Shown here: piece after piece, positions 1 to 35,655 of the stretch
Position numbering within the stretch: position 1 is the stretch's first letter
How the letters are laid out: the number at the start of each line of letters is the position of its first letter
Virus record (IMG/VR): IMGVR_UViG_3300030620_000017
Span: 1-35,655 of that record
Reading direction: 5' to 3' (one strand)
From: a virus
Lineage: Duplodnaviria; Caudoviricetes
Length of the DNA: 35,655 nucleotides
Position numbers and translations under genes: made by a program
Notes under the pieces: generated by a model
Told to the model about the DNA's origin: nothing
Database searches by the model: none
What the model saw: only the letters and a program-made list of their open reading frames with translations

Positions 1-337
1 CGGCCGAGTCGACGGCCGAGTCGACGGCCGAGTCGACGGCCGAGCCGACGGCCGAGTAGACGGCCGAGCAGACGGCCGAGTAGACGGCCGAGTAGACGGC
101 CGAGCCGACGGCCGAGTCGACGGCCGAGCCGACGGCCGAGTCGACGGCCGAGCCGACGGCCGAGCCGACGGCCGAGTCGACGGCCGAGTAGACGGCCGAG
201 CCGACGGCCGAGCGGACGGCCGAGCCGACGGCCGAGCCGACGGCCGAGCCGACGGCCGAGCCGACGGCCGAGTAGACGGCCGAGCCGACGGCCGAGCCGA
301 CGGCCGAGCCGACGGCCGAGCCGACGGCCGAGCCGAC
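1..337. repeat. 12-bp tandem repeat GACGGCCGAGNN, about 28 units, encoding xSAV on the minus strand
   Basis: Read directly; only the last two bases of the unit vary (cc, tc, ta, cg, ca = G, D, Y, R, C). Confidence 0.97.
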
Positions 338-583
338 GGGCTTCCTGAGTGCTTCTAGGACGAGCGCCGCGGTGGGAGCAGCAAAAGCCAAGACGATCGG
401 GGAATCGACCCACACCACATTGACAGGCCAGCCGAGATCGGCGTACTCGTAGCAGCGGCGGATCCCGTCCTCCACAACACGCCGATCTGCGGGCTCCGTC
501 GAGAGACCCTGATCGATCCAGAACTGTGCCCAAGGACCCATCTCGGCCTGCTGAGCATCTGTGAGAGCAGTGAGCCTCTTCAC
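1..583 (-). CDS. N-terminal part of DUF6745-like protein (continues across the junction at 35655); absent from ORF track
   Basis: GTG at 583 overlaps upstream TGA (GTGA) with GAGGAG SD; reads MKRLTALTDAQQAEMGPWAQFWIDQGLSTEPADRRVVEDGIRRCYEYADLGWPVNVVWVDSP... then (xSAV)n, open to the edge. Confidence 0.85.
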   Translation of the reverse strand, partial: MKRLTALTDAQQAEMGPWAQFWIDQGLSTEPADRRVVEDGIRRCYEYADLGWPVNVVWVDSPIVLAFAAPTAALVLEALRKPVGSAVGSAVGSAVGSAVGSAVYSAVGSAVGSAVGSAVGSAVRSAVGSAVYSAVDSAVGSAVGSAVDSAVGSAVDSAVGSAVYSAVYSAVCSAVYSAVGSAVDSAVDSAVDSA

Positions 584-1077
584 GGCATCTCCTCCGCGCA
601 GGCCGAGCAGAGATCCTCCGCGACCCACCAGCACGGCAACCCCGCATCGTCGACACACGACTCACAGGACCGCAGACGGATGGGGAGTACGGGGAGGGTC
701 ATGCGGCGCCTTGGAGGTTGCGGGGGAGATGCAGGATGCCGACTTTGACGGGCGGCTGATCGGCGTTGCGCGGCGGACCGTCGGGTGTCGGCGGCGTATG
801 CGGTATTGGCGGCGACACACCCCGGTTCACGGCAACCGGCCCGGTAATGGCTGCGGGTGCCGCATTTCGCTGAGCTGTCCCGCAGTTCCCGACGCTCATC
901 GGGGGTCATGCCGCCCCACATCCCGAACGGCTCATCGATGCCGTCCGCCAGACAATCAGCGGCGACCAGGCAGGAGGAACAGACCTTCCGGGCGTCGCTG
1001 TAGCTGCCGAACCGTCCGGGGAGGAAGAAGGTCTCCGGGTCAGCGTCGAGACACGCCGCGTCTGACCGCCAGCTCAT
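580..1077 (-). CDS. whiB: WhiB-family Fe-S transcription factor with C-terminal Cys-rich extension (possible frameshift fusion)
   Basis: WRSDAAC..DPETFF..ARKVCSSCLVAADC..GMWGGMTPDERR; ATG 1077 coupled by ATGA to the methyltransferase stop. Confidence 0.9.
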   Translation of the reverse strand: MSWRSDAACLDADPETFFLPGRFGSYSDARKVCSSCLVAADCLADGIDEPFGMWGGMTPDERRELRDSSAKCGTRSHYRAGCREPGCVAANTAYAADTRRSAAQRRSAARQSRHPASPPQPPRRRMTLPVLPIRLRSCESCVDDAGLPCWWVAEDLCSACAEEMP

Positions 1078-1853
1078 GCCAGGACCTCCTGGACGCCCCG
1101 TTCGATGTACTGGTCGACGTAGGCGGCGGAGAGGTCGACACCGATGCCGTGGCGGCCGAGTCGGTGCGCCACCCGGATCGTTGTCCCTGACCCGGCGAAC
1201 GGGTCCAGCACCGTCTCTCCCGGCACCGTGGAGAGCAGGATCGCCCGGCGTGCTAGTTCGTCGGGGAACGGGCACGGATGCCCGGAACGGCGGGCGGGGG
1301 GGATGGCCCACACGTTCTGTGTCCACTCCGTGAACTCCCGCGGTGACACCCCATCTGATTCGAGATCATGAGACAGGCCACGGTTCCAGGTGCCCTTGAA
1401 GAACAGCAGGACCGCTTCCCATCGGCCTCGGAGGTTCGGGGCGGAGGGACTCATCCACGAACCCCAGGCGGTCGCCTGATCAGCGTCGTTGGTGTACCAG
1501 ACGACAGTGTCCCGGTAGCGAAGCCCGGCGGCGAGGAGAGCCTTCCACCAGGTGGTCATCGGCGACCAGCGGCCATCCCGCTGGGTATCGCCGCCGATCG
1601 GAAGCGCAGGGGGGACGTTCACCCACACCCGGCCGCCATGATCGACAACCGCCGCGATCTCCCGGGCCCAGTCACCAATCAGATCCAGATGACGGCCCAA
1701 CGGCATGTCATCGGCCACACCCACGTACGGCTGCCCCGTGTTGTAAGGAGGGGACGTCACCACACATTGCACCGGCGAATCGATCCCATGCTCCGAGAAC
1801 AGGGATCGCAGGTCGGCGGCGTCACCGTGGAGGATGATCGAGGAGCCGCTCAT
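1074..1853 (-). CDS. DNA methyltransferase, N4-cytosine/N6-adenine, beta-class
   Basis: TSPPY catalytic motif precedes HPCPFP and VLDPFAGSGTT SAM-binding motif; ATG 1853 in ATGA overlap. Confidence 0.92.
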   Translation of the reverse strand: MSGSSIILHGDAADLRSLFSEHGIDSPVQCVVTSPPYNTGQPYVGVADDMPLGRHLDLIGDWAREIAAVVDHGGRVWVNVPPALPIGGDTQRDGRWSPMTTWWKALLAAGLRYRDTVVWYTNDADQATAWGSWMSPSAPNLRGRWEAVLLFFKGTWNRGLSHDLESDGVSPREFTEWTQNVWAIPPARRSGHPCPFPDELARRAILLSTVPGETVLDPFAGSGTTIRVAHRLGRHGIGVDLSAAYVDQYIERGVQEVLA

Positions 1854-2770
1854 TGGACAGCCTCCTCGAGGAGCCGCCGCTTGTACCACTCGGGGAGTCC
1901 CCGGCCAAGACCGCGGCGTATCCGGTCGGTGGCCCACTCGACAAGCTTGGCGGCGATCCAGTCGGCCTCCTCGGCCATGGTGTCGGCTTGGACCTCACGG
2001 ATCAGTTGGCCGATGTCGCGGGGGGAGTGCTCGAGGTCACCCGCCTCCGCGAGATGCTGGACGGCTTTCTCCCAGCGGGCCTCCGTGTTGAGGGCTGCGA
2101 GGAGCCGTTCGACGACGTCGCCCTGGGATGGATGCCGGGCCTTCCAGGACCGCTTGTGGACCTCTTTGAATCGTTCGGAGACGTATTTGCCTGCGAGGAA
2201 AGGCCGGCCGGTCAGCTGGTTCGTCTTGTGGTAGTTCTTGACCACGAAGCCCTCGATCAGGGTGCCGCCGAGACTCGACTCGGTGTCGAGGAGCCGGTTG
2301 CATTCCTCGAGGGTTAGCTGAGGCCCGTCCGCGATGTCGAAGGTGTGGGCCGGTTCGACTCCGAGGAGGTCGGCGTAGGCGACGAGATCGGGGGTCGCCC
2401 AGTAGTCCGGGTGAGCGACGCACTCGACATCGAACAGGACGACGAACCCGCGGGGCGCCCGGGCGTACTCGATCATGTTGTGAGACGTCGAGCTGAGCGT
2501 CTCACCCCGGAAGAAGAAACCGGCTGGGGGCTGGTCAAATTGGACTGTCCGTAGGTGATGGATCGCGGGGAGGAACATCTTGTCCGGCTGCGCGCCCCCG
2601 CCGACCTGGACCTTGCCCTTCGATGTGACCCACAGCTCCCCATGCTCATCCCAGGCCCAGGAGATCTGCGAACCGTCATACTTCTCCTGGACGACGATCG
2701 GATCGTCAAGGATCCCTCGGAGATTCCGATGCCCAAGGTTGAGGACCTTGCCGTAGCTGGGAATGTTCAC
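1850..2770 (-). CDS. ATP-dependent RNA ligase, Rnl2-like
   Basis: Nucleotidyltransferase motifs QEKYDGSQ, FRGE, LFDV, EGFVVK, AGKYVSERFKE; helical C-terminus with no recognisable OB domain. Confidence 0.82.
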   Translation of the reverse strand: MNIPSYGKVLNLGHRNLRGILDDPIVVQEKYDGSQISWAWDEHGELWVTSKGKVQVGGGAQPDKMFLPAIHHLRTVQFDQPPAGFFFRGETLSSTSHNMIEYARAPRGFVVLFDVECVAHPDYWATPDLVAYADLLGVEPAHTFDIADGPQLTLEECNRLLDTESSLGGTLIEGFVVKNYHKTNQLTGRPFLAGKYVSERFKEVHKRSWKARHPSQGDVVERLLAALNTEARWEKAVQHLAEAGDLEHSPRDIGQLIREVQADTMAEEADWIAAKLVEWATDRIRRGLGRGLPEWYKRRLLEEAVQ

Positions 2771-2931
2771 GCCGCCTCCCGCTCATCATCGGCCACGTGG
2801 TGGAGGACCGGGGGGATGCCATCGAGCTCATTCACTGGATCCTCCGGCCCCGGATACTGAGCTGCCGCGACGATCAGCAGAATCAGCACCGTCACCGCCA
2901 GCATCAAAAGCAACCCCACCCACATGCTCAT
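2767..2931 (-). CDS. Small single-TM membrane protein, 54 aa (not in track)
   Basis: MSMWVGLLLMLAVTVLILLIVAAAQYPG...EREAA; coupled overlaps at both ends. Confidence 0.7.
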   Translation of the reverse strand: MSMWVGLLLMLAVTVLILLIVAAAQYPGPEDPVNELDGIPPVLHHVADDEREAA

Positions 2932-3257
2932 GGCACCACCCGCAGACGCGACGGGGACACCCCGGAAGCCTCCCCTGCTCCGAGAGGGCCCGGGGTGCCG
3001 CCCATCGAACCCTGGTCGCCGTGGGAACCAGGTTCACAAGACTTCCTCACCGCACCACAGATCGGGCACAACGGAGCCGCACCGACACGCCAACCGTTGT
3101 CGTAGAGATGCGCCAGCAGCTCCGGCATCGAATCGAACGGCCCCGCATGCAACGCGAAACGGGGGCCCTCCAAGACGACAGTGAGCCCGACCTGCTCCAA
3201 CTCGGCGATCGCCCGACGGGCCGTCTCAGTGGTATCGGCGACGACGCGGACCATCAC
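2928..3257 (-). CDS. Hypothetical protein with CxxC
   Basis: Coupled overlaps; LCPICG. Confidence 0.6.
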   Translation of the reverse strand: MMVRVVADTTETARRAIAELEQVGLTVVLEGPRFALHAGPFDSMPELLAHLYDNGWRVGAAPLCPICGAVRKSCEPGSHGDQGSMGGTPGPLGAGEASGVSPSRLRVVP

Positions 3258-3493
3258 CCGGCTCCCGGAGAGGGTCTGTGAGCAATGAAGCGAATCTCGA
3301 ACTCGCCGGCCGGGATCCGGGTCTCTTTGCGTCCCTCCCCGAAGCTAGAGGCGTCGATCAGGAACTGCGCGATGCCTTCAACGCCGGTTACGTGCCAGCC
3401 TGGCAGCAACCACTCGATCAGATCGACGGCATCCCGTTCAGACGGCATGCCGTTCACCAGGGACGGCAAAAAGAGTCGACCTTCGAGCCTCAT
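3254..3493 (-). CDS. Hypothetical protein
   Basis: ATG 3493 in ATGA overlap with GGAGG SD. Confidence 0.6.
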   Translation of the reverse strand: MRLEGRLFLPSLVNGMPSERDAVDLIEWLLPGWHVTGVEGIAQFLIDASSFGEGRKETRIPAGEFEIRFIAHRPSPGAG

Positions 3494-3978
3494 TCGTCGC
3501 CTCCGATCCGATAGGGCCAACGTTCAACGGACGCCTTGCCGCGGACCCGGCCGGGCTCGGTGCGACCCTGCCCGTTGCAAGTTTGAGGATGGCTTGCGTC
3601 CTCTTCGGTCCACGGGTCCGCGGCAAGATCTTCGACCCGGTAGGGCCAGCGTTCAAAGGTGGGCCCGGCAGCACCGCCACGCTGGCGACGTGGCATGGGC
3701 ACCCCGTCGGGGTAGATGCTGCCGGGGCCCCCGCCCGGGTGAACGTCGACGGACCGGACGGACGTCGACGTTGGAAGGCGGGGGAGATGGGCACCCCGAG
3801 ACTGACCGCGGGCTGCCAACCCTGAGACGAACTGCCCGAACATGATCAGCCAGCCGGCCACGATCAGGATCATCGCAGTGCCGCCCAACTCGAGAACCGC
3901 GGTGAGGTCGCCGACGACGAGAAGAGTGGCCGCGGCGCAGACCAGGCCGCCGGCGAAGAAGAGGTAGGGGAGGATCAT
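3490..3978 (-). CDS. Membrane protein, 2 TM plus disordered tail with duplicated ERWPYR motif
   Basis: Hydrophobic N-terminus; coupled overlaps. Confidence 0.65.
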   Translation of the reverse strand: MILPYLFFAGGLVCAAATLLVVGDLTAVLELGGTAMILIVAGWLIMFGQFVSGLAARGQSRGAHLPRLPTSTSVRSVDVHPGGGPGSIYPDGVPMPRRQRGGAAGPTFERWPYRVEDLAADPWTEEDASHPQTCNGQGRTEPGRVRGKASVERWPYRIGGDE

Positions 3979-4292
3979 GTAGCGTTCCCACGGTGAGGGG
4001 AGAGCCTGTGAACGACTCGGACGCAGTCGCCGGCCGTCGGGCCGCTCAGGCGGCGATCACCGCAGTGGTCCGCGGGGACTACGAGGAGCAGCATGCGGTC
4101 GTCGAGGAGGTAGCCCGAAGCGGGAACGTGGAGATGATCGCCGGGTGCTGCCACTTCATGCTCGGGGTCATCCGGGTCTGCGGCGGCGACCCGGAGCGTC
4201 TCACGGAAGTGTTCCTCGACCTTGAGAGCGACTGACTGCCCTGCCCGGCGGCCCATCTCGTAGGACTGGTCGTTGTTCTCGCGGAAGGTCAT
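3975..4292 (-). CDS. Hypothetical ORF MTFRENNDQ..., antisense to the 4008-4235 gene
   Basis: ATGA-coupled at both ends, but may largely be a shadow of the plus-strand gene. Confidence 0.45.
   Translation of the reverse strand: MTFRENNDQSYEMGRRAGQSVALKVEEHFRETLRVAAADPDDPEHEVAAPGDHLHVPASGYLLDDRMLLLVVPADHCGDRRLSGPTAGDCVRVVHRLSPHRGNAT
4008..4235 (+). CDS. Small acidic helical protein, 75 aa, opposite to the early operon
   Basis: GAGGGGAG SD then GTG 4008; GC-rich third positions; TAGCGT -10-like hexamer at 3980-3985. Confidence 0.6.
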   Translation: MNDSDAVAGRRAAQAAITAVVRGDYEEQHAVVEEVARSGNVEMIAGCCHFMLGVIRVCGGDPERLTEVFLDLESD

Positions 4293-4501
4293 GAGCGATG
4301 CGCTTTCGCTCGCCGCTGATCCCGGGCCGTCAAAGCCTCGAGCACATGCCGCATCAACACGGATGCCGGCAGGCCCATCGACTCGGCGACATCGAACACA
4401 TCCACCGCGAACACCTCGGCGCCGCGGGTCTCGTCCGGCCGCGAGTTGTACCGGTTGATCGCCTGAGCACCAGCCAGGTCCAGGACGGCGACGCTGGTCA
4501 T
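4289..4501 (-). CDS. Hypothetical early protein
   Basis: ATGA coupling both sides. Confidence 0.6.
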   Translation of the reverse strand: MTSVAVLDLAGAQAINRYNSRPDETRGAEVFAVDVFDVAESMGLPASVLMRHVLEALTARDQRRAKAHRS

Positions 4502-4722
4502 ACCGCCACCCCCCGCAACCGGAGACGAGCCTGACGGGCAAGCGGGGCCAGCCGGGCGATCGCCACACGCACCTGCGGACGAGTCCAGGTAGCGATCCCG
4601 GACGGGACCGGCACACCAGCCTCGAAAGCGAGCTCACGGACCCGGCGCAGCTCATGAGGCATCGGTCTTGCCGGCAACCCGCAAGAACAGTCCCTGAGGC
4701 GGCAGTCAGCGGCGTGGATCAT
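4498..4722 (-). CDS. Hypothetical early protein (HxxxC..CSC)
   Basis: ATGA coupling both sides. Confidence 0.6.
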   Translation of the reverse strand: MIHAADCRLRDCSCGLPARPMPHELRRVRELAFEAGVPVPSGIATWTRPQVRVAIARLAPLARQARLRLRGVAV

Positions 4723-4904
4723 GCTGCGCCTCGCTCGAGTCCGAACTTCTCCTCGAACTCGGACCGCGGGATCCGGTGTGAGCGGCCGATCTTGATTGCG
4801 GGGATGTCTCCGGTGCTGATTTGGCGGTAGACGGTGGTGATGTGGAGGCGGAGGAGGTCGGCTGCTTCGGCGGGGGTGAGGAACCGGGGTGTCGCGTTAG
4901 TCAT
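4719..4904 (-). CDS. Xis-family (HTH_17-like) DNA-binding protein in the Cro position
   Basis: FLTPAEAADLLRLHITTVYRQISTGDIPAIKIGRSHRIPRSE; first gene after leftward promoter. Confidence 0.85.
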   Translation of the reverse strand: MTNATPRFLTPAEAADLLRLHITTVYRQISTGDIPAIKIGRSHRIPRSEFEEKFGLERGAA

Positions 4905-4913
4905 GTCAGAAGG

Positions 4914-4943
4914 GTTATACCGGACGCGGATGGGTCCTGTCAA
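4914..4943 (-). promoter_or_regulatory. Early lytic promoter TTGACA-N18-TATAAC
   Basis: -35 at 4943-4938, -10 at 4919-4914, ATG 9 nt downstream; GTCCT/AGGAC inverted repeat 4934-4947 overlaps -35. Confidence 0.75.
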
Positions 4944-4976
4944 GGACTAGTGCGCACGTTGTGCGGGAGAATGCTG

Positions 4977-5005
4977 TGGACAGCGGGACCGCACATGGGT
5001 AGCGT
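4977..5005 (+). promoter_or_regulatory. Repressor promoter TGGACA-N17-TAGCGT, leaderless
   Basis: ATG at 5013 lies exactly 7 nt after the -10 hexamer. Confidence 0.7.
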
Positions 5006-5012
5006 TCGGGTC

Positions 5013-5363
5013 ATGACACCCGATTTCATGCACTCTGGAGCCGTACGTCTCCGCGCAGCGGCCGCGGGCATCGGGATGAAGCAGACCGAGATCGCGGAGT
5101 CGCTGGGCGTGACTCCGAAGACCGTCGGTCGCTGGTTCCGAGGTGAGGACGTCCCGACCCGGGAGCGGTTGCTTGAGCTCGAGGAGGCTCTTGACCTGCC
5201 GTCCGGTGATCTTTGTGTGCTGTTCGGCTACCTGCCGGAGGGGACCGCGGAGATCGTTGAGCGGGATGATCTGGGTCGGCTGCTGGTTAGAGTCTCCGGT
5301 TCATCTAATCCGGGGTATCTCAACGAGCCGTTGTTCGACCCCGACGTCCTGGTCGCTGCCTGA
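5013..5363 (+). CDS. Immunity repressor, XRE/Cro-C1 HTH, ending in ssrA-like tag VLVAA
   Basis: MKQTEIAESLGVTPKTVGRWFRGEDVP HTH; divergent from Xis/Cro-like gene; directly upstream of integrase. Confidence 0.88.
   Translation: MTPDFMHSGAVRLRAAAAGIGMKQTEIAESLGVTPKTVGRWFRGEDVPTRERLLELEEALDLPSGDLCVLFGYLPEGTAEIVERDDLGRLLVRVSGSSNPGYLNEPLFDPDVLVAA
5298..5325. other. Candidate attP core, dif-like: GGTTCATCTAA-TCCGGG-GTATCTCAACG
   Basis: 11-6-11 layout with imperfect inverted arms; 7/11 and 6/11 identity to the E. coli dif XerC and XerD arms; inside the repressor, upstream of the LVAA tag. Confidence 0.5.
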
Positions 5364-5408
5364 ACCTGGCACAACGGTTGGCAAGCTTTGCTAGGTTCCC
5401 GACGCACG

Positions 5409-6200
5409 ATGCACCGTGCCGACTACATCGAGCATCTCACCGCCCACGGCCTGGGCGCCAAGACCATCCGCCTGTACGTCCGCGCCGTCGAACGCGCCCA
5501 CCAGGCCCTCGGACCGCTCGAGGATGTCACCGCGACAGGGCTCGCCAGTTACGCCGATGGTCTCGCCGCCGGCTATTCGACCCGTCGGCATCTCCGGACC
5601 GCGTTGCGGGCCTACTGGTCGATGCTCGGCGTCGACGGACCGCTGCAGGCAATCAGGGTGCCGCCGAAACCCCGATCGAGATGCCTGGCACTCGACGAAG
5701 ACGACGCCCGGGCGATGATCAAAACGGCGGTAGGCTGGTATCCAGAAGGCCTCGCCGTGCTTCTCGCCATGTACCTGGCGCTCCGGTCCTCCGAGATCGC
5801 CGCAGCGCACATGGACCGCTTCGCCGACAACCTCACCTGGTACACCGTCACCGGGAAACGCGACATCACCGCCACCCTACCCGTGCACCCCACCCTCATC
5901 AGCGAGATCCGGGCCGCCGGAGTCACAGGCTGGGTGTTCCCCGGATACTACGGCCGGGAACACGTCACCCCCCAGACCATCTGGAACTGGATCCGCCTCG
6001 CCGCCGAGGAGGCAGGAGTCGACGACCGGATCTGGCCCCATCGGCTCCGACACACCGCGCTCGCCACCGCCAACGACAACACCGGAGACCTCCGCGCCGT
6101 CGCCGACTTCGCCCGCCACCGCGACGTCTCAGTCACCATGATCTACACCCGCACCACGGAACGGAACCTCCGGCGGGTCTCCGCCGCGCTCGAGTACTGA
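5409..6200 (+). CDS. int: Tyrosine recombinase/integrase, XerC-like, no N-terminal arm-binding domain
   Basis: Catalytic set LRSSEI (R), TGKRD (K), HRLRH, ARH..TMIY (Y); about 263 aa; TG-C-TAGGTT extended -10 at 5389-5397. Confidence 0.92.
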   Translation: MHRADYIEHLTAHGLGAKTIRLYVRAVERAHQALGPLEDVTATGLASYADGLAAGYSTRRHLRTALRAYWSMLGVDGPLQAIRVPPKPRSRCLALDEDDARAMIKTAVGWYPEGLAVLLAMYLALRSSEIAAAHMDRFADNLTWYTVTGKRDITATLPVHPTLISEIRAAGVTGWVFPGYYGREHVTPQTIWNWIRLAAEEAGVDDRIWPHRLRHTALATANDNTGDLRAVADFARHRDVSVTMIYTRTTERNLRRVSAALEY

Positions 6201-6205
6201 ATGAC

Positions 6206-6394
6206 TTAGTCCACCGTTAGCCGGCCGGTTCGGACAGCCCATCCGCGGATGGTTTTCCACCGCCACACGGGGTTGCGTAACTGCGGGTAGTCAGCCGCGG
6301 GCAGTACGCCGCGGTGTCGCCATTTGTTGACGGTGGATAGGGGAACGCCGAGGCGCTCCCCTATCAGGTTTAGGTCTACGAGGTCAGACGACAC
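6206..6394 (-). CDS. AlpA/MerR-like winged-HTH protein, possible directionality factor
   Basis: LIGERLGVPLSTVNKWRHRGVLP...PVWRWKTIRGW; converges on integrase. Confidence 0.72.
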   Translation of the reverse strand: MSSDLVDLNLIGERLGVPLSTVNKWRHRGVLPAADYPQLRNPVWRWKTIRGWAVRTGRLTVD

Positions 6395-6569
6395 GGAAAC
6401 CCTTCAACGTTGCGAGCATCTCCGGGGAGATGTCGACAACGATTGTCCGTATGCGGGGGGTCCCAGCCTTGATGCGGGCCTCGTACTGTGCTTTGAGGTA
6501 GGCGTCTACCTCGGCGCGGACGCTGTTCTTGTAGTTGTCGATGCGGGCTTGGCGTGTGCTGTTCTTCAT
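6384..6569 (-). CDS. Small basic hypothetical protein, leaderless
   Basis: ATG 6569 lies 7 nt after a consensus -10. Confidence 0.7.
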   Translation of the reverse strand: MKNSTRQARIDNYKNSVRAEVDAYLKAQYEARIKAGTPRIRTIVVDISPEMLATLKGFRVV

Positions 6570-6576
6570 GCCCCCC

Positions 6577-6605
6577 ATCCTACAGAAAGGTTTTCACCGT
6601 GTCAA
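6577..6605 (-). promoter_or_regulatory. Near-consensus housekeeping-sigma promoter TTGACA-N17-TAGGAT
   Basis: -35 at 6605-6600, -10 at 6582-6577. Confidence 0.85.
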
Positions 6606-6683
6606 GACATATAGGACACTTGATTCGTTGAAGACGTCGGCGGCGTACGGAGGTTCGTCGAGTGTAAACCGCCTGTCGACGCA

Positions 6684-6715
6684 GTACGCCCCCCCGCCGA
6701 AGCAGGGGGGCGTAC
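6684..6715 (-). terminator. 14-bp GC hairpin with cUUCGg tetraloop; end of late operon or of the candidate ncRNA
   Basis: GUACGCCCCCCUGC-UUCG-GCGGGGGGGCGUAC; no U-tract. Confidence 0.7.
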
Positions 6716-6717
6716 GC

Positions 6718-6850
6718 GTTCCCGGCCTCCAAAGAAGCGCGGGTGAGTTCGTCGGGTCTAGCCCTCCGAACCGCCGAGGAGGTCGGCGATGAGGGCACCC
6801 GGGAACAATCTGCATCCACATCGACCCCCGGGCAGGCAGCCTGTCGGGGA
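6718..6850 (-). ncRNA. Candidate structured RNA with pseudoknot, family unrecognised
   Basis: Nested stems GUUCCCGG/CCGGGAAC, GCCCUC/GAGGGC, AUCGCCGA/UCGGCGGU; loop CCUCC complementary to GGAGG; no credible ORF. Confidence 0.5.
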
Positions 6851-6884
6851 ATCGTAGAGCGGTGCATCAAGGTTCAGCCGACGG

Positions 6885-7040
6885 TCAAGGTCGCGCTGTT
6901 CGGGGGGGTCTGGCGTCACAGTCCCGGCACCAGTAGGCGAGCCGCCGCCCGGAGGGGGTGACGGTGACCGCGTCAAGCGGCTTATCGCAGAGCGTGCAGT
7001 TCGGATCAGCTGCCCGGCGGGATTCAACGGCGACACTCAT
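6885..7040 (-). CDS. Zinc-ribbon microprotein, 51 aa
   Basis: CTLC...YWCRDC; ATG 7040 in ATGA overlap. Confidence 0.65.
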   Translation of the reverse strand: MSVAVESRRAADPNCTLCDKPLDAVTVTPSGRRLAYWCRDCDARPPRTARP

Positions 7041-7096
7041 CGGCCGACGAGGCGCAGGATCACCCCGATGACGATCAGGATCGGTCCGAGACTCAT
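7037..7096 (-). CDS. 19-aa hydrophobic peptide MSLGPILIVIGVILRLVGR
   Basis: AAGGA SD; ATGA overlap with holin stop and with the next start. Confidence 0.55.
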   Translation of the reverse strand: MSLGPILIVIGVILRLVGR

Positions 7097-7395
7097 GCCG
7101 GTTCCTTGGCGGCGATCGAATCGGATACCACGTCGTATCCGGCTCCTGCGGCCACTCCCGCCTCTGCGCCGACGATGATCGCCAGCACCAAGGCCACCGG
7201 GTCATACCCGTGGATCAGGGTCGTGTAGGCGGGGACCCCGACCGCTCCGTAGGCGGCGGCGAGAGCCTGCCCGTACTTGCCCCTCCAACGCCCGAAGGCG
7301 TCGAGGATCCTCTTCGTTACCTCCACCAACGCCGCAACAGCGATGGAAGCACCGGCGACCGTGGCGAGGCCTTCAACGAGACCGACGTCGTTCAT
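7093..7395 (-). CDS. Holin
   Basis: About 3 hydrophobic segments, LVEVTKR and GAGYD motifs; follows endolysin; GAGGTG SD. Confidence 0.75.
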   Translation of the reverse strand: MNDVGLVEGLATVAGASIAVAALVEVTKRILDAFGRWRGKYGQALAAAYGAVGVPAYTTLIHGYDPVALVLAIIVGAEAGVAAGAGYDVVSDSIAAKEPA

Positions 7396-7457
7396 TGTGT
7401 TCACCTCTCGATAGGGTCAGCTGGGCCAAAGGGCGGGGTGGTAGGCGAGATACGGTT

Positions 7458-8384
7458 TCAGTTGACACCGCGGAGCTGCTCACGGACATGCCCGTCGACC
7501 GCGGTGGGACCGCCGAAGAGTTCGATGGTTTCTGTTCCGAGGGTGAGGAGAGCGGCGACGGTTTCGGTGGGGAGTGGGCCGCTGCGGTTGACGGAGAGTA
7601 CGGGTACGCCTTCTCGGGCTGCGACGACGGTGGCGGCAGCGAGATCGGCGTAGGCGTCGCCGGCGGCGACATTGACTTTCGATGCGGTGGGGAAGTGTTT
7701 GAGGGCGGCTTCGGCCAGGGTGGCATGCCGGTTGTCTCCGTAGGTTTCGATCAAGTCCATCAGATAGATCCTCTCTCGATAGGCTTCGATGAAGTCGCCG
7801 AAGACCGGGTCGCAGCATTGCGTGGTGGTGATGCCCTGGACCTCACGGTGCTTCTTCTGGTTGTCGCGGGTTGGGGTCCAGCCGAACACTCGGCTGAGGA
7901 CCTCGTTCTCGACGGCCCAGAACTCCTCCTGCGCCGCCGTCAAAGCGGTGTCGGCAGCGCCGACCATGTAGTAGGTCGGCCAGTCCCGTTTCTCCGGGTC
8001 GTTGAGATGCGCCCCATGTGAGATCCACGCGGAGCGTCCCTCAAGCCAGACGAGCCGGCCGTCGACCTTCCAGGGGAGACAGGACCCGCGGTACGCGAAG
8101 CCACGCCAGCCCCGCACCCAGTAGTGGTAATGGTCGACGTTGGCCATCTGGTCTTTGCCGACTGTCAACGGGTCGTAACCCTGGTCGACGAGCCCTTGGA
8201 GCTCCCGGAGGAGGGCGGAGCCGCCGGTGTGATGACCGACGTGGAATCGGTCGAATCGTTCCCGGGTACTGTCAGGGTTCGAGGACCAGTCGACAATCGA
8301 ACCCCACTCCTCGTGGGTGACGACGACAACCCCGGCGGCGGTGAAGGCGTCACGGATGGCGAGCGCAGCTGTGCGGCGATCCAA
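7458..8384 (-). CDS. Endolysin: N-acetylmuramoyl-L-alanine amidase plus one cell-wall-binding-2 (CWB2) repeat
   Basis: HEEWG..GHHTGG..HYWVRGW..AY..EGR..GAH..HRE..C amidase_2 pattern; C-terminal GDNRHAT..GDAYAD..PVLSV..FGGPTAV. Confidence 0.85.
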   Translation of the reverse strand: MDRRTAALAIRDAFTAAGVVVVTHEEWGSIVDWSSNPDSTRERFDRFHVGHHTGGSALLRELQGLVDQGYDPLTVGKDQMANVDHYHYWVRGWRGFAYRGSCLPWKVDGRLVWLEGRSAWISHGAHLNDPEKRDWPTYYMVGAADTALTAAQEEFWAVENEVLSRVFGWTPTRDNQKKHREVQGITTTQCCDPVFGDFIEAYRERIYLMDLIETYGDNRHATLAEAALKHFPTASKVNVAAGDAYADLAAATVVAAREGVPVLSVNRSGPLPTETVAALLTLGTETIELFGGPTAVDGHVREQLRGVN

Positions 8385-8402
8385 GGTGCAGTCCTCTCCT
8401 GG

Positions 8403-9422
8403 TCAGTTGAGGCCGACGAGGTATTCGGCGGTGACACCCTGACCGGGCTTGACGAACAGGAGCCATTGGGCGGGTTCACCGGCAGCGGCGAGCTGCTCGA
8501 GGGCATACGGGTTGTGTGACTCGGTGGAAGCGTTGATCCACACCCGTCGGCCGTTCAAGTAGATCGACACCGGGGTGTGGAAATGGCCGGCGGCGACGTG
8601 ATCGAACTCCATCTCCGGCCACAGCCGGGACAAGGAACCCCATGCGAGGACTTTGCGGGCCCATCCGTACCAGGGGATGCCGTTGTATCCACGGACCTGG
8701 TTGCCGTGGAGGAGCAGGAACCGGCAACGTTCCCCGAGATCGGCGGCGGCCCACCAGTCTTCGGCGACATGCCAGGTGAGGCGTTCCTGGTCGGTGAGCT
8801 GCCGGGTCACCTCATACAGCATCCGGTCGGCGTTCGATTCGGGATGCATGTCACGGCGGGACCGGCCACCAATGGCGCCATGGTTGCCGGGCACCGCGTA
8901 CACGTCGACCGTCTGGAACCGGGAGAGAGCCCATCGGACCGTGTCGCCGAGGATCCGGGGCCCGTCGACGGTGACCTGCCGGAACAGCGACGAGTCGATC
9001 TGATGGGCTTGCCCGGGGAAGATCAGTTCCCCTTCGATCATGTCGCCGAGCACGAAGAGGGCGACCCGTTTGACGGGATGGTCGGCGCGTTGGATCTCGA
9101 CGAGCCGGTCGACTTTCTCCCGGAGGACCGTGATGCGGTTTTCGCATATCTCCGACGAGTAGGAGGGAGTGACTTTGCCGAGCTGCCAGTCGCCGAGCAT
9201 CAACACCGCGGTCTCTTCACCGCGGGTCCGACGGTCGGTCGCCGGTTTGGCGACCGGACTGATGTTGAGAGCAGCGATCGAGTCGGTCACCGCCTGGTAA
9301 GCGGCCGCAAGGATACGATCTGAGCGTTGTTTCTCACGGGCGAGTTGCCGTTGAAGCCGGTCGACGATCTGATGTGCTTCGGCTACCTGTTCGGCGGCCT
9401 CGGCGTCTTCGATGAGACTCAC
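8403..9422 (-). CDS. Calcineurin-like metallophosphoesterase with N-terminal coiled coil
   Basis: GDWQLG, LGDMIEG, PGNHG, LHG, GHFH motifs. Confidence 0.85.
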   Translation of the reverse strand: MSLIEDAEAAEQVAEAHQIVDRLQRQLAREKQRSDRILAAAYQAVTDSIAALNISPVAKPATDRRTRGEETAVLMLGDWQLGKVTPSYSSEICENRITVLREKVDRLVEIQRADHPVKRVALFVLGDMIEGELIFPGQAHQIDSSLFRQVTVDGPRILGDTVRWALSRFQTVDVYAVPGNHGAIGGRSRRDMHPESNADRMLYEVTRQLTDQERLTWHVAEDWWAAADLGERCRFLLLHGNQVRGYNGIPWYGWARKVLAWGSLSRLWPEMEFDHVAAGHFHTPVSIYLNGRRVWINASTESHNPYALEQLAAAGEPAQWLLFVKPGQGVTAEYLVGLN

Positions 9423-9694
9423 GACCCGTCCCGGTAGGGGGCGAGGGCGGGGTCACAGGTGGCGCATAGTCCACGACGGGTCCGGGCGATCATCTCGTCG
9501 GTGATGTCGCCGCCGCGTTCGCGGAGCAGCTGGCCGATCGTCGAGCTGTAGATGTGCTGATAGGCGGGGGAGGCGAGGAGCTGCCGGATCTCATCCGCCT
9601 CGTCGGGATGTCTCTCCAAGAATCGATGCAGGCGGCATATGGGCCCAGGTTTGCGTTGGCGCGCGACGGCTGCCGCGTCGTCGATGATGCTCAT
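9419..9694 (-). CDS. Small Cys-containing HTH-like protein coupled to the phosphoesterase
   Basis: GPIC...RRGLCATC; GTGA overlap. Confidence 0.65.
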   Translation of the reverse strand: MSIIDDAAAVARQRKPGPICRLHRFLERHPDEADEIRQLLASPAYQHIYSSTIGQLLRERGGDITDEMIARTRRGLCATCDPALAPYRDGS

Positions 9695-9726
9695 TAGGGC
9701 TCCTTCCGTCTTCGGCCGGGCGGAGA

Positions 9727-10062
9727 TCAGTTGTCGGGTGGATGCCACGCCGCGGACATACCGGCGTTCTCGACCTGGGTGATGAGGAGATTGACTCCGG
9801 CTTCGTAGACGGCGAGTTTGGCCCGGACGGTGGCGAGCTGCTGTTTGACTACCGAGAGTTCGGCTTCGAGTTGCCGCCGGGCGTCCCGTTCGAGGTCGAT
9901 CGCCTGTTCGAGTTCCTGTAGCCGGCGAGACAGCCGGTCGGCGGTCTCGGTGGCGATGCTGGCGACTTCAGGGCCGGTCTTACGGGCCGCGACCCAGAGG
10001 GCAGTGATCGCGAGGAGCCCCGAGCCGAGGAGCGAGATGATCGTGATCGTGTTCTCGGTCAC
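9727..10062 (-). CDS. Single-TM plus coiled-coil protein (lysis-associated)
   Basis: TITIISLLGSGLLAITALW then heptad-rich region; GTGA overlap. Confidence 0.7.
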   Translation of the reverse strand: MTENTITIISLLGSGLLAITALWVAARKTGPEVASIATETADRLSRRLQELEQAIDLERDARRQLEAELSVVKQQLATVRAKLAVYEAGVNLLITQVENAGMSAAWHPPDN

Positions 10063-10565
10063 GACGCCGACTCGTAGACGCCCCACCACTTGTACACATC
10101 GGAGGCGGCCGGGGTGAACGGGGTGGACGACGACACCGTCGTCTTCGACACTGCTTCGATCATCCGCATCTCAGCCGCGTTGATCCGTTCCAACGCGCAG
10201 ACATATCGGGTGTTTGGGCCGCTGTCGAACATGGTTCCACCGCCGATGACGTTGTCGGTGGTGTTGTTGTTGTTGACCGGAAGCGAGAACTCGTATGTGC
10301 CTGATCCCGCGTTGGTGCCGGAAGTCCCGAACTGGACATGTGCCCAGTAGGCGACGAGACGGCCGACCTGGGCGTACTTCCCGGACACGGAAGACCCCGA
10401 CCCCAGGGTCGGGTCGGTCGAAGCGGTAATCGCGGGGGTCCACGACGACCATCCGTCGACCCCTACACGGCCCAGCCACAGCAGGTTGTCCCGCATATGG
10501 GTGTTCATCAACGCTGCTGTGACAACCTCCGAGGAGACCCAGGTGCGGGGCGCTGTCCAAGCCAT
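10059..10565 (-). CDS. Minor tail/fibre protein
   Basis: MAWTAPRTW..EVVTAA.MN..RDNL fibre N-terminus; WTP..GKY..VGR..FSLPV C-terminal domain. Confidence 0.78.
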   Translation of the reverse strand: MAWTAPRTWVSSEVVTAALMNTHMRDNLLWLGRVGVDGWSSWTPAITASTDPTLGSGSSVSGKYAQVGRLVAYWAHVQFGTSGTNAGSGTYEFSLPVNNNNTTDNVIGGGTMFDSGPNTRYVCALERINAAEMRMIEAVSKTTVSSSTPFTPAASDVYKWWGVYESAS

Positions 10566-11023
10566 CAGCTACCACGCTCCACAGCACCCGACCTGGGACC
10601 TGATTGAGGGTCGACGGTGACGGGAAGACCGTGTTCGATGTTCTCGGCTTTGAGCATGTCCACCGTTTCTCCCAACAGCCAGTGACGTCTCTGAACAGGC
10701 CTGGCAGCAAGGACCGCTTCGATGGCTTCACGGTTGTCGGGGAAGCGGATGCGGTAGATGCGGCCGCAGTCGTAGCAGGCTCCCCGGGGGTTCTCTGACC
10801 AGCAGGCGATACCGCCGTTGCATGCGGGACAGTCGGCGACCCAACGGTTGTCCGACACGTATGCGGGGAGAGTCTCATCGACTGGGAGGAACCGGGTGCG
10901 GCCTTCCCAGCCGAACAGCCGGTCACGTGCAGCCGCCTGTTCCTGGGCGGCCCAGGCGGCTTCGACGTCGCCGACGGTGCGGTGGAAGACGCGTCCGGTT
11001 AAGGACCTTTGGTCGCGTATCAC
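10565..11023 (-). CDS. Zinc-finger (CPAC..CYDC) protein in tail module
   Basis: GGAGG SD; two CxxC pairs. Confidence 0.7.
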   Translation of the reverse strand: MIRDQRSLTGRVFHRTVGDVEAAWAAQEQAAARDRLFGWEGRTRFLPVDETLPAYVSDNRWVADCPACNGGIACWSENPRGACYDCGRIYRIRFPDNREAIEAVLAARPVQRRHWLLGETVDMLKAENIEHGLPVTVDPQSGPRSGAVERGS

Positions 11024-11068
11024 GAGAGGTACGCCTCCAGGAGCGAAAAGGGGATTTTGGGGGGGCCG

Positions 11069-12916
11069 TTACCAGCCGAGAACGGTCGTCGAACCGAGCA
11101 CAGAAAGGGTGGAGTCGCCGAGCACCCACATGCGTTGCCCGGCGGCGGGAGAGAGCTGCATCGTCATCTCATACATCCCGGCGTGGGCAGTGAGTCTGAT
11201 CTGTTCGACGAACCAGTCGTCGTCGATCGTTGCGCCGCCGCCTTTCGGGTTCACTTCGACGTTGAGGAGATCACCGAGGTCGCGGGAGAGCATCGCCGCC
11301 CACCGGTCGTTCGCCGAGTCGGGGAACGCTCGGGCGTCGAGACGTTCAAACCGGGTGCGGGATACCCCGAAACGGCCAGCAAGCCAATCCGCGTAGTCGG
11401 AAGGTTCGGTCTCCGACTCGGTGTACGTCGACCGGGAGATCACCCGCGGCCCATACGTCGGTTCCGACGCCGCGGTGACTTCAGTGACGTTTCCGTCGAC
11501 GTCGACGACCTGAGCCACGGTGAACAGCTCCAAATCGTCACGGGTCCACTCATGGTCGAAGATCTTCACATCGGCGCCGTCATCCGAATAGGTGTCATCG
11601 ATCGTCGACGTCGACCGGGCATGCCGGTTCCGGAACACCAGATTCCCCGCCCCGTCGACCCACAGCTGTCCGTCCTCCGTCTCAACCGCCTGGAGGATCG
11701 CATCAAGCGCCGACACACCGGCGTCGAGGAAAGGCCCCATCGTCGACAGCCCGGTATCGATATCACGGAGACCAGACGGCCAATCAACCTCATCCAACAC
11801 AGCGTTGATCCGTTCCGAGGTCAGCTGCGACGCCCACGGCGCGGTCCCGGCGTCGTAATGGTCGGTGACCCTGGTCGCCCCAAGATCCGTGTCATACCAG
11901 ATGACTTCGGAGAGGTCGCCTTCATCCCATCGGCTGAGCCGCGGGTTATAACCCACATACAGATCGTATGCATGGTCGGGGAGGGTCATCGCCGTGCCGG
12001 AATCCTCAAGGACCCCGTCGAGGTAGAGCCGGATCGTGGACCCGTCGCTGCGGGCCATCGCGTGATGCCATTCTCCGTCGTTGACCGCTGCTGCGGAAAG
12101 GAGGAGGTCGGCGACAGAACCGTCGGCGTATTGGCATCCGAGCTTGAAGGACAAGGCGGCGACCACAAGCGTGAGGTAGGGGGCTTCGATCACCCCCGCC
12201 GTCGACGGGGCCATTTGGACGAAGAAGTCCAATCCGTCATCAGTCGTCGACGTCGTCCGGAAGACCGCCTCCACCGTCCATGACGATCCGGTGAGCCGCG
12301 CCGTCTGTGGAGGGTCGACCTGCGAGTCGGTGCCACCGAAATTGACAGCACGGTCGTCGGCGCCGACAACCGTGCCGGACACACCGAAAGTCAAATCACC
12401 GGAAGCCGCGGCGTGATACCCGTTCCCTGACGAGTCGGCCACCGTCGTTGCTCCGGCACGTTCGGAGAACCGGTACCAGGCCCGCGGTGAATCGGCCCGG
12501 ACCTCCTGCTCCCACACGGACCGCAGTTTGAGTCGTTGGAGTTGGGTGAGGCCGTCGTAGGCGATGAGGTTGACGACGGCTTTGCCATGGTCGAGGACCG
12601 TGTTCGGCCAGGCGAGCACATGACCGTAGAACCTGTCATAAGTGACCGAGTTGTGTTCCGCACGGAGCCGGATCAGCATCAACGGCACCAGATCCCCGAA
12701 GTAGGGGCCGGCGGCGTTCTCCGGGTCGTAATCCCGCGACGAGTTATCCAGAGTGAGAGTCAACGTGGACGGCCGGGCCCGGGGATCAGCAATATCCCGA
12801 CCGATACTGAGAGTCCAACCCTCACGAAGATCGGCGGTGATGTCCACCCATGTCGGCGACGCCTCGTTCCAGGTGTCCCCCGGTGCGATCTCAAGAGTGA
12901 CGGTCGGCATGGCCAT
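11069..12916 (-). CDS. Tail tip/hub protein with inserted LamG (concanavalin A-like) domain; alternative upstream start at 12985
   Basis: Follows tape measure; WVDIT..TLTLDN; LamG motifs WYRFSE..DSSGNG..WTVEA..NDGEWHH..LYLDG. Confidence 0.85.
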   Translation of the reverse strand: MAMPTVTLEIAPGDTWNEASPTWVDITADLREGWTLSIGRDIADPRARPSTLTLTLDNSSRDYDPENAAGPYFGDLVPLMLIRLRAEHNSVTYDRFYGHVLAWPNTVLDHGKAVVNLIAYDGLTQLQRLKLRSVWEQEVRADSPRAWYRFSERAGATTVADSSGNGYHAAASGDLTFGVSGTVVGADDRAVNFGGTDSQVDPPQTARLTGSSWTVEAVFRTTSTTDDGLDFFVQMAPSTAGVIEAPYLTLVVAALSFKLGCQYADGSVADLLLSAAAVNDGEWHHAMARSDGSTIRLYLDGVLEDSGTAMTLPDHAYDLYVGYNPRLSRWDEGDLSEVIWYDTDLGATRVTDHYDAGTAPWASQLTSERINAVLDEVDWPSGLRDIDTGLSTMGPFLDAGVSALDAILQAVETEDGQLWVDGAGNLVFRNRHARSTSTIDDTYSDDGADVKIFDHEWTRDDLELFTVAQVVDVDGNVTEVTAASEPTYGPRVISRSTYTESETEPSDYADWLAGRFGVSRTRFERLDARAFPDSANDRWAAMLSRDLGDLLNVEVNPKGGGATIDDDWFVEQIRLTAHAGMYEMTMQLSPAAGQRMWVLGDSTLSVLGSTTVLGW

Positions 12917-13027
12917 GTCAATGAGCCTCACACAACCGGCGGAAAGCAGAGCCACGAACAGAACCGGCCAGGCCCATCGCGTCATACCAACCACCGTACA
13001 CCATGGATTCCCAGGCTTCTAGGCTCA

Positions 13028-14836
13028 TCATTCGAGGAGGGCGCTCCCGGACCGCTGAGTCCGTCGACGCTGCCCGTCGGTGGGATCACCGGTAGGGAAC
13101 CCGAGGGGCCCGGATGCGCCTTGACGGGCCCCGGCAAGCCATGACTCCCCGGCAGTCACACCCTGCTGGTACATGGTGTCGTTGATGCCCCGGAACTTGT
13201 CCCGCTGCGCCAGCGACCGTTCCATTGCGGTGACCCATTCGTCGAGACTGATCCCAGCCTGCTCAGAGAAAGTGAGCGCCGCGCCGAGGTCGTTGGCGAA
13301 ATGGTCCATGAGCCGGACCGCTTGAGCCTTGTTCGGGTTGCGGTTGATTTCGTCGACGAGGGCACCGAACCCGGCGACGGTGAGGGTCTGCATGTCCGCC
13401 GCGAAGGTCTGTTGGAGTTGAGCGACTTCGAGCGCGGAGGCGAGGGCGCCTTCGATGTCGACGTCGTCGATCCCTTCGGGGACACCGGCCCAGATGCTGA
13501 GAATGTCCGCGGCGGCTGCAGCGTGGCTGCTGATGGCGCCTTCGATGTCACCGGAGATCCGAAGGTAGGTTTCGCGGAGACCTTCCTGGGTGATCCCCGC
13601 CGCGGTGAGAATCCGGGACGATGAGTCCTCATGTGCCTGCGACATCCGTGCGAGACGGACGTTGACGTCCTCTTCCGCGGCCGCGACAGCACGGAGCGGA
13701 TTCAGGAACCGGTCCCAGGCCCGGCGGGCCCGTTCGACACCTTCACCGGAGTCGATAAGCTCCTGGTGTGTGGCGGCGAGCTGCCGTTCGAGACGCTCAA
13801 AACCTTCGGCCGCCTCGGATAGGCTGCCGACAGTGAGATTCTCCAGGTCGATACCGTAATCGTTGGCGTCGATCCGGGCGGCGGCGAAACCGACTTCTAT
13901 CTCTTTGAGCTGATCGGCGACGGTTTTCATGCTGGAGACGAACGCCAGAGCACCGCCGACGGCGGCTCCGAGGGGACCGGCGACGGCGAATCCGAGGAGG
14001 CCTCCGAGGGCGGCGGCGGATCCGCCGGGGATGCTGTCCAACGCGCCGAGGAGATCGGCGAGGACCTGGACGAGGGGGGCGGCCTGGACCACGAGTTCCC
14101 CTGCGGTGACTTTGAGTTCATCGATGGCGGCTGCAGCGGCTTTGGAGGCCCGTTCGGCGTCGGTGCCGCCCTCCGCGTAGGCGATAAGCGCGTCCGCCGA
14201 TTTGGCGGTGATGATTTCGAGGGTGGCCTGCGCACGGGCCTGTTCCCGCGCCTGGCCGGTGAGCCCGACCATCCCGTTGGCGGCGACCCGGGCGTTGACG
14301 TCGGCTTCGAGGATCGACACGCCGAGCCCTTTGAGGGCTTCACGTTCCCCAAGGATCGCCTTGGAGATGATGTCGGCGACCTCAGCGGCGGACCGTTGAC
14401 CGCCGGTCCATTCGGAGAGGGCGTTGGCGGTGTTGAGGATCTCGATGGACATGTCGCCGGCGGCGGCACGGGTGAATCCCATGGGGACGAGCAGGTCACC
14501 GGCTGCGGCGGCGAGGCCTTTCATCCGGGTCTCGGAGACCCCGAACCGTTCGTTCATGCCGTCGAGCTTTGAGGCGAGCCCGGAACCAGCTGACCCGAAG
14601 ACGGTGTCGAAGCGGCGTTCGAAGGCGGCGGCTTCGACACCGACGTTGAAGAGCTGCCGCCCGAAATGCGCGGCGGCAGCGACACCGACGATCCCGAACG
14701 CCTTCCGGGCCGCGGAGCCGAAGTTGCCTACCCGCTTGTCGAGCGACTGGGTGTCCTGGGCGACCTGACCCATCTTCTGACGGAGATCCTTGTTGTCGCC
14801 GAGGAACCGGGCGAGGAGGTCTCTACGGAGCGGCAT
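13028..14836 (-). CDS. Tape measure protein, 602 aa
   Basis: Ala/Gly-rich helical; GEREALKGLGV motif; hydrophobic central segment; synteny. Confidence 0.88.
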   Translation of the reverse strand: MPLRRDLLARFLGDNKDLRQKMGQVAQDTQSLDKRVGNFGSAARKAFGIVGVAAAAHFGRQLFNVGVEAAAFERRFDTVFGSAGSGLASKLDGMNERFGVSETRMKGLAAAAGDLLVPMGFTRAAAGDMSIEILNTANALSEWTGGQRSAAEVADIISKAILGEREALKGLGVSILEADVNARVAANGMVGLTGQAREQARAQATLEIITAKSADALIAYAEGGTDAERASKAAAAAIDELKVTAGELVVQAAPLVQVLADLLGALDSIPGGSAAALGGLLGFAVAGPLGAAVGGALAFVSSMKTVADQLKEIEVGFAAARIDANDYGIDLENLTVGSLSEAAEGFERLERQLAATHQELIDSGEGVERARRAWDRFLNPLRAVAAAEEDVNVRLARMSQAHEDSSSRILTAAGITQEGLRETYLRISGDIEGAISSHAAAAADILSIWAGVPEGIDDVDIEGALASALEVAQLQQTFAADMQTLTVAGFGALVDEINRNPNKAQAVRLMDHFANDLGAALTFSEQAGISLDEWVTAMERSLAQRDKFRGINDTMYQQGVTAGESWLAGARQGASGPLGFPTGDPTDGQRRRTQRSGSALLE

Positions 14837-15077
14837 CGGCCTGCTCCCTCAACCCCTTCAACGCTGCGAGCAGTTCCGGTGAGCCGTCGACATGGATCTT
14901 GAGTGCCAACGCTTCGGCGACAGTCAGGTTCCAGTACGCATCCGGAGTGACCTGCGGAAACGCGGCCAGGACGACAGGGAGCAGTTCGATCCAGTCGACA
15001 CCGCCGTCGTCGGTCCACAGCGCGGCCCGACGCAACGGCAGGTCGTAGTAGAGGGGATGCTCCTGCGGTGTGGTCAT
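14823..15077 (-). CDS. Pre-tape-measure protein (tail assembly chaperone-like)
   Basis: Position; TPDAYWNLTVAE motif. Confidence 0.6.
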   Translation of the reverse strand: MTTPQEHPLYYDLPLRRAALWTDDGGVDWIELLPVVLAAFPQVTPDAYWNLTVAEALALKIHVDGSPELLAALKGLREQADAAP

Positions 15078-15511
15078 GATCCCCCCGGGAACGCCTGCCG
15101 GAACGCCTGCTGGACCCGCCGGTGGTACTGGTCGAGGACCCTCGGGGCTTCCCGGGTGATCGCCGGACCCACCGCGTAGGCGGCAGGCCCAAAGTCGCCG
15201 TACCCGTCCACCGCGGACTGCAGGCCGACCCAGCGACGGAACCGGCGGAACCGCAGCGACCCGAACACCCAGCCGGCGGCGGCGGGATGCGACGCCTTGA
15301 GTTTGACGGCACCGAAGTTCTGGCCGGCCGAATGCCGGATCAGACCAGCGAACTTCGTTTTGCCGGGGAGGGCACGGGCGTTGGACCGGGCAGCGTCACG
15401 GACCTCCGTAGCGAACTCGCGGTGCGCCCGGGTGGTGATCTTCGGGAGATCCGAGTTCACCTTCCGCAGCGTTCGGTTGAACTCCTTGAGACCCTCGATC
15501 TTGACTTTCAC
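15074..15511 (-). CDS. HK97 gp10-like neck/tail completion protein
   Basis: VKIEGLKEFNRTLRK N-terminus; basic protein. Confidence 0.72.
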   Translation of the reverse strand: MKVKIEGLKEFNRTLRKVNSDLPKITTRAHREFATEVRDAARSNARALPGKTKFAGLIRHSAGQNFGAVKLKASHPAAAGWVFGSLRFRRFRRWVGLQSAVDGYGDFGPAAYAVGPAITREAPRVLDQYHRRVQQAFRQAFPGGS

Positions 15512-15512
15512 C

Positions 15513-15932
15513 TTATGGGGTGATGTCGCGGGTGATCGCGCCGGTGATCTGGAACTGGGCAGTGACTTCACCCTTGGTGCCGACGTCGCCTTCGAACGGT
15601 GGGAACGACGTGAGGATCACGTTCTGCTGGTACACCGGGTTCGCCGCACCGGGAGTGGACCCGACGGCGGCGTAATGCAGCGGCACCGCCGCGGCACCGT
15701 TGTAGATCGCCCACAGGGTCGCTTCGACTGCGCCGGCGCCGAGCTCGAGGTTGAAGGTGATCGAGATCGTGCCGTTCTTGATCGTCGGGACGAACTCACG
15801 GGCGGTGACCGCCGAACCGGCAGTGTCGTCGCCTTGTTCCTGCTGCAGGCTCGGGGACACGTTCCGCACAAAGGCGGAGAGGTCCACCGAGTTCAGCAGC
15901 ACATACCAGTCGTTGAGGACGGTGGTGGCCAT
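15513..15932 (-). CDS. Major tail (tube) protein
   Basis: GGAGG SD; LNSVDLS..V..DDTAG..NPVY tube-like pattern. Confidence 0.75.
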   Translation of the reverse strand: MATTVLNDWYVLLNSVDLSAFVRNVSPSLQQEQGDDTAGSAVTAREFVPTIKNGTISITFNLELGAGAVEATLWAIYNGAAAVPLHYAAVGSTPGAANPVYQQNVILTSFPPFEGDVGTKGEVTAQFQITGAITRDITP

Positions 15933-16028
15933 GGGTCAGATTCCTCCGATGGGGGGGTTGGGCAGCGCCGACCCCGGCAGGGACGGCACAACTAGACGGC
16001 GGTGAGAGCCGCCAGAACGCTTCCTACG

Positions 16029-16760
16029 TCAGCGGCCGATACCTACGGCGACCACGAACTCGAACGACGGGTCGGAGCCGCCTATGGTCACGGCAATCCG
16101 ATACCAGTCGTCGGTGACCGCGCCGGCGAGGCTCATCCACTCCGAACCGATGGCGGTAGCCTGCGTGAACGTGATCCGGGTCGTCGCCGACGTCATCCCC
16201 GAGTTGTCATCCGATTCGACGACAACGTCGAGGGTGTCACCGGCGGAGGCGGAGAGGACATGCAGCACCGCGTACAGGAACTCACCGGCGGCGGGCCCAG
16301 CGTCGAGCTGGAAAGCGGATCCGTTGAAAGTCGCCGTCCGGGCAGTGCCGCCATCCTCGAGAACCAGGCCACGGGCGACCGAACCGGTGCCCTGAGCCTG
16401 GACACCGAACGCGTACGACTCACCGACCGTGCCGCCCAGCGTCAACTGTGACGGGATCCCCCGATACAGGTACGCCCTGTCCCCAGCCGCGCCAGGGACG
16501 GCGACGGTCATCGGGAAGTCGGCGGTTCCTTGCTCGGCCCACAGGATGTCCTCGTAGGACCCGGCGCCGAGGTCGACCATCCCGGCGTGGTCGAGCATGG
16601 CACCGTTGAGCCCGGGAGCGAACGCACGCGCGCCGCCGTTACCGAACCCGGTGTCGGGGAGGACCTCAGTGGTGAACGCCGCGCGGAGCTGGTTCGATTT
16701 GCCGGAGAGGTCGTAGCCGCCACGCCACAGCTTGACGTCGTTGAGGACAGTGGTGGCCAT
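16029..16760 (-). CDS. Tail-tube-like paralog with C-terminal beta-rich domain
   Basis: Same MATTVLND start; GYDLSG..DTGFG pattern. Confidence 0.68.
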   Translation of the reverse strand: MATTVLNDVKLWRGGYDLSGKSNQLRAAFTTEVLPDTGFGNGGARAFAPGLNGAMLDHAGMVDLGAGSYEDILWAEQGTADFPMTVAVPGAAGDRAYLYRGIPSQLTLGGTVGESYAFGVQAQGTGSVARGLVLEDGGTARTATFNGSAFQLDAGPAAGEFLYAVLHVLSASAGDTLDVVVESDDNSGMTSATTRITFTQATAIGSEWMSLAGAVTDDWYRIAVTIGGSDPSFEFVVAVGIGR

Positions 16761-16930
16761 CAGTCATCCTCCGGCTTCTTCTTCGCCGAGACGGGTTTGA
16801 CGCTGCCGGCTGACCGCCAGGCATGGAGCAGACGGTCAGGCACCGGGGCGGCGTTGAATGTGTCGCCGGGGCTGACCCGACGGCCGGAGGGGAGCAGCAG
16901 GTCGGTGATGCCGGTGTTGCGGTGCTTCAT
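16760..16930 (-). CDS. Small 56-aa protein (not in track)
   Basis: MKHRNTGITDLLLPSGRRVSPGDTF...KKKPEDD; ATGA and TGATG coupling. Confidence 0.7.
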   Translation of the reverse strand: MKHRNTGITDLLLPSGRRVSPGDTFNAAPVPDRLLHAWRSAGSVKPVSAKKKPEDD

Positions 16931-17373
16931 GCGTTCTCCAGTTGGGTCTCGAACCTGAGGATGGCTTCTAGGCTGCAGACCTGGTTGCCGGGTTCAGGGT
17001 CGTAACTGAGGGCGTATCGGATGATGTTGGTGGTGAGCGCCGCCCCGTCGATGGTCGGGTCGTCGTACACCTGGGCTTCGAGCTCAGCGAACAGGGCCAG
17101 GGCCCGGGATTCGGCGGAGGCGGTGGCGGCTTCGTCACCTCCGGGTTTCCGGACTTCGATCATGACCGTCAGATCGACGGTGTCGAAGCGGCTGCCGGGG
17201 GCGGCCCGTTCCATGTCGGCGTCGACCTGATCGAACCAGATGTGCTCCGCGGCGTCACGGTCGTCGGGGGCCGGCCGGTACCGGGTGACAGTCACCCCGG
17301 TGAGCCCGGCACGGGCTTCGAGCTGGGTCTGAAGGTTGCTGCGCAGCTCACCGATCCGGGACGAGGCTGCCAT
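16927..17373 (-). CDS. Tail terminator
   Basis: Synteny; DPTIDG motif; acidic 148 aa. Confidence 0.68.
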   Translation of the reverse strand: MAASSRIGELRSNLQTQLEARAGLTGVTVTRYRPAPDDRDAAEHIWFDQVDADMERAAPGSRFDTVDLTVMIEVRKPGGDEAATASAESRALALFAELEAQVYDDPTIDGAALTTNIIRYALSYDPEPGNQVCSLEAILRFETQLENA

Positions 17374-18236
17374 CAGTGGACCCTCGGGATCGTGTGCGCG
17401 GTGAGCCAGGCGTTCACCTCAGGGATCCGGGTGATGTTCCGCATGGGGCCGCCTTCACGGACCATCTGGTAGGCGCCGCCTTCGTCCTGGAAACTGATCG
17501 CCGCGTCGGGGATCGCCGAGGGGACAAGCCGGTCACGGAGCAGCAGCAGGCCGACCCGGTTCACCCCGTCGGGGGCGTCCTGCCGGCCGTACTCGTATTC
17601 GACGGTGACGTTGAGAGGATCCGTCGCCGTCGGAGCCGACCAGGTGGAAGTGGTGTGGAGCAGGAACGGGCCGTGACCGGCGATGACGATGTCGCCTACG
17701 GTCTGCGCGGTGCCGTCGATAGACGCGGCGATCACCTGGGTGGGGAAGAAGTCCCGGAGCCGCAGCTTCGACGTGCCGGAGCCGGGCAGGTCGTAGCGGG
17801 CGTGACGACGGATCCATGAGACCCCGGTCCAGTCCTCGAGGAGGTCGGTGATCTCGTCGCGGGCCTGGAGGATCGTCGCGTTCGTGTACAGGCTGGTGCT
17901 GGCGAGTGCCCCGCCGTCGAAGGCCCGGGCGTCGGTGAGGCTGAACAGCCGGTCGCCAACCACCTCAACCGTGTCGGTGAGCACCGCGCCGGTGTCTACC
18001 CGGGTCCAGGTCACCGTCAACCGGTTCACTGTCGTCTGGATGGCCAGCGAATACGTGTAGGAGGTGGACGACTCGGACCCGGTCTTCGTCGCCGACGTCG
18101 AAGCCTGCACGACATCACCGGACGCGTCGACGATGACAACGTTCACGTCGCCGCCGTCGACCTGAGCACCGTCCTCATACCAGATCTTCGTGAGGGTGAT
18201 GGGCCCCGTGTTCTTGAGGACCGTGGTGAACGCCAC
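17373..18236 (-). CDS. Head-to-tail adaptor with N-terminal Ig-like beta domain
   Basis: C-terminal LEDWTG..NVTVEYEYG..PDGV..IPEVN adaptor pattern. Confidence 0.72.
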   Translation of the reverse strand: MAFTTVLKNTGPITLTKIWYEDGAQVDGGDVNVVIVDASGDVVQASTSATKTGSESSTSYTYSLAIQTTVNRLTVTWTRVDTGAVLTDTVEVVGDRLFSLTDARAFDGGALASTSLYTNATILQARDEITDLLEDWTGVSWIRRHARYDLPGSGTSKLRLRDFFPTQVIAASIDGTAQTVGDIVIAGHGPFLLHTTSTWSAPTATDPLNVTVEYEYGRQDAPDGVNRVGLLLLRDRLVPSAIPDAAISFQDEGGAYQMVREGGPMRNITRIPEVNAWLTAHTIPRVH

Positions 18237-19555
18237 TAGGTCAAGTTCCCTTCCTCGACGCTGACCCTCATGGCCCCGTCCACCACCCCGACGACGAGGA
18301 GCCCACCCTCGATCACCCGGGTCCCAGCGACCGTGCCGGTCCCAATCAGGACCGCGGTCTCGGTTTCCGCCGCGGTACCGACGGTGATGCTGACAGTGCC
18401 GGGTGACACGCCGACCGTCCGGGCCGTCTCCGATTCGGTGGCCGCACCGACCGAGATCGGCACCGGGCCCGGTGCTGCCGGTACCGGCTGGGCGCCTTCG
18501 GTTTCTGATACGCCGGTGACGGTGATGTTCTGGCTGCCTGCCACCGACGGGTCGACGGTCCCGGCCGTCTCGGTCTCGGTGGTGGCCGTGACGTTGACCG
18601 TCACTGCTCCGGGTGCTGTACCCACCGTGACCGGCGTCTCGGTTTCCGCCGCGGCACCAACGGTGACGCTGACCGTTCCAGGCGTCGGGGTGACGGTCCG
18701 GGCCGTCTCCGACTCTGCAACGGCGACAGGGATGATGCTGATGCTGGCGGTGAACCCGACGGTCCAGGCTGTCTCGGTCTCGGCGGCGGCGGCGACGGGA
18801 ACGTTCTGGCTGCCTGCCACCGACGGGTCAACAGTCCGAGCTATCTCCGTTTCGGATGCGGCGGTGACGGCGATCGTGACCGTTCCGGGTGCCGGGTCGA
18901 CGGGTCGGGCAGTCTCCGACTCGGATGCGGCGGTGACAGTGACTGTGGCCGTGCCGGGTGCGGCGGTGACCGTGACTGCGGCTTCCGATTCGGTGGCCTC
19001 ACCGACCGTGACCGACACCGGGCCCGGTGCCGCCGACACGGTCTGGGCGGCTTCGGTTTCTGTGGCCTTCCCGACGCTGATCGTCTGGCCTGCCGGTGCG
19101 CCAGGCGTGTAGGTGATGGTGATCGACGCCGCGGTCACCGCGACGGTCACCCCGTCTTTGCCCTTGGTCTGGTTGTAGGTCGACCAGGCGGACGCCGGGT
19201 TGAGTTCGGCGCCTTCCCACTGCGCTGTGGTGAATCCGGTGGGGATCGTCGAATCGGTGCCGGATCCGGAGGCGGATGGTGTCCCAGAGTTGAGGGTGTC
19301 GTTGGTGTCGTCGATCGAGGCGAGGACGCTGCCTGCCCCGTTGAGGGTCAGGTCGATCGCATGCGGCACCGTATGGGAGTCATCGGAGAACGACCCGGCG
19401 GTCACCTCGATGGTCATCGACATGTCGACGGAGTCGACACCGTCCGGGTCGAAGTCCGGCGGCGCGGTGCCGTTGTCCAGCTCGACGGTGCCGATCAGGT
19501 TGGCGTCCGTGGCTGAGGGTGGGGTGCCGGTGAGGCTACGAACCCAGATTGCCAT
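18236..19555 (-). CDS. Thr/Ala/Val-rich fibre-like virion protein with 11 E[TS]E repeats of about 23 aa
   Basis: Recurrent V.V..A.E[TS]E.A..V...PG. Confidence 0.75.
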   Translation of the reverse strand: MAIWVRSLTGTPPSATDANLIGTVELDNGTAPPDFDPDGVDSVDMSMTIEVTAGSFSDDSHTVPHAIDLTLNGAGSVLASIDDTNDTLNSGTPSASGSGTDSTIPTGFTTAQWEGAELNPASAWSTYNQTKGKDGVTVAVTAASITITYTPGAPAGQTISVGKATETEAAQTVSAAPGPVSVTVGEATESEAAVTVTAAPGTATVTVTAASESETARPVDPAPGTVTIAVTAASETEIARTVDPSVAGSQNVPVAAAAETETAWTVGFTASISIIPVAVAESETARTVTPTPGTVSVTVGAAAETETPVTVGTAPGAVTVNVTATTETETAGTVDPSVAGSQNITVTGVSETEGAQPVPAAPGPVPISVGAATESETARTVGVSPGTVSITVGTAAETETAVLIGTGTVAGTRVIEGGLLVVGVVDGAMRVSVEEGNLT

Positions 19556-19844
19556 CGTTCGCTCCCTGGTAGCAGCACAGCCCGACGCCCCGTCTCATCA
19601 GCTCGGGGAGTGGCCATGACCCGCAGTGAACCCCCTGGTCGGGCCATCGCTGTTCGTAGAACCGGGCCGCCGCCGACGCCTGGTAGCGGGGATCGGCCTG
19701 GACGGCTTCCCAGGAGCCGAGTTGCCGTCTCAGCCCGCAAGCGAACCGGCGGCCGGGTACCGTCCCTTCCTCGAGGTACGGGCAGACGACACCTTCGATG
19801 ACACAGCAGTGCTCACCGGTTCTGAGCCCACCGTCACAGGTCAG
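19536..19844 (-). CDS. Cys-rich 102-aa protein with probable CTG start (not in track)
   Basis: Open frame LTCDGGLRTGEHCCVIEGVVCPYLEEGTVPGRRFACGLRRQLGSWEAV...CGSWP...LCCYQG fills the gap; CTGA overlaps upstream stop. Confidence 0.68.
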   Translation of the reverse strand: MTCDGGLRTGEHCCVIEGVVCPYLEEGTVPGRRFACGLRRQLGSWEAVQADPRYQASAAARFYEQRWPDQGVHCGSWPLPELMRRGVGLCCYQGANDGNLGS

Positions 19845-20302
19845 GAACTACCCCAGAACCCGTTGGTGTCGTCGAAGTCGGCGACGATGTCCCCGCCGTT
19901 GGGTGTGACGGAGAAGTCATGGTGGGTGAGCGGAATGATGTTGGCGTCGGTGCCGGCACCGGTGTCGTCGTCGTAGCAGACCAGCAGCTTGGTCCACACC
20001 TCGGACCCGGCCTGACTGATCGCCGAGAACGTCTGATCGGCGATCACCACCTTGGCGGTGTTGGCGGAGTCGTCGACGGACGGGGTGACCCCGGAGGTCA
20101 GCGACTTGCGGGAATACCCGGTCGACGTGGCCTCCGTGTTGCCCGCGGCGCCGAGGAGCGCGGACAGGTCGTCGTAGTTGTTGAGCGTGTCATCAGCCTC
20201 GTTGGCTTCGAGGATCACGATGACGACCGCGTCGGAGGCGGCGGGAAGACCGCAGTAGTAGGCGATCTTGCCGCGGGCGATGTTTATCAGTTGGTTGGCC
20301 AT
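19841..20302 (-). CDS. Virion structural protein
   Basis: EATSTGYSRK..DQTF..TPNGGDI pattern typical of small phage fibre/structural proteins. Confidence 0.72.
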   Translation of the reverse strand: MANQLINIARGKIAYYCGLPAASDAVVIVILEANEADDTLNNYDDLSALLGAAGNTEATSTGYSRKSLTSGVTPSVDDSANTAKVVIADQTFSAISQAGSEVWTKLLVCYDDDTGAGTDANIIPLTHHDFSVTPNGGDIVADFDDTNGFWGSS

Positions 20303-20664
20303 CAGGGTCCTTTCAGACGGTCGTTACCGAACCGGTCGACGAGCCGTAGGTGGTGGAGCGCGAGATGCAGGGTCTGGCCGGCCCGGCAGACGATCTCGCC
20401 CGTCCGGTACATGAACGGGCGTCCCTCGTATACGAACAGCAGGTTGTCGACCCGTTCGGCATGGCTGGGCGTCCAGGTGATGTCACTGGGATTCCCCTGA
20501 TCGTCGAACCGGATCGGAAGCACGGCGACGATGCGTGACCCGTCGCGGAGATGGCATCGCATCTCCCCACCGAAGGCGGCCAAGAACTCGGCTTCCCGGG
20601 CAGGGCTCACCCTGATCCGCTGCGTATACGGATGCCCGTTCAGGGACGGTTGTGCGGAGACCAA
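20302..20664 (-). CDS. Hypothetical protein
   Basis: Fills gap; TGATG coupling downstream; start uncertain. Confidence 0.5.
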   Translation of the reverse strand: MVSAQPSLNGHPYTQRIRVSPAREAEFLAAFGGEMRCHLRDGSRIVAVLPIRFDDQGNPSDITWTPSHAERVDNLLFVYEGRPFMYRTGEIVCRAGQTLHLALHHLRLVDRFGNDRLKGP

Positions 20665-20668
20665 GGAC

Positions 20669-21019
20669 TTAGCTCGATCCCTTCCGCTTGCGCTTGCGAG
20701 CCGCGGGCTGGACCGCCTCCGCGGGCTGGACCGCCTCCGCGGGCTGGACCGCCTCCGCGGGCTGGACCGCCTCCGCGGGCTGGACCGCCTCCGCGGGCTG
20801 GACCGCCTCCGCGGGCTGGATGATCAGTCCGCTTGCGTCGCCCTGAGCGGAGTTCTCCTCGGTGACGTAGCCGGCGAGGCCGTGAGCCTCGACGATGTCG
20901 GCGGGCACGGCCCGGCCGACGCCGCGGTAGAGGCGACGTGCTTTGGGATCGCCGGCGGGGACGATGCCCCCGTCGGCGGTCTCATACAGCCGGCTGGTGG
21001 CGATGAGCTTTACAGCCAT
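20669..21019 (-). CDS. Small head-region protein with (QPAEAV)6 linker and basic tail
   Basis: GGAGG SD; TGATG coupling. Confidence 0.75.
   Translation of the reverse strand: MAVKLIATSRLYETADGGIVPAGDPKARRLYRGVGRAVPADIVEAHGLAGYVTEENSAQGDASGLIIQPAEAVQPAEAVQPAEAVQPAEAVQPAEAVQPAEAVQPAARKRKRKGSS
20701..20820. repeat. Perfect 18-bp tandem repeat GCGGGCTGGACCGCCTCC, about 6.5 copies
   Basis: Read directly. Confidence 0.97.
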
Positions 21020-21873
21020 CAGGCCTCCTCGTAGTGGTTGTCGGCGAACCCGAGGGACGAGTTTGTGAGGTTCTCGAACGCGGCCGCCTTGTTCGCCAGG
21101 GGCGCGACCCAGTTGTCAGCGACGAGCCCTGTCGAGACGACGTTGTTGTTGTCGAGGAACTTCCCGGGGTCGCCTTCGAATCCGGCGTCGAGGTAGTTGC
21201 TCTTGTACACGACACCGACGGGAACGGACCCGACGGCATGCACAATGGCATGCTGGCTGGCGCCCAGCCCCTCGAATCGGCATCCTTCGACCAGGGTGTA
21301 CGCCGGGGCGAAGCCACCGGTGTCGTTCTGGAAGATGATGCCCGCGGTGCCGAACCCGCCGAACAGCCCATCGAACGTGCAGCCGAGGAAGTGGTTCCCT
21401 GAGCCGCCGATCTGACGGACACCGGCTGCGATAGCTCCGTACCAGCATGAGAACCGGCAGTGCTCGAGGCTGATCCAGCCGCCGGAGAATCCGCCGGCTT
21501 CCTCACAGTCGATCAACAGCGACTCGTCGCTGAGGCTCCTGCCCGCGAAGCCGATGCCGATGATCCGGCACGGCTTGGTGATCGTAGCGACGGGCCCGTC
21601 CGTGTATGACGCGTCGGCAGCGATCGTGAACTCTTCGCCGGCAAGCATCTCGGCGGCGCCCCACTCGGCGGCGACGAGCGTGATGCCCTGCTTGTTGAAC
21701 GCGACCGTCTCAGTCACCGAATGCGTACCCGGGCCCATGACGATGATGTCGCCGTTGTCGGCGACGGATGCGTCGATGGCGGCTTGAAGGGCACCCGCGA
21801 CGGAGGGATCCACGTAGTAGACCTGAGAGGTGCGGGTGCGTGCCCCGAACAGGACACGATTGTTGACTGGCAT
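21019..21873 (-). CDS. Parallel beta-helix (pectin-lyase-like) capsid-associated protein
   Basis: YYVD..LQAAIDA..GDIIVMGPGTH..ETV; repeated CRF/CTF rungs; AAGGAG SD before ATG 21873. Confidence 0.78.
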   Translation of the reverse strand: MPVNNRVLFGARTRTSQVYYVDPSVAGALQAAIDASVADNGDIIVMGPGTHSVTETVAFNKQGITLVAAEWGAAEMLAGEEFTIAADASYTDGPVATITKPCRIIGIGFAGRSLSDESLLIDCEEAGGFSGGWISLEHCRFSCWYGAIAAGVRQIGGSGNHFLGCTFDGLFGGFGTAGIIFQNDTGGFAPAYTLVEGCRFEGLGASQHAIVHAVGSVPVGVVYKSNYLDAGFEGDPGKFLDNNNVVSTGLVADNWVAPLANKAAAFENLTNSSLGFADNHYEEA

Positions 21874-21921
21874 GGTTGTGTGTCTCCTTCCCGCGTTGAA
21901 TGGCGGGGGTATGCCGAACGG

Positions 21922-21954
21922 CTTCCCCCCAGGGGATGATCCCCTGGGGGGAAG
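21922..21954. terminator. Perfect 33-bp palindrome after capsid gene (terminator/attenuator)
   Basis: CTTCCCCCCAGGGGAT-G-ATCCCCTGGGGGGAAG. Confidence 0.75.
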
Positions 21955-21968
21955 GTTCACGTCCGGGC

Positions 21969-23192
21969 TCAGATGCCGGTGACCTCGCAGAACGCCGAGG
22001 GCCGGTAATGCACCATGGCGACCCGAAGGTCAGCACGGATGGCCTGCTTGCCATTCACGAAGTAGTCGTCGTGGCTGTTGCTGATCTGGACGTCGACTCC
22101 CCTCCTGATGTACAGGTTCGAGAAGTTGGCGTAATCACCGAGGACCGCAGTGTTCGCGGTGACCGCGGTGGTCAGCTTGAGCGGGACGCCCCACATCGTG
22201 AACGGACCTGGCATCGACGGGTGGCCCCAGATGTAGATGCCGTCCGTCGTCTTGTCGATCCTCACCGGCTGGAAATCGGTCGGGGTCATGAAGACCACGC
22301 CGGGTTCCGTGAAACCGGTGGTGCGCACCAGGTCGATGCCCTTGTAGAGGGCGTCGAGGACCGTGTCTGCGCCCTTCGCCTGCGTGTTGATGGACGACAC
22401 GTTGAGTGTCCCCTCGAGGTTCGGGGTGGCCCCGTCACCGACGAGGACCTGGGCGTCGAGGCGCTGACGGATCATGAACACGAGCCTCTGGTCGATGTAC
22501 GCGGCGACACCCTCGACGTCTTCGAGCTGCTCGTCGGTGACGGCCAGGAAGACCGGGATCTTCTCCACGGGCAACGACACCTCGGTGAGGGTCAGCGCCG
22601 CTTCGCCGTACGCTGCGCCCTCGGCCTTCTCCACAGCGTTGTTGGTGAAGAGCGTCTCCCGCATGAACTTGATCGCCGACTGACCGGTCGGGAGCGTCGG
22701 GATGAAGTCCACGACATCCGGAGCCGGACGGGTCGGGAACAGGCTCACGACGTCCGTGCGGGTCGACTCGGGCGACCAGCCTGCGGACGTCTCGAACAGC
22801 GTGTTCCGGAGGCTCGGGATCTTGATCTCGGACTTGGGTCCGGTGCCTCCCTGGAAGCCCTTGAACGCCGCGGACTCGACGAGGCGCTGGCCCAGCGACT
22901 TCGCTGAATCGGGTGTCTCTGACGGTTCGCCGTTCTCGGCTCCCGCTTCACGGGCAGCGCCGGCGTTGGTCGCGCCGACTTCGATCTCCTCGAGACGCTT
23001 CACTTCGGCGTGCAGGTCGGTGATCTCGTCGTTACGGGCGCGGATCCAGTCGACCTTGGCGTTGGAGTCACCGGGGATGACGGTGACCTGGTCCATGTCA
23101 CGCTCGGGGCCGGCCTCGTCGAAGACGCGCTTGAGTTCGTCGCGCTTCGCGTCGAGGGCCTCCCGAGCTTCCTTGAGCTTGGCGAATGCCAT
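21969..23192 (-). CDS. Major capsid protein, HK97 family
   Basis: Coiled-coil delta domain; AEGAAYGE, QVLVGDG, WGVP, GDY, RPSAF motifs. Confidence 0.95.
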   Translation of the reverse strand: MAFAKLKEAREALDAKRDELKRVFDEAGPERDMDQVTVIPGDSNAKVDWIRARNDEITDLHAEVKRLEEIEVGATNAGAAREAGAENGEPSETPDSAKSLGQRLVESAAFKGFQGGTGPKSEIKIPSLRNTLFETSAGWSPESTRTDVVSLFPTRPAPDVVDFIPTLPTGQSAIKFMRETLFTNNAVEKAEGAAYGEAALTLTEVSLPVEKIPVFLAVTDEQLEDVEGVAAYIDQRLVFMIRQRLDAQVLVGDGATPNLEGTLNVSSINTQAKGADTVLDALYKGIDLVRTTGFTEPGVVFMTPTDFQPVRIDKTTDGIYIWGHPSMPGPFTMWGVPLKLTTAVTANTAVLGDYANFSNLYIRRGVDVQISNSHDDYFVNGKQAIRADLRVAMVHYRPSAFCEVTGI

Positions 23193-23197
23193 GATGA

Positions 23198-24073
23198 TCA
23201 GTCTCCTGTGGTGCTGGCGACGAAGCGGAGGAACTCCCTCTCGGCGTCGCTGGTGGGCGGTGTGGATGCCGGGTCGGACGCGACGGCGTCTGCCAGGCGG
23301 CGGTGGGCTGCCTCCAACCGGTCGAACGTCTCAACGGAGTCGTCCGACAGGGGCGGTTTGCCCTGCTCGCGGCGGAAGGCGATGACCTCCTCGGCGCGGG
23401 CGACGAGCTGCTCGACTTCGGTGACGACCGAAGCGGCCTGCTCCTGAAATCTGGTGTCATGCGGCGAGTCGGGGCCGCGGTTCTTCTTGGACTGCTTGGC
23501 CGGTTTGACGACCTCGTCGGCGAGACCGGCGTCGACGGCTTCCTCAGCCGTGTACCAGGTCTCCGTGGCCATCAGCTCGAGCCACTCCTCGGCGGCAGTG
23601 TCGGTGTGCTCGGCGTAGATCGATGCGACGACCGTGTTCTGTTTCTCGAGGAGGTCGGCCATGCCCCGCATGTCGTCGGCGTCGCCGATGACGATGCCCC
23701 ACACGTTGTGGATCATCAGCTGACCGGCGGAGAGAATCACACGACGGTCACCGGCCTGGACGATCAGCGACGCCGCGGAGGCGGCAAGCGAATCGACCCG
23801 GGTGGTGACCCGGGCGGGATGCGCCCGCAACGCGTTGTAGATGGCGATACCGGCCCACACGTCACCGCCGGGCGAGGAGATCTGGACTTCGATCTCGTCA
23901 GCGGTGACCTCGTCGAGTTCCCGGGCGAAGTCCTCTTCGGTGATGCCCCAGAACCCGATCTCTTCGTAGATGCGGATCTGCGCCGGGCCGCCGTCGCCGG
24001 CCTTGTTGGTGATCGCATACCAGCTGCCCGCAGCGCGGGGCAGACGGTCAAGGATCTTCTTACGGTCGATCAT
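23198..24073 (-). CDS. ClpP-like prohead protease
   Basis: ISSPGGDV, LAASAAS, LMIHN, ETWYTAEEAV..GLAD. Confidence 0.93.
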   Translation of the reverse strand: MIDRKKILDRLPRAAGSWYAITNKAGDGGPAQIRIYEEIGFWGITEEDFARELDEVTADEIEVQISSPGGDVWAGIAIYNALRAHPARVTTRVDSLAASAASLIVQAGDRRVILSAGQLMIHNVWGIVIGDADDMRGMADLLEKQNTVVASIYAEHTDTAAEEWLELMATETWYTAEEAVDAGLADEVVKPAKQSKKNRGPDSPHDTRFQEQAASVVTEVEQLVARAEEVIAFRREQGKPPLSDDSVETFDRLEAAHRRLADAVASDPASTPPTSDAEREFLRFVASTTGD

Positions 24074-25332
24074 TCGGAAGCTCCTGGTGCTTGGAGTTGG
24101 ACTGAGAACAGGCCGGTGTGCTCGAGACGCCGGAAATCACCTGACGTCACCGCGGCGATCGCCGACTCGGGGGTGAACCCCGCTTCGACGAGCCGGCTGA
24201 TGGTCGAAGCGTGGATCTGATCGATATCCGCTTCCTCCTTGGCGTCCTGGCGGAGGAACGGGATGTCACGGTCGTCGTACCAGAGCCGCGTCGACGCCGG
24301 GACGGTGAGGATCGACTGCGCCGAAGCCGAAGCGATCCGCCACAACGGCCTGAGGGTCCCGTCGGCGAACCGGCGGCGCGCCGCAGCGAAGTTCCCGGCG
24401 TTGAGACTGGAACCCATCATCCCTTCGGAGAGACCGACGATGACGGGATGGACACCGGCGGCGGCGGCGATGCGGGTCTCCCCGGCACCCTGCGTCGCCT
24501 TGAAATCGAGTTGCCGCAGGTTGGCGCCGACAACGGTCGGGTCGGCACCGCCGCCGACATGCAGCGTCTTGTAGGCGTTGGCGGCACCCTCGTACTGCTC
24601 CCGGAACAGCGCAATGTGTTCCTCGACCAGCTTCCGGTCCACCGCCGCGTCGTACTTGAGGATCAGCCCCGGCACGGCGCCGTTCTCGAAGAACCGCAGC
24701 TTGTGCCGTGTCGCCGCGGTGTCGGCTTTGATCTCCCGGAGCACCGGGGTGAGCCACGACATGCCCCGCCACTGCGCATCCGGATCGGGGATCGGCGAGT
24801 AGTGGATCACCTGCTCAGGAGTGAGGATCTCCGGTTCCCCGCGGGGCGGCCGGTACACGTAGCCGATCGGTTCGGCGTCGATGGCGTACGGGTTGTCGGA
24901 CTTCGAGCCGCTGATGATCGTGACCCAATCCGGCCGGAGGTTCCGGATCCGGGTCCGGCCGTCCACTTCGATCAGCGCCCCGTAGTAGTTCCCGGCCAGC
25001 GACGCCGCCTGTTCCATGTGGGCGAGGAGCTCACCGGTCGTGCCGTTCGTCCACGGCTTCTCGAGGACCGCAAGCTCCGGATTGCCGAACAGCTCGCCGG
25101 GACGGCCGTCACGCATCTGCTGCCAGATGAACCGGGCTTCGGAGAAGACAAGGAGCCGGGCGAGGATGCAGGCGAACACGACACCGTTGGACTTGTAGGC
25201 GTCGCGGATGTAACCCTCGTAGTCGTTGCCGATCGTCTCCTTCTCACCGAGACGGCCGACGAACATCGCCGACGGCTGCGACCAGAACGGAGGCTCCGAG
25301 AAGGCGTTGAGGAGCCGGGTGAGGACCCTCAT
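24070..25332 (-). CDS. Portal protein, HK97 family
   Basis: VFACI, GNYY, LRPDWV, GMSWL, FFENGAVP. Confidence 0.94.
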   Translation of the reverse strand: MRVLTRLLNAFSEPPFWSQPSAMFVGRLGEKETIGNDYEGYIRDAYKSNGVVFACILARLLVFSEARFIWQQMRDGRPGELFGNPELAVLEKPWTNGTTGELLAHMEQAASLAGNYYGALIEVDGRTRIRNLRPDWVTIISGSKSDNPYAIDAEPIGYVYRPPRGEPEILTPEQVIHYSPIPDPDAQWRGMSWLTPVLREIKADTAATRHKLRFFENGAVPGLILKYDAAVDRKLVEEHIALFREQYEGAANAYKTLHVGGGADPTVVGANLRQLDFKATQGAGETRIAAAAGVHPVIVGLSEGMMGSSLNAGNFAAARRRFADGTLRPLWRIASASAQSILTVPASTRLWYDDRDIPFLRQDAKEEADIDQIHASTISRLVEAGFTPESAIAAVTSGDFRRLEHTGLFSVQLQAPGASE

Positions 25333-25484
25333 CGGGTACTACCGGCCAGGACAAGCCATGACCAGCCGGAGAGCAGGACACCGCCGATGATCCATGCCGC
25401 AGGCGGGTAGATGGCGTGGACACCGATGGTGACCGCGGCGGCTGAGATGGCGGTGAGCACGGCAAGGAGAATCTCTCGGACCAT
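25329..25484 (-). CDS. Small 2-TM membrane protein between terL and portal (not in track)
   Basis: MVREILLAVLTAISAAAVTIGVHAIYPPAAWIIGGVLL...; ATGA overlap with portal. Confidence 0.75.
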   Translation of the reverse strand: MVREILLAVLTAISAAAVTIGVHAIYPPAAWIIGGVLLSGWSWLVLAGSTR

Positions 25485-25499
25485 GGGGCGCTGCTCTCC

Positions 25500-27071
25500 T
25501 CAGGTGAAGGCGAAGAACGGTTTGGCGGGCTCCTCGAGCGCCCCGGCGGCGATCACGTCACCGCGGGCCTCCCATGACAGGACCGCGGCGACCGCTCCGT
25601 CGATCTTGAGGGACGACCCGGTCGATTCCTTGGCGATGACATACATCTGCCGGCGGTTGTCGTCCCACACGTTGACGGGATGCCGGGCAGCGTGACCGAT
25701 GTGCCGGGTCAGGTCCCGGTCGGCGTCGTGGGTGAGGTCACCGGCGGTGACCGCGGTGACATGGGCCCGCACCGCGTATGCCATGGCCCGGGGACGGTTG
25801 GTCCACCAGCCGACGACACGTTTGTCGCCCCAGCGGCCCTGCCAACGGTCGAGCAGGTTCCCAATGTGCTGCGGATCGACGTAGACGCGGGCCACGTTGA
25901 ACCGGTCGAATGTTTCGGTGACGGCACCGTCGACTGCTTCGAGGTCGTGTTCGTAGTCGTCGTCGCCTGATGGGGCTTCGACAATGACGATGGGCCATTG
26001 ATGACCCGTGGCGACTTCTGTGGCGACGACGGCGAGGGCGTCACCGAACCGGGCGCCGTCGACACCGAGCACGATCAGGGCGCCTTCGGGGGCGGTGTGA
26101 GCGTCGCGGCGTTTCTTCCAGGCGTCGAGGTCGTAGGCGGAACCGGCGGACTGGCGGACCCGGTTGGCGAAGAACCGTTCCGCCTGCGGCAGGTCGTTGC
26201 GGCCGATGAGCTCCACAACCTCGGATTCGATGCGGCTGATCGGCACCCACCAGGAGCCCTCGTAGCCTTTGCGGAGCACCCGGCGCCGTTCGCGGGTCTT
26301 GGTGAGATCCCCGGGCCCGGCGTCGATCATCATCTTGTAGACACCGGGGACCTTTGATTCATTGGTGTCCTGGGCGACCGAGTTCTCCGACGGGTCCCAG
26401 GCGTTGCCGGTCTCGAGCCACCGGCCGCCCATCCCGGCAAGGTTGCGCCGCTGGGTGTCGGCGAGTTTCCGGCCGCCGTTACGGACAGTCCAGTCGTGTG
26501 CCTCGTCCTGGACGGAGAAGGTGAGCCGCTGACCGAGCCTCGACCGGGCGGAGGCGGTGACCCGTTCGATACGGCCACCGGCCCGGAGGTTGATGCGGGT
26601 CTCCCCGACGTCGGAGATCAGATTCGCCAACGGGCCTTCGAGGATCATCGGCATCAGGGCACGCCACACGTTGGCGGTCTGCGCCTCCGACACTGCGGTG
26701 ACCTGGATCCACGGTGTCGACGGCGGGCGGCCCACCGGTTCCCCCGCGGAGTCCCAGCCGTCGAAGACGACCGGGCCCTCAGCTTCCGCCGCGGTGTCCG
26801 CCGCCGCGAACGGGCCTTTGCCCCACTTCTGGGGTGCTACCAGCTGCCCGCCACGGTCGTACACGAACGCCAGCGCCGGTTTGTCGCTCGGACGGGCCTT
26901 CGGGTCGAGCCGGTAGTACCAGACCAGGAACTCGATCTGCTTGTCGGACAGCAGGAACGGGTCACCGGCATGGTCCCCGTCGGGGATCACACACAGCGCC
27001 TCGATCCACTCGGCGATCGTGTACCCGAGCGTCGGGAACTCACCTTCGTAGTTCGGGCCCCGCCACGGCAT
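25500..27071 (-). CDS. terL: Terminase large subunit
   Basis: PQKWGKG Walker A, VQDEAH Walker B, LGVDG and KIDGAVAA nuclease motifs. Confidence 0.94.
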   Translation of the reverse strand: MPWRGPNYEGEFPTLGYTIAEWIEALCVIPDGDHAGDPFLLSDKQIEFLVWYYRLDPKARPSDKPALAFVYDRGGQLVAPQKWGKGPFAAADTAAEAEGPVVFDGWDSAGEPVGRPPSTPWIQVTAVSEAQTANVWRALMPMILEGPLANLISDVGETRINLRAGGRIERVTASARSRLGQRLTFSVQDEAHDWTVRNGGRKLADTQRRNLAGMGGRWLETGNAWDPSENSVAQDTNESKVPGVYKMMIDAGPGDLTKTRERRRVLRKGYEGSWWVPISRIESEVVELIGRNDLPQAERFFANRVRQSAGSAYDLDAWKKRRDAHTAPEGALIVLGVDGARFGDALAVVATEVATGHQWPIVIVEAPSGDDDYEHDLEAVDGAVTETFDRFNVARVYVDPQHIGNLLDRWQGRWGDKRVVGWWTNRPRAMAYAVRAHVTAVTAGDLTHDADRDLTRHIGHAARHPVNVWDDNRRQMYVIAKESTGSSLKIDGAVAAVLSWEARGDVIAAGALEEPAKPFFAFT

Positions 27072-27520
27072 CAGCTGGCATCGACGGCACGGATCCGCCG
27101 CACATTCGACTCGGGTGCCTTCCCGCCGTCGATGACAGCAAGATCCGGAAGTGCCTCACCGGGAAGCAACCACCGGAGATCCCGGCGACCCTTCGGAGTC
27201 AAACCCAGCGTGTCCTTGTAGAGGCGGATCTGGGTCGTCAACGCAGCGGCCGGGTCGTCCACCGCCCTGTCCACCATCCGGAGCAGCAGCTCCACCGTGT
27301 CAAGGTCAGACGCATCCCAATACGCCGCCATCGGCGACGACCACCAGTTCTCCCATGCAGCCTTCGCCTGCGCCGAGTACCCGCCTTTCGGGTACGGCCT
27401 GGGCACCGGCGGCCGCTTCGACGGGGGATCCCGGTCGAGAACCGTCCACTCCCCGCGAGTCGGCTGATTCCGGCGTCGACGAGCCGACGGGTCCTTGGGA
27501 GCCGGGCCTCTACCCGCCAT
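27071..27520 (-). CDS. terS: Terminase small subunit
   Basis: MAGRGPAPK..RRRRN..WW.SP..LGLTPKGR..LRW; directly upstream of terL. Confidence 0.88.
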   Translation of the reverse strand: MAGRGPAPKDPSARRRRNQPTRGEWTVLDRDPPSKRPPVPRPYPKGGYSAQAKAAWENWWSSPMAAYWDASDLDTVELLLRMVDRAVDDPAAALTTQIRLYKDTLGLTPKGRRDLRWLLPGEALPDLAVIDGGKAPESNVRRIRAVDAS

Positions 27521-27640
27521 CGCAGATCAGATGACGGGTCATTACGGAAATCTCCCAGACTGTCAGACTCGTACAGAAACCGAGAAGGGGCCGACGGTCC
27601 TGGGAGGCCCCCGAGTCTTACGTCGCGGACCGGCCCCCCC
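27521..27640. other. Probable cos/packaging-site region
   Basis: Non-coding gap between HNH and terS with G/C runs, the usual location in HNH-terS cos phages; exact ends cannot be read. Confidence 0.45.
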
Positions 27641-27947
27641 GCCCCCGGCCGACGAACCCTCCGTCCGCCGTCACCGTCTTCGACGAATGACACGACCGAC
27701 AGAGAGCTTGAAGGTTCGACCAAGAGTTGTCCCCATGTGGCCCCGCCCCATCGATGTGATCCACATCCGTCGCTGCAGCGCCGCAGCGTTCACACAGAGA
27801 ATGCGCCGCCAGATACGCCCCCCGGATCTCCTGCCATTCAGCGTCGTACCCCCGCCGCCAAGCCGACGGCCGACGATGACGAGAACACCGGGTAGCCCTC
27901 GATACCTGGGGGCACCCCGGTTCGGAACACACCCGGGTCGAAGTCAC
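27618..27947 (-). CDS. HNH endonuclease, terminase-associated (HK97 gp74-like)
   Basis: RGYDAEW..LCERC..VDHID..NLQALCRSCHSSKT. Confidence 0.92.
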   Translation of the reverse strand: MTSTRVCSEPGCPQVSRATRCSRHRRPSAWRRGYDAEWQEIRGAYLAAHSLCERCGAAATDVDHIDGAGPHGDNSWSNLQALCRSCHSSKTVTADGGFVGRGRGGRSAT

Positions 27948-28180
27948 GGCCCTGCCGTCGGATTGAGCTTGCCGACAGCCCGACGGGCCGCCCGGTTCGG
28001 TGTCGACAGCAACAGCCGCGCCGCGCGACGCTTGATGAACCTGATCCGAGCGTCACGCGGGTCGGTCCATGTGGCGCCGCCGATACACACCGACCAGCGC
28101 CACCGCATCCAACCGACCTTCCAGACCATCACACGGCCACGGACACCGGCAGAGCCAGGGACCACAATCGTCTCCGTCAT
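27944..28180 (-). CDS. Hypothetical basic protein
   Basis: Coupled overlaps. Confidence 0.5.
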   Translation of the reverse strand: MTETIVVPGSAGVRGRVMVWKVGWMRWRWSVCIGGATWTDPRDARIRFIKRRAARLLLSTPNRAARRAVGKLNPTAGP

Positions 28181-28425
28181 CTGATAACAAGGACCGCAAC
28201 GACCGCAAGGATGCTGGTGAGGATGATCAGGCTGCGGTGGACGACCCGGCGGGCCACAGCATATGCGGGGACATAGGTTCGCCAGCCGTTGTCGGGCCGG
28301 CCCTCGACGTACACCCTTCCGTAGTAGTCGACGAAGGGTCCAGGGCTATGGGTCTTCGGGTGTCTTCGGCCAGCTGCATCGAGGAAGTCGTCGGAGACGA
28401 TTGGGGTGCGGGGCTGGTCTTTCAT
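28177..28425 (-). CDS. Hypothetical protein with C-terminal TM
   Basis: Coupled overlaps; hydrophobic tail. Confidence 0.55.
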   Translation of the reverse strand: MKDQPRTPIVSDDFLDAAGRRHPKTHSPGPFVDYYGRVYVEGRPDNGWRTYVPAYAVARRVVHRSLIILTSILAVVAVLVIR

Positions 28426-28712
28426 CAGGTGAACGCCTTCCTGTCAGCTGCGACACGATCAGCCAGGTGCTTCATGAGTGTTCTGAGGAGATGTTGGCGG
28501 CCGGTGAGTTCGCGGCCGTCGAACCTGTCGTGATGCGGACGACACAGACCGACGTTGTTCTCTGGGGTTCGGAGTGAAGGTCGGCCGCCCATCCCGGAAG
28601 CTTCGATATGGGCCTTGTCCGTCCAAGGTTCGCTGCAGTCCGGGACGATGCAGTCGGTGCCCTGCCGGCGGATGATCTCCTCAGTGAGCTCAAGTTCGCT
28701 CAGCATCGCCAT
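28425..28712 (-). CDS. Second HNH endonuclease
   Basis: CIVPDC..AHI..GMGG..NNVGLCRPHH. Confidence 0.78.
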   Translation of the reverse strand: MAMLSELELTEEIIRRQGTDCIVPDCSEPWTDKAHIEASGMGGRPSLRTPENNVGLCRPHHDRFDGRELTGRQHLLRTLMKHLADRVAADRKAFT

Positions 28713-28716
28713 CCCA

Positions 28717-28905
28717 TCAATCTCGGATCAGAGTGTCAGCGAAATGGGAATGATGGCCACGGCCCGGCCACCACACATCGATCATCCAACCATGCCGCGT
28801 CTCACGGACCGCACGGACCTCACCTACACCGTGAGGCCAACCCGACTGGTTGCGGGTACGGACCCGCGAACCGACGATGAATGGGCAGCGAGGACGCTCC
28901 GACAT
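28717..28905 (-). CDS. Small beta-rich (SH3-like) hypothetical protein
   Basis: FIVGSRVR..GEVRAV..IDVWW; first ORF after promoter. Confidence 0.5.
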   Translation of the reverse strand: MSERPRCPFIVGSRVRTRNQSGWPHGVGEVRAVRETRHGWMIDVWWPGRGHHSHFADTLIRD

Positions 28906-28995
28906 GGTTCCAGACCCCTGCAGGGGTCGGCCCGCCCGGTCCACGACGCGGCGAAGGCACCGCGCTCGAGAGCCACCGGTGCCATCGTCAGGGGT

Positions 28996-29024
28996 AAGTT
29001 ACAAGCCTGTGATTCAAAAGTCAA
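28996..29024 (-). promoter_or_regulatory. Probable late promoter TTGACT-N17-TAACTT
   Basis: -35 at 29024-29019, -10 at 29001-28996; downstream of a hairpin and upstream of the packaging/structural operon. Confidence 0.72.
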
Positions 29025-29066
29025 GGACCGCAATTGGCAATCGCAGGGACCGCAACGGGTTTCTGA

Positions 29067-29091
29067 GAGAAGGGCCAAACTGGCCCTTCTC
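29067..29091 (-). terminator. Hairpin GAGAAGGGCCA-N3-TGGCCCTTCTC closing the early operon
   Basis: 11-bp perfect inverted repeat just after last early ORF. Confidence 0.68.
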
Positions 29092-29108
29092 GGGGAGTTC
29101 CGGATCAG

Positions 29109-29225
29109 TCAGCTTCCAGGTCGCTGCAGCTTCACATCCGGCACGCCGTAAGACCACACCTCAGCTCCTTCCACCCATACCTCCCACCATCTCAGAATCC
29201 CTTGGACGGTTCCCGTGCGTGACAT
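29109..29225 (-). CDS. 38-aa Trp-rich peptide (not in track)
   Basis: MSRTGTVQGILRWWEVWVEGAEVWSYGVPDVKLQRPGS; GAGGG SD. Confidence 0.4.
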   Translation of the reverse strand: MSRTGTVQGILRWWEVWVEGAEVWSYGVPDVKLQRPGS

Positions 29226-29233
29226 GTAAACCC

Positions 29234-29494
29234 TCATCCTTCACTCCCCTTCCGATCCCAAGGCCACTCCACCCGTTCATAAAGGTCGTGGCATCTACGC
29301 CGCATCGCTTGTGCGGTCTGATTCAATTCTGTTTGAGCAAGTCGATACTCGTGGTCGGTCTGAAATGTTCCAGTCCAAATCGTTGTGCCTGCAAAACCTC
29401 TCGGATGTCGGAGCGCAATCCGAGGTTCAGCACAACCACACCAGTCGTCACCGCAATACCAAATGTAACCAACCAATGGAGCGCCCCCAGCCAT
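29234..29494 (-). CDS. Hypothetical protein (CGDDWCGC)
   Basis: TGATG coupling. Confidence 0.6.
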   Translation of the reverse strand: MAGGAPLVGYIWYCGDDWCGCAEPRIALRHPRGFAGTTIWTGTFQTDHEYRLAQTELNQTAQAMRRRCHDLYERVEWPWDRKGSEG

Positions 29495-29772
29495 CAGTCG
29501 CTCCCCCCCGCCACCGGGCGCTCCCCCGCCTCCAGAAGGTCGGCATAGGCCCGAGCAGCTTCACCACGAAGCACAGCGAAGGTATCCAAGCCGCCCAAGT
29601 CAGCAGCCCGTCTGATCTGCTCCGCGGTCAGGGTCGCTCGTCTCCGTATCCCAAGGACCGGTCCTGCGGTACGGGGATGCGTTGGTTCTGCCCTCCCGTA
29701 GTCCATGTCCTCGATGATCGACACCGCGACAGCGGCCACCTGGATCAACTCGGTTCTCAGGTCACTCATCAT
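29494..29772 (-). CDS. Protein starting with a MazG-like helix (LRTELIQVAAVAV)
   Basis: Motif resembles the last helix of phage MazG-like pyrophosphohydrolases; no EExxE motif seen. Confidence 0.55.
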   Translation of the reverse strand: MMSDLRTELIQVAAVAVSIIEDMDYGRAEPTHPRTAGPVLGIRRRATLTAEQIRRAADLGGLDTFAVLRGEAARAYADLLEAGERPVAGGSD

Positions 29773-30092
29773 CTGCCCCCTCCCCCCGACAACGGCATCG
29801 TGTCCGATCCTGGTGACGGGCAACGGTGTGTGATCTCTTCCACACGTTGAGAATCAAGGAAGGCCTCGAATGTGCGGAGGGCAGAGTCCTCGTCTACCGA
29901 CTCTGCATAGTGCCAGGACTCGGACCCGTCGCCCAAGAGCACCCACCCGATCGGCTCAACCTTGTGCGCCATGATGTCCTCTCGACTCACATCATCCGGA
30001 TACGACAGCCCCAGCGCGAACCCTCTCGGGTGGAACAGCACCCGGTTGATCGCCCACAGAACCTGATGCTCACGAAGCGCCTCGAACCTCAT
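29769..30092 (-). CDS. Hypothetical phage protein (LWAINRVLFHPRGFAL)
   Basis: AGGAGG SD; ATGA coupling. Confidence 0.68.
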   Translation of the reverse strand: MRFEALREHQVLWAINRVLFHPRGFALGLSYPDDVSREDIMAHKVEPIGWVLLGDGSESWHYAESVDEDSALRTFEAFLDSQRVEEITHRCPSPGSDTMPLSGGGGR

Positions 30093-30786
30093 CGCTCCTC
30101 CCTTTCCTGCGTGCAGCTCGGTCCGCCCGGTCATCGAGGACCGCTTGCCAGTTTTCTGCGGCTCCGGGGGCGAGTTGCCAGCCGTGGTTGTTCTTGATGA
30201 CGAGCCGAAGATTTCGGCCTTTGGGGGGTTCAGAGACCCGTCGGAGGGTCCGATGCGAGATGCCGTGTTCGGCGGCGACCCGGCGCACCGTTTCGGAGGC
30301 GACGGGTCCGTCGGCAAGGAGGTCGATGAGGAACGCCCTGGCGGCGTCCTCCGCGGTGCGACGCCGGGCCGCGAGATTCCGGGACCTGCAAGTACCGTCA
30401 CAGCCGCAACGGCCACACAAATCCTCCAACACCGCAGACGAGACGCCACGACGATCCGAATCGGTGCCCTCGATCACTTCCTCGCCGGTCACCGCCGCCA
30501 CCGCCAGCACACGGTTCAGCCGCGACAGCGCCCCGCGGGCCAGCTCCGTCGACAAATAAGGCAACGGGGCACCGAACCGGGACCGGCGGCCCGGTGTCTC
30601 ATAGTCACGGCTCCGAAGCGGAAGGGCGGCGTCAGCGAGATCCACATACACCCGGAGAAGCCGCGACACCGGGCCGTCCACTTCGAGAAGCGTCGCCGCC
30701 CGGGTCTTATTCGCCCGCAGCTCACGCGCCGCCGCCTCAGAATCCTCCAGACGGCGCTGCAGATCCCGGACACCCGGCTTGGTCAT
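30070..30786 (-). CDS. Cys-cluster plus winged-HTH protein, candidate late regulator
   Basis: CGRCGCDGTC; FLIDLLADGP..AAEHGISHRTLRR. Confidence 0.62.
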   Translation of the reverse strand: MTKPGVRDLQRRLEDSEAAARELRANKTRAATLLEVDGPVSRLLRVYVDLADAALPLRSRDYETPGRRSRFGAPLPYLSTELARGALSRLNRVLAVAAVTGEEVIEGTDSDRRGVSSAVLEDLCGRCGCDGTCRSRNLAARRRTAEDAARAFLIDLLADGPVASETVRRVAAEHGISHRTLRRVSEPPKGRNLRLVIKNNHGWQLAPGAAENWQAVLDDRADRAARRKGRSDEVRGAS

Positions 30787-31187
30787 AGGTCGGCTCCGAT
30801 CGTCACAACCTGCGCGGAACGTCTGCCGTCCTGTTCGAAGACGAGCCGAATCTGTAGTTGGCCCTCCAAAGGAGGGAACACCGACTCGGCGAACCGGGGG
30901 GCATCCGCGTCGCATCCCGCCGGGATGAACCGCAGCGGCGCCGCAAACCGCGACGACTCCGAACGGGACTCAACGACACCGAGCCGAAGGACCGCTGGTT
31001 CTCCGTTGAGGACCGGGATCTCGGCCAGCCGGTAGGGCAGCGCGAGGACGTAGGCGCCGGCGACCTCCACGATCGACACCCGCGTCAAACCTGTCGGACC
31101 CGTCAGCGTCCCTGACAGCTCCGCCCGATAGTCATCGATGCGGCTCTTGTGAAGCCCCTCGAATCGGAGCGCTGCGTGCTTGCTCAC
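30783..31187 (-). CDS. Hypothetical protein
   Basis: GTGA/ATGA coupling. Confidence 0.55.
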   Translation of the reverse strand: MSKHAALRFEGLHKSRIDDYRAELSGTLTGPTGLTRVSIVEVAGAYVLALPYRLAEIPVLNGEPAVLRLGVVESRSESSRFAAPLRFIPAGCDADAPRFAESVFPPLEGQLQIRLVFEQDGRRSAQVVTIGADL

Positions 31188-31408
31188 TTCCAGCACCCCC
31201 GTTTGCAGAAAAGGGCCTTCTCCGGGTTGAGGGTCTGAAACTCGATCCAGTGCCAATCCCGGTCCATTATCCGGAGCTCGCGAGTCGCGCATCGGGTGAC
31301 CACGATGTTCAGCAAGCGATCTCCGTAGGCGTGGACCCGGACCCGGCCGCCTGACAGACCGGCCGGCTGGTCGGCGATCACGAGGTCAGCTGGCTTCGGG
31401 TGTTTCAC
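31184..31408 (-). CDS. Hypothetical protein
   Basis: AAGGAGG SD, GTGA coupling. Confidence 0.6.
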   Translation of the reverse strand: MKHPKPADLVIADQPAGLSGGRVRVHAYGDRLLNIVVTRCATRELRIMDRDWHWIEFQTLNPEKALFCKRGCWK

Positions 31409-31587
31409 TCGGCCTCCTTCGGCAGTGATGCGACCAACTCATCCCAGGTCTGCTCCTGAAGCGCGTCCTCATACAACTCACGGGTAAAAGGAATCTCGTG
31501 CCGACCGATTCGAATGAGCACCCGGCCATCGGCCAGTACCCGCGACCCCTCTGCAACGGCGCCCACGATCGGGATCCACACCGTCAT
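31405..31587 (-). CDS. Hypothetical protein
   Basis: GAGGAG SD, coupling. Confidence 0.62.
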   Translation of the reverse strand: MTVWIPIVGAVAEGSRVLADGRVLIRIGRHEIPFTRELYEDALQEQTWDELVASLPKEAE

Positions 31588-31955
31588 TCGGACTCCTCCT
31601 CGACCGAGCCGCCGGCAAGGGACGCCAGCGGCCGGTACTCACCATGCAGAACCTTCGAAGCCTCCGACCACGGGACCGCAGGTCTCTCAGTGCGGGCCGG
31701 GAGCCGTCGGTTCTGAGTGGGATCAGGTTCGCCGAGTTCATGGATGTAACGGATCACATCCGCCGGGTCGGGACGGAACTTGCCACGCAGATCCGTCGTG
31801 GAAAGACGGGTCACCGCCAGCAGGCACGAATCGATCGTGTAAGGACGGGACGCCGCGGCGAGATTCCGGAGCGCCTGCTCGGACCATCCGCCGGTGACAC
31901 CAGGCCACAGCTCGTCAAGCCGCTCAACGACACGGGGAAACTGCTCCTGGTTCAT
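31584..31955 (-). CDS. Helicase loader/inhibitor-like protein (G39P-like)
   Basis: MNQEQF..L..LWP...KFRPDPADV pattern; downstream of replication initiator. Confidence 0.55.
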   Translation of the reverse strand: MNQEQFPRVVERLDELWPGVTGGWSEQALRNLAAASRPYTIDSCLLAVTRLSTTDLRGKFRPDPADVIRYIHELGEPDPTQNRRLPARTERPAVPWSEASKVLHGEYRPLASLAGGSVEEESE

Positions 31956-32386
31956 GCGGCGTCTCTTTCCTCTACCACGGCGAGGCAGCGGCGAAGCGCG
32001 GTGGCTACACGGTGGCGGGACATCTTCCGCTGCCACCAGGGATATCGGCCTCCCCTGCGTTCGCGGCGCTCGGCATCGGCCAGCACCAGGAGGAGCCGGC
32101 CGAAGTCGCCGCGGAGTTCAAACAGGTCGTCGAGGAACGCTGACACGTCAGCTTCGGATAGTCCCCCAACGGCGTTGGGCGCGTCGTCTGAGTATCCACC
32201 CCAACCGCGGACACACTCCGCCCAGCCGTGCCGCGTCAAGGTGCCGATGATCGCCCACAACGGAAGACGCGTCGGGCCGAGCGTGATCGACCCGGACACA
32301 CGGCCATCGTGGACCCAGAACCCCGGATAATCCTCGGTCTCCTCGTCGGGCTCGCGCCACGGTGTGGTGTAATGCCCAGTCCTCAT
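31952..32386 (-). CDS. DUF433-like protein
   Basis: DGRVSGSITLGPTRLPLWAII..G..LSEADVSAFL. Confidence 0.6.
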   Translation of the reverse strand: MRTGHYTTPWREPDEETEDYPGFWVHDGRVSGSITLGPTRLPLWAIIGTLTRHGWAECVRGWGGYSDDAPNAVGGLSEADVSAFLDDLFELRGDFGRLLLVLADAERRERRGGRYPWWQRKMSRHRVATALRRCLAVVEERDAA

Positions 32387-32649
32387 GCGGCGTCTCCGTT
32401 GTTGTGCCACATGTGCCAGCGGCCCGCCGCGCAGAAACTGCAACGCGGGTTCCCGGCGAGCCAGCGGCCCAACCGACGCACATCAGCAGCGGACTCCAGG
32501 TACGCCTCAACAGCGACCGGACCGGCAGACACCTCGAGGGCTCGGCCCGCCGCGGCCACAACCGCACGGGCCAGCTCATGATCCGACAAGCCGTGAGACC
32601 TGCGGAGCTCGGCAGCGACCGCGACGAGAAGCTCCTGGTGGAGAGTCAC
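32383..32649 (-). CDS. Hypothetical protein with CSFC..H..H tail
   Basis: GGAGGG SD, GTGA coupling. Confidence 0.6.
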   Translation of the reverse strand: MTLHQELLVAVAAELRRSHGLSDHELARAVVAAAGRALEVSAGPVAVEAYLESAADVRRLGRWLAGNPRCSFCAAGRWHMWHNNGDAA

Positions 32650-32780
32650 GTGAACACCCTCCTCGCTTCCCGCCGCTGACAGACCACACATCGGCGACGG
32701 CGGGCATGCGGCGGCCGCAGCACATGCACGTGGCAGCCGCAATTCCACTCCACCGACCCGCATTCGGCGCAGCGGTTCAC
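32646..32780 (-). CDS. 44-aa Cys-rich peptide (not in track)
   Basis: MNRCAECGSVEWNCGCH...RCVVCQRR; GTGA coupling at both ends. Confidence 0.55.
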   Translation of the reverse strand: MNRCAECGSVEWNCGCHVHVLRPPHARRRRCVVCQRREARRVFT

Positions 32781-33763
32781 GACACGGCCCTCCTCGCCCG
32801 GTCGAGAGCCTCAGCACGCCGCGCATCCCCACGACCGAACCGGTCATCCGCCGCCTCCCCGAACTCGGCCCACAACGTCGCCAGCTCAAAGATCGACGGC
32901 CGGCGGCCCCGGGCCTGAACGAACCGGCGGCCCCGACGGATCACCTCAACCGGATCCGCGCCGACATCCCGAAGCTGTTTGAGCGCACCGTTGACACGGC
33001 CCCGCCCGTTCTTCGTCAACTCGGCAGGTGCGAGCCCCACAACCTCACCGACCGCCTCGAACAGCCAGTCACGACGCTGACCGTCCCGGACGAACAGCCA
33101 TGGCGCCGCATCCGACTCCGACCAGCCGCCCGCCGTCATCACCGTCCGGAGATCCGCCGGCGTCATCAGGACATGCCGGCGGATCTGTTCACGGTCGAGC
33201 GGCGCAGCCGCAGACTCCGAACGAAGTGAGGAGTCTGTCTTCTGGTTCCCTGACTGGTTCCCTATAAGAGGCGCGGGTTGTCGTAGATGTCGTGATTGGA
33301 TGTCGTCAATGTCGTCATTAGCCCCATCCAATCCGGACACGGTGTCGTCATTCAATCCCGACACGGTGTCAGCATTAGCAGCCGCCTCACCGTCCGGGCC
33401 CTGACCCTCAGAATCCCGGGTAATGGTGACATCCTGACGCCATTGAGCGTGTTTCGGCCACGCCGCCTTCGCCGTCCCCTCCGGCAACAGCATCCGCCAC
33501 ACCACCACCCGGCCAGTCCGCCCGGTGCGCTCCCCGGTATCCTCAATCAACCCGACCGCGGCCAACGCCTCCAGGGACCGCTGGACGGTTCGTTCCGAAG
33601 CCCCGGTCGTCTCAGCGAGATACCCGATCCCCGGATGAGAGCTCTCACCATGCGCGTCGGCGACCGACGCCAGGCTGATCAGGGTCAGCCGCTGCGTCGG
33701 GCTCAGCTCACAGCCCTTCACCAGGACATGGCCGGTGACGAAGCCGAGTGCCTCGAAACTCAC
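32777..33763 (-). CDS. Replication initiator, N-terminal winged HTH (HTH_36-like)
   Basis: LTLISLASVAD..SHPGIGYLAETTGASERTVQRSLEALAAVGLI; repeat-rich central linker. Confidence 0.8.
   Translation of the reverse strand: MSFEALGFVTGHVLVKGCELSPTQRLTLISLASVADAHGESSHPGIGYLAETTGASERTVQRSLEALAAVGLIEDTGERTGRTGRVVVWRMLLPEGTAKAAWPKHAQWRQDVTITRDSEGQGPDGEAAANADTVSGLNDDTVSGLDGANDDIDDIQSRHLRQPAPLIGNQSGNQKTDSSLRSESAAAPLDREQIRRHVLMTPADLRTVMTAGGWSESDAAPWLFVRDGQRRDWLFEAVGEVVGLAPAELTKNGRGRVNGALKQLRDVGADPVEVIRRGRRFVQARGRRPSIFELATLWAEFGEAADDRFGRGDARRAEALDRARRAVS
33242..33380. repeat. Iteron-like repeats inside rep (candidate origin)
   Basis: Two 23-mers at 33330 and 33354, each with palindrome GACACGGTGTC; TGTCGT at 33279, 33288, 33301, 33310, 33343; CTGGTTCCCT x2. 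Confidence 0.6.
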
Positions 33764-34068
33764 ACCGGCACCCCCTCGCCGGTCTCTTCGGAGCCGTCTG
33801 CTGGTTCCACGACGGCGCCGATCCCTACCAGCCGGGCCGTCAGATACGCCAACGGGTCAAACTGGCCACTCTCAAGCTCGGTGAGAGCCTCAGAAATCGT
33901 TCGTGAGCGTTTCTGGCCTGTCGTGTCACCGTCTGGTAGCACACGGACCGTCCGGCCGTCCCTGAGTCGCACCAGATGCCCACCCTGCGGCGACCCGGAA
34001 GACCGCAGATAACGCACCGACGCGCCCAGGGGCAGCATGCGGGGTTCGCCGTAGGCACGCCAGGTCAT
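33760..34068 (-). CDS. Hypothetical protein
   Basis: Coupled overlaps. Confidence 0.55.
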   Translation of the reverse strand: MTWRAYGEPRMLPLGASVRYLRSSGSPQGGHLVRLRDGRTVRVLPDGDTTGQKRSRTISEALTELESGQFDPLAYLTARLVGIGAVVEPADGSEETGEGVPV

Positions 34069-34280
34069 GATGTCACCCGCTTGGAATTGAAGCCGGAGAG
34101 CCTTTGCATCTTGGACTCAGGGCGGCGCACCAGTTCGTAGACGCTGCACGTGTCGTGTCGGCCGGTCGACCGCCAGAAGGCGAGAGCCGTGTCTCGACCC
34201 ATCGCGCAGCGAAGCGGCCGTACCGACGTCAACATCACACGCTGGTCATGACTGTCACACCACAAGACTCGGCCGTTCAT
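34065..34280 (-). CDS. Hypothetical protein
   Basis: ATGA coupling downstream. Confidence 0.5.
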   Translation of the reverse strand: MNGRVLWCDSHDQRVMLTSVRPLRCAMGRDTALAFWRSTGRHDTCSVYELVRRPESKMQRLSGFNSKRVTS

Positions 34281-34290
34281 GTGTAGGTTC

Positions 34291-34713
34291 TCAGTCCTCC
34301 ACCATGCGGATCATGTCGGCCTGTTCCCGGGTGCGGCGGACCGCCCACTTGCCGGGGGCGAGAGCCACGGCGCCGTGCTCAGCGTGCAGCACGTGCACTG
34401 GCCTGGCGACATCGACGACGCCGATCGTCAACGCCTCCGAGTCGGTGACCTGCCGGCTGATACGGCAGTCCCCGGGTCCGGCGACGAGAACGTGGGCGTG
34501 GACCCCTTCGACCAGGGTGGTCTCCCCGGTGACCGGCTCCCAGGTGTCAGGTTCGTCCACCCCGTTCTCGGCGGCGAGGCGCATCGGGATGAACATGACG
34601 TCCCCCTGGGCGACCAGGCCATCGGAGATCGGGATCTCCGCGTCGGCCCAGGCGTCGAGGACATGGGGGTAGATGTCGATTCGTGTCTTCTCGGCGAGTT
34701 CAGCAAGCAACAT
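34291..34713 (-). CDS. His-rich putative metal-binding partner of DUF6745 protein
   Basis: QGDV..HAH..HAEH..LAPG.W.VRR.RE; AAAGGA SD. Confidence 0.72.
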   Translation of the reverse strand: MLLAELAEKTRIDIYPHVLDAWADAEIPISDGLVAQGDVMFIPMRLAAENGVDEPDTWEPVTGETTLVEGVHAHVLVAGPGDCRISRQVTDSEALTIGVVDVARPVHVLHAEHGAVALAPGKWAVRRTREQADMIRMVED

Positions 34714-34727
34714 TCCGTGTTCCTTTC

Positions 34728-35655
34728 CTATGTGCGTCGGCTCAACGCGGCGTAATCATCCCGGCGGAGACCGACACGCCACGCCGCGGCCGTGACCGGA
34801 TCCGAAATCTCAGACGGCACAGTCTCCGCGTAGCGGCGACGGGTGCCGTCACGTTCCACCGAACCGTTCGTCATCAAAAGCAGCCTCACCCCCGGCGGGT
34901 AGAGCCCGGCGGGCGGGTCGTAGAGCAGCAGATCATGCGGAGCGTTCCCCGGGTCGGGTGCCGATGCCACCGGTGTCAACCCGGCATGGGTGATCCACCT
35001 GTCCCATCCATAGGACTCGATGGCGGCCCTGCGGACCTCGGCGTTCTGCTCGCCGGCTATCAGCTCCGGCGACGGTTCCTCGACCACCCAGGAGGGGACA
35101 TTGAGGCCATGCCAGAACCACAATCCCCAGCCGTCCCGGAATCGGATCGCCGGGGCGGCCTCGTGATGTAGCCGCCGACCGTCGCCGGTCGTCTCGAGAT
35201 GAATCGTCTGGGGAGTGTCACAGACCATCACGAACTCGCGGTGAGGCCACCACCATCCAGCGGCGTTGGCATCCTGGTACGCGCCAAGCCGATGCCACTG
35301 GTCACCCTCGAGGTCGAGACCTGCGATGTCCCGGAAGAAGGTGAGCCAGCCCAGCCAACCAGACCACCATCGGCCGCCCAGCCGCTTCCACCAGGCCGAG
35401 CGGACGGCCGAGTAGACGGCCGAGCCGACGGCCGAGCCGACGGCCGAGCCGACGGCCGAGCCGACGGCCGAGCGGACGGCCGAGTCGACGGCCGAGTCGA
35501 CGGCCGAGTCGACGGCCGAGTCGACGGCCGAGCGGACGGCCGAGTCGACGGCCGAGTCGACGGCCGAGTCGACGGCCGAGCCGACGGCCGAGTAGACGGC
35601 CGAGCCGACGGCCGAGTAGACGGCCGAGTAGACGGCCGAGCCGACGGCCGAGTCG
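34728..35655 (-). CDS. C-terminal part of DUF6745-like protein (frame open from the right edge)
   Basis: (xSAV)n then WWKRLGGRWWSGWLGWLTFFRD..GWWWPHREFVMVCDTP..RLHHEAAPAIRFRDGWGLWFWHG..EQNAEVRRAAIE..NGSVERDGTRRRY..VP..AAAW. Confidence 0.82.
   Translation of the reverse strand, partial: DSAVGSAVYSAVYSAVGSAVYSAVGSAVDSAVDSAVDSAVRSAVDSAVDSAVDSAVDSAVRSAVGSAVGSAVGSAVGSAVYSAVRSAWWKRLGGRWWSGWLGWLTFFRDIAGLDLEGDQWHRLGAYQDANAAGWWWPHREFVMVCDTPQTIHLETTGDGRRLHHEAAPAIRFRDGWGLWFWHGLNVPSWVVEEPSPELIAGEQNAEVRRAAIESYGWDRWITHAGLTPVASAPDPGNAPHDLLLYDPPAGLYPPGVRLLLMTNGSVERDGTRRRYAETVPSEISDPVTAAAWRVGLRRDDYAALSRRT
35394..35655. repeat. 12-bp tandem repeat, about 22 units, same array as 1-337
   Basis: Read directly; last 11 nt identical to first 11 nt of window. 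Confidence 0.97.

What the first reader, a model, noticed from the sequence alone, without database searches (positions are those of the whole stretch)
5013..6200. Possible integration-dependent immunity switch using a dif-like site inside the repressor gene
Seen: the repressor ends ...DPDVLVAA; codons GSSNPGYLN just upstream contain GGTTCATCTAA-TCCGGG-GTATCTCAACG (5298-5325), an 11-6-11 site with 13/22 arm identity to E. coli dif; the next gene is a ~263-aa XerC-like recombinase lacking an arm-binding domain. Established: in mycobacteriophage BPs-type integration-dependent immunity, attP lies in the repressor and integration removes an ssrA-like ClpXP tag, typically at tRNA attB sites. Inference: this phage may use the same logic but with a dif or dif-like target and its own Xer-like enzyme, a combination I do not recognise as described. 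No tRNA-like sequence was visible in the gene.
Basis: partly seen in the sequence, partly recalled or inferred. Interest (0 to 1): 0.85.

Follow-up and report, generated by a model that had tools for sequence, protein, structure and literature searches.

The report
Phage switch splices repressor into tRNA
This soil phage carries a copy of the first bases of a host tRNA gene inside its repressor gene; in related prophages insertion there joins the repressor to the tRNA, whose own bases stop it short, which likely removes a destruction tag and locks in dormancy, so the target is a tRNA start and not the dif site.

Summary
The immunity switch is supported; the dif target is not. The site at 5309-5323 matches nucleotides 1-15 of Acidimicrobiia tRNA-Asn at 14/15, on the repressor's strand. 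The 13/22 dif match is chance-level and the spacer fails (1/6). Four related prophages were mapped at both ends (tRNA-Asn, -Gly, -Val, -Thr), a fifth at one end. Each sits upstream of the tRNA with a core of only 8-10 bp. The repressor runs into the tRNA, and in 3 of 4 it stops at the TAG formed by tRNA bases 8-10, losing its Ala-ending tail. The host tRNA promoter ends up facing the integrase, and a -10-like hexamer in the repressor gene likely replaces it. For this phage I predict a 116-to-101-residue cut; its own prophage was not found. Known BPs-type systems use the tRNA 3' half, antisense (9/9 cultured phages checked), and tag the integrase (0/120 here end in AA). Integration at tRNA 5' ends is known separately (159/3,919 Islander islands); I did not find the combination in print. 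The scan noted the standard switch on other DNA, not this form. New variant; proteolysis and promoter activity untested.

The parts
4719..4904 (-). Small HTH_17 protein, divergent from the repressor (Cro-like position; could also be an excisionase, untested)
   Evidence: Pfam HTH_17 E 3.5e-15; ORF list
5013..5363 (+). Immunity repressor, 116 aa in the free phage, ends LVAA; predicted 101 aa in the prophage
   Evidence: host-class tmRNA tags end ALAA in 5 of 5 genomes
5288..5293 (+). -10-like hexamer TAGAGT, 15 nt upstream of the spacer; putative replacement promoter for the tRNA after integration
   Evidence: TAnnnT within 36 nt upstream of the site in 13 of 22 relatives against 8 of 152 control windows; 32 of 34 empty host tRNA-Asn sites. 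Activity untested
5301..5308 (+). Left integrase-binding arm of attP (inferred)
   Evidence: 8-6-8 layout; 4 of 8 complementary to the right arm here, 8 of 8 and 7 of 8 in two mapped prophages
5309..5314 (+). 6-bp crossover spacer TCCGGG = tRNA-Asn nt 1-6
   Evidence: the same spacer stands at the junction of prophage G348
5315..5323 (+). Right arm, mimics tRNA nt 7-15; codon 102 (TAT, 5316-5318) lies where the tRNA has TAG
   Evidence: 14/15 match; frame conserved in 14 of 15 best matches
5316..5363 (+). 15-residue tail with the ssrA-like end, predicted to be split off on integration
   Evidence: remnants with Ala-ending tails precede int in the mapped prophages
5409..6200 (+). Arm-less tyrosine integrase, 263 aa, catalytic residues invariant (R126, K150, H211, R214, H237, Y246), no Ala-Ala tag
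   Evidence: naming of the six residues as the catalytic set is recalled

Best explanation
The phage likely integrates with its own arm-less integrase at the very start of the host tRNA-Asn gene, crossing over in the 6 bp (5309-5314) that match tRNA bases 1-6, as related prophages do at four kinds of tRNA. Shown in relatives: the prophage sits upstream of the tRNA; one junction reads repressor-then-tRNA on the same strand, the other host promoter, spacer, repressor tail, int. Shown by sequence: in this phage's frame tRNA bases 8-10 (TAG) replace codon 102 (TAT). Inferred: the repressor would shrink from 116 to 101 residues and lose its LVAA end; the tail is an ssrA-like Clp tag, so only the prophage form would be stable and give immunity; a -10 element inside the repressor gene would take over transcription of the tRNA; the host tRNA promoter would face int.
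For: Site: 14/15 to tRNA-Asn nt 1-15, unique in the window; that tRNA start occurs in 83 of 151 genomes of the class, control 0. Family: 15 of 37 non-redundant repressors hold a sense match of 11/14 or better with an identical 6-bp spacer to a fixed tRNA set from one genome, 14 of the 15 in the TAG frame; antisense 5 of 37; codon-shuffle null 3.1 +/- 1.6, maximum 9 in 200. Prophages with both junctions: G512 (tRNA-Gly, 38,310 bp apart on one 154,690-bp contig, capsid and portal between, host genes outside), G001 (tRNA-Asn, 36,554 bp), G938 (tRNA-Val), G966 (tRNA-Thr); one junction: G348. Host flanks match what lies upstream of empty tRNA genes in the same orientation: G348 24 of 34 Asn loci, G938 3 of 9 Val, G966 1 of 1 Thr. 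TAG stop in G001, G512, G938. Tails: 23 of 36 end AA, 6 more VA, selected blind to the end. On the quick tree this integrase lies among Asn-site integrases, and Val and Arg groups cluster apart.
Against: No prophage of this phage itself: contigs of 8 runs show no joint at the site and several run through it. G966 uses another frame and stops at TAA in the anticodon loop; four tRNA-Arg(TCT)-type phages and L012 are off the TAG frame, and the Arg frame has no stop inside the tRNA. The G001 junction lacks 3 G of the spacer (assembly slip or mutation). The G512 ORF has no Pfam hit and scores weakly on my repressor profiles (E 0.015-0.04), and its integrase is distant (30%, long branch). G938 and G966 junctions are on separate contigs of a bin. 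9 of 22 relatives lack a TAnnnT near the site; in G001 the nearest is 49 nt away. 22 of 62 full-length integrase loci have no repressor upstream; some are junctions or short contigs, about a dozen are other contexts. Relatives are not independent samples. No proteolysis, promoter or recombination data.
Confidence: 0.85

Rival explanations
1. Integration at the tRNA-Asn 5' end is real, but the tail is not a working degradation tag: truncation is incidental and immunity does not depend on integration.
For: The integrases lack the second tag that sets lysogeny frequency in BPs (0 of 120 end AA; PMC9262239); 7 of 36 repressors end in neither AA nor VA; frame exceptions exist.
Against: AA ends in 23 of 36 repressors against 5 of 123 other ORFs; host tags end ALAA; the frame is kept across unrelated repressors and several tRNAs.
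Confidence: 0.09
2. One reading: the phage integrates at dif or a dif-like chromosome site, with or without host XerCD.
For: 13/22 arm identity to E. coli dif, 12/22 to a host-class dif candidate; simple 6-bp-spacer site; Xer-sized enzyme.
Against: Chance-level score; spacer 1/6 and 3/6; 5 of 5 mapped prophages break at tRNA starts; far below Xer cut-offs. tRNA-Asn nt 7-17 itself matches the XerD arm at 6-7 of 11, which explains much of the likeness.
Confidence: 0.02
3. The site is a relic: this phage no longer integrates, or uses another site.
For: Only the free form was seen in the runs laid; the arms here are only 4 of 8 complementary.
Against: Integrase intact with all conserved residues; 70%-identical relatives keep spacer, frame and AA tail while the repressors diverge.
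Confidence: 0.04

Closest known systems
Integration-dependent immunity of mycobacteriophage BPs and Cluster G, I, N, P and Gordonia phages (PMC9262239, PMC4557955, PMC5559632; passages read)
   Same: rep-int co-oriented, divergent Cro-like gene, attP inside rep, ssrA-like tail lost on integration, tRNA attB, arm-less tyrosine integrase; best cultured hits are these integrases at 26-33%.
   Different: Target is the tRNA 5' end on the repressor's strand with an 8-10 bp core, not a 35-bp core holding the tRNA 3' end. 9 of 9 cultured phages match a tRNA 3' half antisense at 23-27/30; 0 of 37 family members exceed 21/30. The stop is usually the tRNA's own bases 8-10; promoters are swapped; integrase untagged; separate clade on a midpoint-rooted quick tree.
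Elements that replace the 5' end of a tRNA gene (Zhao and Williams 2002, not held, cited in PMC6563490; 159 of 3,919 Islander islands, PMC4383910)
   Same: Element sits upstream of the tRNA and restores its 5' part.
   Different: No link to a repressor or a stop codon in the passages read; Islander lists crossover subsites only at the anticodon loop, T loop and T/acceptor junction, not at nt 1-6.
tRNA-dependent lysogeny (Fionnbharth; PMC10865867, passages read)
   Same: Short (about 10 bp) core at a tRNA gene.
   Different: There the host tRNA is destroyed and a phage tRNA complements it; here the tRNA is rebuilt (G512, G938, G966) and the window has no tRNA gene.
dif/Xer-exploiting elements such as CTX phage (recalled, no call)
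   Same: Simple two-arm site with a 6-bp spacer.
   Different: Those use host XerCD at dif; this phage has its own integrase and relatives map to tRNA genes.

Membership tests
BPs-type integration-dependent immunity | rep and int adjacent and co-oriented, divergent Cro-like gene | tested here: met
BPs-type integration-dependent immunity | attP inside the repressor ORF | tested here: met
   Junctions split the repressor in four prophage relatives; for the window by homology of the site
BPs-type integration-dependent immunity | ssrA-like C-terminus on the phage form, lost on integration | tested here: met
   23 of 36 end AA; host tags end ALAA; lost in 4 of 4 mapped prophages. Sequence only
BPs-type integration-dependent immunity | Tag causes proteolysis; short form gives immunity | not testable with these tools
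   Needs expression in a host
BPs-type integration-dependent immunity | attB overlaps a tRNA gene | tested here: met
   5 of 5 mapped prophages
BPs-type integration-dependent immunity | Common core of about 35 bp holding the tRNA 3' end | tested here: not met
   Cores 8-10 bp at the 5' end; no 3'-half match in 37 repressors
BPs-type integration-dependent immunity | Integrase also carries an ssrA-like tag | tested here: not met
   0 of 120 end AA, 4 end in A; 8 of 9 cultured integrases end AA or VA
BPs-type integration-dependent immunity | No arm-binding domain | tested here: met
   263 aa, profile aligns from position 3-5 to XerA/XerD-sized chains
BPs-type integration-dependent immunity | No directionality factor | tested here: inconclusive
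   HTH_17 genes flank the cassette; role unknown
dif/Xer-targeting elements | Spacer identical to host dif | tested here: not met
   1/6 (E. coli), 3/6 (one host-class candidate, found in 1 of 5 genomes)
dif/Xer-targeting elements | Prophage junctions at dif | tested here: not met
   All mapped junctions at tRNA starts
XerC/XerD | Reaches the curated model cut-off | tested here: not met
   53.7 vs 335 and 55.2 vs 330 bits
5'-tRNA-fragment islands | 5' fragment upstream, full tRNA downstream, integrase inside | tested here: met
   G512 and G001 on single contigs
tRNA-dependent lysogeny | Host tRNA not rebuilt and phage encodes the same tRNA | tested here: not met
   tRNA whole at the junction in 3 of 4 (G001 has a 3-nt gap); no tRNA in the window

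The most novel reading that the evidence does not exclude
The lysogen's repressor is wired into tRNA maturation. Its message runs into the pre-tRNA, and RNase P cuts at tRNA base 1, seven bases before the borrowed stop codon. A cut message has no stop, so tmRNA would put an ALAA tag back on the repressor. Immunity and induction would then be set by the race between translation and tRNA processing, while the growth-regulated host tRNA promoter drives the untagged integrase. The geometry is shown; the RNase P, tmRNA and promoter-control steps rest on general knowledge and are untested.
Probability: 0.2. Interest if true: 0.88.

Novelty: new variant of a known kind. Interest (0 to 1): 0.66.

Why it matters
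It shows a second, mirror-image way to build integration-dependent immunity: the stop codon comes from conserved tRNA bases (26 of 47 tRNAs of G006 have TAG at 8-10), so one layout can move between tRNA targets by changing 6 bp, as the family appears to have done for Asn, Val, Thr, Gly, Ala and Arg. It implies that an essential host tRNA depends on a phage promoter in the lysogen, and that lysogeny frequency is tuned without an integrase tag. The 8-10 bp core is easy to miss in att searches that expect 25 bp or more (PMC9262239). The 263-aa arm-less integrases, with an attB upstream of the tRNA body, are candidates for integration vectors.

Tried and rejected
dif target: rejected. tRNA 3'-half core: none in the window (longest exact match 9 nt) or in 37 relatives. 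Junction reads for this phage: none in 8 of 12 listed runs, all contigs; one 156-nt contig of a relative stops at 5316, which proves nothing. Viral-contig scans for tRNA starts (15, 122 and 23 loci) gave no further repressor-tRNA junction. G348's second junction was not found. A leaderless promoter before int: only 2 of 36 loci have a -10 5-8 nt before an in-frame start, not supported; the sigma-70 scan finds no promoter or terminator between 4600 and 6200. One search's synteny check returned nothing through a script fault and was redone. One search's frame counts are distorted by one mis-called tRNA-Asn boundary (3 rows), and its expanded tRNA set was gathered after the sites were seen, so frame statistics are taken. 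One search's repressor set was seeded from AA/VA-ending ORFs, so tail statistics are taken. Eight near-duplicate repressors were dropped in each count (45 to 37; 44 to 36); L058, identical to the window, was left out. The careful tree did not finish; the quick tree has no outgroup. Not-in-print rests on searches; Broussard 2013, Zhao and Williams 2002 and Mageeney 2020 were not held, and no supplements were opened (the Gordonia att table on figshare could hold 5'-type sites).

Full report
Setting. The window is a single 35,655-bp virus record with terminase small subunit, portal, ClpP-type protease, capsid and WhiB genes. Both ends lie in a 12-nt repeat array; circularity is likely but not shown (terminal overlap 11 nt). 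The cassette is HTH_17 gene (4719-4904, minus), repressor (5013-5363, plus), integrase (5409-6200, plus). The host is likely Acidimicrobiia, from the record titles of genomes holding relatives.

The dif claim. The 28-mer and its 13/22 score are real, but that score is reached at 7 of 71,256 window positions and in 7.4% of codon-shuffled repressor genes. The spacer, which must match for tyrosine recombination (general knowledge), agrees at 1/6 with E. coli dif and 3/6 with the one dif candidate found in five host-class genomes. The enzyme is no XerC or XerD. Its best cultured relatives are the integrases of Gordonia phage Clown and mycobacteriophage Charlie at 29-31%.

What the site is. Integrase relatives from viral, genome and metagenome collections mostly have an HTH gene just upstream, with a shared DNA motif near its end although the proteins differ. 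The motif is the start of a tRNA gene on the same strand. Window 5309-5323 matches tRNA-Asn nt 1-15 at 14/15 and nothing else in the window reaches 12/15. Against the 47 tRNAs of one genome, 15 of 37 non-redundant repressors have a sense match of at least 11/14 with an identical first 6 bp (antisense 5; shuffles 3.1 +/- 1.6, maximum 9 of 200), and in 14 of the 15 tRNA bases 8-10 fall on one codon. That codon is sense in the phage and TAG in the tRNA. Most of the rest fit tRNA alleles absent from that genome: seven carry a start that in viral loci is mostly tRNA-Val(TAC) (51 of 73), all seven in the TAG frame; four carry tRNA-Arg(TCT) nt 1-14 in another frame.

Prophages. The integrase profile hit 6 of 401 genomes of the class, 3 of 401 of the phylum and 8 of 301 of the order, ten distinct genomes. 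Four hold an integrated junction (G348, G512, G938, G966), two hold the free-phage layout (G007, G076), four have no repressor cassette (G006, G232, G297, G550). G512 has both junctions on one contig, 38,310 bp apart, with capsid and portal between and ABC-transporter, M23, YkuD and MFS genes outside; its upstream ORF ends at the TAG of tRNA-Gly. The viral record G001 has both, 36,554 bp apart, with an HTH ORF ending at the TAG of tRNA-Asn; three G of the spacer are missing there, while the rest of the tRNA equals that of L056. G938 has an HTH repressor (E 6e-15 on my profile) ending at the TAG of tRNA-Val, and its two phage arms are a perfect 8-bp inverted repeat. G966 joins an HTH repressor to tRNA-Thr in another frame, stopping at TAA in the anticodon loop. 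G348 shows the integrase-side junction after dnaG-rpoD, where tRNA-Asn normally lies. The host flanks match the DNA upstream of empty tRNA genes in 24 of 34 Asn, 3 of 9 Val and 1 of 1 Thr loci. Shared cores are 8-10 bp. The split-off tails end SAA, VAA, RTA and VPA.

Tag and promoter. Repressors chosen without their last 20 residues end AA in 23 of 36 and VA in 6; other upstream ORFs end AA in 5 of 123; integrases in 0 of 120. Host tmRNA tags end ALAA in 5 of 5 genomes. Because the prophage lands between the tRNA and its promoter, a new promoter is needed. A TAnnnT hexamer lies within 36 nt upstream of the site in 13 of 22 assigned phage sites, against 8 of 152 windows further up the same genes and 32 of 34 empty host sites; at the four junctions it is 9, 23, 31 and 49 nt away. 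Relatives share descent, so the Fisher value (5e-9) overstates the case. Read-through from the repressor promoter is the alternative for the nine without one.

Mechanism. Shown in relatives: crossover at tRNA nt 1-6, repressor fused to the tRNA on the same strand, tail split off, host promoter facing int. Shown by sequence for this phage: spacer, frame and tail. Inferred: integration at tRNA-Asn, a 101-residue prophage repressor, Clp degradation of the long form, promoter activity. Unexplained: what limits lysogeny without an integrase tag, what keeps the prophage in place with a tRNA promoter before int, and where the Arg(TCT) group's repressor stops. No junction of this phage was seen in eight runs.

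Comparison. The review PMC9262239 (passages) defines the known system by a 35-bp core with the tRNA 3' end, tags on both repressor and integrase, and no arm sites. Nine of nine cultured phages fetched with a repressor upstream match a tRNA 3' half antisense at 23-27/30; no family member exceeds 21/30 (two more fetched phages had no such repressor and were left out). The two groups separate on the quick tree with support 99 (midpoint root). So this works like BPs but fails two defining features, and I do not file it as a member. Integration at tRNA 5' ends is known but uncommon (PMC6563490; 159 of 3,919 in PMC4383910). Passages of PMC4557955, PMC9934374, PMC5559632, PMC6109161, PMC10865867, PMC1635311, PMC9897764 and PMC12540744 describe no repressor-linked 5' case. 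Ten searches found none either, but three key papers were not held and no supplements were read. Earlier scan notes describe the standard 3'-half form on other genomes, and none resembles this integrase by sequence.

Verdict. Observation partly confirmed, interpretation partly supported, new variant of a known kind, interest 0.66.

Noticed in passing
L190, L192, L196, L207 (upstream of tRNA-Asn); L140:151-723: In 4 of 30 class genomes an ORF of about 190-250 aa with an N-terminal HTH ends at the TAG of tRNA-Asn bases 8-10 and holds the tRNA promoter in its 3' end; the rest looks LAGLIDADG-like by eye (recalled, no Pfam hit). A phage HTH+HNH gene ends the same way. Same borrowed stop in a different kind of element.
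   Followed up: partly
L024, L025 (G006:C1:1228056), L031, L117: Members of this integrase family without a repressor, preceded in frame by extra copies of the N-terminal domain.
   Followed up: no
L006, L079, L082, L084: One integrase clade carries tRNA-Arg(TCT) nt 1-14 almost exactly, with the TAG out of frame; the repressor frame has no stop within the tRNA, so the prophage repressor end would be set by host DNA.
   Followed up: partly
L007, L009: Repressors with the site-like motif far from the end and a long extension ending EDVA; in L007 a further ORF lies between repressor and int.
   Followed up: no
L361 (G966:C145): The host rRNA-methyltransferase-like ORF runs across the integrase-side junction and gains a phage-encoded end; gene name by eye.
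   Followed up: no
window 1-350 and 35274-35655: 12-nt tandem repeat array at both contig ends, next to a DUF6745 ORF; probably one low-complexity gene where the assembly broke.
   Followed up: no
window 6206-6605, minus: Two small ORFs convergent with int, one weakly HTH_17, behind a 10/12 sigma-70-like promoter at 6605-6577; candidate directionality or regulatory genes.
   Followed up: no
window 7458-8384 and 1850-2770, minus: Probable lysin with a CWB2 cell-wall domain, and an RNA-ligase-family gene beside a DNA methylase and WhiB.
   Followed up: no
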